Shown here in pieces: positions 1 to 64,000 of a stretch of 64,000 nt of DNA. This DNA comes from Acidobacteriota bacterium (lineage in GTDB: Bacteria; Acidobacteriota; UBA890; WLXD01): contig CBDFKD010000002.1 of assembly GCA_965248695.1 (NCBI GenBank), forward strand, positions 3,104,001-3,168,000, given 5' to 3'. Below the pieces are notes generated by a model. That model ran no database searches. It saw only the letters and a list, made by a program, of their open reading frames with translations, and was not told the origin of the DNA. Position 1 is the first letter of the stretch; each line of letters starts with the position of its first letter. Position numbers and translations under genes: made by a program.

Positions 1-270
1 ACGATTGCCCATCATCGCCACGCCGAGGATCTCCTGGTCCTCGTAGAGGAACTGATCCTGCTGCAGCGTGCCGAGCTTGAGGCGCTTGGCAATCGAGACC
101 GTGCCGGCGGTCTCCTGCTCGTCACCGATGAGAATGTTCAGCAGCGTCGTCTTACCCGAACCGTTGGCACCCACCAACCCATAGCGCTCGCCAGGATTGA
201 GGCGGAACGTCACGTCGGTGAACAGCGTCTGGGCGCCGAACGACTTGGAGAGACCGGAGACCGAGATCAT
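1..270 (-). CDS. ABC-F family ATP-binding protein, N-terminal part (runs off the window edge)
   Basis: Manual translation MISVSGLSKSFGAQTLFTDVTFRLNPGERYGLVGANGSGKTTLLNIL...LGTLQQDQF; Walker A GANGSGKTT and ABC-F-like N-terminus. Confidence 0.85.
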   Translation of the reverse strand, partial: MISVSGLSKSFGAQTLFTDVTFRLNPGERYGLVGANGSGKTTLLNILIGDEQETAGTVSIAKRLKLGTLQQDQFLYEDQEILGVAMMGNR

Positions 271-574
271 CGAACGCTTTGTGCGACAGGCAGGAGGGTG
301 AGAACCGGCGCGGAGGGGTCTCAGCGGCAAGTCGGCAAGCAAGGCGACCGGAGGAGCCCGAGCCCGCTGGCTCATCGTACCGCCTGTTCGACTACGCAAT
401 GGGCCACACGGCACCCTCGAGGCCAACCATCGGCCGGCTGGAACCCACCGGGCGCATACGTTTCTTTACACAAACGATCCGTGCAACCGGACGTCTTTGC
501 GCGCGACAATGGCGTCCAAGCTCTAGTGGCCACTACGAGATGGGTCCCCCGCCCCCGAGCAACAGGAAACCCTG

Positions 575-1282
575 ATGAGAACGCTGATCTTGATCACCGC
601 CCTGAGCATGGGCGGCTTTGTGCAAGAAACCGTGCCTCAGTTCTCGACCACCGTCTCGCTGATGGCCGGCACCTGGTTGCTCGACGAGCAGCTGAGCGAT
701 GACCCTCGCGAGGCCATGCGCGAGGCCATGCGGGAAGGCATGCGGGGTGGGCGGAGCGGTATGCGCCCCGGCGGTGGCGGAAGACCGGGCGGTGGAGGAA
801 GACCAGGCGGTGGCGGTCGCCCTCCGGGCGGAGGTGGCGGCCGTCCAGGCGGCGGCGCTGGTCCCGGTGGCAGCGGTGCGCCCGGGGGAGCCGGTCGAGG
901 CCGGCCCGATCCGGGCCAGGCCGGCGGACCGGCGATGGGATGGGCGGCGAGCAACGAGCTGGAGATCACCAGCAAGGATCCCGGGCTGCTGATGGCGAAC
1001 GAATCCGGCTTGCTTCGCTACGTGGTCGCAGACGGTCTCTGGGTGGAACACAAGCTCCCCAACGGTGCGCGCGCGGAGATCAAGTCGGAATGGACCGACG
1101 GCAAGCTCGCGATCACCACCAACGTCGACCGCGGGATCAAGACAACCGAGACCTGGGAGGTGCTACCCAAAGCCCAGCGACTCGTGCTGATCCTCCAGAT
1201 CGAGAGCCCGCGACTCGACGAACCGATCTCGGTCCGCCGCGTCTTCGACAAGGTTCAGGAACCACCGACAGGTGGCAACTGA
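575..1282 (+). CDS. Exported hypothetical protein with Gly-rich GGGGRP repeats inside a lipocalin-like beta fold
   Basis: Signal-like N-terminus, AGTWLLD motif, low-complexity Gly/Arg/Pro insert, C-terminal RRVFDK; SD-like AGGA upstream. Confidence 0.7.
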   Translation: MRTLILITALSMGGFVQETVPQFSTTVSLMAGTWLLDEQLSDDPREAMREAMREGMRGGRSGMRPGGGGRPGGGGRPGGGGRPPGGGGGRPGGGAGPGGSGAPGGAGRGRPDPGQAGGPAMGWAASNELEITSKDPGLLMANESGLLRYVVADGLWVEHKLPNGARAEIKSEWTDGKLAITTNVDRGIKTTETWEVLPKAQRLVLILQIESPRLDEPISVRRVFDKVQEPPTGGN

Positions 1283-1353
1283 GCCGCTATCCGCGCCGCG
1301 ACCAGCACCCCGGAGACCCTCCGCGCGGCGGCCCGTAGGCACCCGGCGGTGCG

Positions 1354-2826
1354 TCAGCGCTGCGCCGGGACCGATTCGCGCAACTGTGCCATCAGGGCGC
1401 GGAACGCGGCCGTCTCTCGGATGGGGTCGAAGTACGAATCCTCGTCCAGAACGCCCGGATCGAGGCCCACGACCGCGTCAGCGCGGCCGAGTGCCGTCAC
1501 CACTTCATCGACGTCGCCAGCCTGCGCATGGGCGCGAGCCTGGAACAGCAGCACGCTGACGCTCTCAGGGCGGATGAACTCTGCCACCTCGAGCAGCTCG
1601 AGGGCCGCAGCCGACCTCCCCTGTGAGAGGAGATCACGGGGCTGATAGAAGGCGAACGCCACAAAGACCGTCTCCATGAGCCGCTGTGCGGCCAACGCCT
1701 CGATCGGACGGTCGGCATCGCCGGCGCGGCGCTTGACCTCCGCCAGATCCAGGTCACTGGTCAACTCCGCGGCGTCCGGCAGGCGATCATCAGCTCCGAG
1801 GCGCTCTACGATAGCGCGCAGCGTCGCGACGTAGGTGTAGTGCTGGTCGGAGAGTCGCTCAGCAAGCTCCACCGTTGCCGTGACCTCGGCCAGGCCCTCG
1901 AGCTCTTTGACCCGGTCGGCCACCTTCGCGAGCGCCGACTCGCCGATCACTCCCTCGAAGTCGGCGAGCAAACCGACGTAGCGTATCCACGCCTCGTACG
2001 CCGCGCGACTCTCCCAGGCCTGCGCTTCCAGCACACGGCGGACGTACAGATCGACTGCCAGCGGCCCCTCAGCGAGGCGCAGGCCCGTCTTCATCGCCTG
2101 CAATTCCATCCACTCGAGGGCCCGGGCGCAGACGTCCTCCGGTCCCCACTCGTGGCCTCCGAAGAAGTACTCGAACCGATGCGCGATGCTACCCCCATCC
2201 AGTAGCTGATCGAGCGCGCGCATCTCCTCGTAGTTGAAGTCGGTAGTCCCAGCCGCCCCGTAGTAGCCGTACCGCGCCGCCTCGGGGAGCTCAAAAGCTC
2301 CGGGCAGGCCGCCGCCGAAGCCTATGATTCCAGCGACGGAGGATTGCAGCTGCCCAGCAAATGCCCACGCCGACCTTGCCGTACCCGAGAAGCCGCCGAG
2401 ATAGAACCGGCTGTTGTCGAGCGTGAACCAGCGCGTGCTATCGGTCAGCATCGCCTCAAGCGCGGGTGTGTTGACGTCTTCGGGAGCGTCCGATGACGTG
2501 TTGTACGAGCTCACCAGGACATAGCCGAGGCGCTCCGCCACAGCACGAAACAGATCCAGCGGCACGCGGGCGCGCCCACGCGGATCCATCAGGAACAGCG
2601 CAGGCCAGGCGCGCTCGGCGGTGTAGGCACTCGGCAAGTAGACGGCGAACGCCTGGTCGGCGTTGTACACACTCTGGATGTGCTCGGCAACCGCTCCTGG
2701 CTGGATCGCCTCGGGTGTCGGGATTGATTGCGGCGCCGCCGCTCGCACGTCCGCAGCGAGCGCAACAACGCCGACCAAGCCTAGCCGTACAACAACCGTC
2801 GCGATCCGAGTGCTCATGTTCGCCAT
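1354..2826 (-). CDS. Exported alpha/beta-hydrolase (esterase-like) with C-terminal helical/TPR-like region
   Basis: Signal peptide, AVYLPSAY, YLGGFSGTA nucleophile elbow, GTTDFN, GGHEW; C-terminal ARAHAQAGD..EVVTALGRA TPR-like helix pair. Confidence 0.7.
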   Translation of the reverse strand: MANMSTRIATVVVRLGLVGVVALAADVRAAAPQSIPTPEAIQPGAVAEHIQSVYNADQAFAVYLPSAYTAERAWPALFLMDPRGRARVPLDLFRAVAERLGYVLVSSYNTSSDAPEDVNTPALEAMLTDSTRWFTLDNSRFYLGGFSGTARSAWAFAGQLQSSVAGIIGFGGGLPGAFELPEAARYGYYGAAGTTDFNYEEMRALDQLLDGGSIAHRFEYFFGGHEWGPEDVCARALEWMELQAMKTGLRLAEGPLAVDLYVRRVLEAQAWESRAAYEAWIRYVGLLADFEGVIGESALAKVADRVKELEGLAEVTATVELAERLSDQHYTYVATLRAIVERLGADDRLPDAAELTSDLDLAEVKRRAGDADRPIEALAAQRLMETVFVAFAFYQPRDLLSQGRSAAALELLEVAEFIRPESVSVLLFQARAHAQAGDVDEVVTALGRADAVVGLDPGVLDEDSYFDPIRETAAFRALMAQLRESVPAQR

Positions 2827-2866
2827 CGTTGCACCCGGAATGCGGTCGACTCAAGCGCGAGTGGTG

Positions 2867-2910
2867 TTGACATCGGTCTCTCCATATGTAACTTTTTAGT
2901 TACATATGGA
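2867..2910 (+). promoter_or_regulatory. Sigma70-like promoter and ArsR-type operator palindrome overlapping the start codon
   Basis: TTGACA at 2867-2872; perfect 13-bp inverted repeat TCCATATGTAACT-TTTT-AGTTACATATGGA at 2881-2910 covering the ATG at 2906. Confidence 0.75.
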
Positions 2911-3241
2911 GAGCGACACGTTGGACCCCATCTTTCAGGCCCTCGCCAACCCGCTGCGACGGCGCATGCTCGACGTCGTCAAGCAGCGGCCGGGATGCAA
3001 CGTCAACGACGTCTGTGCGCAGTTCGACATGAGCCGCATCGCGGTGATGAAGCATCTGAACCGGCTGGAGGACGCCGAACTGGTGCATTCCGAGAAGCAG
3101 GGGCGCGATCGACGCCTCTATTTCAACGTCGTTCCGATCCAGCTGATCTACGACCGCTGGACGCACGAGTACAGCGCCTGGTGGGCGAGTCGTCTGGTAG
3201 ATATCAAGTACGCGATCGAGGAGAAAACCGATGCCAGCTGA
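2906..3241 (+). CDS. ArsR/SmtB family transcriptional regulator
   Basis: IFQALANPLRRRML...MSRIAVMKHLNRLEDAELV...QGRDRRLYFN winged-helix signature. Confidence 0.92.
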   Translation: MESDTLDPIFQALANPLRRRMLDVVKQRPGCNVNDVCAQFDMSRIAVMKHLNRLEDAELVHSEKQGRDRRLYFNVVPIQLIYDRWTHEYSAWWASRLVDIKYAIEEKTDAS

Positions 3242-3800
3242 AGTGCCGGAAGCAGCCGATGTTCCCGCGGGCGAGAGCGCCCCGGCAACCGAGAGGTTCG
3301 TTGCCAAGATCTTCATCCGCGGCTCGATCGAGGCGGTCTGGAACGAGATCACCAAGACCGACGAGCTGCAGGGTGCGATGTTCAACATGCAGTTGCATAC
3401 GAACGGCTTGCGTCTGGGCGGCCACATCCACATGCGTACTGCAAACGGCAGATACACCGGTGTCGTGGGCGAGATCCTCGAGTACGATCCGCCCCGCCGC
3501 TACGCGCATACGTTTCGGTTCACGCGCTACGACGACCCGCCGTGCACGATCACATACGACCTCACGGAGGTCGGCGACGGGGTCGAATTCGTGCTCACCG
3601 CGGACGACGTGCCAACCGGCACCAAGACCGCCAAGCAGCTCGAGGGTGGCGGCAAATTCATCGCCAGCTCTCTGAAGAGCATCGTAGAGACCGGCCGCCC
3701 GCCGCTGGGTGTGCGCATCCTGTTCGTGCTCTTCAAGCTCCTCGAGCCCTTCTCGCCCGCCAAGATCCGGGCAACCAACTGGACGTTGCCGAAGAACTGA
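3231..3800 (+). CDS. SRPBCC/AHSA1 (START-like) domain protein
   Basis: IFIRGSIEAVWNEIT...GEILEYDPPRRYAHTF...LKSIVETG; coupled to the ArsR gene, a common pair. Confidence 0.85.
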   Translation: MPAEVPEAADVPAGESAPATERFVAKIFIRGSIEAVWNEITKTDELQGAMFNMQLHTNGLRLGGHIHMRTANGRYTGVVGEILEYDPPRRYAHTFRFTRYDDPPCTITYDLTEVGDGVEFVLTADDVPTGTKTAKQLEGGGKFIASSLKSIVETGRPPLGVRILFVLFKLLEPFSPAKIRATNWTLPKN

Positions 3801-3821
3801 TCCACCACCGGAGTGAAAGCA

Positions 3822-4331
3822 ATGAAACGATTCGCGCTACGGGCCGCCCACATGGTCCTGGTCGTCATGTTGCCGATCCTGGCCGTCTACGCCGTGGCTC
3901 CCGAGAGGCCTGACGACCCGCTGGCCCCGTTCGAGCGGCTCATGGGCGGAAAGTGGACCGCGGGCGAGAGCTACCACACGTTCGAGTGGGGTTTCGGTAA
4001 CAAGACCGTCGTCGCCAAGACGTACTTCGTATCGGAGGACGGAGCCGAGATACTCGTCGCCCACGGCATCTGGTTCTGGCACCCGCAAAGGCAAACCATC
4101 ATCGGTTACTCGATCGCCGAGCAGATGCCCTTCGAGCTGATGGAGATGACCTCCCGATTCGAGGGCGACACGCTGGTGAACGAGCTACGGGCGATTGCGG
4201 CCGACGGCTCCGCGAGCGAGCACGTCGAGACCTGGGAGTTCGTTGGCGACGATCGCTACGACTGGACCCTGTATCGGGAACGGATGGCCGACGACGACGT
4301 CTGGATGACCGAGACGTTCACGCGCCGATAG
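3822..4331 (+). CDS. Exported hypothetical beta-barrel protein
   Basis: Signal peptide, DPLAPFERLMGGKW motif, beta-strand pattern; third gene of the ArsR operon. Confidence 0.65.
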   Translation: MKRFALRAAHMVLVVMLPILAVYAVAPERPDDPLAPFERLMGGKWTAGESYHTFEWGFGNKTVVAKTYFVSEDGAEILVAHGIWFWHPQRQTIIGYSIAEQMPFELMEMTSRFEGDTLVNELRAIAADGSASEHVETWEFVGDDRYDWTLYRERMADDDVWMTETFTRR

Positions 4332-4376
4332 CGGTCGGGAAGATCAACTTGCGGCAGATCTCTGCACGCGCTCGCG

Positions 4377-5030
4377 TCAGATCTGCTCGACGACCAGCCG
4401 CAACGTGATGCCCCGGTACCAGCCGGCGGCACGCGCGTCGGTCAGATCCACATCGAGGCCGATGCCGCCCGACACAGAAGCCGCAACGCCAGGGGCGTCG
4501 AAGGTGACACTGGTGCCCTGCTGAGAATTGACGATCGCAGTCACCCCTGTGACGCTCAGGCTGGAGCCGCCCGCATGGGTGCCGGTGCCGTGCTCCACGG
4601 TGGCGGCAACCTGCATGCGCCCGCTCCCCGAGGTGCCGAGAACGGAGAACACTCCGCCCAACTGACCGCTCGCGGTGGAGCTGGCGGCCCCACTGGCGAC
4701 TGCCGCCGCCAGCGCCGCATCGACGTGCACCGCGAGCCCCACGGTGCCCTGCCCGTCCGCTGAGATCGCCGCGCCGCGGCCGTTGCCGGCGAACTGGCCA
4801 CCTGAGAGCTGCACCTGGAGCTCGGTGAGGTAGCTCAGCACCAGCACATCCGGCAGTCGAACGTTGACCGCCACTTGACCGTTCTGCGCCATTGCCGGCG
4901 ACGGCAGCAGCAGCGCTGCCACCAACACCGTCACTGCGACCACGCTTCGGCTGCTGCGGGCGACGGAGCGTAGTCGGGAATTGTGGGGACGGATCGCGCC
5001 GCGGCGCGACCGAGACGTTGCCTCGCGCAT
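4377..5030 (-). CDS. Exported beta-rich protein, possibly pilin/spore-coat-U-like
   Basis: Signal peptide ending PSPAMA, Ala/Gly/Ser/Val-rich strands, C-terminal AGWYRGITLRLVVEQI; start chosen at ATG 5030. Confidence 0.55.
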   Translation of the reverse strand: MREATSRSRRGAIRPHNSRLRSVARSSRSVVAVTVLVAALLLPSPAMAQNGQVAVNVRLPDVLVLSYLTELQVQLSGGQFAGNGRGAAISADGQGTVGLAVHVDAALAAAVASGAASSTASGQLGGVFSVLGTSGSGRMQVAATVEHGTGTHAGGSSLSVTGVTAIVNSQQGTSVTFDAPGVAASVSGGIGLDVDLTDARAAGWYRGITLRLVVEQI

Positions 5031-5267
5031 GGAGTGGGTCTCCCTCTTGCGAATGCTTGCCCCTGTTGTACCCGGCCGCGTGCACACCACCAAACTGCTG
5101 GCCGTGTAGATGGCCGTGGCTGTCCGCCGATGACCCGGCGACCTCGGATCACATTTCGCGCCGACGTCAGGCCAGGACATGCCCTCCCGGCCGCGTTCCC
5201 AGCAGCGCAGCAGCGCTTCTCGGCGGCCAACGGGCGCCCAGAGTCGCGATTCCGGTACCCCGGTGGC

Positions 5268-6545
5268 CTACTCCTGCAGACGGTTGTATTGCCGCAGAAT
5301 CTGACGGAGCCGTTGATGCGGAAGCGCGTGCACGGTGACGTTGTCGGCTCCGGTCATGGTCTCGGCCGCCACCATTGCATTAATGACCGCCTCCTCCGTG
5401 GCGGCGACGGTGGCAGCAAAGAACCGTCCGGTCTCCTCGTTCGCCAGCATCTCCAGGCTCGAGGTGCCGGCGCGCGTGTTTGCAGCGACGCGATTGGCGG
5501 TGCTGATGGCCATGAAGATGTCCCCGGACCCGTTGCCGGAGACGCTCCCGTTGCGCGCCAGGCCGAGCGATACACGCCGCGCCACGCGCTTCAGCTGGTG
5601 CGGCAGCAGCGGGGCATCGGTGGCAACCAGTACGATGATCGACCCCAGCTCGTCGGGCGGCGCGTCGGCCTCGCGCGCCGGACCGTGGCGCCCCTCCCGG
5701 GCCAGGCTCCGAGGCCAGCCGCTGGTTTCGGCGACCGGCGCCCCACCCTCAACACCCGGCATCAGGTCGGGAATCTCCCGTCCCACCGGCACGCCCGCCA
5801 CGCGCAGCAACCGTCGGGAGCCGTAGTTGCACTGCACCAACACACCGACGGTGTACTCTCCGTCGGCGGCGCTCACCTGGCGCGACGCCGTGCCGATACC
5901 GCCCTTGAACCCGTGGCAGATCATGCCGGTCCCGCCGCCGACATTCCCTTCGGGGACCTTGCCGCCAGTGGCCGAGGCCAGCGCCGCCAGAGCGTGCTCC
6001 TCGGTTACGTGCTGGCCGAGAATGTCGTTCAGGGTCCCGTCCCAGGTCTCACCCACAACCGGCAACGACGCCAGCCACGGCGGGTAACCATCGCCGTCGT
6101 AGTTGACGCTCTTACGCACCCCCCAGCGGACGACGGCGTGATGCACGATGCCCACGCTGAGGGTGTTGGTGATCATGAAAGGGCCTTCCATGATCCCCGA
6201 ATCCTCCACCCAGGTAGTCCCGGTGAGCTCGCCGTCACCATTGAGCGCGAACCAGCCGGCGAGCACCGGCGCCGGATCGTCTTTGCCACGTGGCCATATC
6301 GCGGTGACCCCGGTGCGTACCGGCCCCTGGCCGACGACCAGGACGCCGTCCCCGGAGATCAACGTGGTGTGTCCCACCTCGACGCCGGCAACATCCGTGA
6401 TCGCGTTGAGTGGCCCCGGAAGTCCTTCGAATGGCACACCCAGGTCACGCGCCCGCGGCTTGTCCTGGGCCGCCAGAGCCGATGCTGCAACCATCGAGAC
6501 AACGGCCAGGAAGTTGACGATAGAACGGGCTCGCGAACGTCGCAT
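5268..6545 (-). CDS. P1/S58 family peptidase (DmpA-like L-aminopeptidase/D-esterase)
   Basis: PRARDLG, NAITDVAGVEVGH, EGNVGGGTGM, GFKGGIGTASR, autoprocessing G/SII site, NGSGDIF. Confidence 0.93.
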   Translation of the reverse strand: MRRSRARSIVNFLAVVSMVAASALAAQDKPRARDLGVPFEGLPGPLNAITDVAGVEVGHTTLISGDGVLVVGQGPVRTGVTAIWPRGKDDPAPVLAGWFALNGDGELTGTTWVEDSGIMEGPFMITNTLSVGIVHHAVVRWGVRKSVNYDGDGYPPWLASLPVVGETWDGTLNDILGQHVTEEHALAALASATGGKVPEGNVGGGTGMICHGFKGGIGTASRQVSAADGEYTVGVLVQCNYGSRRLLRVAGVPVGREIPDLMPGVEGGAPVAETSGWPRSLAREGRHGPAREADAPPDELGSIIVLVATDAPLLPHQLKRVARRVSLGLARNGSVSGNGSGDIFMAISTANRVAANTRAGTSSLEMLANEETGRFFAATVAATEEAVINAMVAAETMTGADNVTVHALPHQRLRQILRQYNRLQE

Positions 6546-6620
6546 TCGGGGACCTCCTGGGTCGGCTGACGGCACTGGCTGGCGCCACGGTTCCCCATCC
6601 CGGCCGCGAGCTCAACCCCC

Positions 6621-7277
6621 TCAGGATACGGGACGGCCCTTCGATTCTCCGACCGCGGCGCGCCGACTGAACTCGAGCGCGTAGAGCACGTACGCCGGGT
6701 AGATCCCGGTGCCTTGCGAGCCCGATATCGTGTAGGTGTTTCGGTTCGTGGGGCGGGCTACGAAAGCGATCTCCATCCGGCCCGTCGTGCTGCGGAAGCC
6801 TTTGTCCTGGGCATGCTCGCCGAATGTGTAGTACGTCCAGACCTGCCCGCGGCCGGCGCCGGTCGGGCGCACGTGATCGGGCAGGCCGAGCGTCACCGCG
6901 ATGCGGCCACGGTCGGATCTCCAGCCGCGGAACGGTGTGTCGCGGTAGCTGACATTGGCGTAGGCGACGCGCTCGTAGAAGGCATCCTTGAACGGGTTGG
7001 CCCGGTCTCGAGGCTCGTTGTCGCGACGCTCCCAGAAGCGCGCGATGAAGGTGGCTCGCTGGTCCGAGGTAGCGAGATCCTCCCAGGCGTCGTGCTCCTC
7101 GTCGAGAATCAGGTACTCCACCGGCCCGTCCAGCCAGCGGTCCGGGTCAGCCTCGTGGTACGCCAGCGCCAGTGGGCCGGTCTTTGAGAACTCGTCGCGC
7201 AGCGCGCCAGGCGCACGCGCGGGCAGAGCGAGAAGAAACGCCACAGTCACGGCAGTCGCCATACAAGCTCGCATCAT
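6621..7277 (-). CDS. GWxTD domain protein (short, stand-alone)
   Basis: WLDGPVEYLI...FIARFWERRD...NPFKDAFYERVAYAN...GWRSDRGRI..LGLPD. Confidence 0.85.
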   Translation of the reverse strand: MMRACMATAVTVAFLLALPARAPGALRDEFSKTGPLALAYHEADPDRWLDGPVEYLILDEEHDAWEDLATSDQRATFIARFWERRDNEPRDRANPFKDAFYERVAYANVSYRDTPFRGWRSDRGRIAVTLGLPDHVRPTGAGRGQVWTYYTFGEHAQDKGFRSTTGRMEIAFVARPTNRNTYTISGSQGTGIYPAYVLYALEFSRRAAVGESKGRPVS

Positions 7278-7284
7278 GATGGCG

Positions 7285-7968
7285 TCAGGTGATGCGGGCA
7301 GGGCCCATTGCTGCCGACAGCAGGTTGTCGTAGCGATTGGCCAGGTGGCGGCGCATCACCATGCGCGCGAGCTCGGCATCTCCGGTCTCGATGGCGTCAA
7401 CGATCGCCAGGTGCTCGGCATCGGAGTGCATCGACTCGTCGGTCATGAACCCACCGAGCGAGGCGAATCGCGTCATCTGCGACAGGCAGGATTTGACCAG
7501 TTCCACCATCAGAGCGTTGTTGCTCGCCTCGGCAACGGCTGCGTGGAACCGATCGTTGCGCTCGATGGCGACCGCGTAGCTCGCCGAATCACCCACGCGT
7601 ATGTCGCAGCGGGCCAGCGCCCGCATTTGCGCCTTGGCCTCGGCGCCGGCGCTCAGCGCGGCGCGGGCGGCGGCTTCGCCCTCGATCAACAAGCGGATCT
7701 CGAACGTGTCCTTGACATCGTTGACGCTACTCCTGGCTACCGAATAGCCGCGGCCCGGCACGTGCTCGACGAACCCCTGGACCAGCAACTGCGACAGAGC
7801 CTCCCTGACCGGGGTCCGGCTGGTGCCATATCGCTCCGCCAGGTCGCCCTCTCGCAGGGGCTCACCGGGAACGACATCGCCAAGGATGATGCTGTCGCGC
7901 AACCGCGTGTGCACGTGCATGACGCGAGTTGTCGGGCTCAACGTTGAAATGGTCATCAGGGGATTCAT
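7285..7968 (-). CDS. GntR family (FCD) transcriptional regulator
   Basis: PGEPLREGDLAERYGTSRTPVREAL; FCD motifs NDRFH and EHLAIVDAI. Confidence 0.92.
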   Translation of the reverse strand: MNPLMTISTLSPTTRVMHVHTRLRDSIILGDVVPGEPLREGDLAERYGTSRTPVREALSQLLVQGFVEHVPGRGYSVARSSVNDVKDTFEIRLLIEGEAAARAALSAGAEAKAQMRALARCDIRVGDSASYAVAIERNDRFHAAVAEASNNALMVELVKSCLSQMTRFASLGGFMTDESMHSDAEHLAIVDAIETGDAELARMVMRRHLANRYDNLLSAAMGPARIT

Positions 7969-8119
7969 CCGAGGAGCGGAAGAAGAACCGAGGGATCATC
8001 CCCGTTTCGGGACGCCGACTCAAGCGGCTCCCCGCCGCGCCCCGCGTCGGGTGGCACATCTCCAATAGAATTGCCCGACGTCGCGCTGCCCAGGCCGCCA
8101 GCACAACTCTGGAGATTTC

Positions 8120-10192
8120 ATGCGTCCAAACCGCCACGCCGTAGCAGCGCTGTTGCTGTCCGTCGTCCTGCTGGCCCCGAGCTGGGGCGCCGCCAACAAC
8201 AGCTCGCAGAAGTTCGAGATGCTCGACGTGTTCGATCTCGAGTGGGGCTCCGATCCGCGGATCTCGGCCGACGGCTCGCGCATCGTGTACGTGCGCAACT
8301 TCTACGACATCACGACCGACCGCCGCGCCTCGAACCTGTGGTTGATCGACGTGACAAGCGGCGAACAACGCCCGTTGACCAGCGGCACAGCCAACAACGG
8401 CTCGCCGCGCTGGAGCCCGGACGGCTCGCGCCTGCTCTGGGTCTCCTCCCTCGAGGGCGGCGCGCAGTTGTGGATGCGCTGGATGGACAGCGGACAAACG
8501 GCCCGCGTCAGCAACCTGACGCGTGGCCCCGGCGCTGTAACCTGGTCGCCTGACGGGGCATGGATCTCGTTCTCGATGTTCGTGCCCGCCGAGCCCGAAT
8601 CCCTGGATGCGCAGATGCCGACGGCGCCGGGCGGCGCTGAATGGGCCCCGGCAGCAAAGGTGATCACCAAGCTCCAGTACCGCGCTGACGGTGCTGGCTA
8701 CCTGCCCGACGGGACCAACCACCTGTTCATCGTACCGGCCGACGGCGGCACCCCCCGGCAGCTGACCGAAGGCGCCTTCAATCACTTCGGTCATTCGTGG
8801 GCGCCAGACGGTCAACACCTGGTGCTCTCGGCCAACCGACACGACGACTGGCAGTACGAACCGGCAGACACCGAGATCTACGAGCTCGCCCTGGCCACCG
8901 GCGAGCTGCGTCAGCTCACATCGCGGCACGGACCGGATAACGGACCGGCGGTCTCGCCGGACGGCAGCAGGATCCTCTATACCGGCAACGACGAGCGTTA
9001 CCAGGGGTTCGACGTCAACGAGCTGTACGTGATGAATCGCGATGGCAGCGGTGTTGAGCGGCTCGCGTCGGGCTTCGACCGCAACATCGGCGGGGCGCGC
9101 TGGAGCGACGACGGCGAGGGGATCTGGTTCCAGTACACCGATGGCGGCGTCACCAAGGTGGCGTTCCTGCCCGCCAGGGGCTCGGCGGAGCCGGAGATGC
9201 GCGCCGACAGTCTAGGCGGACAGGATCTCGGACGGCCCTATGCTTCGGGTCAGTTCTCGGTGTCGGCGTCGGGAGACATCGCGGTGACCTACTCGCCCGG
9301 AGATCGGCCCGCCGACGTGGCGCTGGTGGCCGACGGCGAGCTACGGCAACTCACCTGGCTCAACGACGACCTGCTGGCTCACAAGTCGATCGGCGCGCCC
9401 GAGCAGATCCGCTGGGAATCGAGCTTCGACGGCCGCAGCGTCGAGGGCTGGATCGTACATCCGCCGGATTTCGACCAGGCGAAGAAATATCCCCTGGTGC
9501 TCGAGATCCACGGCGGCCCGTTCGCCGCCTACGGACCACATTTCGCTGCCGAGGTGCAGCTCTACGCTGCTGCCGGGTACGTAGTGCTGTACAGCAACCC
9601 GCGCGGGTCGAGCTCGTACGGGGAGGAATTCGGTAACCTGATCCACCACAACTATCCGAGCCAGGACTTCGACGATCTGATGTCGGGTGTCGACGCGGTC
9701 GTCGCGCGCGGCTACGTCGACGAGGACGACCTCTTTGTTACCGGAGGCTCGGGCGGCGGCGTTCTGACCGCCTGGATCGTCGGGCACACCGATCGGTTCG
9801 CGGCCGCCGTCTCACAAAAGCCGGTAATCAACTGGTACAGCTTCGTACTCAACGCCGACGCCACACCGGTCTTCTACAAGTACTGGTTCCCCGGTTTTCC
9901 GTGGGACCACGCCGAGAACTATCTGGAGCGCTCGCCACTGCACCACGTCGGCAACGTCAGCACACCGACCATGTTGATCACCGGTGAGCAGGACTACCGC
10001 ACCCCGATCTCGGAGAGCGAACAGTTCTACACCGCCCTCAAGCTGCGGAAGATCCCGAGTGCCCTGGTGCGCATCCCGGAGGCGTCACACGGAATCGCCG
10101 CGCGCCCCAGCCACCTCCTCGCCAAGGTGGCGCACGTGCTCGCCTGGTTCGAACGCTATCGAAGCGTGACCACACCGATGGACAACAACTGA
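8120..10192 (+). CDS. S9 family peptidase (acylaminoacyl-peptidase-like) with PD40 propeller
   Basis: Signal peptide, repeated WSPDG, IHGGP, TGGSGGG catalytic Ser, GEQDYRTP Asp, ASHG His. Confidence 0.95.
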   Translation: MRPNRHAVAALLLSVVLLAPSWGAANNSSQKFEMLDVFDLEWGSDPRISADGSRIVYVRNFYDITTDRRASNLWLIDVTSGEQRPLTSGTANNGSPRWSPDGSRLLWVSSLEGGAQLWMRWMDSGQTARVSNLTRGPGAVTWSPDGAWISFSMFVPAEPESLDAQMPTAPGGAEWAPAAKVITKLQYRADGAGYLPDGTNHLFIVPADGGTPRQLTEGAFNHFGHSWAPDGQHLVLSANRHDDWQYEPADTEIYELALATGELRQLTSRHGPDNGPAVSPDGSRILYTGNDERYQGFDVNELYVMNRDGSGVERLASGFDRNIGGARWSDDGEGIWFQYTDGGVTKVAFLPARGSAEPEMRADSLGGQDLGRPYASGQFSVSASGDIAVTYSPGDRPADVALVADGELRQLTWLNDDLLAHKSIGAPEQIRWESSFDGRSVEGWIVHPPDFDQAKKYPLVLEIHGGPFAAYGPHFAAEVQLYAAAGYVVLYSNPRGSSSYGEEFGNLIHHNYPSQDFDDLMSGVDAVVARGYVDEDDLFVTGGSGGGVLTAWIVGHTDRFAAAVSQKPVINWYSFVLNADATPVFYKYWFPGFPWDHAENYLERSPLHHVGNVSTPTMLITGEQDYRTPISESEQFYTALKLRKIPSALVRIPEASHGIAARPSHLLAKVAHVLAWFERYRSVTTPMDNN

Positions 10193-10275
10193 ACGACCGA
10201 TTATCCGACGGCGTCCCGCTGGCGTGGGGCCGTCGGGGTCAGGTAACCCGCCTAATTGTCGCTGAGTGAGGTTCG

Positions 10276-10665
10276 ATGCAGGGAATCCGAGTCCGTGTCG
10301 TCGCCGCCTGGGCGGTGGCTATTTTGCTGGCGATCTATTTCGTGCAGGCGGGTGCCGGGAAGCTCAACCCATCGCCGGCGCTGGTCGAACGATTCGAGTC
10401 CTGGGGATACAGCGGCGGCTTCGCACGGATCGTCGGCATGCTCGAGATCACCGGAGCGGTGCTGGGGCTGGTCCCGTCGCTCGCCGCCTACGGAGCGCTG
10501 CTGATCTCGACAGTGATGATCGGTGCCATCTACACGCACCTGTCCACCGGTATCGGCGGCCCCGCTACGGCAGCACAGATGCTGGTGCTCGCGGGGGCGC
10601 TGATCGCGCTGCGGGCACGCGACGCACGTCCGCTGGGCAAGGCGCGCCGTATCGACGTTGCCTGA
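10276..10665 (+). CDS. DoxX family membrane protein
   Basis: AGAGKL...FESWGY...VGMLEITGAVLGLVP...MIGAIYTHL. Confidence 0.85.
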   Translation: MQGIRVRVVAAWAVAILLAIYFVQAGAGKLNPSPALVERFESWGYSGGFARIVGMLEITGAVLGLVPSLAAYGALLISTVMIGAIYTHLSTGIGGPATAAQMLVLAGALIALRARDARPLGKARRIDVA

Positions 10666-10746
10666 GGCGGCCGCCGGTCACGCGCGCCTACCTGGGGTTT
10701 CGACCGCCCAGGGCCAGCACGACGTCATCGGCTCACCGCAGCGCAC

Positions 10747-11535
10747 CTACAAGAGGCTGCGGATCCAGCCGCCGTCGACGGCGATCGACGCCCCGGTGAT
10801 GTAGCTCGCACGATCCGACGCCAGGAAGGTGACCATGGCGGCGAACTCGCGCGGCTCCGCAAGCCTCCCCATAGGTATCGCCGCCTCCCAGCCCGTGACG
10901 ATGTCGTCGCGGCTACCGCCGGTGGCCTCCGCCTGACTCCGGGCCAGGTCCTCGACGCGATCCGTCCAGGTGAACCCCGGCATGACGTTGTTCACTGTCA
11001 CTCCCGAAGCGGCCACCTCATTGGCGAGCGTGCGCGCGAAGCCGGTGACCGCGGCGCGCAAGGAGTTGGACAGAATGAGCCCGTCGACCGGCTGCTTCAC
11101 GGCGATGGAGGTGATGTTGATGATGCGCCCCCAGCCGGCCGACTTCATACCCGGCAACACCGAGCGGCTGAAGTTCAAGACGCTGTCGAGCGTACCCTCA
11201 ACCGCCTCGCTCCAGACCTGCCGCGAGTGCGCCTCGAACGGCCCGGCCGGAGGACCACCGGAGTTGGTCACCAGCACGTCGACGCACCCATAGGCGTCGT
11301 TCGCTGCCGCCACGACCGCATCCACATCCGTGGCGCGACTGACATCGGCCGGTATCGCCGTCACATCGGCACCGCTGGCGACCAGCGAGGTGCAGATTTC
11401 CTGCAGAGTCTCCTCGCCACGGGCGCAGATGACCAGCTTGCAACCCTCAGCGGCAAGCTCCTCGGCGACGGCGCGACCCAGGCCGCGGCTCGCGGCGGCG
11501 ACCAGCGCGACCTTGCCCTGCAGGCCGAGATCCAC
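10747..11535 (-). CDS. Short-chain dehydrogenase/reductase (FabG-like)
   Basis: VALVAAASRGLG, LVTNSGGP, SNSLR active-site variant, ASYITGASIAVDGG. Confidence 0.92.
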   Translation of the reverse strand: MDLGLQGKVALVAAASRGLGRAVAEELAAEGCKLVICARGEETLQEICTSLVASGADVTAIPADVSRATDVDAVVAAANDAYGCVDVLVTNSGGPPAGPFEAHSRQVWSEAVEGTLDSVLNFSRSVLPGMKSAGWGRIINITSIAVKQPVDGLILSNSLRAAVTGFARTLANEVAASGVTVNNVMPGFTWTDRVEDLARSQAEATGGSRDDIVTGWEAAIPMGRLAEPREFAAMVTFLASDRASYITGASIAVDGGWIRSLL

Positions 11536-11538
11536 GCC

Positions 11539-11910
11539 TCAGCCCTCCTGGAAGTAGGTATCGGTGCCGTCGAGCCAGTCCTGCCGTGGCGGTGAGAACA
11601 CGTCGACGTCGAGGGTGTCCTCCAACGCCTCCGCCTTGTGGGGAACGTTGGAGGGCAACGTGAGCACCTCGCCCGCATGCACATCGATGGGCTCGGCGTC
11701 CTCGCTCCCGACCCAGAACCGCAACACGCCTTCGAGCACGTAGGTCAGTTGCTCGTTGTCGTGCGAGTGCATCGGCACGATGCCGCCCTTCTTCAAGTAC
11801 ACGTGTGCCAGCATCATGCGATCGCAGGTGATCAGCCGACGATCGATCGTGTCGGTGACGCGCTCCTTCGGCATGTCTTCCCAGCGGAACTTCGATACCT
11901 CGTTCGCCAT
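11539..11910 (-). CDS. Cupin domain protein
   Basis: VPMHSHDNEQLTY, PSNVPH, DVFSPPRQDWL. Confidence 0.9.
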   Translation of the reverse strand: MANEVSKFRWEDMPKERVTDTIDRRLITCDRMMLAHVYLKKGGIVPMHSHDNEQLTYVLEGVLRFWVGSEDAEPIDVHAGEVLTLPSNVPHKAEALEDTLDVDVFSPPRQDWLDGTDTYFQEG

Positions 11911-11931
11911 CAGCTCACTCCCTGTACGAGA

Positions 11932-14319
11932 TCATTCGGCCAGGTGCTCGCGCAGCAGTCGCTGCACCGTTCCGCCGTCGGCACCAGCGCCCACTTCGGT
12001 CATCACCTGGCCCATGAAAAAGCCCATCAACGCCACCCGGCCGGCGCGATACTCGTCGGCCTTCTCGGGGTTGTCGGCAACCACACGTTCGACGATCTCG
12101 GCAAGCGCCGACTCGTCGACCCCTGCATCCAGGCCGCGATCGCGGACGATCGTGCGCGGCTCACCGCCCTCGGCGACCAGCACCTCGAACACCAGGCGCC
12201 CGACGCCCGCGGTGATCTCCCCTGCTTCGACCATCGCTACCAGCGCGCCGAGGGTGCCGCCATCGAAACGCAGGGCATCGAGACCACATTCCTTGCTGGT
12301 CGGAAGCACCTCGTTGACGATCCACTTCGCCGTCGCTCGGGCTTCGGCCGGCGCCGCCATGGCGGCCTCGAAGAAGGCGGCCACCGCGTGGTCGCCGCTG
12401 AGCACGTCCGCATCCGCCTCGGCCAGTCCGATCTCACCGACGTAACGCTCATGGCGCGCCGCCAGATCGGCATCGGAGGCGCGCGCCGCCGCGCGGGCCT
12501 CCGCAGGCGTGCGCTTGCGACGCTTGCGAACGTCGACAGCAGCGGCTGCACCGGAGGAGCCGCCAGCCGCCGTCGTGCCATCGCTGGCTCGGTCGGCGCC
12601 GCTGTCCGCGGTCAGTACCTTCGCCCACGAGTCGCGCAACGTGACGACGCGGTTGAAGATCGGGGCCCCCGGAGACGAGTCGGACGGGTCACTGTAGAAG
12701 TAACCGAGACGCTCGAACTGCAGATGCGCCCCCGGTTCCGTATCACCGACGCCGGGCTCTGCCAGGGCGCCGTCGAGCGACTCCAGGGAATCAGGATTCA
12801 GGTCGGCGAGCAGATCCCCGTCACGCCCCGGCTCGGCGACGGAGAACAGCCGGTCGTAGAGCCGTACGGAAACCGGAACCGCGTGCGCGGCCGAAACCCA
12901 GTGCACCGTACCGCGGATCCGTCGGCCGTCGGGTGTGGCACCACCGCGGGTCTCGTCGTCGTAGCTACAGTGCAGCTCCACCACCTCGCCAGCGTCGTTC
13001 TTTAGGACGTCATCGCAGCGGATCACATAGCCGTAGCGCAGCCGCACCTCCCGACCCGGCGCCAGACGGAAGAACTTCGGCGCCGGCACTTCCATGAAGT
13101 CTTCGCGCTCGATGTACAACTCGCCAGCGAACGGCACCGATCGCGATCCCTCCTTGGGCACGTCGTGCGGCCAGAACGGCGCGTCGATCTGCTCCACCTT
13201 GCCCGTCGGCCAGTTGGTGATCACCACCTTCAGGGGTCGCAGCACGCACATCACTCGCGGCGCCCGATGGTTCAGGTCATCGCGGATCGCGTACTCGAGC
13301 ATGGCGATGTCGACGCGACCTTCAGTTTTGGCCACACCGACCAGATCGCAGAACCTGCGGATCGCCGCCGGCGTCACACCGCGGCGCCGCAACCCGGCGA
13401 TTGTCGGCATGCGCGGATCGTCCCACCCATCGACGTGTCCGCCCTCGACCAGCTGCAGCAGCTTCCGCTTGCTGGTGATCATGTAGTCGACGTTCAGCCG
13501 CGAGAACTCGAACTGATACGGCCTCGAGGAGCCCAGCTCGAGGGAGTCGATGTACCAGTCATAAAGCTCCCGGTTGCTGACGAACTCGAGAGTGCACAGC
13601 GAATGGGTCACGCCTTCGATGGCGTCCGACTGGCCGTGGGCCCAGTCGTAGAAGGGATAGATGCACCAGTCGTCGCCGCGTCGGTAATGATGCGCGTGAC
13701 GGATCCGATACATGAGCGGGTCGCGCAACTTCATGTTCGGGTGGGCCATGTCGATACGGGCACGCAACACCTTGGCACCATCGGGGAACTCGCCGCCGCG
13801 CATGCGCGCGAACAGATCGAGGTTTTCGTCCACCGAGCGGTCACGATACGGGCTCTCACGCCCCGGCTCGGTCACCGTACCGCGATGGTCGCGGATCTCC
13901 TCCTCGCCGAGATCGTCCACGTAGGCCTTCCCCTTGCCAATGAGCTCGACGGCCCAGTCGTAGAGCCGCTCGAAGTAGTCCGAGGCGTAGTACTCATGGT
14001 CGTCCCAATCGAAGCCCAGCCAGCGGACGTCAGCCTTGATCGCCTCGACATAACGCGGGTCCTCGGTAGCCGGGTTGGTGTCGTCGAAGCGGAGGTTGCA
14101 GTGCCCGCCAAACTCGGCCGCGACGCCGAAGTCAACGCAGATCGCCTTCGCATGCCCGATGTGAAGGAAGCCGTTCGGCTCGGGTGGAAACCGGGTCACG
14201 ACGTGGTCGTATTTTCCCGCCGCCAGATCATCGCGCACGATCGTGCGGACGAAGTCGGCACCCGACTCGCGGCCGCCGTCTGCACCTGGTTTCGGATCAG
14301 CTTTGCTGTCGGCGGCCAC
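11932..14319 (-). CDS. glnS: Glutamine--tRNA ligase fused to a C-terminal GatB/YqeY domain
   Basis: [47 protein letters not shown]; C-terminal AKWIVNEV...[17 protein letters not shown] GatB-like domain. Confidence 0.95.
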
Positions 14320-14344
14320 AGCGTCCCCCTGGTACTGGGCGCGG

Positions 14345-15658
14345 TCAGTGCGCCGAGATGCGGTACAGATGATGTCGGCCGCGCATGTACATCTCGCTGC
14401 CGACGATCGCCGGTGAACCGTCGAACCCGTCGTCTAGGCTGTTGCGCGCCAGCACCTTGAGCTCGGGCCCGTTCTCGAGCACGAGACCACCGCCGTCGCG
14501 GCCGATGAGATAGACGCGGCCCGCCGCCCCCACCGGCGACGCATAGACCTCGCGTAGCCCCTCCAAGCGTTGCGGTCCGTAGCGCCGCTCGCCGGTGCTG
14601 GCCGTGTACACCGTCAGTATCGGGTCGTTGCTCTTCAGGTAATACAGCACGTCGTCGTACAGCAACGGCGACGGCACATAGGGGGTGTCGCGATCGACTT
14701 CCCAGACAACGGCATCGCCGTCGCCGATATCGCCGCTGGCCGCGGCGAGACGCACGGCGCGCAGAGCGCTGCCTCGATACCCGGCCGTCAGGTAGACGAC
14801 TCCGTCCGCGAACACGGGAGAGGGAATCGAGTTGAGCGTCAGCCCGGCACCGTGCCAGATCAGCTCGCCAGTGGCGAAATCGTAGCTGCGCACCCGATTC
14901 GTCCCCGCGGTGATCACCTGCGTGCGGCCAGCGTGCTCCACCACCAGCGGCGTCGCCCAGGTGGTGATCTCGTCACGGTCGGTGCGCCAGATCTCCTCGC
15001 CGGTGTGCTTGTCTAGGGCGACGATGTAGGACGGTCCCTCGTGATCCCAGGTAATCACCAGCGCGTCACCGTGCAGGACGGGCGAGCTGCCCTCGCCGAA
15101 CTCACGCCGCGTGGACATGTCGCCAAGGTCCTTTTCCCACACCAAGTTTCCGTCCAGGTCGTAGCAGAAGACGCCGCGCGAACCGAAATAGGCCCACACG
15201 TGCTCGCCGTCGGTCAGCGCCGAGGCTGACGCAAACGAGTTGTTCATCTGCCGCGCCTCATGAGGCGCCTCCTGCCGCGAGGTACGCTCCCACACCACCG
15301 AGCCGTCGGCGCGATTGATCGCCAGGATGTTGAAGCTTAGCGACGTGCTCGGCGCCGCTGGCCCGCGTCGCCGGCGGCCCTCCGACGCTTCCGGGACGGA
15401 CTCCCCGACAGCAGTGAGGACGTACACGCGATCGCCCCACACCACCGGAGTGCCCGAACCCTGACCGGGAATGGCGATCTTCCAGGCGACGTTCTTCGTT
15501 TCGCTCCATTCCACTGGCGGATCACCGTCTGGTGACACCCCCGACATCATCGGGCCTCGCCACATCGGCCACTGGCTGGGGCTCTCGATTGCCGTCGATG
15601 CCAGCGGAACGACGATCGCAATCACGCAGATCAAGACGCCACCAACGCGATATCTCAA
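14345..15658 (-). CDS. PQQ-like beta-propeller repeat protein (BamB-like), exported
   Basis: [28 protein letters not shown], repeated SP.. propeller blades; start uncertain (TTG 15658). Confidence 0.85.
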
Positions 15659-15663
15659 CGTCT

Positions 15664-16341
15664 TTACCTCTGAGTAGTCGACGGAGTCCCGCGGGGGCGC
15701 AGGCCATCGAGCAACAGGGTGGTCAGAACCTCCGGCAGCTCGCCGCGCTGCTGGTCGACGATTGTATCGCCAAGCAGGCGTTGGAGAACCAGGCCGAGGA
15801 CCGTCGCCGTCACCACCCTGGCGGCGAGAGCCGGATCCGCGGTACGCAACCGCCCGCGGGCCGCGAGATCGGCGAGCAGAGTCTCGCCCATCTCGGTTGC
15901 CGGCTGCAGTACCTGCTCGTAGTAGGCTCGCCGATGCTCGGGATCGACCAGCAACTCCGGCCAGGTCGCTCGGAGCAGGTCCAGCCGGTCCCACAGCGTG
16001 TCGAGTCTATGTCGGAGGTAGGCGCCCAGGAAGTCGCGGAAGCCCGCCGCCGGGCGCTGGCCGAGGTCGATCTTGCCGCGCTCCGCCGCCGCCAGACGAT
16101 CGAGCAGGCCGAGCATGAGGTCGCCCTTGTCGCCGAAGTAGTTGTAGATCGTGCCGTCCGCCACCCCGGCGCGGCGCGCGATCGCTCGTACAGTGGCGCG
16201 CTGGTAGCCAACCGTGGCGATCTCCTCGGTGGCGGCATCGAGGATTCGCTCGCGGCGACGGCGGGTGCGCTCGGCGACGGCAGGCGCGGCTAGCGGCGGC
16301 GCTGCCTCTTCGGAGTGTCCTGCAAGGCCGTCTTCAGCCAT
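15664..16341 (-). CDS. TetR/AcrR family transcriptional regulator
   Basis: RRERILDAA...GYQRATVRAIARRAGVADGTIYNYFGDKGDL. Confidence 0.93.
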   Translation of the reverse strand: MAEDGLAGHSEEAAPPLAAPAVAERTRRRRERILDAATEEIATVGYQRATVRAIARRAGVADGTIYNYFGDKGDLMLGLLDRLAAAERGKIDLGQRPAAGFRDFLGAYLRHRLDTLWDRLDLLRATWPELLVDPEHRRAYYEQVLQPATEMGETLLADLAARGRLRTADPALAARVVTATVLGLVLQRLLGDTIVDQQRGELPEVLTTLLLDGLRPRGTPSTTQR

Positions 16342-16396
16342 ACCAGATCATCGTGACTTCCATGCGCTCAATTCGCGTACAAGTTCTCGTGGTTTC

Positions 16397-16410
16397 TGAA
16401 TGATCATTCA
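16397..16410. promoter_or_regulatory. Probable TetR operator in an AT-rich divergent promoter
   Basis: Perfect 14-bp palindrome TGAATGATCATTCA between tetR and pfkA. Confidence 0.65.
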
Positions 16411-16520
16411 CTCAATTATTGAACACATATTCAATTCTGACAAGGAGGAGCCACCGGTAGCAGCCGGGATGGTGCCCGGCTAAAGTCATGACAATCTGAC
16501 CAGAGAGGGGCAAAACGCCG

Positions 16521-17831
16521 TTGCGAACGCTACCGACGCCAGACCAACTCCGGATTCGACAACTTGGGGCGCCGCGACAGGCATCGCCGCTGGCCGCCAA
16601 CGGCGTGCTGACGGTAAGCGACGGTCAGGGCGTCCTGATTCCTACCGACACCGAGACGCTGGCCGGGGTCGAGGGCGCGATTCCGTCGTTCGAGGCGGCC
16701 GGGCCGCGTGCCGAGCTCTTTTTTGACCCTCCGAGCGCGAGCATCGGCATCGTCACGTGCGGCGGGTTGTGCCCCGGCATCAACGACGTCATCCGCGCCA
16801 TCGTGCTCACCGCATGGCATGAGTACGGCGTGCGCCGCGTCCTCGGCTTCCGCTACGGCTTTGCCGGACTTGCCGCATCGTCGGCGCTGGAGCCGGTGGC
16901 GCTCGATCCCGACGTAGTACACGAGATCCACAGCCTCGGCGGAACGATCCTCGGCTCGAGCCGAGGACCGCAGGAGGTCTCCGAGATGGTCGACGAGCTG
17001 CAGCGACGGCGTGTCGACATCCTGTTTGCGATTGGTGGCGACGGCACGCTGAGCGGCGCTTCGGAGCTCGCCGCCGAGATTAGCCGGCGGACGGTCCCGA
17101 TCGCGGTCGTCGGCATCCCGAAGACGATCGACAACGACATTCTCTGGCTCGAACGCAGCTTCGGCTTCGCTACTGCCGTCAACGAGGCGGCGCGATCGAT
17201 CGTCGCGGCGCACACCGAGGCACACGCGGTGCGGAACGGAATCGGCCTGGTGAAGCTCATGGGACGCTATGCAGGTTTCATTGCGGCGCACGCCACCTTG
17301 GCTCACAACCAGGTCAACTTCTGCCTGGTGCCGGAGCTGCCGTTCGCGCTCGAGGGAGGAGCCGGCTTCCTGACCTTGCTCGAACGTAGACTCGGAACCA
17401 AGGGCCATGCGGTGGTGGTCGTCGCAGAGGGGGCCGGACAGGAGCACATCGACCACGGCGGTCCGACTCGCGATGCCTCCGGCAACCCGACGCTCGCCGA
17501 TATCGGCCCCTTTCTGAAGGAACGCATCCAGCGGCATCTCCGCGCCTGCGACATGGTCGCATCGGTGAAGTACATCGACCCGAGCTACCTGATCCGCAGC
17601 TTACCCGCCAACGCCTTCGACTCGGCGCTCTGCCTGACGTTGGGTCAGCACGCTGTCCACGCCGGCCTCAGCGGCCGCACCGACATGCTGGTCGGTACCT
17701 GGGCTGGCCACTACACACACGTGCCGCTACCGCTGGCGACAAGCGAGCGGCGCCAGCTCGACGTCGGCGGGGCAGTGTGGCAACGCGTGCTGGAAGCCAC
17801 CGGCCAACCCGGGGTCATGAGCGACGAATGA
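16521..17831 (+). CDS. pfkA: ATP-dependent 6-phosphofructokinase (long type)
   Basis: IVTCGGLCPGINDVIR, GGTILGSSRG, GGDGT (Gly indicates ATP type), PKTIDND, MGR, KYIDPSYLIRS. Confidence 0.92.
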   Translation: MRTLPTPDQLRIRQLGAPRQASPLAANGVLTVSDGQGVLIPTDTETLAGVEGAIPSFEAAGPRAELFFDPPSASIGIVTCGGLCPGINDVIRAIVLTAWHEYGVRRVLGFRYGFAGLAASSALEPVALDPDVVHEIHSLGGTILGSSRGPQEVSEMVDELQRRRVDILFAIGGDGTLSGASELAAEISRRTVPIAVVGIPKTIDNDILWLERSFGFATAVNEAARSIVAAHTEAHAVRNGIGLVKLMGRYAGFIAAHATLAHNQVNFCLVPELPFALEGGAGFLTLLERRLGTKGHAVVVVAEGAGQEHIDHGGPTRDASGNPTLADIGPFLKERIQRHLRACDMVASVKYIDPSYLIRSLPANAFDSALCLTLGQHAVHAGLSGRTDMLVGTWAGHYTHVPLPLATSERRQLDVGGAVWQRVLEATGQPGVMSDE

Positions 17832-17911
17832 GAGGCAACCTTTAGCGCCGCCGTGCGTCTGAAGGGAGGGAGAGAGTAGTCTGACCTAGATCGGCCGCGC
17901 CTCCGCCGCCG

Positions 17912-19603
17912 ATGATCCGATCCCATGCACGAGTCGCCGTGAATAGCACGACCATGCCCTCGAGCCCGGGGTTCGACGAGGAGATCCGTACCTATCTGCA
18001 GGAGCGCCTGCGGCTGGTGGCGGGTGCCGTCACGGTCATTACCGGAGCGCTCGCCGCAGCGTTTCTATTCACGCTGTGGCGGCAGGGCGAGGACAGCCTG
18101 CTAACCGTCCTCATCAGCTTCGTGACCACGCTGCCCAACGCAGCCTTGTTCTGGCTCGTGCTCGGAGCATCGATCATCCGGCGCGGCCTGCAGAGCCGCC
18201 GCTTGTCGGAGCGCGGTCTGGCGATGCTGGACGGCCTCCTGTTGCAGATCCTCGTGGCGCCCTGCCTGCTGCTGTTCGCGACGTCGCACCACTTCGCCTT
18301 CTCCGGCTTCGCCCTGGTGCTGCCCTTCCTGACGTTGTTCATACTAACGCGCTCGATGCTGGTACCGAGCTCCGCCGCACGCACGTTCTGGCTCTCGATT
18401 CCGGCACCCATCGGGATGCTCGCGATCCAGCTATGGCACGGGGCCTCCTATGCCTTTCCCGGTCAGGCCTACCCCCGCAGCCACTACGTCAACATGCTGA
18501 TTCAGAATCAGGTCCTGCTGATCGGTACCATCGGCGTCGCCTGCGTCGCCTCGCGCGTGAACCTCGGACTCCGGCGCCGCAGCTACGAGGCCGGCCACCT
18601 GGGGCAGTACGAGATCCACGGCAAGCTCGGCGCCGGGGCGATGGGCGAGGTCTATGGTGCGACGCATTCACTCTTGAATCGTCCGACGGCCATCAAGCTG
18701 CTGCGTCCGGAGATCGCCGGCGAGAGCTCGCTGCGACGATTCGAGCGCGAGGTCAAACAGACGAGCCGTCTCACTCACCCCAACTCGGTGGGGATCTACG
18801 ACTACGGACACACCGCCGACGGCGTGTTCTATTACGCCATGGAGCTACTCGACGGCGCCAACCTGCGTGAGATCGTCGAGACCACCGGACCGATGCCGGC
18901 CGGGCGGGTGATCCACGTGCTGTCGGCGGCCTGTGGCGCGCTGGGAGAGGCGCACGCGAAGGGAATGGTTCACCGCGACATCAAGCCCGCCAACATCATG
19001 CTGTGCAGGCAGGGGGGCGAGAACGACGTCGTGAAGATCCTCGACTTCGGCCTGGTGAAGAACCTCAGCCAACAGGCGCCGGAGCTCGACGGCATGATCA
19101 TGGGCACGCCGGAGACGATGGCCCCGGAAGCCGTGTACCCGGAGATGATGGGACCGCGCGCCGATCTCTATTCGCTGTCCGCGGTCGCCTACTACCTGCT
19201 CACCGGCACGCCGTTGTTCACCGCCACCGATGTGCGTGAGTACATCCGCCAGCATCAGACCAAGCAACCGGAGCCGCTCCGATCCCGCAACCCGGACGTC
19301 CCGGACGATCTGCAGCAAGTAGTCCTCCGGGGGCTCTCGAAGGACCCGGGGATGCGTGCCAAGAACGCCATCACCATGCGCGCCCAGTTGCTCGACTGCG
19401 AGGCCGCCGGCAGCTGGCTGGCCACCGAGGCAGACGAGTGGTGGGCCGGTTTCGAGAAACCATCCCCGATGCAGCACTCGACAAGCTCCACCGGCTCCGA
19501 GAGCATCATGGCGACGGCGCTCATCGGCGAGGCCACGGCATTGCTCATCGACAGCGCCCACCTCGATGCGGTCGATGACGGCGAGGCGGAGGCGAGCGGC
19601 TAG
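17912..19603 (+). CDS. Hanks-type Ser/Thr protein kinase with multi-TM N-terminal sensor region
   Basis: About 6 hydrophobic segments then LGAGAMGEVY, AIKLL, HRDIKPAN, DFGLVK, GTPETMAPE. Confidence 0.92.
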   Translation: MIRSHARVAVNSTTMPSSPGFDEEIRTYLQERLRLVAGAVTVITGALAAAFLFTLWRQGEDSLLTVLISFVTTLPNAALFWLVLGASIIRRGLQSRRLSERGLAMLDGLLLQILVAPCLLLFATSHHFAFSGFALVLPFLTLFILTRSMLVPSSAARTFWLSIPAPIGMLAIQLWHGASYAFPGQAYPRSHYVNMLIQNQVLLIGTIGVACVASRVNLGLRRRSYEAGHLGQYEIHGKLGAGAMGEVYGATHSLLNRPTAIKLLRPEIAGESSLRRFEREVKQTSRLTHPNSVGIYDYGHTADGVFYYAMELLDGANLREIVETTGPMPAGRVIHVLSAACGALGEAHAKGMVHRDIKPANIMLCRQGGENDVVKILDFGLVKNLSQQAPELDGMIMGTPETMAPEAVYPEMMGPRADLYSLSAVAYYLLTGTPLFTATDVREYIRQHQTKQPEPLRSRNPDVPDDLQQVVLRGLSKDPGMRAKNAITMRAQLLDCEAAGSWLATEADEWWAGFEKPSPMQHSTSSTGSESIMATALIGEATALLIDSAHLDAVDDGEAEASG

Positions 19604-19662
19604 GCACACGTCAACGCGATACGCTCTCGGAGGCTTCCATCAACCCGCCTGCGAGGTCTCCG

Positions 19663-20160
19663 ATGCGCAATCCGATCCTCTTCGCCCTGCTCACAGCCCT
19701 GTGCTGGGGGCTGTACGGTCCGACCCTGGCACAGGCGCGATCATCGCTCTCGAGCCCCTTCAAGCCGTACTTCCTGATCGGACTTGCTTACATCGTCTGG
19801 GCCATCGTCGGTGGCCTCATCGGTATGCGGTTCAACGGCGACGAGCTGTCGATCAGCAGCACCGGTGCCTTCTGGGGCTTCGCCGCCGGAACGCTCGGCG
19901 CCTGGGGCGCCTTGAACCTCACCCTCGCCATGTTCACGGGTGGCGCCGCTCTACCCCACCTGGTCATGCCGATCGTGTTCGGCGGCGCGGTGACCATCTC
20001 GGCCCTCGTCGCCCTGCCCCGGGCCGAGCACGTCAGCCCCTGGTTGTGGCTCGGCATCGCGGTGGTCGGCGCCGGCATCGTCATGGTGGCCTACAACACC
20101 CCGCACGCCACCCCGCCCACAGCGCCGGCGCCCGCGACCGGAGCAGCGCAGATCGACTGA
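19663..20160 (+). CDS. Small 5-TM membrane protein (EamA/DMT half-like)
   Basis: ALCWGLYGP, five hydrophobic segments, VMPIVFGGA. Confidence 0.65.
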   Translation: MRNPILFALLTALCWGLYGPTLAQARSSLSSPFKPYFLIGLAYIVWAIVGGLIGMRFNGDELSISSTGAFWGFAAGTLGAWGALNLTLAMFTGGAALPHLVMPIVFGGAVTISALVALPRAEHVSPWLWLGIAVVGAGIVMVAYNTPHATPPTAPAPATGAAQID

Positions 20161-20306
20161 GCTGCTCTTCACAGCCGGGAGGAGCTCCTGCACCCCGTTG
20201 ACGGCCGTCAGACGGTAAGATCGGCCGTGAGCGTTCCCTCCGACGCCGTACCGCGCGCTCACGCCGCCGAGACAGTTCCCGAACGCCCAAGAGCCGGAGT
20301 TCCGAG

Positions 20307-20765
20307 ATGAACATCAAGCGCATTGTCGCGATCGTCGTAGTCCTGGTCGGATTCGCGGGCGGATGGCTGTATGCCGGACGCACACCGTTGGTCGACGGCG
20401 TCACGGTGGAGATGTATCAGAACCCGGCGTGCGGCTGCTGCGGCAAATGGGCGGCCCACATGGAAACCGCCGGCTTCAACGTCGAGATCCACAAGACCGA
20501 TCAGCTCAACAGCATCAAGGAGCGTGAGGGGATAACGCCAGCAACCGCCGGCTGCCACACGTCGAAGATCGACGGCTACTTGGTCGAGGGCCACGTCCCG
20601 GCACGCGAGGTTGCGCGCCTGTTGAGCGAGCGCCCGGACATCAAGGGCATCACCGTGGCCGGTATGCCGATGGGCTCGCCGGGCATGGAGGGCGGACGGA
20701 CGGATCGTTATGACGTCCTGACGATCGACCACGAGGGCAACACGGCAGTCTTCGCCAGCTATTGA
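20307..20765 (+). CDS. DUF411 family metal-binding protein
   Basis: PACGCCGKW, GCHTS, YLVEGHVPA, GMPMGSPGME. Confidence 0.9.
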   Translation: MNIKRIVAIVVVLVGFAGGWLYAGRTPLVDGVTVEMYQNPACGCCGKWAAHMETAGFNVEIHKTDQLNSIKEREGITPATAGCHTSKIDGYLVEGHVPAREVARLLSERPDIKGITVAGMPMGSPGMEGGRTDRYDVLTIDHEGNTAVFASY

Positions 20766-21397
20766 TGCGGCGCCTGGCCCCGCCTGGCGGCATTCTCGCC
20801 GCCACGTTGTTGATCGGCGTCACCGGCGCCGCGGCACCGATGGGGCAGCAGGAGACACCGTACGAGCTGGAGGCGCTCTACCGCAGCGGCGTCGTGTTCG
20901 ACCAGTTCCTCGAAGCCGCCGATCAGCGCCGCGAAGCCTGGCGGGCCAACTACGCTGACGGTTCGCCGGCGGCTGAGGCCGTCGAACGCGTCCGCGCCGT
21001 CGGTGCGGCCGCCAAACTGCTTGTCGTGGCGGAAGACTGGTGTGGCGACTCGGTGCACACGATCCCCTACCTCGCACGACTGGTTGAGGCGATCGACGGG
21101 CTGGAAATGCGGATCATCGATTCGGAGGTCGGCGCCCAGCTGATGCGCCAGCGCCCGACTCCCGATGGCCGAGCCGCGACGCCCACCGTCGTCGTGCTCG
21201 ACACCGACTACGCCGAGATCGGTAGCTGGGTCGAGCGCCCCGGCGTACTACAGGACTGGTTCCTCGACAACGAGGACGAGCTCTCGCGTGCCGAGTTGTA
21301 CGATCGTAAGTACGCCTGGTACGCCGAGGATGCCGGCGACAAGACGATCGACGACATCACCGCCCTGCTCGAGCGCGCGTTCGGCACCGCTCAGTAG
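20765..21397 (+). CDS. Exported thioredoxin-fold protein (single-Cys CxxS type)
   Basis: LLVVAEDWCGDS, ATPTVVVL, GSWVERP; coupled to the DUF411 gene. Confidence 0.85.
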   Translation: MRRLAPPGGILAATLLIGVTGAAAPMGQQETPYELEALYRSGVVFDQFLEAADQRREAWRANYADGSPAAEAVERVRAVGAAAKLLVVAEDWCGDSVHTIPYLARLVEAIDGLEMRIIDSEVGAQLMRQRPTPDGRAATPTVVVLDTDYAEIGSWVERPGVLQDWFLDNEDELSRAELYDRKYAWYAEDAGDKTIDDITALLERAFGTAQ

Positions 21398-21579
21398 TGG
21401 CCTGTAACAGATGAACGTTGCCTATCGTGGTGGCGAAATGGGCTCGGATGCCAGGCGCTACGACGAGACGATGTTGGCCCATCTTCGAGGAGGAGCAACG
21501 GGGCAGACGGGTCAGTTTCGCCACTGTTCTCTTGATGGGCCTACGGACAGATGGGCAACGTTCATCTGTTACAGGCCAC
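21397..21579. mobile_element. MITE-like element, 183 bp, 26-bp perfect terminal inverted repeats flanked by TA
   Basis: TAGTGGCCTGTAACAGATGAACGTTGCC (21395-21422) is the exact reverse complement of 21554-21581; no convincing coding capacity. Confidence 0.8.
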
Positions 21580-21863
21580 TAGCTGTCGGCATTTCGGCGA
21601 CGAAACAGTGTCCGCAACAGATCCGCCAGGCCGACGCGTTCTAGTGCCTCGCCGCTCTTGTCTTTCACCGTGCTCAACAGGCGACGCGCCCAGGCCCACT
21701 CCAGCCCGAGAATGGCGAGCCCAATGGGGATGACGACGAACGCCGGGCCCGGCGTCACCAGCAGGATGATGCCGATCAGCACCACCGTAACGCCGACGAG
21801 CGTGACGATAATGCGCCGCGCCGCCTTGTACGTCAGGTCAGCTAGCTGGAATAGCACCAGCAC
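21579..21863 (-). CDS. PGPGW-domain small membrane protein
   Basis: LVTPGPAFVVIPIGLAILGLEWAWARRLL. Confidence 0.85.
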   Translation of the reverse strand: MLVLFQLADLTYKAARRIIVTLVGVTVVLIGIILLVTPGPAFVVIPIGLAILGLEWAWARRLLSTVKDKSGEALERVGLADLLRTLFRRRNADS

Positions 21864-21869
21864 CCTCGC

Positions 21870-22265
21870 CTAGCAGGCCGTGGCTTGCCGCAGTTGCGCG
21901 ACAAGATTCTGGATTCCCTCGCGCGCCAGCACGATGGCGTGCACCTTCATCGGTGGCAACGACCCGAGCACGGAGAGAATATCCTCGTCACTGATAGACG
22001 CAGCGTCATCGATGGTTGTTCCTGAAATCAGCTCAGATGCAACAGACCCGGCAGCGATGGCGGCTGCGCATCCGTAGGCTTTGAAGCGCGCTTCAGTGAT
22101 CACGCCGTCACGGCAGTGGGCCACCAAGCGGAGCATGTCGCCACAGACAGGGTTGTGCACCAACGCAACACCGTCCGGGTCGGCAAGATCGCCGAGATTG
22201 CGAGGGTTGTTGTAGTGATCGGCGAGGCCGCTATTGTCGCTCATGTCGCTCGCAGGAAGAAACAC
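21870..22265 (-). CDS. IscU/NifU-like Fe-S scaffold protein (third Cys replaced)
   Basis: HYNNPRNLG, NPVCGDML, FKAYGCAAAIA, LPPMKVHA (normally LPPxKxHC). Confidence 0.85.
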   Translation of the reverse strand: MFLPASDMSDNSGLADHYNNPRNLGDLADPDGVALVHNPVCGDMLRLVAHCRDGVITEARFKAYGCAAAIAAGSVASELISGTTIDDAASISDEDILSVLGSLPPMKVHAIVLAREGIQNLVAQLRQATAC

Positions 22266-22420
22266 ATTCGCTGGACCGGGGCAAGCGTAGCAGGCCGTGA
22301 TGGAAGTGTGGCGAGCCGGGCCGGAGCCCCGACCGTCCGTCCTCGAACGTGAAACCTGCCCGACACGAGGCCGTCTTAGTCTGATGAAGACTCTGCATCA
22401 TCGAACCTGATCGGAACGTA

Positions 22421-23491
22421 ATGAACGTAATTCAGACTCTCGGCCTGTCGAAAACCTATGGCGGTGGACCCTTCGGGTCGGGCGTCGATGCGCTTCGCGA
22501 CGTGAGCATCGATGTCGGTACCGGCGAGGCGTTCGGTCTGCTAGGACCCAACGGCGCCGGCAAGACGACGCTCGTCAAGATCCTGCTTGGCCTGGTTCAC
22601 CCGACCGCCGGAAGCGCTGTGCTGCTGGGCGAGCCGGCGGGCAGCCCGAAGTCGCGCAGCCACGTCGGCTACATGCCCGAGCGTCGCGAGTACCCTGATT
22701 TCCTCACCGCCGCGCAGGTCCTGGAGCTATTTGGCCGCCTGCTGGGCATGGACAAGCGCGAGCGCGCCAGACGGATCGACATCGTCCTGGAGGAAGTCGA
22801 GATGTCGGCCTGGCGGGACCATCGGGTCGGCGGCTTCTCCAAGGGAATGCAGCAACGTCTGGCGCTGGCCCAGGCGCTCCTTCCGGATCCGCAGGTCCTG
22901 TTCCTGGACGAGCCCACCGAAGGCATCGATCCGCTAGGCCGCGTTTCGATTCGCGGCATCCTGCGGCGCAACCTGGAGAAGGGCAAGACGCTGTTCGTGA
23001 ACTCACACATGCTCGGCGAGGTCGAGCTACTGTGCGATCAGGTGGCCATCCTGGTAAAGGGGCAGGTTCGACGAGAGGGACCGCTGAGCTCGCTACAAGC
23101 ACCCAACCCTGAGTACCGCCTGGTACTGGCGACCTCGGACGAAGTCACCGCGCGCGCCGCGCTGGCAGCGGACGGCGAGGAGCACGAATCGCTGGCGGCG
23201 CCGCCGGGGCGCAGCGCCTGGCGCCTGAGCGTCAGCGATCGAAGCGAGCTCAACGCCGCGCTCGATCGAGTGCGCCAGGCCGGCATCGAAATCGAGGAGG
23301 TCCAGCGGGTCCGTGCGAGCCTCGAGGAGGTGTTCGTACAGACCATCAGCGACGCCTCGTCGGAGGACTCCGACGCTGGCCGGCCCGGTGGTGCGCGATC
23401 CGGCGACGAGTCGATCGCCGTGGCCGATGTCCGACCCGATGAAGCCGAAGAGCCTGCCGCCGTTGCGGTCACGACGGAGACGGAGTCGTGA
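22421..23491 (+). CDS. ABC transporter ATP-binding protein
   Basis: GPNGAGKTT, FSKGMQQR, LFLDEP, NSH. Confidence 0.93.
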   Translation: MNVIQTLGLSKTYGGGPFGSGVDALRDVSIDVGTGEAFGLLGPNGAGKTTLVKILLGLVHPTAGSAVLLGEPAGSPKSRSHVGYMPERREYPDFLTAAQVLELFGRLLGMDKRERARRIDIVLEEVEMSAWRDHRVGGFSKGMQQRLALAQALLPDPQVLFLDEPTEGIDPLGRVSIRGILRRNLEKGKTLFVNSHMLGEVELLCDQVAILVKGQVRREGPLSSLQAPNPEYRLVLATSDEVTARAALAADGEEHESLAAPPGRSAWRLSVSDRSELNAALDRVRQAGIEIEEVQRVRASLEEVFVQTISDASSEDSDAGRPGGARSGDESIAVADVRPDEAEEPAAVAVTTETES

Positions 23492-24399
23492 CCGAGACGG
23501 TCGCATCGATCATCGCACCTGCCGCCAGCGGTCACCGGCTGACGGTGCAGCAGGTTGGCGCCCTGGTCGGCTACACGGTGCGCGAAGCGCGCAACAAGTG
23601 GACGCTGGTGGCGCTGTTCGCGCTCACGACACTGTTTCTGATCGCGCTGGCGACGGTGATCTCCGTCGACGTGGTCGAAGGGTCGATCGCCTCGGCCAGA
23701 TTGTTCGGCACCATCCCGCTGGAGATCGGTGGCAACGAGATCTCGATAGCCGACGCCGTCACCGTGATCCAGGTGGTGATCGTCAGCGTGCTGAGCACCT
23801 TCGGGCTCGTGTTGTCGCTATTCGTCACCGGCAGCATCATCCCGCGCACGTTGAACACCGGCTGGGTCGACCTGCTGGCCTCGCAACCTGTTGCGCGGAT
23901 GACGCTGGTGCTCGGCCGTACGCTGGGCGCTCTCGCCGTGGTCACAATGGCGCTCGCGTACCTGTTCGGCGGCAGCTGGTCGTTGCTCACTTGGAAAACC
24001 GGCTTCGGCAATGCCGGGTTCCTGCTGGCGGGTTTAATCGTCCTGTTCACCTTCGCCTGCTGCTACGCCGGCATGGTTCTCGTCGGGGTGCTGACCGGCA
24101 GCAGCCCCGTGAGCATCATCGCCGGCATCGGCATCTGGTTCCTCGGGCTGATCCTGTACCCACTGCACACGTATTCGGAATGGACCACGGCGTTCCGCGC
24201 CGGCTGGCCGCGGTCGTTGGTCACCGCAATCGCCGAAACCCTGTACTGGATTCTGCCGAAGACCCTGGAGCTGACGGATCGCGCTAGTCTGGCAACCCGG
24301 CTGGAACCGATTTCCCTGACCCCCATGTTGACATCGTTGCCGTTTCCGTTGATTTGCCTGGCGCTGGCATGTTGGTGGTTCGCGCGGCAGGATTACTGA
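23488..24399 (+). CDS. ABC-2 type permease
   Basis: Multiple TM segments, LASQPVARMTLVLGRTLG, C-terminal WFARQDY; overlaps the ATPase stop. Confidence 0.85.
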   Translation: MTETVASIIAPAASGHRLTVQQVGALVGYTVREARNKWTLVALFALTTLFLIALATVISVDVVEGSIASARLFGTIPLEIGGNEISIADAVTVIQVVIVSVLSTFGLVLSLFVTGSIIPRTLNTGWVDLLASQPVARMTLVLGRTLGALAVVTMALAYLFGGSWSLLTWKTGFGNAGFLLAGLIVLFTFACCYAGMVLVGVLTGSSPVSIIAGIGIWFLGLILYPLHTYSEWTTAFRAGWPRSLVTAIAETLYWILPKTLELTDRASLATRLEPISLTPMLTSLPFPLICLALACWWFARQDY

Positions 24400-24440
24400 G
24401 CTCTCAAACGTTCGATTGCACCTGTTGGAGGAACCAGAGC

Positions 24441-25574
24441 ATGAACATCAAGCTGGCCTACGATCGAGCATTTCCGCTGACGGCCATCGCGTGGGCCCTG
24501 GCGCTGTTGCTACTTCCTCCCATCGCGTGCTCCGGCACCGCCGCGCCCGCGGCAGGTGGTGACGAGGCCGAGTCGGCTGCCGCCCAGGGTGACCTCATCG
24601 CCCGGCTACCGGCCGATGCGACCACCGTCGGCCTGATCGACTTCGCCTCGCTCCGCAACAGTCCTGCCTACGAGTTCTTCAAGCGCGAGGGAGCCGAGTT
24701 CGGCAACCCCGACGATCTCGAGGAGATCATCGCCGAGACCGGTATCGACCCGCGCACCGACCTGCATCGGATTGCTTTCGTGTCCAGCGGCTGGTTCTCC
24801 GACGATATGAGCGACGCCTCGGGCGCCATTGCGGTGGCCAGCTTCGACCGCGACAGGGTCATCGACTCATTGGACGGCCACGCTACGGAGGAGTACAGCG
24901 GCTACACGCTCTACTCGATCGGCGATTGGGATGGTCCCGACGATGATGACGCCCACGACGGCGACAGCGACGCCGATGCCGACCATGCAGACGGCGACGA
25001 TACGGACGGCGACGACGACAGCGAGGTCGGCTACCTGACGCTCCTCGACGACAGCACCGTGGCGTTCGGCGGCAGCAGCACGATTCGAGCCATCATCGAC
25101 GTGGCCAACGGCGCCGCCTCGGCGCGCACCAACACCCGTCTCATGGGACTGCTCGAAGACGTCGACCCGGATAGCGAGACCTGGTTCATCTCGTCGCAGG
25201 ATGCTCTGTTGAGCGGGATCGCACCGGACGATAACGTCCCCATGCAGCAGATCCCCATCGATCGCATCAACGCGATGATCATGTCGCTCCGACTTGCCAA
25301 CGGCCTGCAGATGAACCTCCGCGGGCGCACCGAGGAATCTGCCGACGCCAAGCTGCTCGGCGACTCGCTCAACGGCATGCTCGCCTTCGGCAAGATGATG
25401 ATCCAGGGCAGCGACCCCGACGTGTTCTCGATCCTCGACACCAGCATCAGCGCCGGCAGCAGCGGTCGCGACGTGACCTTGCGCGCCGATCTGTCGATCG
25501 CCGACCTCGAAGCGTTGCGCGACTATGCGCGCGAGATGTTCGAGGAGTCGGTGGACGGGGTGCCTGGAGAGTAG
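24441..25574 (+). CDS. Lipoprotein of unknown function with Asp-rich insert
   Basis: Lipobox PIAC, LPADATTVGLIDF, YLTLLDDSTVAFG; GGAGG SD upstream. Confidence 0.75.
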   Translation: MNIKLAYDRAFPLTAIAWALALLLLPPIACSGTAAPAAGGDEAESAAAQGDLIARLPADATTVGLIDFASLRNSPAYEFFKREGAEFGNPDDLEEIIAETGIDPRTDLHRIAFVSSGWFSDDMSDASGAIAVASFDRDRVIDSLDGHATEEYSGYTLYSIGDWDGPDDDDAHDGDSDADADHADGDDTDGDDDSEVGYLTLLDDSTVAFGGSSTIRAIIDVANGAASARTNTRLMGLLEDVDPDSETWFISSQDALLSGIAPDDNVPMQQIPIDRINAMIMSLRLANGLQMNLRGRTEESADAKLLGDSLNGMLAFGKMMIQGSDPDVFSILDTSISAGSSGRDVTLRADLSIADLEALRDYAREMFEESVDGVPGE

Positions 25575-25577
25575 TTA

Positions 25578-25723
25578 CGGGGCGGAGACGACACACACTC
25601 GTCTCTGGCAACGGGTGGCGGCGGTAGTCGATGGGGGTTCGTGCTCACGCGTCGTGAGCGCAGGTATCCGAACATCAGCGTTGGCGATGTTGCCTGAGAC
25701 GAGTGTGTGTCGTCTCCGCCTCG
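25578..25723. repeat. REPIN-like inverted doublet of small palindromes
   Basis: GGCGGAGACGACACACACTCGTCTC (25581-25605) and its exact reverse complement (25696-25720); each arm is itself a GAGACGA-loop-TCGTCTC hairpin. Confidence 0.75.
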
Positions 25724-25811
25724 CGACTTTCCAGGTTCTCGTCCTCGAGTTGCGGACGACGTTGCACCCTAGTCGCTTGCGTGGGATGGGAGTGGTCCGC
25801 GAGCCAGCGCC

Positions 25812-27227
25812 CTAGTCTCCCGACGGCAAACTGGCGAGCAAGGTCAGTACGTCGAACAGCATCCTCGGCGCCCGCCGTATCGAGTCGACGGACAGCCGTT
25901 CATCGACGCCGTGGGCCTGACCATCGCCGGGGCCTAAACGGATGGGTGACCAGCCGTAGGCGACGATGTCGCGCTCGCGGAAGAAGTGGCTGTCCGTGAA
26001 TCCCGCAAGCACGGTGGGGATTACGCTGGCGCCGGCGTTATCGCGTCGGGCCGCTTCTTCGATCGCGCCCCACAGCGCGGTGTCACGCGGCGAGGCAGAG
26101 GGCTGGAAGCTCAGCAGGATCTCGATCTCGATCTCGTCGTCGTCGATCACGTCACGGAGCGAGGCGATGAACAGCTCCGGACGCTCTCCCGGCAACAGCC
26201 TGCAATCGAGCTCGGCCGCCGCCGCTGCCGAGATCACGTTGGTCTTCGAGCTGCCCTCGAGCACGGTGATCGCGATGGTATTGCGCAACAAGTTACCGAA
26301 CGAAGCCTCGAGCGCATCGAGCATGCGGGGTCGGGCGATGTTGCGCTCGATCGTGCGCATCTCGGCAGCCAGGTCGGGATCGGTCTCGAGTACGGCAGCG
26401 GCTCGAATGGCCTCGGCCACGGCGGGGACCAGCCGGATTGCTGGCCGATAGGTGCGCACGCGATCCAGCGCTCGCACGAGTCGGTTGGCGGCCGACAAGG
26501 TGATCGCGCGCGAACCGTGGCCGGCAGGACCACGGGCGGTGAGACGGAGCCATAGCGGGGTCTTCTGGGTTGTCTCGATGCCATGCACGGGGCGATTGCC
26601 CACCATGCGGACGTTGCCACCCTCGGTAAGCACGAACTCCACGCCGTCGAGCAGTTCGGGGCGATCGCGGACGATATGGCCGGCCCCTTCGAAACCTCCG
26701 GTTTCCTCCCCCGCGGTGGCCATGAAAATGACATCGCGACCCAGCTCCACGCCGGCGCGACGCAACGCCGCCATGGCAAGAAACTGCACGATCGCATCGG
26801 CCTTCATGTCGGCCACACCGCGACCATAGATATGGTCGTCGACCACCTCGCCGGCGAACGGATCGACGTTCCAGAACCTCTCGTCCGCCGAAACCACGTC
26901 CGTGTGGTTGAGCAGCACGACGTGTCCTCCGAGGGCACCGTTGCCGGGCAGGCGAGCAACGACGTTGGCACGCCCGGGCTCACTCTCGAAGACCTCGTGC
27001 TGGATGCCCTCAGCCGTAAACAGGGCGGCAAAGAAGTCCGCCGCCAGGGTCTCGTTCCCGGGCGGGTTCACGGTGCGAATGCGCACGTAGTGACGCAACA
27101 ACGCCAGCGCCTCGTCGCCTGTCGCATCCCAGTCGATTCCCTGCGGGGAGCCCTGCGCCGCAATGCCGATAGACAGGGTGAGCACGAGTGCAGTCAGAAC
27201 CGCAAGCGCACCTCGGCTACGCACCAC
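25812..27227 (-). CDS. M20/M25/M40 family metallo-hydrolase, exported
   Basis: TVNPPGNE, LLNHTDVV, YGRGVADMK, GEETGG, GFTDS, HGVDER. Confidence 0.93.
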   Translation of the reverse strand: MVRSRGALAVLTALVLTLSIGIAAQGSPQGIDWDATGDEALALLRHYVRIRTVNPPGNETLAADFFAALFTAEGIQHEVFESEPGRANVVARLPGNGALGGHVVLLNHTDVVSADERFWNVDPFAGEVVDDHIYGRGVADMKADAIVQFLAMAALRRAGVELGRDVIFMATAGEETGGFEGAGHIVRDRPELLDGVEFVLTEGGNVRMVGNRPVHGIETTQKTPLWLRLTARGPAGHGSRAITLSAANRLVRALDRVRTYRPAIRLVPAVAEAIRAAAVLETDPDLAAEMRTIERNIARPRMLDALEASFGNLLRNTIAITVLEGSSKTNVISAAAAAELDCRLLPGERPELFIASLRDVIDDDEIEIEILLSFQPSASPRDTALWGAIEEAARRDNAGASVIPTVLAGFTDSHFFRERDIVAYGWSPIRLGPGDGQAHGVDERLSVDSIRRAPRMLFDVLTLLASLPSGD

Positions 27228-27336
27228 TACACCTCACTCTGTCGTTGATGGTCGAGCGCTCGGGGAACCGCCAAAGCACAAGCTTACCCCGTGTTACGCT
27301 GCCTTGAGCAGTTCGCCTGACTTCTCCGGGGAACGC

Positions 27337-28371
27337 ATGAACCGAATCGTGCTCATCTTCTTTGCGCTGCTCCTGGTTGCCGGGGCAGCTGCGGCGTTCT
27401 ATCTGGACCTGCTTCCGATGCCGGGTCCGAGCTATACCGTGGCGACCACGCTGTACGACACCGACGCCAGCGGTACGGCGGACCTTCGCCTGCACCACAT
27501 CTCCGAAACAGTGCGCCTGTGGTACTGGGATCGTGATGACGACGGGTCCCCGGACGTCGTCGCCTATGACGCCATCCTGGGTCCGGAGGGCCAGCTGCAA
27601 ACCACCGGCGACGTCACCGCCTGGGACTTCGGCGGCGATTCGATCCTCGACATGGGCGATGTGCCGGGGGCCCTGCAGGAGCTACTGCGCTCGGAGCCAT
27701 ACGCCGCCGCCCTGGCCGCGGCAGGGCCCGGCAACGTCGAGCTGGTGGACATGCGCGTGCGCGATTTCGTCGCCGAGCTCGCCCGTAGGTACGACGACTG
27801 GCGCCTGTCGGGTTTCCAGCTCGCGGTGCTTGGCGCCAGGCTGCCCAACGCGGATCGGCTGCTGCCCGGAGCGGCGCGCGCCTATCGCTTCGGCGTTCAC
27901 CAGGGTTTCGATATGTACGGCGGCTACGTCGGCGTGCCCACCGGCTACGGTGCGCCGGTGCTCGCCTCGAAGGCCAGTATCGTTGCGCGCGCCGACCTCA
28001 ACTACATCGAGATGACGCCAGAACAGTACGCCGAGGTCATCGCCACCTCTCGCGCCGCCGGCACTACCCCGCCCGCCGAGCTCGACCTGCTGCGCGGACG
28101 TCAGGTCTGGATCGACCATGGTCACGGCATTCTCACCCGGTATGCTCATCTGTCGGGGATCGCTCCGGGCGTCGAGCAGGGTGCCTCGGTCGACGGGCGA
28201 TCGGTCATCGGGTTCGTCGGCAACTCCGGCATGGATGCCGGCGCCAACGGCACCCGCGGCGGAGCCCACCTGCACTTCGAGATGCGTATCGACGACCGCT
28301 ATCTGGGCGAGGGCCTGAGGGCGGATGAGATTCGCTCACTGGCCAATCGGATCTTCGGACTGGAGGAGTAG
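27337..28371 (+). CDS. M23 family metallopeptidase
   Basis: HQGFD, YAHLS, IGFVGNSG, AHLHFE; N-terminal anchor; DRDDDGSPD Ca-loop-like motif. Confidence 0.88.
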   Translation: MNRIVLIFFALLLVAGAAAAFYLDLLPMPGPSYTVATTLYDTDASGTADLRLHHISETVRLWYWDRDDDGSPDVVAYDAILGPEGQLQTTGDVTAWDFGGDSILDMGDVPGALQELLRSEPYAAALAAAGPGNVELVDMRVRDFVAELARRYDDWRLSGFQLAVLGARLPNADRLLPGAARAYRFGVHQGFDMYGGYVGVPTGYGAPVLASKASIVARADLNYIEMTPEQYAEVIATSRAAGTTPPAELDLLRGRQVWIDHGHGILTRYAHLSGIAPGVEQGASVDGRSVIGFVGNSGMDAGANGTRGGAHLHFEMRIDDRYLGEGLRADEIRSLANRIFGLEE

Positions 28372-28449
28372 GTCCTCCGGCTCGGTCGTACACCAGATCG
28401 ACGCCCGTTGCACAGCGCCTATGCCGGCGCCCGATTCATCGCCTGCGGC

Positions 28450-29037
28450 TCAGAATAGCCAGCCGGCAAGCATCGCCATCAGGGCGAGCGCACCGCTGAA
28501 CGCCACCGTCACGATTAGCGCGACCAGTGCGGGCACCACAATCAGGGCAACGGCACGGACCCGGTCGAGGCCGTAGACGCGCTCGGCGACGAAGACCACC
28601 GCCGCCAGCTGCCAGAGCCACACGGCCCAGCCGAAGAACGCCTGGACAACCGGAATACCGATGATCCAAAGTGCGAGATACGTGTGGCCGAACGGTCGGT
28701 AGAAGGCCAAGAAGTCGCGCTTGGCGTCGAATACCACCACCGCCCCGAGGTGAATCACAGCGGCGAACAGGAAGCTGGCGACGAGGTGCACGAGGCTGTA
28801 CCCGACGTGCCCCGCGAGCGACAGCCCGGAGCCGGCAGCAGCGGCGATGCCGGCGAGCGCCGCGATCACCATAGCGGCTGGGAACGCGTCGTCGTCGGCC
28901 GACGCACGATCGACAGCCGCAACGCGGAACCGGAGGATATCGAGCGCCGACCGGATCCTGTCGAGTGGGCTGTCGTGCTGGTCTTCGGTTGCCGCTGCAG
29001 CGTCAACCAGCGGAGCCGAACTCTCGTGCGCGTTCAT
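28450..29037 (-). CDS. YIP1-like membrane protein
   Basis: Five TM segments, C-terminal YGLDRVRAVALIVVP. Confidence 0.65.
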   Translation of the reverse strand: MNAHESSAPLVDAAAATEDQHDSPLDRIRSALDILRFRVAAVDRASADDDAFPAAMVIAALAGIAAAAGSGLSLAGHVGYSLVHLVASFLFAAVIHLGAVVVFDAKRDFLAFYRPFGHTYLALWIIGIPVVQAFFGWAVWLWQLAAVVFVAERVYGLDRVRAVALIVVPALVALIVTVAFSGALALMAMLAGWLF

Positions 29038-29038
29038 G

Positions 29039-29529
<491 letters not shown>

Positions 29530-29533
<4 letters not shown>

Positions 29534-30240
29534 CCGCTCCCTAGACCGGCCAGGGCACCCGCAGCGGCACCGAATACGGCGATGGAGAACAGCAGGCAAC
29601 AGCACACCAGCAAGTAGGGCACCAGCACCGCAGCTGCGGCGCGCCCGGTCGGAACTCCCTGCGCCTCGCGCAGGCCGATCGTGGTGCTGACGATGCCCCA
29701 CAGCGTCGCGACGAGGCCGCCACAGAACGGCATCGCCAGCCAGACATAGTTGGCACCGGCGGCGTAGCAGACCGTCTTGAGCGTCGTCTCGGGCGGATGC
29801 GGGGCGCCACCGAACAGCAGCAACAACAGGTGATAGATCCCGGTGATGACCACCGCGAACACCAGCACCGCGACCGGCGCCAGGATGAACCCGATGATCC
29901 CGAGGGTGTTGGCCACCGCGATCTCACCAAAGTCGAGCCCGCCGAACGGACCGATCATGGAGCGGGTTGCCGACTGCCAAAGGAGGCCGAAGAAGCTGCC
30001 GAACGTGCCCAGGATGAGCAGGAAGGCGATCGCACCGCCGAGGTCGCCACTGCGCCGCATGTTGCGGAAGGTCTCGTTCGGTGCGAAGAGCACACCACGG
30101 ACGGTATCGAGCGCCCCGGTTGCCGAGCGTCCCGGGTCGTCCGCTTCCCAGGGAACGCCGGGGCGACGCGAAGGATCAACATCTCCGGTTCCAGTTGCTG
30201 GATCGGCGGGCGAACCCGTGTCGCCACCGTCGGTCACCAT
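29530..30240 (-). CDS. YIP1 family membrane protein
   Basis: GVPWE...TVRGVLFAPNETFRNM, TLKTVCYA, PFCGG, GLREAQGVPTGRAAAAVLVP. Confidence 0.8.
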
Positions 30241-30486
30241 GCCGCCCCCTTTCGAGCATCCCGCGACCCCATCCGTGTGGTATCCATGCGGTGTCGTAGC
30301 GACGCTGCTAATCTGGAAAGAGATACCGGGTTGGCTCTCGAATGCGCGCCTGGCGCCGGATTCTCTTGGCCATCACCCGCTGACATCAGCTATCTTAAGT
30401 GCAATCGGACGTGCGTGAACAAGACACCGACCCCATCGCTTCATGGACCCGACGGATCATCCAACCGTCGTAACCCTCGGTACGTC

Positions 30487-32154
30487 ATGACAGCCAAGCG
30501 CAAGACTCTGTTCACGGTGATGTTTATCAGCGCGCTGGCTGTCTCGATCGCGGCCGGGCCGGCGGCGCTCAGCAAGGCGCAGGGCTTCTACAACCGACTC
30601 GAGGTTCTCGGCCGTATGTTCGAGATCATCGAGATGCACTACGTCGAGGAGGTGGAAGCGGAGGACATGTTCGAGTACGCCGTTAGCGGTGTGCTCGAGA
30701 ACCTCGACCCGCATTCGCACTACTACACCGCCGACGAGTACCGGAACCTGCAGGAGCGCTACCGCGGCGACTACTTCGGCATCGGCATCCAGTTCGACGT
30801 CTTCGACGGCGTGCTCACGGTGCTCGACGCGCTCGAGGGCGGACCATCCCAGCAACTGGGCCTGCGTCCCGGCGATCAGATCGTCCGCATCGAAGGCGAG
30901 GACGCCACCGGGCTCGACAACGAGCAGATCTTCGAGCGCTTGCGTGGTCCCAAGGGGACGCGCGTCAGCGTGACCGTACGCCGACCGGCGCTCGACGACG
31001 AGTGGGACGTCAACATCACGCGCGACCAGGTCGAGGTGTCGTCCATCCTGGCGGCGACGATGCTCGAGTCCGATGTTGGCTACGTGTGGCTCAGTACGTT
31101 TTCACAAAAGGGCGCCGATCAGCTCGAAGAGCACCTGCGCGACTTCGAGGCGCGCGGCATGCGAGCCTTCGTTCTCGACTTGCGTGGCAATCGCGGTGGC
31201 CTCATGAGCCAGGCGATCCGGATCACCGACAAGTTCCTGTCCGGCGGCAAGAAGATCCTGGTGACCAAGGGTCGTACCGCCAACGCCAGCGGAGAGAACC
31301 TGTCGACGGACCGCGACACCCACCCGCAGACGCCGATGATCGTCCTCGTGGATCATCAGTCGGCGAGTGCCTCGGAGATCGTCGCCGGCGCGTTGCAAGA
31401 CTGGGATCGCGCCCTCGTGGTCGGGCAGGTGACGTTCGGCAAGGCGCTGGTGCAGAACCAGTTCCCCTTCAACGACGGCTCGGCGCTCTTTCTCACCATC
31501 GCGCGCTACTACACTCCGAGCGGAAGGCTGATCCAGCGCCCCTACAGCGAAGGTGACGAGGAGGAGTACTTCAACCCGGACTGGGACACGATCGAGGAAT
31601 CGTCAGACGAGACCGACGCCATGGCGGAGGAAGTCGCTGACGCCGGATCGGAATCGCCCGAGCGACCGTTGTTCCACACCGACGCCGGCCGACCGGTGTT
31701 CGGCGGTGGCGGCATCGTTCCCGACGTCGGCATCGACCCGACCAAGGTGTCTAGCCTGGCAATTTGGCTCTACAATCGCCGGCTGACGTTCCAGTTCGCC
31801 ACCCGCTACGTCGCCGAGCACGCAGCTGCGTTGCCCACCGACCTCGACGCCTATCTGGAAGATTTCGCCGTCGACGACGCCATCGTCGACGAGTTCGTAG
31901 AGTTCCTGCGCTATCCGTCACTGCGCGACCAGCTCGAGGCGGCGCAGGTGCCACTCGACGACGAGACGCTCGCCGGCGCCCGCGACGACATTCGCATGTA
32001 CCTGCGCGCGCATCTGGCCGCCAACATCTGGGGTCTCGAGGCCGGTCGTATTGTCCTGCTGGAGTACGACGGGCAGGTGCAGCAGTCGCTCGGCCTGGTG
32101 CCGCAGGCTGCCGACCTCATGGATCTCAGGCCTCAGGTGGCCGCCGGCTTCTAG
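30487..32154 (+). CDS. S41 family C-terminal processing protease (PDZ)
   Basis: LDPHSHY, GIGIQF, LDLRGNRGG, SASASEIVAGALQDWDRA, TFGKALVQ, GGGGIVPD. Confidence 0.95.
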   Translation: MTAKRKTLFTVMFISALAVSIAAGPAALSKAQGFYNRLEVLGRMFEIIEMHYVEEVEAEDMFEYAVSGVLENLDPHSHYYTADEYRNLQERYRGDYFGIGIQFDVFDGVLTVLDALEGGPSQQLGLRPGDQIVRIEGEDATGLDNEQIFERLRGPKGTRVSVTVRRPALDDEWDVNITRDQVEVSSILAATMLESDVGYVWLSTFSQKGADQLEEHLRDFEARGMRAFVLDLRGNRGGLMSQAIRITDKFLSGGKKILVTKGRTANASGENLSTDRDTHPQTPMIVLVDHQSASASEIVAGALQDWDRALVVGQVTFGKALVQNQFPFNDGSALFLTIARYYTPSGRLIQRPYSEGDEEEYFNPDWDTIEESSDETDAMAEEVADAGSESPERPLFHTDAGRPVFGGGGIVPDVGIDPTKVSSLAIWLYNRRLTFQFATRYVAEHAAALPTDLDAYLEDFAVDDAIVDEFVEFLRYPSLRDQLEAAQVPLDDETLAGARDDIRMYLRAHLAANIWGLEAGRIVLLEYDGQVQQSLGLVPQAADLMDLRPQVAAGF

Positions 32155-32759
32155 CAGGGTGCTGAAGAACTCCGGTGAGTCTGGTTACGGCGGCGCCACC
32201 AGCGCGCCCATAGCAGGAACGGGCCCACGAGCACGAGCTCACGCCCCATCGCGCGCGCGTTGTGCATGGACAACAAGCTGCGCACGAACTCGCTCGCCGA
32301 GGCCGGACCGCTGACCTTGTCGGCGCGATCGAACAACGGGTACAGCTGCACCCAGGCGTCGGACAGGGGCCACAGCATCTGCTCGCCCGCCGGCGGGCTC
32401 GGGTCGGTTGTGAACGCGTCCAGCAGCACATGCGAGGCGAGCAGCACGGCGACGATGAATGCCGTTTGATACGGCCCTCTCAGTCGGTGCCCGCGGAGTC
32501 TCCACTCCCAGCCGCGGGTCAGCCAGGCCAGCCAACCGAACAGCAGCCCAACCCCGAGCGCGGTGATCAGCGAGTGGCTCGCGCCACGGTGGAATCGGTT
32601 AGGGTCGCCAATCAACAGACCCGGCAAGAGGTCGAGATCGGGGGCGTTGGCGACGCTGATCGCGATCACCAGGCGACGCCACCCGCCGCTCCCACCGTCC
32701 TGGTCGAATGCGGTGTAGACGGCCGCCCCGGCCAGGCTATGGCTGATGGGCAGCGGCAC
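32151..32759 (-). CDS. Membrane-bound metal-dependent hydrolase (YdjM-like)
   Basis: SHSLAG, NAPDLD, HRGASHS, SHVLLD. Confidence 0.88.
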   Translation of the reverse strand: MPLPISHSLAGAAVYTAFDQDGGSGGWRRLVIAISVANAPDLDLLPGLLIGDPNRFHRGASHSLITALGVGLLFGWLAWLTRGWEWRLRGHRLRGPYQTAFIVAVLLASHVLLDAFTTDPSPPAGEQMLWPLSDAWVQLYPLFDRADKVSGPASASEFVRSLLSMHNARAMGRELVLVGPFLLWARWWRRRNQTHRSSSAPC

Positions 32760-32897
32760 GGTCTCGAGTCCGGTTCTTGCCCGCGGCAGTGGCGCTCGTT
32801 AGCATTGTCGAGGCTCGGCTGAGATGCGCTCGGTCGTCGTCAATGATCTCATAGCAGACAGTCGGACAGCCGCCGCGCTTCCTTCCCCCTCCGGGCC

Positions 32898-34778
32898 TTG
32901 GTACGCATCGTGAACCGGCTCCGTTTCGTTGCCGTCCTGGCGCTCGCGCTCAGCGGGAGCGTGGCCTGGCGCACGCCGGGGCTGGCTCCCCCCCCTGCGA
33001 CAGCTCCGTTAGCCTCGTCGATTCCTGCGGCCTCCACGATGCTCGGATTTCGGCCGGCCGTGGTAGTCGACCCGGTACGGGCCATGGCCTGGACCGCGCG
33101 CCGCGGCGAAGGCTCGCGCGTCGTGGCCGCGGTACCTGCCGACGCTCCACCGCGCACCGTGGGTCCGGCCTACGCCGGCGACGACGGAGCCCCGGCGATG
33201 GTATCGACAGGCACCGGCCTGCTGCTGGTAGCCGCGCGACGCAATGGCAACGGCAGCAACTTGTGGAGCCGCCAGTGGGAATCCGGGGCCTGGCGCCAGG
33301 CGGGCCGGATGCCGAGCGCCGGTCGAGAGAATCACCATCCGGCGGTGGCCGCCGACAACAACCTCGCATGGGTGGTCTGGGTGTCCGGAGAGACTGCCGC
33401 ACCGCAGGCCGGCGATCCTCTTTTCGTGGCCCGTTGGAACGGTCGGGAATGGTCCGACCCGGAGAGCTTGCCGGCCGCACCGGGCGAACCGATGGCACCG
33501 GTGATCGCACTCGACCGGAATGGACGACCGGCGGTGGTCTGGGCGGCGGGTGACGGCAACGACGCCGAGGTGTGGATCTCGCGCCGAACCGGCGCGGGCC
33601 GCTGGAGCGTGCCGGTCGCCCTCAGCGACAACGACGTTCCGGACATCCAGCCGTCGATCGCGCGCACCGGAGCCGGGAGCCTGCTGGTGGCCTGGTCAAC
33701 CTACACGCCCGGGGGCTACCAGGTAAGCGCTAGCTCCGAGCGCGGCAGCACGTTCCGGAGCAGACGAACCGTAGCGCCGGCGCCGGCGAGCAGCCCCATG
33801 GTGATCGGCGGAAGCTACGGAGAAGTGCTCTGGTCACGACCGCGGCCGGATGGCGGGTCACGATTGCGGAGCGTCAGCCTCGGGGGAAGAGGGTCGCGTC
33901 AACGCCGCGATCTCTTGACGATTTACAACAGCCGCTACGATGTCGCACTGGGCACCGACGGAGCGGTGATGGCCGCCTGGCAATCGCCCGACGGACTGCG
34001 TGCCGCCAGCGGATCGACCGACTCTGGCGGGCGCGTGTGGATCCGGGCTGCGCCAGCCGACCCGGCAACACCGGTAACCGCAAGCCTCAGCGTCCCCGGG
34101 GGTCTCTCGCTGCCGGGTACCTGGCGTGGGTTCGGAGACAGCATCACGCTCGGAGTCGAGGTCGACGAGAACCTCTTCGAGACGCCGGTTGACGGCTACA
34201 CCGTGCCACTGAGCAGCCATCTGTCCGAGTTTACCAACCACTCAATCGTGGTGATCAACAGCGGCGTCGGTGGCGAGGACACCGCCGCCGGACTCGGACG
34301 CCTCGCCGGTTTGATGGCCACCGCCCCGAAGCAGTACGTGCTCATCTTGTCGGGCGCCAACGACATCGCCGTGCTAGTCGACACGGCCACCATCATCCAG
34401 AACCTCACCGGCATGGTTCGGCAGGTACGACTGGCGGGCTGCTTGCCGCTCCTCGGAACGCTGACCCCGCGCCGCGAGGGTGGCTTCGTGAGCGGCCTCA
34501 ACGACCGCATCAACGAGATCAACGCGAGCCTGCTAGGAATCGCCACCTTCGAAGGCGCCCTCTTTGTTGATCTGCATGCGTCGCTCATCAACCATCCGGA
34601 CTTCTATTCCGACCTCATTCACCCGAATCAGGCCGGCTACGACGCGCTGGCAGAAGGATGGTTCCGCAGCATCGCTCCGTTGCTGACGCGGTTGTTCGAG
34701 AAAGAGGACACCGAGCGCGATGTCGATCGGGCGCGATTGTTCGAGCCGCGAGCGCGATCCGTCCACGGCCAGCAGTGA
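32898..34778 (+). CDS. SGNH/GDSL hydrolase with N-terminal beta-propeller-like repeats
   Basis: FGDSIT, NSGVGGE, GANDI, DLIHPNQAGY; repeated P.......VVW blades. Confidence 0.85.
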   Translation: MVRIVNRLRFVAVLALALSGSVAWRTPGLAPPPATAPLASSIPAASTMLGFRPAVVVDPVRAMAWTARRGEGSRVVAAVPADAPPRTVGPAYAGDDGAPAMVSTGTGLLLVAARRNGNGSNLWSRQWESGAWRQAGRMPSAGRENHHPAVAADNNLAWVVWVSGETAAPQAGDPLFVARWNGREWSDPESLPAAPGEPMAPVIALDRNGRPAVVWAAGDGNDAEVWISRRTGAGRWSVPVALSDNDVPDIQPSIARTGAGSLLVAWSTYTPGGYQVSASSERGSTFRSRRTVAPAPASSPMVIGGSYGEVLWSRPRPDGGSRLRSVSLGGRGSRQRRDLLTIYNSRYDVALGTDGAVMAAWQSPDGLRAASGSTDSGGRVWIRAAPADPATPVTASLSVPGGLSLPGTWRGFGDSITLGVEVDENLFETPVDGYTVPLSSHLSEFTNHSIVVINSGVGGEDTAAGLGRLAGLMATAPKQYVLILSGANDIAVLVDTATIIQNLTGMVRQVRLAGCLPLLGTLTPRREGGFVSGLNDRINEINASLLGIATFEGALFVDLHASLINHPDFYSDLIHPNQAGYDALAEGWFRSIAPLLTRLFEKEDTERDVDRARLFEPRARSVHGQQ

Positions 34779-36202
34779 GTGGCGCGGACCGCATCGATCG
34801 CCGCCGTTTCGTACTGGGAGCACTCGGAAGCGCGTCGCTGCTTCACCGGCCGCGGGCCAAACGACAAGCGCGTGCAGCGACTCGGTGGCACTGGCCGCTC
34901 GACCTCGACGGTGACGGTGTCATCTCGGCGGCCGACCGCGCGTTGCTCGCCGGCCTTCAAGAATCGACCCGCGGCAGCCGACTACGTCCGCGCGGCGCGT
35001 GGGACACACGCCTCGATTTTCTCGCCCGTGGCCGCATCGGCGCCGATCAACTACGCCTATACGACAGCTTGCGTCCGACACTCGGGACGCGGCTTTCGCC
35101 CCGACCCATCGTGGCGTGCTGGCACTACGGCTGGTACCGGCCGGGCCGCCGGCGGGGCGAGCCGCCCACGATCCGTTACCTGGGTGGCAGCTACCTGTCG
35201 CGCGATCGGCGCACCGAAGAGGAGTTCAATGCCCTCAAGGAAGAGTTCGGCATCAGCGCCGATCTGTTGTCGTGGACCGACGAGCGCCTGTTGTTGCAAA
35301 CGTACGAGCGCGCCTACTTCGGTGCTTCGAACCACGACCGACGGCAATTCGGATTGCTCTACGAGAGCAACATCAGCCTCGGTACCACGAAACGAATCGA
35401 CCTGGCGCCGGACAAGCCGGCGTTCGACAAGCTGGTGCGGGACTTCCGACGCATGGGTAGTTGGCTGGCGGATCTCGGCAGTGACCGGTTGCTACGATTC
35501 GACGGGCGGCCGGTGGTCTTCGTTTTCGGATCCCATACGTTCGGGCCCGAGCGGCGCGACCTGCCGCACGTTGGCAGCGCGCTCGAACAAGCCCGCAGTG
35601 CCTTCGCCGAGGCGTTCGGCACCGCGCCTTGGCTGATCGGGGATGAGGCGCTCTTCCCTGCCGATCCGGGGGTCGGGCCTGATCGCCTGTTTCGTGCCGC
35701 CTATTTCGATGCGGTATCGCGCTACCACCACTACGACGCCGGTCAGATACGAGCCCTCGGGAACGGCCGCGCCGTGCGACTCGACGCCGCTCATCGCAGG
35801 CGACTGGTAGCCAACGAAGCTCGCACGATGGCGGGGTACCGTTCGGTGCGCAACCACTACAGCCGCCGGCCGCTGCTGGTGGTCCCGTCGAGCGCGGCGG
35901 GCTTCGCCAAGGCAAAGCTGCCTTCGCTGGTTGCCAGCCGCGACGACTACAGCGCACTGCTGGCGGCAATGCAGCAACTCACCGACGATCACCTCGCGGA
36001 TCGACACGCCAAGCAGGTCGGCACGGCGACGATTCCCGCGCCGCTGGTGATCGCCGGCTCCTGGAATGAAGAGTTCGAGGGGCACGCGCTCATGCCGGCG
36101 GCGTCGAACCGCGCGCTGATCGAGAAGCGCGACGGCGGTTTCGACTGGCTGCAGGCGCTCAAGTCGATCTATGGCTCGGATAGTCGGGCCGGGCGAAGCT
36201 AG
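34775..36202 (+). CDS. Glycoside hydrolase GH99/GH71-like protein with dockerin-like Ca loop
   Basis: DRRRFV N-terminus, DLDGDGVISAAD, ACWHYGWY, FDGRPVVFVF, SWNEEFEGH; GTG overlaps the upstream stop. Confidence 0.6.
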   Translation: MSGADRIDRRRFVLGALGSASLLHRPRAKRQARAATRWHWPLDLDGDGVISAADRALLAGLQESTRGSRLRPRGAWDTRLDFLARGRIGADQLRLYDSLRPTLGTRLSPRPIVACWHYGWYRPGRRRGEPPTIRYLGGSYLSRDRRTEEEFNALKEEFGISADLLSWTDERLLLQTYERAYFGASNHDRRQFGLLYESNISLGTTKRIDLAPDKPAFDKLVRDFRRMGSWLADLGSDRLLRFDGRPVVFVFGSHTFGPERRDLPHVGSALEQARSAFAEAFGTAPWLIGDEALFPADPGVGPDRLFRAAYFDAVSRYHHYDAGQIRALGNGRAVRLDAAHRRRLVANEARTMAGYRSVRNHYSRRPLLVVPSSAAGFAKAKLPSLVASRDDYSALLAAMQQLTDDHLADRHAKQVGTATIPAPLVIAGSWNEEFEGHALMPAASNRALIEKRDGGFDWLQALKSIYGSDSRAGRS

Positions 36203-36215
36203 TAAACTGCGCGCC

Positions 36216-36503
36216 ATGGCAGGACCGGAGCGTATCCAACGCGTCGCCGAGCTCGCTCGGCTCGAGCTTTCGGCCGCCGAGTGCGAACAGCTGGCGCCAC
36301 AGATCGACAGCATCCTCGCCTACGTCGATCAGCTTCGGCAGATCGACGTAACCGAGGTCGCACACACCCGCAACCTGCGAGAAGACGCGGACGTGCGACG
36401 CGCCGACGAGGCCCGGCCCTCGTTGCCCCGCGAGCGCACCTTCGAGGGTGCCCCCGAGATTGTCGACGAGCAGTTCGCCCTGCCGCGCGTGATCCCGGGG
36501 TAG
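36216..36503 (+). CDS. gatC: Asp/Glu-tRNA amidotransferase subunit C
   Basis: VAELARLEL...ILAYVDQLRQIDVT...RADEARPSL...FALPRVI. Confidence 0.93.
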   Translation: MAGPERIQRVAELARLELSAAECEQLAPQIDSILAYVDQLRQIDVTEVAHTRNLREDADVRRADEARPSLPRERTFEGAPEIVDEQFALPRVIPG

Positions 36504-36517
36504 GCGGTGGTACGCAG

Positions 36518-37954
36518 ATGAGCGGCGAGCTCGGGGATCTCTCGGTGACGGCGACGGTGGACGGGGTCCAGCGCGGCACGATCAGCGCCCTGGATCGTGT
36601 CGACTCGGCGCTCGATCGTATCGCGGAGCGCAACTCGACCGTGCACGCGTTCCTCGAAGTATGGCCGGAGGAGGCGCGCGACGCCGCCCGCACGATCGAC
36701 ACCAGCTCCGAGAAGCAAGACCTGCCGCTCGCCGGGGTTCCGGTGGCGCTCAAGGACAATCTCTGTCTCCAGGGTCACATCGCGTCGGCCGGCTCCAGAA
36801 TCCTCCGCGACTGGGTATCGCCCTATTCGGCAACCGCCGTGCAACGACTGCTCGACGCCGGCGCCATTCCGGTCGGGCGCGCCAACATGGATGAATTCGC
36901 CATGGGCTCGTCGACGGAGAACTCCTCCGTCGGACCGACCGATAACCCGGTGGCGCCTGGCCGGGTTCCGGGGGGCAGCAGCGGCGGGCCGGCAGCAGCC
37001 GTCGCCGCCGGCATGGTTCCGGCAGCGCTGGGCTCCGACACCGGCGGCTCGGTACGCCAGCCAGCCTCGTTTTGCGGCATCGTCGGGCTCAAGCCGACGT
37101 ACGGTCGGGTCTCGCGCTACGGTCTCATCGCCTTCGCTTCGTCGCTCGATCAGATCGGCCCGCTGTGCACCGATGTCGGCGACACCGCCCACGTGCTCAA
37201 GGCGATCGCCGGACACGATCACTGCGACGCCACTAGCCTCGACAGTCCGGTCGACGACTACCCGACGCTGCTGTCGGATGCGGCCACACCGGTGCGCCTC
37301 GGAGTCGCCTCCGACTGGCGCGGCGAAGGAATCGACGTAGAGGTCGCCGGCCGCTTCGAAGCCACCCTCCAAACGCTATCAAACCAGGGCGTCGAGATAG
37401 AGACCATCGAGCTTCCGCACGCCGCCTACGCCGTGGCGACCTACTACGTCATCGCCACTGCCGAGGCGAGCTCGAACCTGGCACGCTACGACGGCGTGCG
37501 CTATGGGCATCGCGCCGACGCCGACGACCCGATCGAGATGCTGCGCCGGAGCCGCAGCGAGGGGTTCGGCGCCGAGGTCAAGCGACGCATCCTGCTCGGC
37601 ACCTTCGTGTTGTCGGCCGGCTATCACGACGAGTACTACGGTCGCGCCCAGCGCGTGCGCACGCTCGTGTGCCGCGACTTCGACGCCGCCTTCGCCAACG
37701 TCGACGCCATCATCGGCCCTACAAGCCCGACGGTGGCCTTCGAGCTCGGCGAGCGCACCGCCGATCCGCTGGCCATGTACTTGAGCGATATCTACACCGT
37801 GCCGGCGAGCCTCGCCGGGCTGCCGGCGATTTCCGTCCCTGCTGCCGGCGATGGCGATGCCCTGCCCGTCGGCATCCAGCTGGTCGGACCGCAGCTGTCC
37901 GAAGCGCGGCTGCTGCAGATCGCGCACCGGGTCGAAACCGCCCTCCGTAGCTGA
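36518..37954 (+). CDS. gatA: Asp/Glu-tRNA amidotransferase subunit A
   Basis: PVALKDN, NMDEFAMGSSTENS, PGGSSGG, GSDTGGSVRQPA, SSNLARYDGVRYG, EVKRRILLG. Confidence 0.96.
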   Translation: MSGELGDLSVTATVDGVQRGTISALDRVDSALDRIAERNSTVHAFLEVWPEEARDAARTIDTSSEKQDLPLAGVPVALKDNLCLQGHIASAGSRILRDWVSPYSATAVQRLLDAGAIPVGRANMDEFAMGSSTENSSVGPTDNPVAPGRVPGGSSGGPAAAVAAGMVPAALGSDTGGSVRQPASFCGIVGLKPTYGRVSRYGLIAFASSLDQIGPLCTDVGDTAHVLKAIAGHDHCDATSLDSPVDDYPTLLSDAATPVRLGVASDWRGEGIDVEVAGRFEATLQTLSNQGVEIETIELPHAAYAVATYYVIATAEASSNLARYDGVRYGHRADADDPIEMLRRSRSEGFGAEVKRRILLGTFVLSAGYHDEYYGRAQRVRTLVCRDFDAAFANVDAIIGPTSPTVAFELGERTADPLAMYLSDIYTVPASLAGLPAISVPAAGDGDALPVGIQLVGPQLSEARLLQIAHRVETALRS

Positions 37955-38044
37955 TCGGCTCCGGGACCATCGCCTCCTCCTCTCTCCTGGCCTGCGCCTC
38001 GCAAAACCCTGTCGCCAGACCCACCACACTTTCACCACAGCCTG

Positions 38045-38842
38045 CTAGATCCCGAAGAACGTGCGGCAGTTGGCAGCGGTGATCGTGGCGACCTCCTCTG
38101 GGTCGACGCCATGAATCGTCGCCAGGCATGCGGCCACCGCACCAACGAACGCCGGCTCGTTGCGCCTGCCGCGGTGCGGCACCGGCGCAAGATAGGGGGC
38201 GTCGGTCTCGATCAGCGTGCGCTCCAGCGGCACCACAGCGGCGCTGCGCCGAACCGGCTCGGCGTTGGGGAAGGTCACGATACCCGAGAACGAGACGTAG
38301 AAACCGGCATCGACGGCCGCCGCAGCCATCGCTTCGCTCTCTGTAAAGCAGTGGATGACGCCGCCCAGGCGTGACTTCTCCGGATCCCCATCGGCGCCCG
38401 CATCGAGAATCATCGCCACCACGTCGTCCTCGGCCTCGCGACTGTGCACCACCACCGGCAGCTGGCGCTCCACCGCCCACTGGAGTTGCTCGCCGAACAG
38501 GTCGCGCTGCTCGTCGGGTGGCATGTCGTAGTGGTAGTCGAGACCGATCTCGCCCACCGCGACGATGCGCGGTCGGGTCAGCAACTGTTGCACCTCGGCT
38601 CGGGCGCTCGCGTGCGCCTCGGCTACGTTGTGCGGTGCGAAGCCCACGGTGCCGTACAGCGCCGGTGACGCTACCGGAGGACGGACGGCCACCAGCTCTG
38701 CCACCTGATGGCTCGACTCGAGGTTGTAGCCGATCACCACCACAGCCTCGACGCCAGCCGCTGCGGCGCGCCGCAGCGTCTCGTCGCGGTCCTCGTCGAA
38801 GCGCTCATCCGTCAAGTGAGCGTGCGAATCGATGAGCTTCAA
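38045..38842 (-). CDS. tatD: TatD family hydrolase
   Basis: LIDSHAH, AVGEIGLDYHY, VHSRE, IHCF, ETDAPYLAP, RGRRNEP. Confidence 0.95.
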   Translation of the reverse strand: MKLIDSHAHLTDERFDEDRDETLRRAAAAGVEAVVVIGYNLESSHQVAELVAVRPPVASPALYGTVGFAPHNVAEAHASARAEVQQLLTRPRIVAVGEIGLDYHYDMPPDEQRDLFGEQLQWAVERQLPVVVHSREAEDDVVAMILDAGADGDPEKSRLGGVIHCFTESEAMAAAAVDAGFYVSFSGIVTFPNAEPVRRSAAVVPLERTLIETDAPYLAPVPHRGRRNEPAFVGAVAACLATIHGVDPEEVATITAANCRTFFGI

Positions 38843-39159
38843 CGCACCCGTTGCCCGGCCGGCATCCAACCATCGAACGTCGCCAGCATCGGGCTGCCAT
38901 CGACGTCGGCGGCCAGCACCATGCCCTGCGATTCGACACCACGAATCGTCGCTGGCTCGAGGTTGGCCACGACGATGATCTTCTTGCCCGGCAGCTCGGC
39001 AGCGTCGTACACCGCGGCGATCCCGGCAACCAGGGTGCGTTTCTCGTCGCCCAGGTCGACGGTGAGCTTCAGCAGCTTGTCCGTATTCGGAACGCGCTCG
39101 GCGGTCTCGATACGGGCGGTCCGTAGCTCGATTTCCATGAAGTCCTTGATCGAGATCAT
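38839..39159 (-). CDS. Stand-alone tRNA-binding domain (MetRS C-terminal/Trbp111-like)
   Basis: ISIKDFMEIELR, DKLLKLTVDLG, VANLEPATIRGVESQGMVLAA. Confidence 0.9.
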   Translation of the reverse strand: MISIKDFMEIELRTARIETAERVPNTDKLLKLTVDLGDEKRTLVAGIAAVYDAAELPGKKIIVVANLEPATIRGVESQGMVLAADVDGSPMLATFDGWMPAGQRVR

Positions 39160-39291
39160 TGGCGTTCCTACTCGCTGTTCCGAATTGAGGTGGCTCGGTT
39201 TCTCACGGCAGACACGGCGGCGCTCCTTGAAGCAGGCGAGAACCCGCCGCGCCGACAACCGGGTAATTGTGGAACAAATCGTTACAGGCCA

Positions 39292-40026
39292 CTAGAGCAG
39301 CCCGCGCTCCCGGAAGCTCACGAAACCCTCGGCGCCGACCACGAGGTGATCGAGCACGCGGATGCCCAGCATCTCGCCGGCCTCGAGGAGTTGCCGCGTG
39401 ATGCCGACGTCCTCTCGACTTGGCGTCGGATCGCCCGAGGGGTGGTTGTGGAACAACACGAGCGCCGGCGCAGCGGCCAGCAGGCTGTGTCGAAAGACCT
39501 CGCGGGGTCGGACGACGCTGGCGCTCCAGCCGCCTCGCGACAGGACGCGCTCGCGCAGGTAACGGTTGCGACCGTCCAGCAGCACCACACCGAAGCACTC
39601 GGCGCGCTCGGCGCCGTAGCGCAGCATCAGGTGACGTCCGAGCTCGCGTGGACGGCGGATGACGTGGCCCCGGGCCGGCGCCGGCCCCGCCAGCCGGCGC
39701 GCCATCTCGAACAGCGCCGCCAGCCGCGCCGCCGAGGCCACCCCTACCCCGGGCTCCGCCCGCCACTCCTGCGGTTCCCGGCGAGCGAGCTCCCGAAGGC
39801 CCCCATCGCGCAGCAGCGACCGCGCCACTACGGCGCCAGATCGACCCCGGTAGCCGTGCCCGATGACCAGCGTCAGCAACTCGGCGTCGCTCAGCGACCG
39901 CGCCCCGAGCTCGTCAAGGCGTTCTCGTGGACGATCGGCGGGACCCAACACGGTCCTGTCGCCCGGTGCATCAAGCTCCCGACGCCAGTCTCCCTGAGAC
40001 CCGGTGTCCTCGGGCCCCGATTCCAC
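39292..40026 (-). CDS. radC: RadC family (JAB domain) protein
   Basis: RPRERL...LSDAELL, PREVF, HNHPSGDPTPSRED, VLDHLVV; start uncertain. Confidence 0.92.
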   Translation of the reverse strand: MESGPEDTGSQGDWRRELDAPGDRTVLGPADRPRERLDELGARSLSDAELLTLVIGHGYRGRSGAVVARSLLRDGGLRELARREPQEWRAEPGVGVASAARLAALFEMARRLAGPAPARGHVIRRPRELGRHLMLRYGAERAECFGVVLLDGRNRYLRERVLSRGGWSASVVRPREVFRHSLLAAAPALVLFHNHPSGDPTPSREDVGITRQLLEAGEMLGIRVLDHLVVGAEGFVSFRERGLL

Positions 40027-40253
40027 CTTTGATAGAATTCCTCCAGCGTGCGACCTGTCCGTTGCGATGATGGCCCCCGCGCGGTTTGCCGTCGGGTCCG
40101 CCCGGCCCGGGATCGCTTCCTGGCGGTTATCGTCCACTAGACGGGCGCTGTGGCCTGCGATCCGGCGCAAACGCAGGTTTCATCGACTTTCTTCGCCTCT
40201 CCGACGTCCCATTCTTTGGAGACACGAGAATGGTAAGGGCCTCTGGAACACAA

Positions 40254-40847
40254 ATGGCAGAAGCGCCCGTAGCTCCCAGTGACGAACAACTCGTGGCCCG
40301 ATCTGTCGGCGGCGACGTCGGGGCGTTCAACGAGCTCGTGGTGCGCTGGGAGGGGCCACTGTACAAGTTCGTCTACCGCTATATGGGCGACGGCGAGGAG
40401 GCGCGCGACGTCTGCCAGGAAGCGTTCCTGCGCGCCTATTCGAACCTTGACCGATTTCGCAGCAAGGCGAAGTTCTCGTCGTGGCTGTACCAGATCGCGC
40501 TCAATCAGTGCCGCAGTCAGTTTCGCCGCAAGCAGTCGCGGCCGACGGTGGCGCTGGACGACGACGACAACCAGCACCAGTTGCGGCTGGTACAGGACTC
40601 CGCCGAGGCGCCGGATCGTGAGGCCATGGGACGGCAGCGCTCGAAAGTACTCGCGGCCGCCGTCGCGCAGCTACCCGATTCGCAGCGCGAAGTGATACTT
40701 CTCAAGCAGTACCACGGGCTGAAATTCCGCGAGATCGCGGAAATGCTCGGAACACCTGAAAGCACAGTGAAGTCCCGCCTCTACCACGGCCTCGAAACAC
40801 TGGCCAAGAGCCTGGGGCACTTGAAGACCGAGGGGTTGGAGATATGA
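40254..40847 (+). CDS. ECF RNA polymerase sigma factor
   Basis: SDEQLV...AFNELV, DVCQEAFLRAY, FSSWLYQIALN, EIAEMLGTPESTVKSRL. Confidence 0.94.
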   Translation: MAEAPVAPSDEQLVARSVGGDVGAFNELVVRWEGPLYKFVYRYMGDGEEARDVCQEAFLRAYSNLDRFRSKAKFSSWLYQIALNQCRSQFRRKQSRPTVALDDDDNQHQLRLVQDSAEAPDREAMGRQRSKVLAAAVAQLPDSQREVILLKQYHGLKFREIAEMLGTPESTVKSRLYHGLETLAKSLGHLKTEGLEI

Positions 40848-41830
40848 GCGGCGAGCACAAGGACCTACAGGAGCTACTGGTCGAGCTCGAGTACGGCGAG
40901 CTCGATGCGGCGGATCGCGACGCAGCGCAGGCACGGATCGACGAGCATCCCGAGCTCGTGCGCATGCAGCAAGCGTTCCGCGCCGTGCGCGAGGATCTGT
41001 CGACCTGGGACGAGATCGAGGGGCAGCCGGCACGCATCGCCTTCGTGACCATGCCCGGCGAAGGGCGCAGCAGCGCCGGTACGACGTTCGGCGCCGGCAG
41101 CACATTCGGCTGGATGAAAGGCGCCGCCATGGCGGCCAGCTTCGTGTTCGGTATCCTGCTCGCTGCGGCGTTCGCCAGCACCAGCCTGACGCGTACCGAG
41201 ACCGGCTGGACGCTCAGCACCGGGTTCTCGCGCGCCGCAGCAACATCGCCAGTCGCACCGTCGCCGGCGGAACGGTCGCCAGCGCAGCCAGGATCGGAGC
41301 CGACCGCCGCCAACTCGGTCGGCAATTCCGCTGGCCAGGCTTCACTCGGTCAGGTGCCTGTGGGCACCGTTCCGAGCGGCACAGTTCCGAGCGGCTCAGT
41401 TCCCTCCGGCCCGATTTCCAGCAGCCCAGTCGGCAACAGCCCTGTAATGGGCACCGTCTCCGGCGTCCGTACGGTCTCGGGCGGGCAGGCACAGCCGTTC
41501 CGTATGTCTCGCAGCCAGTTCGGCATCGACCCGATGCTGGGCGAGGTGCCCGGTGATCGCGAGCAGCAGCTTCGCGCCTTGGTGCGCGAGATGGTCACCG
41601 CCGCCGAACAACGCCAGCGCCTACAGATGGACAGCCTGCTGACCGACCTTTACCAGACCTTCGACACCCAGCGCACCAGCGACCTGAGCGTGGTGTTCGA
41701 CGAGCTGGGGCTGCTGCGCTCGTCCACCGGACTCGAGCTGCAGCGCACCAACGAGGTCATCGACTTCCTGGTCACGCGGATGGGCAACGACCTCGAGGTA
41801 CAGGTGCCGGAGCAACGCGATGACGACTGA
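40844..41830 (+). CDS. Putative anti-sigma factor (one TM) with a VPSGT-type repeat linker
   Basis: Overlaps the sigma stop; LVELEYGELD N-terminal helix, TM AAMAASFVFGILLAAAF, C-terminal coiled coil. Confidence 0.7.
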   Translation: MSGEHKDLQELLVELEYGELDAADRDAAQARIDEHPELVRMQQAFRAVREDLSTWDEIEGQPARIAFVTMPGEGRSSAGTTFGAGSTFGWMKGAAMAASFVFGILLAAAFASTSLTRTETGWTLSTGFSRAAATSPVAPSPAERSPAQPGSEPTAANSVGNSAGQASLGQVPVGTVPSGTVPSGSVPSGPISSSPVGNSPVMGTVSGVRTVSGGQAQPFRMSRSQFGIDPMLGEVPGDREQQLRALVREMVTAAEQRQRLQMDSLLTDLYQTFDTQRTSDLSVVFDELGLLRSSTGLELQRTNEVIDFLVTRMGNDLEVQVPEQRDDD

Positions 41831-42929
41831 GCGCATCGGCAAGCTCGCGGTAGCCGCGGCGGTCGCGCTGCTGGTAGCCGGAGGCGGCGTCCAAGCCGAA
41901 CCCGAGGGTCAGCAAGACCAGCGGCGGCGCCAACTCGAGGTGTTCGAAGGTCTGCTGACGGATCTGGTGCAGGAGCGCGTCACGCTACGGGTTAATTCCA
42001 CCATCGACCTGGAGCGCAGCGGCGACACCAACGGCGACGGCGCTATCGAGGTCGACGGCAATGTCGGCATCCTCGCCCTGGAACCGGTCGTAGTGAAGGT
42101 GGGCCGACCTCTCGCCGCCCATGGCTTCTACCTCGACGGCTACGGTGTGGTGTTTTCGATCCAAACGCCGCAGGTAGCGGTGCTGCCGCGCAGCTTCAAC
42201 GCCCGCATGGAAGCGCCGATCACCATGCTGCGCACCGGCCCGAACCTGTGGTCCGAACAGCGCAAAGTTGCCCCCGGCCTGATCGACATCCGCGCCGACA
42301 TGCTCATGCGCTCCATCGGCGACCTGCGCGTGCTCATCGAACGCGACGCTGCCGAGGACAACGACGCTGCCCTGCACGAGCTCGCCAAGTTCGAGGACAC
42401 ACTGGAGCAGATTCGCCATGCCGTAGCTCCGCGCGCCGACGCCCCGCACGCTGACGACCAGGTAGAAGCAGCGGTTTTCGACCGTGAGCTCGAGGAAACC
42501 GAGCGCGCCCGCCGCGCCTACGAGGTGGCCGTCGTCCGGCCGCGCCAGCGCGACGCTCGTGCATACTTCCGCGGCGCCATCGAGCAGCAGCGCAGCCTCA
42601 AGCAGATCCTCGAGCGCGACCACCAGCAGATCGCCGACGCGGTCAACGAAGCCGCTATTGAAGCGCTGGCCCAGTTCGGAACCGTCCTGCGCGGCCTAGA
42701 CTCCGACGACCAGGTGTCGATCATGGTGCTACCGCCCAACGAGTGGAACCTCGCGCGGCGACACGGTGTAGGTGTGGACCAGGGCGAGTACGTCATCTCG
42801 ATCCGCTACAAGGACATCCGCGACTACGGCAACGAGAAGATCGACATGGACAAGTTCCGCGAGCGCGTCGAGATCCACAACCGCCTGGGCATCCAGCTCG
42901 AGATTAAGATCGTCACCGACGAGCAGTAG
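41820..42929 (+). CDS. Exported hypothetical protein coupled to the sigma/anti-sigma pair
   Basis: Signal peptide, RRQLEVFEGLL, HGFYLDGYGVVF, coiled-coil middle. Confidence 0.7.
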   Translation: MTTERIGKLAVAAAVALLVAGGGVQAEPEGQQDQRRRQLEVFEGLLTDLVQERVTLRVNSTIDLERSGDTNGDGAIEVDGNVGILALEPVVVKVGRPLAAHGFYLDGYGVVFSIQTPQVAVLPRSFNARMEAPITMLRTGPNLWSEQRKVAPGLIDIRADMLMRSIGDLRVLIERDAAEDNDAALHELAKFEDTLEQIRHAVAPRADAPHADDQVEAAVFDRELEETERARRAYEVAVVRPRQRDARAYFRGAIEQQRSLKQILERDHQQIADAVNEAAIEALAQFGTVLRGLDSDDQVSIMVLPPNEWNLARRHGVGVDQGEYVISIRYKDIRDYGNEKIDMDKFRERVEIHNRLGIQLEIKIVTDEQ

Positions 42930-42944
42930 CGCGGTGTTCGGGCA

Positions 42945-44108
42945 TCATTCCGTCTGAACAACCTCGTAGCGCCCCTCGTCGAACGCCGCGTTGTGCCCGC
43001 ACATCAGTTTGCGCTTCGCTCCCCAACAATAGGCTTGACTGCGACGGCCCCGAACGACAAACGTTCGAATCCCCAAGGCCCTGTAGTTTTGGACCACTGT
43101 CTTGCTGGGGTGTGTTAAACGCCCCAGGATTCGACGGTACGTAGACACGGCGAAGCGCGGCCCATCAAGCTGACTCTTAAGCACCGCGGACATGAATGGG
43201 TACGTACTGGAAGTCCTGGAGCCGTGATGGGGAACCTTGAGAACGTTGGCGCGGAGGTCAATCCTGGGGTCCGTAACCAGCTTCCTCTCGATATCGATGA
43301 TCGGCAGCTCGCGATAGCCACGACTCCTGAGACGCCCATTGATGTCTCCGGTGAATAGGAACCGGTGCTTTTTCTGTAGTTCGACCTTCAGCACGATTGA
43401 CGCGTTGTTTACCTGATAGGCACAGTTGCGCCTGTTCTCGGTTGACGCGTCCTCCTCGGCGCTCAGGATCGTTAGTCGCATCCCCCACTTGTCGATCGGC
43501 TCGTTGAAGGAGTACCGCCCGTCGGCGAGTAGAGGGCGGACATAGTTGTCTAGGGTCTTATTCCGCTCAGCACGCTCGAAAACACGTCTGCTGATCCAAT
43601 ACGAATCCCGCAACCACTCGTCGAGTCCGGTGGGATTGCAGCGATCGTTGTAGTTGTAGCCAGGGTCCCATAGTTCGCCGACCTTCCTGCTTTGGACGAG
43701 GCGCCTGAGCCCACGGTGGTGATCTCGGTCGGGATGCGTCATGACGACCAGATCTACCTTCCTCTTGGGGCCGAACCGTTCGCGGATTCTGGCCTCGAGG
43801 AATCCCCGTTTCGATCCGCCGTCGATGACCGCAAGAGCGTCCGGCGTCTCGATGATGATCGCGTCGCCGTCTACTCCGAGGAAGTGGACGAGGAAATCAA
43901 GTTTCGCCACCGATCCATCGTCGGGGAGTATCCCGTGGGCTATCTTCAGCGCTGCTACATCGTCCTGAAGCGTCGACACATCCTCACGCAGCGTCGAAGC
44001 ACAGGAAACGGCCAGCGCAGACACCATCGAACTTATCGCGATTCGCGCGATGCTAGAACTCCGCACTTGCCTGTGTCCCGAGGATGTTCCCGTGGAAGCA
44101 ACCTGCAC
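42945..44108 (-). CDS. ComEC/Rec2-like MBL-fold metallo-hydrolase (soluble, lipoprotein-like)
   Basis: VHFLGVDGDAIII, IDGG, THPDRDH, NNASIVLK, LFTGD, LKVPHHGS; ALAVSC lipobox; visibly lower GC; start uncertain. Confidence 0.8.
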   Translation of the reverse strand: MQVASTGTSSGHRQVRSSSIARIAISSMVSALAVSCASTLREDVSTLQDDVAALKIAHGILPDDGSVAKLDFLVHFLGVDGDAIIIETPDALAVIDGGSKRGFLEARIRERFGPKRKVDLVVMTHPDRDHHRGLRRLVQSRKVGELWDPGYNYNDRCNPTGLDEWLRDSYWISRRVFERAERNKTLDNYVRPLLADGRYSFNEPIDKWGMRLTILSAEEDASTENRRNCAYQVNNASIVLKVELQKKHRFLFTGDINGRLRSRGYRELPIIDIERKLVTDPRIDLRANVLKVPHHGSRTSSTYPFMSAVLKSQLDGPRFAVSTYRRILGRLTHPSKTVVQNYRALGIRTFVVRGRRSQAYCWGAKRKLMCGHNAAFDEGRYEVVQTE

Positions 44109-44259
44109 GAGGAAACTACATTCAGGCCCTTTTTCCGACAGCAGGACGGAGGGTCGATCGCGCTAGGCCTGGTACGGTCGCCGATGCTATTCTGAACCTA
44201 TCGACTTCGGATCCGGGTAGTGCCGGACAGCGCCTACTCGCGCTGCTTGCCGCATAGTC

Positions 44260-44612
44260 GGGGGCGTCAGGGTTCGACGGGAACACTGAAGCCGAGGCTG
44301 CATGTCGAGCGTCCGCGAATGCTCGTTAATCCCACGCGGAAACCAACACAACTGCCAACACACCGGTAGCTCTGGCGGCTTAAACACCCGTCAGCGTTCC
44401 CCGACCCGGGCCTGCAAGGGTCGGAGCGAACGCCATTCAGCAGGCTGGTCGTCTAGCTCTGTTCGGGGGCGAGGCGACGAGACACTACCCGGACTAGCGC
44501 TACGCCAGCTGGCCCGCCGGGTCGGCGCGGCGCGAATCCTTTCGGCGGGATAAGCATGTAGACGCTTCGTGCGGATGGTTTTCGGACGCGGGTTCAATTC
44601 CCGCCGCCTCCA
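44260..44612 (+). ncRNA. ssrA: tmRNA, tag peptide ANTPVALAA
   Basis: 5' GGGGGCGTCAGGGTTCGAC; 3' GGACGCGGGTTCAATTCCCGCCGCCTCCA T-arm and acceptor stem; tag frame 44354-44383 ending in TAA; CCA tail not fully encoded. Confidence 0.95.
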
Positions 44613-44614
44613 CT

Positions 44615-44723
44615 GCTTCAGGCCCGAGAAGGGGTCATCTGCGGCGTTGCCGAAGCCTTGAAGGTCGCCATGACCGTCGGCGGCTTCGGCGCCTGGCATC
44701 TGACCCCTTCTCGGGCCTGAAGC
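44615..44723. repeat. 109-bp palindromic element with 23-bp perfect terminal inverted repeats
   Basis: GCTTCAGGCCCGAGAAGGGGTCA (44615-44637) and its reverse complement (44701-44723); inner stem GCCGAAGCC/GGCTTCGGC. Confidence 0.8.
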
Positions 44724-44765
44724 TTGTGAAATGGCGCGGCGCGAGCGCGAGACCAGCGACCGCGG

Positions 44766-45131
44766 CTACTTCTTCTTCTTCGGCTTCTTGGTCGGCTTCG
44801 GGGGGAGCGACGACACGTAGTCGTAGGACATCGCGAGGTAGGGTCCGAGCGCGCCGGTGTCATCGAGCAGGTCGTCGGGGACCGTGACGTACTCGGGCAT
44901 ATTGTGATCGTACGACCTGAGGATCGTCGTCTCGAACCGGTCGAGGAACGCCTCGCGTTCTTCCTTCGGCAGACGAATCCCGAGCTTCGCCTCGGTAGAG
45001 AACACGGTGAACATGTGACCGTTAACGGACGTGTAGAGGAGGTTCTTCCCTTTCCGCTCGATCTGCGGGTGCGTTCCGATGAGCCGGTCGTACGCGGCCT
45101 TTTGCTCGTCGCTGACGGCCTTCTTCTCCAT
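44766..45131 (-). CDS. TfoX-N/YjbR-like small protein
   Basis: VNGHMF...LGIRL...MPEYVTVP...YVSSLPPKPTKK. Confidence 0.65.
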   Translation of the reverse strand: MEKKAVSDEQKAAYDRLIGTHPQIERKGKNLLYTSVNGHMFTVFSTEAKLGIRLPKEEREAFLDRFETTILRSYDHNMPEYVTVPDDLLDDTGALGPYLAMSYDYVSSLPPKPTKKPKKKK

Positions 45132-45228
45132 TCCGGAGCTCCTTGAGTCACGTGAGCGCGGGCTAGGGTCGGTTGTAATGTCGACGGAGGACGAGACCTC
45201 GGGCGGCAGGGAAAGTCCCCCAGAAGTG

Positions 45229-45966
45229 CTAGGACACCGCTATCAGGCTCGTCACCCCGATCAATCCCACCACGAGCCCGAGTGCGCGTATGGCGGCAGT
45301 ATGTCGCGGGCCATATCGATGCGCGAGGCGTTGCGTGAACGCAAAGGCGCCCAGTGCTACCAGGACCTGAACGACAGCCAATCCCGCTAGGTAGCCGGCC
45401 ACTGGCGTAGGTTCCGCTCCGACGATTGAGTCGCCGTAGGCGAACCCGTGCGTCAGGCCCGCGAGTGCGAAGCCGACCGCCAAGCGCGCGTAGCTCGTCC
45501 TCGAGCCAGCGATCAGCAAGAGGGCCACAGCCAGCAGCGATGCCGCAACTCCCACTTCCGCATACAGACTGGACCCTCCGGCAAGGAACCCGCTACAGCC
45601 CACGAGAGAAGCGCCCACGAAAGCCAGCGGCAGAAACCGTCTGGCCGGACGCGAAATCCAAGCCCCCCGACCGGCCTCGCGGGGAGCGGCTGTCGACGCG
45701 ACAGCGGCAAGCACACCTATGGCGATCAAGAACACCAAGTGGTCCGGACCGATCACCGGATGGGCAAGGCCTGAAAGCAGGCCGCCCATCAATGTGTTCG
45801 GGACAGCGCCGTCGAGCATGTGGTGCGCCAGTGCTTCGCGAGGCGCTCCCACGAGGATCGCAATGAGGCACGCCGACAGCGTCGCTGTGAGGCCGCGCGC
45901 GTCGAGAAACCCGGGCGCCCTGAACGCGCGCGGCATCGGGGAGCGGTGGGGACAGGTCATCCTCAT
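45229..45966 (-). CDS. HupE/UreJ family Ni/Co permease
   Basis: ALAHH signal end, SGLAHPVIGPDHL, THGFAYG; last gene of the NHase operon. Confidence 0.9.
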   Translation of the reverse strand: MRMTCPHRSPMPRAFRAPGFLDARGLTATLSACLIAILVGAPREALAHHMLDGAVPNTLMGGLLSGLAHPVIGPDHLVFLIAIGVLAAVASTAAPREAGRGAWISRPARRFLPLAFVGASLVGCSGFLAGGSSLYAEVGVAASLLAVALLLIAGSRTSYARLAVGFALAGLTHGFAYGDSIVGAEPTPVAGYLAGLAVVQVLVALGAFAFTQRLAHRYGPRHTAAIRALGLVVGLIGVTSLIAVS

Positions 45967-45970
45967 CTCC

Positions 45971-46351
45971 TCAATCCGACGGGCGCAGCTGCACCGGCTG
46001 GCCGTGTGGGGTGTGGCGGTAGGCATCGGCCCAGTCGTCCCTGCGCTCCGTCAGGGCCGCGGCGTCGGTCAGCCCGCCGGCGGTAACCAGGCGTTCGAGC
46101 GCCGCCACCCAGTGATGGTAGTAGCACGAGCCGTCGTCGGGCTCGCCGCGCGCTGCTGCCTCGGCAAGCTCGGCGCCCAGCGTCTCGGACCACTCCTTCC
46201 AGGTGAAGTGCCCCTCCTCGGACAGATTCACCGCCAACGCGAACGCCTGCGCTTGCCAGGGCTCCGCAAATACCGGTCCCTCTTCATCGCGCGGCAGCGG
46301 CGGCAACTGCGCCAGGCGTGCATCATCGAGCTTTGCCTCAGGCGGGCTCAA
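45971..46351 (-). CDS. Nitrile hydratase accessory/activator protein (P14K/NhlE-like)
   Basis: GPVFAEPWQAQAFA, FTWKEW, YYHHWVAALE, W..AYRHTPHGQPV. Confidence 0.92.
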   Translation of the reverse strand: MSPPEAKLDDARLAQLPPLPRDEEGPVFAEPWQAQAFALAVNLSEEGHFTWKEWSETLGAELAEAAARGEPDDGSCYYHHWVAALERLVTAGGLTDAAALTERRDDWADAYRHTPHGQPVQLRPSD

Positions 46352-46985
46352 GGTAGCCCTCCCAGAGATCGACGTAGACCACGTCGCCGGCGACGGCGCG
46401 GTTTCCCCAGAGCTCGTCGGAGGTGAACTTCACCGTGTAGACGTACTGCGGCTCGCGGCTCAGCCGATAGCCCTCTGTATCGGTGTCCTGCAGGCGGTGC
46501 AGGCCGTGGTGGCGCACGACGGTGCCGCGTCGACCGCGCACGTAGGCCGGCAGACGGATGTGGCCGCGGCGCTGGAGGTTGCGGGCGCGCACGTCCTGTT
46601 GCGGGGAATAGCGTGGCGACGGAACGTCGTCCTGCGCCGGCGACTCCTGCGGACCCGCCGATTCCTCCGAGCCATCCGCGCCATCGACCGCGGGCGCCGA
46701 GCCGGGCTCGGCGCGACCGCTCTCCAGCTCCGCCGCCGTGATGACACCGTCGCGAATCAGGTTGGCAACCAGCCCGGTGAACCATCGCTGGTAATACGGC
46801 ATCCGCAGGTAGTCGGCCGCCGGGATGTTCTCGATGGCGTAGCGGAAGCTGCGGTCGCCCAGCACGCCCATGAACAGCAGCCCCAGCACGCGGCCTTCCC
46901 AGGGCTCGTGGAAGACGGGCTCGTCGGCCTCGGGCTCGATCGGCCCCAGGCCGTCCATGCCGCCCATGTCGTGGATGCCGTTCAT
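46338..46985 (-). CDS. nthB: Nitrile hydratase beta subunit
   Basis: [50 protein letters not shown]. Confidence 0.95.
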
Positions 46986-47761
46986 GCGGCGCCCCCGTCC
47001 TCATCGCCGGCCGGCGCGGCGATCTTCGCCACCCCGATCATGGCGTCGCGCGAGACGATCTCGGCCAGCTGCTCTTCGGTCATGTCCTCGGTGCCCGCTG
47101 GTCGCTCCGGCAGCACCAGGTAGCGGATGTCGGCGGTGCTGTCCCACACCCGCACCTCGATGTCGTCGGCCAGCTCGAGGCCGAAGCCCCGGAGCACCCC
47201 GCGCGGATCGATCACCGCCTGCGAGCGGAAGCCGGCGGACTTGTACCAGACCGGCGGTAGGCCCAGCGTCGGCCACGGGTAACAGGAGCACAGGGTGCAG
47301 ACCACCAGGTGGTGCACCTCGGGCGTGTTCTCAACTACCACCATGTACTCGCCCTCGGCGCCCGCGAATCCGAGCTCGGCAATCGCCGCGGTGCCGTCTT
47401 GCAGCAGTCGAGCCTTGTACTCGGCGTCGGCCCAAGCACGCGCCACTACCTGGGCTCCGTTGCGCGGCCCGATCTTGTTCTCGTACAGGTCGACCACCTC
47501 GTCGAGCGCCGCCGGATCGACCAGCTCCTTTTCTACCAACAGTGACTCCAGCGCCCGCACGCGCAGGGCGATGTCGGACGGCACGTCCTGGTGCTCGTGG
47601 CCGTGTTCGTGATCGTGGTCATGCACTTCGGTCGATTCCTGCTCGGTGGTCGATTTCGGGGTAGCGCCGACGTGCCCCTCGCCGACGATCGATGCGGCGG
47701 CCGCAGCCGCGCCCTTCAGGAACTTCCGTCGTCCGGTGCCGTCCTCGTCGCTCTTCGACAT
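46982..47761 (-). CDS. nthA: Nitrile hydratase alpha subunit, cobalt type, with N-terminal extension
   Basis: [10 protein letters not shown] (Thr/Tyr indicates Co type), [30 protein letters not shown]. Confidence 0.96.
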
Positions 47762-48014
47762 GGCAAATTGCTCCGCCCGGGTGGCTCCTCGCTCGAGAGA
47801 GGCCGAGTATACCGCTCACATTCCGGGCCGCGGAGGGGGTGCCGGAGCGGCCGGCCGAAACCGCCCGAGCCAGACGCTCAACTGGAGATCGGCGGGCCAG
47901 CGCCTGGTCAATCGCCCGCACACGCGTACAATCTGCGCGCGAGCCGCTGTCACTATCGAACGCCGGTTGGCATCGCTCCTAGTAGGACTCGACACGAACG
48001 ACCGGAGGTGGATC

Positions 48015-49148
48015 ATGCAGGCAGCACCGGCGCTCCGCTTTTTGTCCGTCGCGCTGACGGCCCTGGCCCTGGCGGCATGCGGGGGCGGCGTCCAGCCTGA
48101 GCCCGAGGCCGACTCGACTGCCGCGGTCGATCCGGCCGACGTCACCGATCCTGTGCTTGCCGGTGACCTGCCGGATCCTACTTCCGAAGTGATCAAGGCC
48201 TGGGGCCCGCTGCCCGATGGACGCGCCTGGGGATCTACCGCGGGAGTGGATATCGATCCCAATGACGGACACATATGGGCTTACGATCGCTGCGGCGCGT
48301 ACGCTCTGGCCGGCGGATGCGACGTTTCCGACGTCGATCCCGTTCTCAAGTTCGATCGGAACACGGGCGAGGTGCTGGCGAGCTTCGGTGCCGGACTGTT
48401 CGTGTTGCCGCACGGAATCCACGTGGACGCCGAGGGCAACGTCTGGATCACGGACTCGATGGGGAACGAGGCGGGGACGAAAGGGCATCAGGTAATCAAG
48501 TTCAGCCCGGAAGGCGAGGTCCTTCTGACGCTGGGCCAACCGGGAGTAGCGGGCAGCGGACCCGGCCTGCTGAGCGAGCCGTGCGACGTGATCACCGCCC
48601 CGAACGGCGACATCTTCGTGTCGGATGGACACAGCGGCCAGAGCGCCGATCCCCCAGAGGGGACCACCGGCCGCGTGATCAAGTTCAACGCGGCAGGCGA
48701 ATACATCACCGAGTGGGGTCAGATGGGATCGGGTCCGGGTGAGTTCCGTACGCCGCATGCGCTGGCGTTCGATTCGCAAGGGCGGCTCTTCGTTGCCGAC
48801 CGCGGCAACCACCGCATCCAGATCTACGATCAGGACGGCAACCACATCGATACCTACTATCAGTTCGGTCGTATCAGCGGCATGTTCTTCGACGCCGACG
48901 ACACCCTGTACACCATCGATTCCGAGTCCAGCCCGAACTCCCACTCCGACTGGTCAACTGGTATCCGGATCGGGCACGCCTCACGCGACGAGGTGACGGC
49001 GTTCGTGCCGCCCCATGAGTCCGACGACCCGCAGGGCGAGGCTGGCGAGGGCGTCGCCGTGGATGCCGACGGCAACATCTACGCAGCCGAAGGGCCCAAC
49101 TCGCGTGACGCGGCCGAGGGAGGCCTGACGAAGTACATCCGACGCTAG
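48015..49148 (+). CDS. NHL-repeat lipoprotein (peptidylamidoglycolate lyase-like propeller)
   Basis: Lipobox LAAC, PHGIHVDAEGNVWITD, PHALAFDSQGRLFVADRGNHRIQ. Confidence 0.88.
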   Translation: MQAAPALRFLSVALTALALAACGGGVQPEPEADSTAAVDPADVTDPVLAGDLPDPTSEVIKAWGPLPDGRAWGSTAGVDIDPNDGHIWAYDRCGAYALAGGCDVSDVDPVLKFDRNTGEVLASFGAGLFVLPHGIHVDAEGNVWITDSMGNEAGTKGHQVIKFSPEGEVLLTLGQPGVAGSGPGLLSEPCDVITAPNGDIFVSDGHSGQSADPPEGTTGRVIKFNAAGEYITEWGQMGSGPGEFRTPHALAFDSQGRLFVADRGNHRIQIYDQDGNHIDTYYQFGRISGMFFDADDTLYTIDSESSPNSHSDWSTGIRIGHASRDEVTAFVPPHESDDPQGEAGEGVAVDADGNIYAAEGPNSRDAAEGGLTKYIRR

Positions 49149-49259
49149 CGGGCAATGATCGGTTGGCCCTTCCGGATCGACAGCGGCTAACCGGGCTTGC
49201 CCGGTTAGCTGGGCCTAGGAGATAAGGGGAACGCCCCACCGGGGCGTTTCGGTGCACCG

Positions 49260-51632
49260 GTGCTCGTTCCCGAATCGACTCAAGAACCTGTTCTGGATGA
49301 GCTGCTGCGCTGTCTGTCAGTGGCACCGCCGGAGTTCAGCTCGGTTGACGCTACGGCGATCGCGGCCGAAGCCTTCGGGTTCGCGGGAGAAGCTGAATCG
49401 CTCGGTGGGGAACGCGATCAGAACTTCTTGCTCACCGGTGTCGATGATCGGCGCGTCCTCAAGATTGGCAACCGGGCGGATTCGACCGCGCTGATCGACC
49501 TCCAGTGCACGGTTCTGCAGCGGCTCGCAGCGCTGGCGCCGGAGCTGCCCGTGCCACGTTTGTTCGAGGCCAACACGGGCGCCCCCCGGATCGATGTGCT
49601 CGACGACCAGGGCCGCTCGCACCACGTCCGATTGCTCAGCTACTTGCCGGGCATGCTGGTCGGGGACGCACCCGACGATCCGCGGCTAATGCACCAGTTG
49701 GGCGCCGTCACGGCCAAGATCGACGTCGGCCTGCGCGGGCTGTTTCATACTGCCGCGGACCATCCGCTAGCCTGGGATATCAAGCGGGCAGGCCGGATCG
49801 GCGAGCTGGCGGGCGGAATTGCCGATGACCGACATCGGGCGTTGGCAGAAGCTGCGTTCGAGGCCTTCGATCGCACCGCGGCGCCGCGGCTGAACAGCTT
49901 GCGCGCCCAGATCATTCACAACGACGTCTCGTTCCATAACGCGCTGGTTGATCCCGATCGCCCCTGGAGCGTCGCCGGTGTCTACGACTTCGGCGACGTG
50001 ATCTACGCCCCGCTGATTCAGGATCTCGCCATCGCGGCGGCGGAGATCCCGGCCAGCCGTAAGGGCGAGCTAGCGCTGAGTGCGCGGATCGTCGCGGGGT
50101 ATCACTCGGTCACGCCGTTGGAGCCGATCGAGATCGAGCTGCTGCCGGTACTGGCAGCCACCCGGCTGGCGATGTGGCTCGCGATCGATTCGTGGAAGCC
50201 GTTCCCGGATGAGCGCGATCACTACGACGACTCCGAAGAGGAACTCGCCCGCTCACTCGAGGTCATGCAGGCCGCTGGTCATGAAGAAGTAGCGCATCTG
50301 TATCGAAGCGCCTGCGGGACGTCCCCGACGACGATGACGGTGCCGGAGGAGATGGACACGACGGCTTTGCAGCAGCGACGGGCTGCACGCCTCGGCAGCG
50401 GCTACGAGCTGTCGTACGAGACACCGGTCCACACGGTGCGCGGAGAGGGTGTGTGGCTGTACGGCCCTGACGAGACCGCCTATCTGGACTGCTACAACAA
50501 TGTCCCGCAGGTGGGGCACTGCCATCCGAGCGTGGTGAGCGCAATCGCACGTCAGGCGGCGACGCTGAACACCAACACGCGCTACTTGTACGAGCAGATT
50601 GTCGCGTTCGGCGATCGATTGGTGGCGACGCTGCCCGATGAGCTCGAAGTGTGCATGCTGGTTTCGTCGGGGAGCGAGGCCAACGACCTGGCGTGGCGCA
50701 TCGCCACCACCTGTACTGGGCACAGCGGAGCCCTGGTAACACGCAACGCGTATCACGGTGTGACCCAGGTCACTCACGATCTGTCACCTTCGGGCCGCGA
50801 CGATGATCTGGCCGCCTATGTCGAGACCATCGAGCCGCCCGACGATTACCGCGGTCGATGGCGTAGAGACGACCCGGATCGCGGCGCGAAGTTCGCCGCC
50901 GACGCCGATACGGCCATCGATCGCCTGGGTGCCAAGGGTCACGAGCCCGCGATGTTCCTCGTTGACACGGCCCTCAGCAGCGACGGGATCTTGGAAATCC
51001 CGGCCGGGTTCCTGTCGGGTGTCTTCGACCGGGTGCGCGCTGCCGGGGGCCTGTGCGTTGCCGACGAGGTCCAAGCGGGTTTCGGGCGCACCGGAAAGCA
51101 CATGTGGGGCTTCGAGGTAGACGGTGTGGTCCCCGACATCGTCACGCTCGGCAAGCCAATCGGCAACGGTCACCCCATTGGCGCGGTGGTGACGCGGCGA
51201 GAGCTGGCAGAGGAGTTCCAGAATACCAGCGACTTCTTCAGCACCACTGGCGGCAACCCGGTGTCGTGCGCCGCGGCGACGGCCGTCTTGGATGTGATCG
51301 AGGACGAAGAGCTGCAGGAGAACGCTCAGCGCGTCGGCGCCGAGTTGCGCACGGCCTTGGAAGAACTGGCGCAGCGTCACGCGGTGATCGGAGACGTACG
51401 CGGCGCGGGGCTGTTCATCGGTGTGGAGCTGGTGCTCGACCGAAGCACACAAGAGCCGGCGCCGATGGAAACACATCGGGTGGTGAACCAGCTGCGCGAG
51501 CGCGGCGTGCTGGTCGGACGCGAAGGTCCGCACGGCAACGTGCTGAAGATCCGTCCCCCGATCGTCTTCGCATCAAGTCACGTCAAGCAACTGGTGGCGA
51601 CGCTCGATGCGGTCCTCGATTCGATGGCCTGA
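49260..51632 (+). CDS. Fusion of an APH/hydroxylysine-kinase-like phosphotransferase and a class III aminotransferase/phospho-lyase
   Basis: GERDQNF, IHNDVSFHN, YDFGD; then YLDCYNNV, SGSEAND, DEVQAGFGRTG, TLGKPIGNG. Confidence 0.92.
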   Translation: MLVPESTQEPVLDELLRCLSVAPPEFSSVDATAIAAEAFGFAGEAESLGGERDQNFLLTGVDDRRVLKIGNRADSTALIDLQCTVLQRLAALAPELPVPRLFEANTGAPRIDVLDDQGRSHHVRLLSYLPGMLVGDAPDDPRLMHQLGAVTAKIDVGLRGLFHTAADHPLAWDIKRAGRIGELAGGIADDRHRALAEAAFEAFDRTAAPRLNSLRAQIIHNDVSFHNALVDPDRPWSVAGVYDFGDVIYAPLIQDLAIAAAEIPASRKGELALSARIVAGYHSVTPLEPIEIELLPVLAATRLAMWLAIDSWKPFPDERDHYDDSEEELARSLEVMQAAGHEEVAHLYRSACGTSPTTMTVPEEMDTTALQQRRAARLGSGYELSYETPVHTVRGEGVWLYGPDETAYLDCYNNVPQVGHCHPSVVSAIARQAATLNTNTRYLYEQIVAFGDRLVATLPDELEVCMLVSSGSEANDLAWRIATTCTGHSGALVTRNAYHGVTQVTHDLSPSGRDDDLAAYVETIEPPDDYRGRWRRDDPDRGAKFAADADTAIDRLGAKGHEPAMFLVDTALSSDGILEIPAGFLSGVFDRVRAAGGLCVADEVQAGFGRTGKHMWGFEVDGVVPDIVTLGKPIGNGHPIGAVVTRRELAEEFQNTSDFFSTTGGNPVSCAAATAVLDVIEDEELQENAQRVGAELRTALEELAQRHAVIGDVRGAGLFIGVELVLDRSTQEPAPMETHRVVNQLRERGVLVGREGPHGNVLKIRPPIVFASSHVKQLVATLDAVLDSMA

Positions 51633-51806
51633 GCATCTCGGGTTTGTCGCTCTCGGCAGCCTTGCGCCGCATCTGGTTGATATGCCAGGGTCCGGCATCG
51701 ATGGGCTGAGAACTCTAGAGAGAGTCTCGCGCGAGGTCAGAGTACCGGTGCGCGATCAACCCGTGGACACCCGCACGGGGTGAATCATCTGATCGGAGGC
51801 AAGCGA

Positions 51807-52496
51807 ATGAGCCGCAAGCAACTCGCAAAGTTCTTGGTGATCGGACTGGCAGTGCTGGCGGTGGCGGTCCAGATCACGGCAGTTCGGGCGATCGCGCAGC
51901 AGGAGGAAGAGCCGGAATCGATGGGTTTCTTCATCACCAGCGTTGGTCCAGGCAATGGCGCCAACCTCGGAGGCCTGTCGGGAGCGGATGCTCATTGCCA
52001 GTCGCTCGCCGAGGCAGTGGGCGCCGACAACCGAACCTGGAGGGCGTACCTGAGCGCCCAGGCGGCGGGCGGCCAGCCGGCCGTGAACGCACGTGACCGG
52101 ATCGGCGTCGGGCCCTGGGCCAACTCCGAGGGGCTCGTGATCGCGACCGATGTCGACGAGCTGCACTACAACAATTCCGCCATCCGCTACGAGTACGCGC
52201 TCAACGAGCGCGGCGAGCGGGTGAACTCCGGGGCGTCGGGCGACTCACCGAGCATGCACGACATCCTGACCGGGTCGGGGCTCTACGGCACCGCCTTTCC
52301 GCCCGGTGAGGATCGCACCTGCGGCAACTGGACAAGCAGCGGCGAGGGCAGCGCGATGCTGGGACATCACGACCGCTTCCGCTTCACCACGCCGGGTAGC
52401 CCGTGGAACATGGCGCATCCGTCGCGCGGCTGCAGCCAGGAGGATCTGGTGGCTACCGGAGGAAACGGGCTCTTCTACTGCTTTGCCGCTGAGTAG
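51807..52496 (+). CDS. Exported lectin/endostatin-like domain protein
   Basis: FFITS, NLGGLSGADAHCQ, WRAYLS, HDILTGS, TCGNWTS, GLFYCFA. Confidence 0.8.
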   Translation: MSRKQLAKFLVIGLAVLAVAVQITAVRAIAQQEEEPESMGFFITSVGPGNGANLGGLSGADAHCQSLAEAVGADNRTWRAYLSAQAAGGQPAVNARDRIGVGPWANSEGLVIATDVDELHYNNSAIRYEYALNERGERVNSGASGDSPSMHDILTGSGLYGTAFPPGEDRTCGNWTSSGEGSAMLGHHDRFRFTTPGSPWNMAHPSRGCSQEDLVATGGNGLFYCFAAE

Positions 52497-53203
52497 ACCG
52501 GGTGTCCCCGTACAAGGGCCTGAGCGCGATCAGCGACGCGTCGACGCGTGAACTCGAAGCCCTCTACGATGACTGGGCGAGTGATTACGATGCCGACCTC
52601 ACCGCCTGGGGCTATCGAGCGCCAGCCGCCGTCGCCGCCCGGCTGGCCGCCCGTGAGATCGAATCGAGTCGAACCATGCTGGATGTCGGTTGTGGCACCG
52701 GGCAGTCGGGGGCGGCCCTTCGCGCGGCGGGGTTCACGAACCTCGTAGGTATCGACCTGTCGCGACCCTCCCTTGCACGGGCGCGGGCGCGTGGCGTCTA
52801 TCGGAGCCTGAGCTGCGTTGACCTGACTCGATCCTTGCCATTCGCCGACCATCGGTTCGAGGCCGTGGCCAGCGCGGGTGTGTTCACCCACGTACTGGAT
52901 GGCCACCAGCTTCTGACCGAGCTGCTCCGGGTCGTCCGCCCAGGCGGGTCCATTGTCTTCAGCCAGCGCGATGATCTGTGGCTCGAGCGCGCGTACGAGG
53001 ATCTGCTCTCTGGTCTCGAACGCCAGGGACGCTGTTCCGTCAGCTGGTCGGAACCGGAGCCCTACGTCCCCGGCCACCCGGAGTACGGTGACAAGATCCA
53101 GGCGATCTATGTTGAGATGGAAGCGATCGCCTGAAGGCCACGGCCCGGTGCCCGGGTAAGCTTGTCCGCTCGGACGGGCTCCACCACTGCTTTGCCGCTG
53201 AGT
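52465..53203 (+). repeat. 30-bp imperfect direct repeats (52465-52494 and 53174-53203) flanking the methyltransferase
   Basis: ACGGGCTCTTCTACTGCTTTGCCGCTGAGT vs ACGGGCTCCACCACTGCTTTGCCGCTGAGT, 27/30 identical. Confidence 0.8.
52502..53134 (+). CDS. Class I SAM-dependent methyltransferase
   Basis: LYDDWASDYD, LDVGCGTG, GIDLS, ELLRVVRPGG. Confidence 0.92.
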   Translation: MSPYKGLSAISDASTRELEALYDDWASDYDADLTAWGYRAPAAVAARLAAREIESSRTMLDVGCGTGQSGAALRAAGFTNLVGIDLSRPSLARARARGVYRSLSCVDLTRSLPFADHRFEAVASAGVFTHVLDGHQLLTELLRVVRPGGSIVFSQRDDLWLERAYEDLLSGLERQGRCSVSWSEPEPYVPGHPEYGDKIQAIYVEMEAIA

Positions 53204-53352
53204 GAACGAATCGACATAGAGCGGCAAACGGCTGTTCAGCAATTCCTAAGGAGATCGTCAGGACTCTCTTCAGACCGGCACCTACGTTACCCGCGTCCAT
53301 TGAAGACCGGCTGGGTGCAACGCCGCTCCCGGCCATAGCGGGGAGAGTGTCG

Positions 53353-53796
53353 ATGACACGATCACGTCCGAGAATCCCGAGCGCTGTCCACCGAGAGCCG
53401 ACGGCTCTCATACTCCTGCTTGCATTGCTCCCGCACGTCGCTGGATGCGCCAGCACGAGAGTGGCCAGAGTCGACCCGGCCGCGGCGACGAAGGATCAGC
53501 TCCGCGAGATCTATGGGGTCACCACGGTCAACAACGACGAGGTGCCGTTCGTGCGGCCCGGGGAGGTCAAAGACGAGACGGTCCTCGGCAACGTTGCGAT
53601 CGCCTCGTCGGGCAATCGCACGGTTGCGCGACCGTACGAGATTCCCTTGTCGGAGGTGGCACTCCTGTGGCTCGAGGACGCCGAGTCAGCTTCTGGCAGC
53701 TCGATCAGCCCGTTGGCCGCGGGAGCTATCTTGGCTGCAGTCCTTCTCACGTTAGGGCTGCTGAGCTTCGAGATCGACCTGGGGCAATCGAAGTGA
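53353..53796 (+). CDS. Hypothetical lipoprotein with C-terminal TM segment
   Basis: Lipobox VAGC, C-terminal hydrophobic helix. Confidence 0.6.
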   Translation: MTRSRPRIPSAVHREPTALILLLALLPHVAGCASTRVARVDPAAATKDQLREIYGVTTVNNDEVPFVRPGEVKDETVLGNVAIASSGNRTVARPYEIPLSEVALLWLEDAESASGSSISPLAAGAILAAVLLTLGLLSFEIDLGQSK

Positions 53797-53871
53797 CATG
53801 GCGGGTTCTAGTGCGGCGGTTATACCGAGACGGCGCGGCTGAGGCCGACCTCGTGTGTCACGCGCGTGCCC

Positions 53872-55497
53872 CTACGGAGGCCGGATCTCGTCCAGGTCGA
53901 CGGTCATCAGCACACCGGTCAGCTGCGTCATCGTGTGTGCTTGGGCCTCGAACAGCTCCTTGTTCCAGCGCTCGATGCCGGACGCAGTCGTCCAGTAGAG
54001 GCCGAGAAACCCGCCGAGGCCGAAGCCGGGCAGGTCGAGGCACTGCCGGCAGTCGCGTAGCGCGCGGGATCCAACACCCCACCACACCTGTTGCAGGCCG
54101 CCGTTGATGCCTGGGCGCTCGGGTGCCACCACCTGCACTCGCTCCCATCCGTGTTCTTGGGCGGCAGCGATGGCGGCGTCGATGAGCACCGGGTTGTTGC
54201 GCGACCAGAGGTACGACTGCTCGGCGAGCCCGACCGGCTCCACAACACCGTCAACCTCACGGTAGTCCATCTCGCCCATGTGCTCGGTCTGGATGAGGCC
54301 CACCAGAGGCTCCTTCGCCTCGGGGTTGCGCACCAGCCAGCTGACATCGTGGGAGGCGCGCTCCTGCCCCGGGTAGTAGTGGCGGTTGTCGAGGAAGACG
54401 GTGAGGGTGCGCGGCCGGTGCTGCTGCGAGATGTTGGAGAAGTACTTGACGATCGCCAACAGCCCTAGGGCGCCGTTGTCCTGGGTGATCGACGGTCCGT
54501 CGGTGTGGTTGATCAGCAGTATCTGCTCGTCGGCGAGGGTGCCGTAGTCGCGACCCGGAAGGTAGGCGATCGTCTGGTAGGCCTCGGACTCCTCGACCGT
54601 GGCCTCGAGCCGCAGGGTCGCGGTCTTGCCCGCCTTAGCGTCGGCGATCACCTTGGCACCGTCCTCGCGGCTCAGCTGCAGCCCGGGTAGCTGGTACAGG
54701 GGCGGTATCGGCCGCGCCAGCAGTCCCTCGGTGCGTTCGAAGGCCATGTCGTAGACGATCACATGGCCCGCGGCACCGCCGTCCCTGGCGATCTCCCAGA
54801 GGCGCTGCCGCAGCTGCCACCAGATGTCGAAGGTGATGGAGAACTCCGGCGGCACAAACTCGAACAGCTCCCAGTAGGTGTCGTCGTCAGCGCGCCACTC
54901 ATAGTCGTTGAAGGTGAAGTTGACGATGTAGTTGTCGTCGTACGGGGGCTCGGGGTGCGGCCGCGTCGGGATCACCACGATCTTGCCCTCGATCGACTCC
55001 GGCGGATCGTCGTGGTCGTAGTAGACCAGCTCCGCTGTGATGCCCTCCGGGCCCGTGCTGCCGGAGTTCATGGCGTAGTGGGCCACGCGTACCGGGTCTC
55101 CGTCCGATACCAGCGACCAGCCGCTGCTGTCCCTGGTAGTCGACCAACGGTCGTACATCCAACTATTGCGGTGCATATCGACGACGCCGTACTCCAGCAG
55201 CTTGGCCTCCAGGAACCGGACGTAGTTGTTCCACTTGGGGCTACCGGTCATCGCTGGCAGGTTGGCGTCCTTCACCAGCGCCCACTCGTAGCCTTCGTCG
55301 GCGGTCACTGCCCACGCCAGGTCGACGCTGGTGAACTTGTCTTCGTACGGGCTCCCGGCCGCGCTGCAGCCGACGAGCGGCGACATGGCAAGCGCGATAG
55401 CCAGAGCCGGTACGAACACGTAGGGAAGTCCGGATCTCGGCGGGCTCAGGCGCTGATCAGGCGTCGGATTGGACACGGGATTCGAATGCGCCTCCAT
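53872..55497 (-). CDS. PA-domain lipoprotein with divergent M28/Zn-peptidase-like fold
   Basis: Lipobox LVGC, GITAELVY...GKIVV PA-like region, INHTDG, QDNGALG, EHMG. Confidence 0.65.
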   Translation of the reverse strand: MEAHSNPVSNPTPDQRLSPPRSGLPYVFVPALAIALAMSPLVGCSAAGSPYEDKFTSVDLAWAVTADEGYEWALVKDANLPAMTGSPKWNNYVRFLEAKLLEYGVVDMHRNSWMYDRWSTTRDSSGWSLVSDGDPVRVAHYAMNSGSTGPEGITAELVYYDHDDPPESIEGKIVVIPTRPHPEPPYDDNYIVNFTFNDYEWRADDDTYWELFEFVPPEFSITFDIWWQLRQRLWEIARDGGAAGHVIVYDMAFERTEGLLARPIPPLYQLPGLQLSREDGAKVIADAKAGKTATLRLEATVEESEAYQTIAYLPGRDYGTLADEQILLINHTDGPSITQDNGALGLLAIVKYFSNISQQHRPRTLTVFLDNRHYYPGQERASHDVSWLVRNPEAKEPLVGLIQTEHMGEMDYREVDGVVEPVGLAEQSYLWSRNNPVLIDAAIAAAQEHGWERVQVVAPERPGINGGLQQVWWGVGSRALRDCRQCLDLPGFGLGGFLGLYWTTASGIERWNKELFEAQAHTMTQLTGVLMTVDLDEIRPP

Positions 55498-55529
55498 GCG
55501 CTCCTGTCTCGGTGCGGAGTAGGGTTTCC

Positions 55530-56009
55530 TCAGCGGCTATCCGATCTGGAGGAGGAGGTGTGGCCGCCCACGATTCGCCAGCCGGTCGACCCCTTCTCGA
55601 GCACGAACGAGATCATGCCGCCGAATTCGTAGGCCGACGGGCCTTCCCCGATCACCGTGCGGAACCCCATGGACGCGCTGGCGCCAGACGCGCCGACCGG
55701 AGCGATCACGGTGCGATCGTACTCGGCGTGGATCACGAGGTCGCCCGACAGTGCGCCAAGCGCTGCTACGACTTCGTCGGGTGAGCGGTATCGGACGCTG
55801 CCGTCCTCGATCCACTGGAAGCGGCCATCGTCGACGTACATGGCTCGCAGTGCCGTCGTGTCGCGCGTCTCGATCGCCAGACGATAGGACTCCAGGAATC
55901 GCGTCAGTTGGTCGTCGATACCGTCGGTGATGGGCCGCGGCGCTTCCTCTATGTTGCCGCAGGCCAGAATACCGAGGACGAGAGCGGCCGGGAGCATCTT
56001 CTTAGTCAT
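55530..56009 (-). CDS. NTF2/SnoaL-like lipoprotein
   Basis: Lipobox ILAC, YRLAIETRD...LRAMY, GWRIVGGHTS. Confidence 0.8.
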   Translation of the reverse strand: MTKKMLPAALVLGILACGNIEEAPRPITDGIDDQLTRFLESYRLAIETRDTTALRAMYVDDGRFQWIEDGSVRYRSPDEVVAALGALSGDLVIHAEYDRTVIAPVGASGASASMGFRTVIGEGPSAYEFGGMISFVLEKGSTGWRIVGGHTSSSRSDSR

Positions 56010-56282
56010 GTGGGGTCCTCGCCCGGGCGCACTCGCCATCTGGCTGGCACGACCACCGAGCCTGGGGTCCCCGCATAGTCCATGAACCTGTGGGCCATTG
56101 CAAAGAACCCGTCCGCGCGGACGTCGCCGTCGAGGCAATCCTTCGCATCGTCGGCGAGAGCCAGCCCTGACGGAGGCGCCTCGTATTCGACCTCACGCCG
56201 CGCACCTGCCGCAGACTGTCGTTCCAAGCGCTCGACGTGGGATGAACCCAGACGAAGTGTCGACGCCCGGCGAGCTTGTGGT

Positions 56283-56318
56283 TTAGTCTAGGCTAACTTC
56301 TGGATTAGCCTTGATAAA
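56283..56318. promoter_or_regulatory. Tandem DtxR/MntR-like operator boxes
   Basis: TTAGTCTAGGCTAA (56283-56296, 12/14 palindromic) and TTAGCCTTGATAAA (56305-56318), 22 bp apart in an AT-rich patch. Confidence 0.6.
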
Positions 56319-56427
56319 CTTACAAGAACCGATCTCGGCGCGGTGGGATCTGCCCAATGAAAACCAATGCCAGGAAACTGCCAGGAACTGAGCCTTCGCA
56401 GAACTCGAACTTTGGTCAGGGGACCTC

Positions 56428-57564
56428 ATGAGGATCCTTCGTGTCGGCCTCGTGCTGGCGCCGCTACTGCTTGCCGGAACGGCGTATGCGCAGGGCAACT
56501 CCAGCGCTAGTACGTCCCAGACAGGGCCGATCTCCGGCTACATGGAGATGCACTACAACCGGCCGATCGGCGATCCGTTCGCCCCGCCGATGCTGGACTT
56601 CCACCGCTTCGTCCTGTTGGTGTCGCATCGTTTCAGCGACCGCATCCATTTTTTTGGCGAGATCGAGCTCGAGCACAGCATCGTCGAGGGGCTGGAGGAG
56701 AAGGGCGAGCTCGAGCTGGAGCAGGCGTACGTCGATTTCCTGGTGACACCCGAGCTGAACTTTCGCGCCGGGATGATGCTGGCGCCCATGGGGATCATCA
56801 ACGAGCGCCACGAGCCGCCGACGTTCTATGGCGTCGAGCGGCCCTTCGTCGACACGTTCATCATTCCGACGACCTGGTTCGATGTCGGCGCCGGGATCCA
56901 CGGCACGATCGGCGGCAACCTTCGCTATCGCGCCTATGTCATGGCACCCCTCGATTCGGTCGAGTTCTCCGCCGAGGAGGGGTTCCGCGGCGCGGCGCAG
57001 AACGGCAGCAACGCGCAAGCCCGTCGTATGGCGATAACCGGACGCCTAGAGTACGTCGGGTTCCGTGGTCTGACGCTCGGCGCCAGCTTCTGGCAGGGCG
57101 ACAGCAGCGTCACCCTGGTGCGCCTCGAAACTCCCACCTCGATGATCGCCGCCGACGCGCGCTATCGGCGCGGGCGCTTCGAAGGTCGCGTTCAGTACGC
57201 TCACGGATTCGTGGGGAACGCGGCCGAGTTGAACGACGCGGTGTTCCGACTGACCGGCGTCGATCCCAACGTCGGGAGTCAGATTCGTGGGTTCTACCTC
57301 GAGGGGGCATACAGCGTCCTGCCGCGCGACTTCCCGCACGAGCTCGGTCTGTTCGTACGCTACGAGGACTTCGACACCCAGTTCCGCATGGACCAGGGCA
57401 ACGTGATGCTGCCCGAATTCGACCGCGACGCGTGGGTCGTCGGCGCCAACTACTGGCTGGACCCCGACGTGGTCTTGAAGGTCGACTACTCGCACGTACG
57501 ATCGCACAGCGACGTCCTTGGTGGACCGCGTTCGCTCAACCTCGGAATCGGATGGTGGTTCTGA
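56428..57564 (+). CDS. Outer-membrane porin (OprO/P-like fold)
   Basis: Signal peptide, SGYMEMHYN, EIELEH, LEQAYVDF, INERHEP, alternating beta strands, C-terminal LGIGWWF BAM motif. Confidence 0.85.
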   Translation: MRILRVGLVLAPLLLAGTAYAQGNSSASTSQTGPISGYMEMHYNRPIGDPFAPPMLDFHRFVLLVSHRFSDRIHFFGEIELEHSIVEGLEEKGELELEQAYVDFLVTPELNFRAGMMLAPMGIINERHEPPTFYGVERPFVDTFIIPTTWFDVGAGIHGTIGGNLRYRAYVMAPLDSVEFSAEEGFRGAAQNGSNAQARRMAITGRLEYVGFRGLTLGASFWQGDSSVTLVRLETPTSMIAADARYRRGRFEGRVQYAHGFVGNAAELNDAVFRLTGVDPNVGSQIRGFYLEGAYSVLPRDFPHELGLFVRYEDFDTQFRMDQGNVMLPEFDRDAWVVGANYWLDPDVVLKVDYSHVRSHSDVLGGPRSLNLGIGWWF

Positions 57565-58058
57565 TGAAGAGGCACGCCACGATGCGTTGTTCGGTGATCC
57601 TGTGTGGCGTCTTGCTCTGCGCGCCAGTGCAGCCGGGGCCAACCCACCCGACTCCAGATCAGCCGCCTCACGTCGAGCCGTTCCGCGCTCACCCGATCGC
57701 ACGGCAGGACGCAGCCGATCAGCCCGAGCCTGACCGAGTGGTCGAGATCGTCATCGAGCGTTTCCTGTTCACGCCCTCCAAGGTCACCATCGAGGCCGGC
57801 ACCACGGTGGAGTTCCGACTCACGAGCGAGGACACCGACCACGGGTTCCGCATCGTCGGCCCCGGAGACACCGACATCGACGTAGACATTCCGAAGCGCA
57901 ATCGCGGCACGGCGAGCGTGTACTTCGCGCCCACCGAGCCGGGCGAGTATCGCTTCGAGTGCTCGCGCATCTGCGGCGCCGGTCATCTCTACATGAGCGG
58001 CGTCATCGAGGTAACGGCGGCTTCCTCCGAGACCCCGGCGGAAAGAGGCTCCCGGTGA
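57564..58058 (+). CDS. Exported cupredoxin with a CuA-type ligand set
   Basis: FTPSKVTI, SEDTDHGF, ECSRICGAGHLYM (Cx3Cx3Hx2M); ATG overlaps the porin stop. Confidence 0.88.
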   Translation: MKRHATMRCSVILCGVLLCAPVQPGPTHPTPDQPPHVEPFRAHPIARQDAADQPEPDRVVEIVIERFLFTPSKVTIEAGTTVEFRLTSEDTDHGFRIVGPGDTDIDVDIPKRNRGTASVYFAPTEPGEYRFECSRICGAGHLYMSGVIEVTAASSETPAERGSR

Positions 58059-59254
58059 AGAAGGCACTCGTTGTGGGGGGTGTGGCGATCGTCCTGCTGA
58101 CGGCGTTCTCCTGGCAGGCCAATGGCCAGCTGGCTCCCGTCCCCGTGGGCCAGCCGCTCGCCGGCATCACGCCCGACGAGTTCGAGCGTTTCCGCCTCGG
58201 CCTGGAGGATTTTCTCGAGGTAGAGAACGCCGAGGAGGGCCTCGGGCCCGCCTACAACGGCACCAGCTGCGGCGTCTGCCACAGCATCCCCGCGGTCGGC
58301 GGCAGTGGGCTCACCACCGAGCTGCGCTTCGGTACCCTCAACGCCGCGGGAGACTTCCAGCCGCCCCTGCTACCGGATGGCACTCCCGGTGACACGCTGT
58401 TCCAGGTGTTCTCTACCCCGGACCACGCCTGCCAGCCCGTTCCCCCGACAGACGTCAACGTGGCGGCGCGGCGCATTCCGATTCCGTTGTTCGGTGCCGG
58501 CCTGGTGAATGCGATTACCGACGCCGATATCGCCGCGGGGGCCGATCCGGACGACCTCGACCTCGACGGCATCAGCGGACGGGCGGCGCTGGTACAGGAC
58601 GTCGAGACGGGTCAGATGCGTATCGGACGCTTCGGGTGGAAAGCGCAGATCGCGACCCTGCGAACGTTCGCCGGCGATGCCTACCGCAACGAGATGGGCA
58701 TCACCAACGAGATCTTCCCACTGGAGCTCGCCTTCGGGATTCCGGCCGAGAAGATGATTCTCTGCGACCCCTTCCCTGATCCGGAGGACGTCCCCGATCC
58801 GGTGACCGGCTTGAGCGGCGTCGACAACTTCGCCGCCTTCATGCAGTTCCTCGCACCGCCGCCACGCGCCGCAGCAACCGGTGCATCACAGCAGGGGGAA
58901 GACGTTTTCGCATCGATCGGATGTTCCGGCTGCCATGTGCCAACGCTGCGCACCGGCCCGTCCGACAACCGTCTGTTCGACCGGCAGCCGGTGCCGCTGT
59001 TCTCGGATCTGTTGCTGCACGATATCGGCACCGGCGACGGCATCGGCCAGGCTGACGCGGGACCAAACGAGATTCGCACCCCGGCGCTCTGGGGGCTGAG
59101 ATTTCGCCGCATCCTGCTGCACGACGGCTCTGCCGGATCGATCGGCGCCGCCATCCAACGGCATGGGGTAGAGGCCGTCGCCGCCCGCAAGGCGTTTCGG
59201 CGACTGGACAGAAGCAGCCGACAGGCGTTGCTGGAGTTCCTGCGATCCCTCTAG
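58055..59254 (+). CDS. Di-haem c-type protein (di-heme oxidoredictase, DHOR-like)
   Basis: GLGPAYNGTSCGVCH, PLFGAGL, DPDDLDLDGISGR, GRFGWKA, EMGIT, GCSGCH, SDLLLHD, RTPALWG, LHDG. Confidence 0.9.
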   Translation: MKKALVVGGVAIVLLTAFSWQANGQLAPVPVGQPLAGITPDEFERFRLGLEDFLEVENAEEGLGPAYNGTSCGVCHSIPAVGGSGLTTELRFGTLNAAGDFQPPLLPDGTPGDTLFQVFSTPDHACQPVPPTDVNVAARRIPIPLFGAGLVNAITDADIAAGADPDDLDLDGISGRAALVQDVETGQMRIGRFGWKAQIATLRTFAGDAYRNEMGITNEIFPLELAFGIPAEKMILCDPFPDPEDVPDPVTGLSGVDNFAAFMQFLAPPPRAAATGASQQGEDVFASIGCSGCHVPTLRTGPSDNRLFDRQPVPLFSDLLLHDIGTGDGIGQADAGPNEIRTPALWGLRFRRILLHDGSAGSIGAAIQRHGVEAVAARKAFRRLDRSSRQALLEFLRSL

Positions 59255-59401
59255 TCGCAGTCTCGGCGTTGGCCGAGATCGCCCCGGGCACCTGCCATCG
59301 GCGCCGCTCACGCCTGATAGATTCGCTCTCTCGTGATGCGGTCGGTCACGAGCCGCCCGTTGTCCGCGCCCTGTTGATCCACCGCTCACAGGAACGACCC
59401 C

Positions 59402-60436
59402 GTGATCCGCACCCACGCCCTCTCGAAGATCTACAACGTGCCGATCAAGGAGCCGGGGCTGTGGAACTCGGTGCGCTCACTGTTCAATCGCGAGTACCGA
59501 GATGTACGCGCCGTCGACGAGATCGAGCTGGAGATCCAGCCCGGCGAGCGGGTCGGCTTCCTGGGGCCCAATGGCGCCGGCAAGACAACGACGCTGAAGA
59601 TGCTCACGGGCCTGCTGTACCCCACCTCGGGTAGCTGCGAGGTAGCGGGTTACACACCCTCGGACCGGCATCCGGATTTCCTCAAGTCGGTAACCCTGGT
59701 GATGGGACAGAAGCAGCAGCTGCTGTGGGATCTGGCCCCGACCGAGACGTTCGCGCTGAACCGCGCGCTGTTCGATGTACCGCACGCGGAGTTTCAAGAG
59801 ATCCGCGACGAGCTCGTGGAGCTGCTCGATCTCGCAGAGTTCATGGACCAGCCGGCGCGCAACCTCTCGCTCGGGCAGCGCATGCGCTGTGAGCTGGCGG
59901 CGTCGCTGCTGCATCGGCCCGCGGTGCTGTTCCTCGACGAGCCGACGATCGGGCTCGACGTGCAGGTACAGCGAACCGTGCGTAGGTTCGTGAAGGCCTA
60001 TCAGCAACGATACGGAGCGACGGTCATGCTCACGAGCCATGACATGGCGGACGTCGGGGCCATCGCTGAGCGCATCGTCCTCATCGATCAGGGGGTGATC
60101 CGATTCGACGGCCGCCTGGAGGCGTTCCAGCAGACCTTCGGTGGTGGGCGACGCGTGGTGACACGCAGCTCCGACGGCCTCCAAGACCTCGGTTTCATCG
60201 CCGACGAACCCGGGCGTTGGGTGGCCACCGTCCGACCCGAAGAGGTCAACAGCCTGCTCGGGGAGGTGCTGCGGCGGCATCCCGATGCCGACGTTACGAT
60301 CGAGGATCCGCCGCTGGAGGAGGTGCTAGCCACCGCTTTCGCTCGTGAGAGCGGTTCGGACGAGTCAGCGGTGACTCCATCACCCGCACCCGAAGTGTCG
60401 CAGTCAGAGTCCACGGGCGCTCTGGAGGAGCCGTGA
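59402..60436 (+). CDS. ABC transporter ATP-binding protein
   Basis: GPNGAGKTT, LVMGQKQQLLWDL, LSLGQRMRCELAA, FLDEPTIGLD. Confidence 0.94.
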   Translation: MIRTHALSKIYNVPIKEPGLWNSVRSLFNREYRDVRAVDEIELEIQPGERVGFLGPNGAGKTTTLKMLTGLLYPTSGSCEVAGYTPSDRHPDFLKSVTLVMGQKQQLLWDLAPTETFALNRALFDVPHAEFQEIRDELVELLDLAEFMDQPARNLSLGQRMRCELAASLLHRPAVLFLDEPTIGLDVQVQRTVRRFVKAYQQRYGATVMLTSHDMADVGAIAERIVLIDQGVIRFDGRLEAFQQTFGGGRRVVTRSSDGLQDLGFIADEPGRWVATVRPEEVNSLLGEVLRRHPDADVTIEDPPLEEVLATAFARESGSDESAVTPSPAPEVSQSESTGALEEP

Positions 60437-61236
60437 GCATCGTCCGCGTGAGCCGCGCGATGCCGGCAATGTTTCGCATTGGCTTCGCGGAGCTGGTCGC
60501 CTATCGAGCCGAGATGGTGATCTGGATCCTCACGGCGACCATGCCGCTGATCATGCTGGCGCTGTGGAACTCGGTCGTCGCGGAGGCGCCGGTCGCCGGT
60601 TATGGCCCGACCGAGATCACGCGCTACTTCGCAGCAACATTGGTGGTGCGACAGCTGACATCGGGCTGGGTGCTGTGGCACCTGAACTGGATGATCCGCA
60701 CCGGCGGCCTGTCAACGAAGCTACTACGCCCCATCAATCCGCTGGTCTACGAAGCCGTGACCATGATCACGGCGATGCCGGTGCGACTGGTTGTCGTCGC
60801 CCCGATGATTGTGGGGCTGGTCCTATGGCGTCCGGAGCTGCTCGCCTGGCCGGGGTTGGAGGCACTGGCGCTGTTCGCGCTCAGCGTGCTGCTGGCGTGG
60901 CTCATGACGTTCCAGGTGCAGGCGCTGTTCGGCATGCTGGCGTTCTGGACCGATCAGAGCGAGGGCATGTTCGGCGTCTGGTTCGTGATGTGGATGCTGT
61001 TGTCAGGCTACCTGGCGCCGCTCGACATGTTCCCCGAACCGATGCAGGCGATTTTCGACTGGCTACCGTTCCGCGGCATGATCGCGGTTCCGGTCGAGCT
61101 GCTCGGTGGCTTCCTGGCGCCCCGGGAGGCGCTCTTCGACATCGGCGTGCAGGTGATGTGGGTGACGGTGCTGGGCGCAGCTTCAGCAGCCACCTGGCGT
61201 CGCGGCATCCGCCGCTATGGAGCGTTCGGTGCCTGA
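60433..61236 (+). CDS. ABC-2 family permease (DUF990-like)
   Basis: LVAYRAE, IRTGGLSTKLLRP, LSGYLAPLDMFP, WRRGIRRY. Confidence 0.88.
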   Translation: MSIVRVSRAMPAMFRIGFAELVAYRAEMVIWILTATMPLIMLALWNSVVAEAPVAGYGPTEITRYFAATLVVRQLTSGWVLWHLNWMIRTGGLSTKLLRPINPLVYEAVTMITAMPVRLVVVAPMIVGLVLWRPELLAWPGLEALALFALSVLLAWLMTFQVQALFGMLAFWTDQSEGMFGVWFVMWMLLSGYLAPLDMFPEPMQAIFDWLPFRGMIAVPVELLGGFLAPREALFDIGVQVMWVTVLGAASAATWRRGIRRYGAFGA

Positions 61237-62023
61237 GCTACTACGCCAGCTCCGCGCGGTCAGGGCGCTGCTGCGTGTGTCGCTGGCGACGGTGATGCAG
61301 TACCGCAGCAACTTCCTGCTCGAGATGGCGACCGGCGTGCTGCGCTCCGTCGGCAGCGTCGCCCCGCTGGCACTGGTGTTTTGGCACCGCGACAGCATCG
61401 GCGGGTGGGAGCTGCCGCACGCTCTGCTGGTGATAGCGTTTTTCATGGTGATGAGCGGCATCCAGTCGGGCATCTTCGAGCCCAACCTGGGCGAGGCGGT
61501 CGAGTCGATCCGCACCGGCACCCTCGACTTGATGCTCATGAAACCGGTCGACGCGCAGCTGCTGGTGAGCCTGCGAAAGTTCCACGCCGCGGCGGTGTGG
61601 GACCTGGTCGCGGGCGTGGTGGTCGCGGTCGTCGCCAGCGCCTCGCTACCGACGGCGGGGATCGCGGACCTGGCGTTGGCCGTAGCCCTGTTCGGCACCG
61701 GCGTGGTGGCGATGTATGGACTCTGGCTGCTGGCGATCTGCGTCAGCTTCTTCTTCGTGCGCGTCGACAACCTGCGCTTTCTGTTGTGGGCAGTCACCGA
61801 TGCCGGCCGCTGGCCGATCGACGTGTTCACCGGAATGGCGCGCTTCCTGCTGGTCGCGCTGGTGCCGGTAGCATTAATCACCAGCTTCCCTGCCGACGCC
61901 GTGCGTGGCACCTGGTCGCTGCAGACTCTGGCGGTCGCCGGCACCGTGTCGCTGGCGTTCCTGGTGGGCTCGCGCTGGGCATGGAAACGAAGCCTGGCGA
62001 ACTACACCTCGGCCAGCTCGTAG
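61229..62023 (+). CDS. ABC-2 family permease (DUF990-like), second subunit
   Basis: MQYRSNF, IRTGTLDLMLMKPVDAQ, GRWPIDVF, YTSASS. Confidence 0.88.
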   Translation: MPELLRQLRAVRALLRVSLATVMQYRSNFLLEMATGVLRSVGSVAPLALVFWHRDSIGGWELPHALLVIAFFMVMSGIQSGIFEPNLGEAVESIRTGTLDLMLMKPVDAQLLVSLRKFHAAAVWDLVAGVVVAVVASASLPTAGIADLALAVALFGTGVVAMYGLWLLAICVSFFFVRVDNLRFLLWAVTDAGRWPIDVFTGMARFLLVALVPVALITSFPADAVRGTWSLQTLAVAGTVSLAFLVGSRWAWKRSLANYTSASS

Positions 62024-62060
62024 CGGTGCAGATTCGCCCTGGCCAGCGTAGCGGCCTGAC

Positions 62061-62243
62061 CTAACCGGCGCGCTCTTGCTATCGAGGGCAGTACGCTCGT
62101 TTCGCTACGGCGTCAGCCCGGCGGACCCGATGTCGTTCGTTGTCGTCGTCGCCCTGCTGGCCGCGATCACGGCGCTCGCCGCCTGGTTGCCGGCACGGCG
62201 CGCCGCACGCATCGACCCCGTTCGAGCGCTCGGCAAAGACTAG
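62061..62243 (+). pseudogene. C-terminal remnant of a MacB/FtsX-type (acidobacterial ADOP-like) permease
   Basis: Manual translation LTGALLLSRAVRSFRYGVSPADPMSFVVVVALLAAITALAAWLPARRAARIDPVRALGKD*; in-frame TAG at 62049 just upstream. Confidence 0.8.
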
Positions 62244-62282
62244 CGGTCCCTTCAGGAGGGTACCGGCGGCGAAAACCGCACC

Positions 62283-62930
62283 CTACTGGGCGTCGTCGAA
62301 GTCGACATTCCAGTGGGTACCGTCACAGAACGGCTTGTTCTTCGACCCCCCGCATCTGCAGAGCGTGAAGGGCCCGTCGAGAGCACCCTCGGCCCGCGGC
62401 ACATCGACGAGCTCGCAGTCTCCGGTGAGCACGTAGGGACCACCGCCAACGACAGCGATGCGCGGCTCGTCCTGCGCGCCGCGTTGCTCAACGCCATCGA
62501 TTGAATAGCTCAGGGCACCGGACGGACACTGCCCCACCGTGGCGATCACCTCGTCCGCTGTGGCCCCATCGGCATCGATCCAGGGCTCCTGCCGAAGCCG
62601 GAACACGGACGGGAGGCCGTCGGTACAACGGCCGGCATGGGCGCAGATGCTGCGGTTGTCGTGCACCGTGATCTCCGCGCCGACATACGTGTCTCGCCTG
62701 TTCTTGGCGGCATCGGCGGTGTTGTCGCCCGAGAACCCGTTGCGTGAGTGCGTTCCGTCGCAGAACGGTTTGCTGTTCGAGCCGCCGCACCGACACAGCG
62801 CAATCGTGCCGCTCGTTTCAAGCTCGCCCGAGGCAGTGGCGACATGCTCGAAATTTTTGGCGAGATACGGGCCGTCTTCCTTGACGCTGATCGTCGGCTT
62901 GTTGTCTGTCACCGATTCCTCCGTGGTCAT
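62283..62930 (-). CDS. CDGSH iron-sulfur protein (CDGSH - divergent 4Fe-4S - CDGSH)
   Basis: Two LCRCGGS..KPFCDGTH motifs flanking ICAHAGRC...QCPSGALSY. Confidence 0.92.
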   Translation of the reverse strand: MTTEESVTDNKPTISVKEDGPYLAKNFEHVATASGELETSGTIALCRCGGSNSKPFCDGTHSRNGFSGDNTADAAKNRRDTYVGAEITVHDNRSICAHAGRCTDGLPSVFRLRQEPWIDADGATADEVIATVGQCPSGALSYSIDGVEQRGAQDEPRIAVVGGGPYVLTGDCELVDVPRAEGALDGPFTLCRCGGSKNKPFCDGTHWNVDFDDAQ

Positions 62931-62940
62931 CGCGTGTCGG

Positions 62941-63282
62941 TCAGGGCGCGAACATCTGCGCTAGCACACGTAGCGAGCTGTCCAGCGCCTTGGTGGAGAG
63001 CGTACCGAGTCGTTTGATCAGGCGGCGGCTATCTACCGTACGGATCTGATCGATTACGACGTGCCCGGATCGCGACTGAAAACGGCACGGCACCCGGAAC
63101 GGGTAGCTGTGACTGCTTGTCGTCAGGGGAGCGACGATGTGGGTGCGGAGGTGCGCGTTCAACTCGTCTGGTGAAACCACCACACACGGTCGGGTCTTGC
63201 GAATCTCGTCGCCGCGCGTCGGGTCGAGGTCGATCAGATAAACGTCACCGCGCCGAACCTTGGCGGCGCCTACCAATGCCAT
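62941..63282 (-). CDS. mazF: PemK/MazF family toxin
   Basis: RRGDVYLIDLDPTRGDEIRKTRPCVVVS, VAPLT, DQIRTVD. Confidence 0.94.
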   Translation of the reverse strand: MALVGAAKVRRGDVYLIDLDPTRGDEIRKTRPCVVVSPDELNAHLRTHIVAPLTTSSHSYPFRVPCRFQSRSGHVVIDQIRTVDSRRLIKRLGTLSTKALDSSLRVLAQMFAP

Positions 63283-63518
63283 TCGCCGCGGTCGAAGTCC
63301 GTCGGCTGCGCTTCATCGAATTCGGAATCCCGCCCTACGGTTGCCAGCGCTGCAGCGGCGTCAGACCAGCCGTTGCGAGCCGTCGCTGGGCGGGCGATCA
63401 CAATCTCCCCCTCGCGCACGACGAGCTCAACTTCCTCGTCGAGGCCAGCCTGCTCGATGAGCAGCTTCGGCAACCGCACACCGCGGGAATTGCCAATCCG
63501 TACGAGTCTGCTTTTCAC
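63270..63518 (-). CDS. mazE: AbrB/MazE family antitoxin
   Basis: LVRIGNSRGVRLPKLLIEQAGL; overlaps the toxin start. Confidence 0.93.
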   Translation of the reverse strand: MKSRLVRIGNSRGVRLPKLLIEQAGLDEEVELVVREGEIVIARPATARNGWSDAAAALATVGRDSEFDEAQPTDFDRGEWHW

Positions 63519-63536
63519 TTCAATCTCCGCGTCAAC

Positions 63537-63555
63537 GTAATTACATAGTAATTAC
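63537..63555. promoter_or_regulatory. Probable MazEF autoregulatory operator
   Basis: GTAATTAC-ATA-GTAATTAC, two self-complementary 8-mers just upstream of mazE. Confidence 0.7.
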
Positions 63556-63670
63556 ATCTGTCGCGAGCATCAAGCTGCAACGGAAGCAGCGGCCGTCCGA
63601 AGACTCTCCTGTTCCCGACGGCCACGGCGCGGTAACCTGCCCGACCTTCGGCCGGACCCAGGAGACGTCG

Positions 63671-64000
63671 ATGCGCGTGCTGTCTTTCGCTCTGCTGTTG
63701 ATGTTGCTGACCCTCCAGGCTTTGACGCCATCGTTCGGTCATGCGATCGCCCCGCAAGAAAGCTCAGACACCGACCTCGAAGAACTGTTCGGCGACCTCG
63801 CCTGGCGCTCCATTGGCCCCGCCTTCATGGGTGGACGCACCGTCGACCTGGCCGGCGTGCCCGGACGGCCGAACATGCTCTACATGGCCACTGCCTCCGG
63901 CGGCCTGTGGCGCACCGAGGATCGGGGCACCACGTGGGAGTCGATCTTCGACGACGGCGGGACGCTGTCACTCGGCGCGGTTGCCATTGCCCCATCGGAC
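63671..64000 (+). CDS. Exported BNR/Asp-box (VPS10/sortilin-like) propeller protein, N-terminal part (runs off the window edge)
   Basis: Manual translation ...LAWRSIGPAFMGGRTVDLAGVPGRPNMLYMATASGGLWRTEDRGTTWESIFD. Confidence 0.88.
   Translation, partial: MRVLSFALLLMLLTLQALTPSFGHAIAPQESSDTDLEELFGDLAWRSIGPAFMGGRTVDLAGVPGRPNMLYMATASGGLWRTEDRGTTWESIFDDGGTLSLGAVAIAPSD

Follow-up and report, generated by a model that had tools for sequence, protein, structure and literature searches.

The locus described here raises the question of why an Acidobacteriota genome should join an outer-membrane porin, a small copper protein and a di-haem c-type protein in one set of overlapping genes, and which metal, if any, these proteins might serve. 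The genes lie in a 64,000-nucleotide stretch of that genome, referred to below as the window. Our best explanation, to which we assign a probability of about 0.5, is that the trio is an envelope redox module induced by iron starvation, related to the known imelysin/DHOR iron loci but with a CuA protein where those have imelysin and with a DHOR protein of a compact form. The more general claim, that the trio is regulated by iron and serves as an envelope redox system for acquiring this metal, seems to us somewhat better than an even bet.

Organization of the three-gene unit

The features on which the argument depends are the following.

56283..56297, no strand assigned: candidate DtxR/IdeR-like operator box TTAGTCTAGGCTAAC, located 131 bp before the start codon (ATG) of the porin gene
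56290..56311, no strand assigned: inverted repeat AGGCTAA-N8-TTAGCCT, overlapping the box and unique in the genome
56428..57564, + strand: outer-membrane 16-stranded porin, 378 aa (ORF, Pfam, structure model, fold search)
57564..58058, + strand: stand-alone CuA-type cupredoxin, predicted to be exported, 164 aa (ORF, Pfam, ligand motifs)
58055..59254, + strand: compact DHOR (PF06537) di-haem c protein, 399 aa (ORF, Pfam, model, alignments)

The first-pass annotation had described three coupled genes, and the overlaps can be read directly: the cupredoxin ATG overlaps the porin stop codon in the TGATG at 57562-57566, and the GTG start of the DHOR gene overlaps the cupredoxin stop in the GTGA at 58055-58058. 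The DHOR frame closes with a TAG at 59252-59254. The start of 56281 given to the span in that annotation is not a gene start, but it falls at the operator-like box. Each translation begins with a single hydrophobic leader (helix 3-21 in the DHOR model), and the layout suggests that the porin, cupredoxin and DHOR genes form a single operon, a proposal that we grade together with the best explanation as a whole. A scan of 56100-59450 for sigma-70 promoters and terminators found none belonging to the unit; beyond the DHOR stop codon, at 59261-59278, there is a 7-bp hairpin that lacks a T-run. The ABC-2 transporter encoded downstream (59402-62023) was excluded from the unit, since it stands beside the trio in G000 and G001 only.

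The gene products

The identities first given to the proteins, as a porin, a CuA cupredoxin and a DHOR di-haem protein, are upheld by Pfam and by their motifs. The porin has an N-terminal leader and ends in ...GIGWWF; its predicted model (pLDDT 86.7) has 16 strands and, in a structure search, matched OmpU, OmpF and OprP with E values of 1e-11 to 1e-13. It thus shares with OprP/OprO-type and general 16-stranded porins the 16-strand barrel, the internal loop 3 and the C-terminal aromatic residue. A weak Porin_O_P similarity is also seen in Pfam and among its Atlas neighbours, but its score for that family (PF07396, 18.9 bits against a cut-off of 20.9) does not place it among the phosphate-selective porins O/P, and its Porin_4 score of 20.5 bits is likewise under the cut-off. 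It differs further from the OprP/OprO type in that its family is tied to periplasmic redox genes and in that the Arg ladder of that type is replaced by conserved Glu/His ladders on strands 1-4, the lumen-facing sides of which are guessed from strand periodicity and not from coordinates. Loop 3 (residues 119-150) is strongly conserved in the alignment.

The cupredoxin matches Cupredoxin_1 (1.7e-8) and COX2 (3.2e-5), each above its cut-off, and its 24.3 bits for the COX2 periplasmic domain (PF00116, cut-off 22) place it among the CuA cupredoxins. The CuA ligand set is complete (H93, C133, C137, H141 and M144, spaced C133x3C137x3H141x2M144), its motifs being invariant in 52 aligned relatives and intact in 72 of 72 orthologues, and, as judged from these residues, it is that of an electron-transfer centre and not of a copper carrier. 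The CuA domain of Thermus ba3 oxidase matches the protein at 1.3e-12 over the whole domain. The trio protein has the complete ligand set in common with the CuA domains of haem-copper oxidase subunit II (Thermus ba3) and N2O reductase, but it stands alone, with only one N-terminal hydrophobic segment and with neither a subunit I nor a NosZ body beside it. It falls outside the CoxB equivalog family of oxidase subunit II (TIGR02866, 37.5 bits against a cut-off of 147.7), as the lone leader segment and the lack of an oxidase gene among the scanned neighbours also indicate, and scores far under the cut-off of the NCBIfam model for NosZ. When fused forms of the cupredoxin were sought, just two longer proteins turned up, both of ~291 aa and neither with DHOR or porin domains; an apparent cupA-DHOR read-through in L059 is regarded as an assembly error because the internal leader is kept and the C-terminal frame is lost. 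Pairs of CuA-cupredoxin and beta-barrel genes, together with one fusion, occur elsewhere in the phylum (L150-L156).

The third protein is a clear member of the DHOR family (PF06537, DUF1111; E 4.6e-44, 151.2 bits against a cut-off of 22), with the match confined to profile positions 209-499. Its two CxxCH motifs (C72 and C290, at 72-76 and 290-294) are invariant in 61 aligned relatives, as is a GRFG(W)K / LLHD / HDG core common to the long, imelysin-linked forms; H322, H356 and H370 are invariant as well. The predicted model (pLDDT 87.9) found bacterial cytochrome c peroxidase (bCCP), MauG and hydrazine synthase gamma as fold matches, with TM-scores of only 0.4-0.5 and large insertions, and these matches include 6e1c, a MauG-like protein associated with copper homeostasis. 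A profile comparison with 1iqc (1.9e-9) indicates homology to the bacterial di-haem peroxidases, with which the trio protein shares two c-haem domains, a conserved ..HDG.. segment and, probably, a small copper protein as redox partner. In contrast to these enzymes and MauG, it gave no match to their family PF03150 at E <= 0.01, its partner would be a CuA and not a type-1 copper protein, the unit appears to lie within an iron regulon, and a His takes the place of a Met ligand. This last residue, the invariant H370, aligns in the profiles with a position of the N. europaea peroxidase that we take to be the Met ligand of the electron-accepting haem. The substitution suggests a bis-His second haem of lower potential, and transfer from CuA to that haem would therefore be uphill.

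Conservation of the trio in other genomes

In public genomes, 66 of 80 loci anchored on the DHOR gene have the order porin-cupA-DHOR, a recurrence that puts the arrangement far from chance. The block is kept in many soil Acidobacteria. Of 301 Acidobacteriota genomes sampled, 26 carry the trio, with 27 copies between them, and in this sample it accounts for 27 of the 28 DHOR matches of at least 550 bits, for all 27 cupA matches of at least 142 bits and for all porin matches of the corresponding top tier, the tiers being defined as the matches above sharp gaps in score. Above these gaps the partners occur almost only together; top-tier DHORs lacking their partners were seen in G291, L082 and L088. 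The co-occurrence of the three genes in other genomes, on which the first-pass annotation had let its proposal depend, is thereby strongly confirmed. The flanks are not syntenic between loci, and clustering of the flanking ORFs at 65 trio loci gave a dtxR-like gene as the sole recurrent neighbour, with no Sco/PCuAC, TonB or permease genes.

Kinship with imelysin/DHOR loci

Paralogues of the porin are found in porin-imelysin-DHOR, porin-ApbE/FMN_bind and porin-bCCP loci, and in one case (L112) the paralogue adjoins a PF03150 peroxidase. The porin-imelysin-long DHOR loci occur in three genomes (L100-L102), two of which also carry the trio. In these Acidobacteriota loci a paralogous porin likewise comes first in the same three-gene order, and the short and long DHORs have all haem and His/Trp/Tyr core residues in common. 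The resemblance extends to the imelysin (PF09375)/DHOR loci of the IrpA, IcmP and PIBO type, whose DHORs have the same haem motifs and invariant core. According to two published sources, such loci are linked to iron, and DUF1111 operons are described there as cofit, with ferrous iron uptake as their proposed role (10.1101/072470; PMC3143127). The trio differs from the imelysin/DHOR loci in that a CuA cupredoxin holds the middle position and in that its DHOR is ~140 aa shorter, having neither the N-terminal domain nor the insertions that follow the first haem motif in the long forms. Its regulator is, by similarity, of the DtxR type, in contrast to Fur, named as the regulator in Pseudomonas (PMC3143127).

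No imelysin gene was found in the window or in the whole genome (96% complete), and the only FTR1 gene of the genome, at C2:3931688, is ~770 kb from the trio, which places the trio outside both the imelysin/DHOR loci and the EfeUOB/FtrABCD systems. The statement in the first-pass annotation that no imelysin, FTR1 or oxidase subunit I adjoins the genes stands; a Pfam scan of the neighbours of the trio returned no FTR1, imelysin or oxidase gene. The claim of a new module was too strong: with CuA in the position of imelysin, the trio is one more variant on the porin-X-DHOR theme present in the same phylum. A paper describing a porin/CuA/DHOR unit was not found among main texts outside the subscription journals, and the words porin, imelysin, cupredoxin and peroxidase are absent from the main text of a flavinylation survey (PMC8238504).

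Operators and regulators

The candidate box lies in a 289-bp region common to the porin gene and a divergent SnoaL-like gene, which it could serve instead. It resembles published DmdR1/IdeR iron boxes (PMC7174319). Its 14-base core, TTAGNNNAGNCTAA, has three sites in the 5.9-Mb genome, namely those at the trio, at the feoA-feoB promoter (56 bp upstream of these genes) and at a MarR/MacB locus. Among four genomes of the same genus, the box is identical upstream of the trio in all four and present at feoAB in two. The core has 10 fixed bases and would be expected about twice per genome by chance (an estimate), and reversed-pattern controls gave 0-3 matches per genome, so that the weight falls on where the matches lie. 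The exact 15-mer, with up to two mismatches allowed, was not enriched in the genome (four matches against nine for its reversed control), and for this reason the regulon argument rests on the palindromic core and on the locations of its matches. The genome has one DtxR-family gene, with a FeoA domain, and an iron-box-like operator, this regulator gene and the presence of the same core at feoAB together place the trio, by sequence similarity, in a DtxR/IdeR regulon. The trio and the feoAB ferrous-iron transporter thus appear to be induced in concert; the pairing of regulator and operator is a candidate one, proposed from similarity and co-occurrence. A look-up of sequencing runs for the stretch gave four DNA or contig runs from one study and no RNA run.

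In other lineages a second, unrelated palindrome, TTTTGA-N4-TCAAAA, marks the promoter of the trio, or of a dtxR gene directly upstream, at 31 of 70 loci. Among the sites listed, 38 of 41 are at trio, dtxR or feo promoters, and feoAB/dtxR promoters carry the palindrome in all three genomes scanned. A search of 86 loci found a dtxR-family gene adjoining the trio in 19, plus two weaker cases, and feoB within 4.5 kb in five. These neighbouring regulators are built like IdeR/DtxR, from three domains that include a FeoA/SH3 domain. Neither operator was found at 39 of the 70 loci, including those of the Bryobacterales type. The link to metal suspected at first is independently backed by the operators shared with feoAB and by the adjacent dtxR-family genes; as a whole, the interpretation in the first-pass annotation is upheld in part.

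A proposed mechanism and its alternatives

We envisage that at low iron a DtxR/IdeR-type repressor would let go of the operon and that the porin, with its conserved eyelet loop and Glu/His ladders, would admit iron, most likely Fe2+, to the periplasm. The CuA protein, soluble or anchored, might then be the one-electron partner of the di-haem DHOR: Fe(II) would reduce CuA, as in cupredoxin-dependent iron systems, and CuA would pass electrons on to the di-haem enzyme, in the way that bacterial cytochrome c peroxidases are supplied by cupredoxins, with peroxide as the final acceptor. This direction of electron flow, from Fe(II) by way of CuA and the di-haem enzyme to peroxide, takes every step in its usual textbook sense and is offered tentatively as the most likely of several. 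The net result would be a peroxide-linked ferroxidase like EfeB/EfeO, by which iron is captured as Fe(III) and the Fenton pair is removed. The EfeUOB/FtrABCD systems have this same net chemistry and similarly bring a haem peroxidase and a cupredoxin element to bear on periplasmic iron under iron limitation; the trio differs from them in lacking an FTR1/EfeU permease and an M75 domain, in the binuclear CuA nature of its cupredoxin and in the inclusion of an outer-membrane porin in the operon. EfeB, moreover, is a DyP enzyme and not a c-type di-haem protein. A bolder version, which is possible though doubtful, is that a soluble binuclear CuA protein, belonging to no terminal oxidase and to no N2O/NO reductase, serves an iron-specific outer-membrane channel as its ferroxidase or electron relay and is coupled to the di-haem enzyme, the whole being a copper-dependent iron-acquisition machine under DtxR-type control that is widespread in soil Acidobacteria.

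Two points count against a ferroxidase: the trio has no linked gene for an Fe(III) permease or Fe(III)-binding protein, and the import of Fe(II) by feoAB agrees no less well with a reductive role or with one of guarding Fe(II). Respiratory-chain electrons might reach the periplasmic pair, which would reduce Fe(III) or small Fe(III) chelates admitted by the porin or remove peroxide so that Fe(II) lasts until its import by FeoB. That iron may be reduced in the periplasm and then imported by FeoAB is an established idea, and it gains here from the operator shared with feoAB in the genome of the window and in the three others scanned, from the five loci with feoAB directly beside the trio and from the likely bis-His haem, which would suit a reductase of lower potential. 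We nevertheless think it rather unlikely: CuA centres lie near +240 mV, too high for the reduction of most Fe(III) chelates, siderophores would not pass a 16-strand porin, and the unit encodes no membrane partner to oxidize quinol, dtxR being its sole recurrent neighbour. The homology of the DHOR to di-haem peroxidases in fold and profile, and the L112 paralogue beside a PF03150 peroxidase, would also suit a general periplasmic peroxidase with a dedicated donor, like bCCP with azurin or pseudoazurin, and no role in metal acquisition; cupredoxins are known electron donors to such enzymes. Peroxide, however, needs no dedicated and highly conserved porin, the DHOR does not match PF03150, and both the operators and the regulators beside the trio belong to the DtxR/feoAB kind and not to a peroxide-sensing one, all of which makes this account improbable.

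The iron reading itself must contend with the fact that DtxR-family regulators can sense manganese, and some FeoB proteins carry it. A case for manganese as the metal, or for copper on the model of MbnT/MbnP/MbnH-like systems, might also be made from 6e1c among the fold matches and from the copper that a CuA protein would require. We find this hardly likely in view of the three-domain form of the adjacent regulators, the apparent co-regulation of feoA and feoB, the likeness of the box to published iron boxes and a ligand set suited to electron transfer. A porin joined with a cupredoxin and c-type haems recalls the chains of iron oxidizers, and the CuA-cupredoxin/beta-barrel pairs and fusion elsewhere in the phylum could be cited for an energy-conserving conduit of the Cyc2-rusticyanin kind, in which electrons from Fe(II) pass through the pair to a terminal oxidase. 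Such a conduit is very improbable here: no oxidase is linked to the trio, the record titles assign its carriers to ordinary lineages of soil heterotrophs, and the operator positions and co-regulation with feoAB suggest that repression is lifted when iron is low, whereas a respiratory substrate would call for the reverse.

Implications

Acidobacteria rank with the most abundant bacteria of soils, yet their iron acquisition is poorly known. Proteins of the DHOR/DUF1111 family are common, and their link to iron dates back 15 years; to our knowledge they have no established biochemical function, and the compact trio, with CuA as an obvious one-electron partner, offers a tractable system for finding one. 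From the two operators, predictions open to test can be drawn about the regulons of DtxR-type iron sensors in the Acidobacteriota. A CuA centre outside the respiratory enzymes would broaden the known roles of this cofactor and would make the iron nutrition of soil bacteria depend in part on their supply of copper, and a CuA-based iron machine, if it exists, would be a prokaryotic, envelope-level parallel to the copper-iron coupling of the Fet3 type. The link of the trio to iron regulation is new here, and it suggests a previously undescribed, copper-dependent handling of iron in the bacterial envelope.

Gene layout and protein families

The three genes of the trio form an operon-like series on the forward strand, in which the ORFs overlap end to start at the junctions TGATG (porin/cupA) and GTGA (cupA/DHOR).

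56428-57564, +, porin, 378 aa
57564-58058, +, CuA-type cupredoxin (cupA), 164 aa
58055-59254, +, DHOR, a PF06537 (DUF1111) di-haem c protein, 399 aa; stop codon TAG at 59252-59254

No gene begins at 56281, where the first-pass annotation had placed the start of the feature; that position coincides with an operator-like box. None of the three proteins reaches any NCBIfam model.

An exported 238-aa protein with a weak DUF1554 match is encoded 4 kb upstream of the trio (51780-52496, +), and DUF1554-like genes lie 1-7 kb from the trio in sister genomes of the same genus (loci L014, L016 and L019, directly after DHOR in L014). Genes for a DrrA-like ABC ATPase and two ABC-2 (PF06182) membrane proteins (59402-62023, +) start 148 bp past the DHOR stop; they are probably not part of the unit, since this neighbourhood is common only to the window genome and its sister G001. 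Farther downstream, a gene for a protein with two CDGSH iron-sulfur domains and a Fer4_19 domain (62283-62930, -) is adjoined by two small overlapping ORFs (62941-63518, -), whose translations look like a MazF/PemK-type toxin and an AbrB/SpoVT-like antitoxin.

The porin has only sub-threshold matches in Pfam (Porin_4, 20.5 bits; Porin_O_P, 18.9 bits). In its AlphaFold model, made with 60 relatives (pLDDT 86.7), 16 strands are seen and residues 119-150 form an internal loop; Foldseek matches the model to the classical 16-strand porins OmpU, OmpF/OmpC and OprP (E 1e-11 to 1e-13). The mean column identity of 58% over 60 sequences is unusually high for a porin. Loop 3 is near-invariant (P120, G122, N125-P130, G135-R138, P147, T149, W150), and strands 1-4 carry conserved Glu/His runs (H42, D57, H59, H67, E78/E80/E82, E94/E98) with conserved Arg/Lys residues opposite them, the lumen-facing sides being guessed from strand periodicity and not from coordinates. 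Frameshifts or interruptions affect the porin gene in L017 (G012:C10:547975-549035; two reading frames, 1 TAA) and apparently also in L025. In L059 cupA runs on into DHOR, whose C-terminal part is out of frame. These broken genes probably reflect errors of assembly, or else gene decay in single genomes.

The second protein belongs to the CuA cupredoxin fold class. Its Pfam matches are Cupredoxin_1 (1.7e-8) and COX2 (3.2e-5), its nearest solved relatives are soluble CuA domains (Thermus ba3 oxidase subunit II, 1.3e-12, residues 52-150), and the motifs D[TV]xHGF and Cx3Cx3Hx2M are kept in all 72 orthologues. The N-terminus has a single hydrophobic segment. The CoxB and NosZ models of NCBIfam touch the protein with scores far under their cut-offs, and neither an oxidase subunit I nor a NosZ body is encoded nearby; the missing subunit I and the CoxB score below the equivalog cut-off distinguish it from an oxidase subunit II.

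The third protein is a member of PF06537 (4.6e-44), matching profile positions 209-499 only. Its model (pLDDT 87.9) finds bacterial di-haem peroxidases, MauG, BthA and the hydrazine synthase gamma subunit in Foldseek (E about 1e-6, TM-scores 0.4-0.5), and a profile of 61 relatives matches the di-haem peroxidase of N. europaea (1.9e-9). The invariant His370 aligns with Met258 of that enzyme, which we take to be the axial ligand of the electron-accepting haem, and the second haem of DHOR is for this reason probably bis-His. The long DHORs (537 aa) that accompany imelysin share every invariant core residue with the trio protein, but have an N-terminal domain of ~95 aa and insertions after the first CxxCH that the trio form lacks. 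The PF03150 peroxidases differ from it in that their model gives no match.

Distribution of the trio

Cupredoxin orthologues 70-82% identical to that of the window are present in all four genomes of the same genus and, outside it, in two genera from a different family, and in each of these six loci the porin and DHOR genes lie beside the cupredoxin gene within differing flanks. The first-pass annotation had proposed the three genes as a unit, and they do recur together in other genomes: a scan of public genomes with a DHOR alignment as query, keeping one genome per species, gave 80 loci, most of which hold the block in the same order.

DHOR-anchored loci in public genomes
Porin-cupA-DHOR, 66 loci: L020-L081, L084-L086, L089 (L077 cut by the contig end)
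Cupredoxin cut by the contig start, 1 locus: L083
Beginning inside DHOR, uninformative, 2 loci: L087, L090
Upstream DNA present, no partner, 11 loci: L082, L088, L091-L099

By record title the trio loci belong to the Acidobacteriota (Vicinamibacterales, Bryobacterales, Terriglobia-type and unclassified); a few implausible titles ('Bifidobacterium', 'Cyanobacteriota') were taken for labelling errors. The DHORs of L091-L099 are of 47-50% identity, lie in varied contexts and carry the titles Burkholderiales, Casimicrobiaceae, Verrucomicrobiota or Chthoniobacterales.

A sharp score gap for each trio protein was seen in 301 evenly drawn Acidobacteriota genomes. DHOR gave 28 matches of at least 550 bits in 27 genomes (next best 447), cupA 27 of at least 142 bits (next best 105), and the porin 26 of at least 548 bits plus one frameshifted copy in G012 (next best 334). 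By coordinates, every top-tier cupA and porin match adjoins a top-tier DHOR. This amounts to 27 trios in 26 of the 301 genomes (two in G236), or 26 trios in 25 genomes if the unpublished G071 is left out, counts that overstate the number of independent events because the carriers are kin. The rest of the sample gave no trio with these queries; its one top-tier DHOR without partners is in G291 (L104, G291:C86:7000-17000), where it is followed by a second DHOR-like cytochrome of 514 aa and preceded by a divergent TonB_C-domain gene.

Related porin and cupredoxin modules

Paralogues of the porin occur with other partners. In G162, G107 and G143 (L100-L102) the first gene of a porin-imelysin (PF09375)-long DHOR locus encodes a porin of 135-145 bits; the CuA trio is also present in the first two of these genomes. 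Locus L103 (G119:C182:12000-21500) encodes, in one direction, a porin (CarboxypepD_reg and Porin_O_P), FMN_bind, ApbE, a 201-aa protein and a short DHOR, and looks like a flavin version of the porin-partner-di-haem design. Second-tier porins (227-334 bits) are present in roughly 70 of the 301 genomes; among 11 such loci sampled, ApbE adjoins the porin in five (L105, L107 with FMN_bind, L108, L111 and L115) and a PF03150 di-haem peroxidase in one (L112), and in the remaining five no partner was recognised or ORF calling was insufficient. The word porin is absent from the flavinylation survey PMC8238504. From these neighbours of the paralogues we conclude that a porin combined with a periplasmic redox or metal partner, and in some cases with a di-haem enzyme, is a recurrent arrangement; the trio is the version with a CuA partner.

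In L150-L156 (G180, G279, G228, G207, G252, G270 and G297), second-tier small CuA-motif cupredoxins offer a further example of a CuA protein combined with a barrel. Genes for DUF5777 membrane beta-barrels adjoin them in L150, L153, L155 and L156, and in L152 (3201-4637, -) cupredoxin and barrel form a single 478-aa fusion protein; a histidine kinase and a sigma-54 response regulator lie upstream in L150, L154 and L156, and a kinase only in L151. In L157, L159 and L160 (from G139, G190 and G152) the partner of a further small CuA cupredoxin is a mono-haem cytochrome c, and L159 and L160 also encode a Metallophos phosphoesterase and an ECF sigma factor.

Operators and a probable link to iron regulation

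The sequence TTAGTCTAGGCTAAC is identical upstream of the trio in the window and the four sister genomes, in an upstream region that has otherwise diverged. It resembles, at the level of sequence, the iron boxes of the DtxR/IdeR family: those of DmdR1, as they appear in Table 1 of PMC7174319, are TTAGGTTAGGCT[C/A]ACCTAA, and 13 of the first 15 positions match. Three copies of the palindromic core, TTAGNNNAGNCTAA, are present in the window genome (5.9 Mb).

Trio promoter
C2:2125100, 56 bp upstream of an 81-aa FeoA-like ORF that overlaps a 760-aa FeoB
C2:320236 (L124, G000:C2:317000-323500), a short distance ahead of a MarR-like ORF and a MacB-like permease

By our estimate about two matches per genome are expected by chance (reversed-pattern controls in the sister genomes gave 0-3), and the case therefore rests on location, one of the two extra matches being the feoAB promoter. 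The box also precedes feoA-feoB in sisters G001 and G003. In G002 it precedes a gene for a 490-aa protein with a CCP_MauG-like C-terminus (L149, G002:C9:1789512-1792525), and G004 has a double box flanked by genes without a family match. The core precedes a MarR-like gene and a MacB-type permease in G000 (the window genome), G002 and G003; these loci and the CCP_MauG-like gene are possible further regulon members. The window genome encodes a single DtxR-family protein, made up of the domains Fe_dep_repress, Fe_dep_repr_C and FeoA, and two proteins of the Fur family.

In other lineages the porin gene is preceded, at a distance of 7-60 bp, by another palindrome, (A)TTTTGA-N4-TCAAAA(T). When up to one mismatch is allowed, 31 of the 70 loci searched, which together span about 0.72 Mb, have it at the promoter of the trio or of a directly upstream same-strand dtxR; of the 41 sites listed, sorted by hand, 38 fall at promoters of the trio, dtxR or feo and the other 3 lie outside these promoters. 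Neither operator was found in 39 of the 70 loci, including most of the Bryobacterales-type. Genome scans gave two exact sites in G301, one at the trio promoter and the other in the promoter region from which a dtxR gene and a [DtxR_C-FeoA]-feoB operon diverge, immediately downstream of the trio; one exact site in G302, at the trio, and a one-mismatch site upstream of a DtxR_C-FeoA gene; and, in G303, exact sites at two trio-type porins and one-mismatch sites at feoAB and a third such porin. Reversed controls with up to one mismatch gave 8, 0 and 0 matches, respectively.

Among 86 loci compared by tblastn, a DtxR-family gene at least 59% identical to the G301 protein adjoins the trio in 19, with weaker full-length matches in two more (L048, L076) and partial ones in two (L025, L026); feoB lies within the 4.5-kb flank in five (L024, L042, L045, L054, L071). 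Comparison of flanking ORFs, called crudely in GC-rich flanks, gave no other recurrent neighbour. Two unrelated operators held in common with feoAB, and a regulator gene that is often adjacent, thus tie the trio to feoAB and are the main basis on which we consider it a putative iron-regulated unit. The wider claim, an iron-regulated envelope redox module for iron acquisition, we put at roughly 0.55. Iron over manganese as the sensed metal, and repression by the regulator, are what we infer.

Possible functions

Low iron would derepress the trio, iron would enter through the porin, and the CuA protein and DHOR would exchange electrons. The mechanism we favour, tentatively and by analogy, is a peroxide-linked ferroxidase chain, with electrons passing from Fe(II) through CuA and DHOR to H2O2. 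Each step has a precedent, since cupredoxin elements occur in EfeO/FtrB-type iron systems and cupredoxins are donors to bacterial di-haem peroxidases, and the chain would explain why a haem enzyme costly in iron is induced by iron starvation, as with EfeB. Its weak points are chiefly the likely bis-His second haem, the lack of a linked Fe(III) permease and co-regulation with an Fe(II) importer. The last of these fits a reductive or Fe(II)-guarding role alongside feoAB about as well as it fits ferroxidase, and we hold such a role to be somewhat less probable than the chain. A plain detoxifying peroxidase is unlikely, a role in Mn or Cu handling equally so, and lithotrophic iron oxidation very improbable.

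Relation to known systems

The first-pass annotation did not recognise the combination as a described system, and our full-text literature searches, with supplements and subscription journals outside their scope, agreed in returning no porin/CuA/DHOR unit. The lack of FTR1 separates the trio from EfeUOB/FtrABCD, and the lack of imelysin from the imelysin/DHOR loci. Passages of 10.1101/072470 and PMC3143127 tie the DUF1111/DHOR family to iron uptake, without biochemical proof. We rate the trio as a variant of a known, poorly understood kind of locus, and its interest lies mainly in the stand-alone CuA centre, in the link to an iron regulon, which is new here, and in its spread within a dominant soil phylum.
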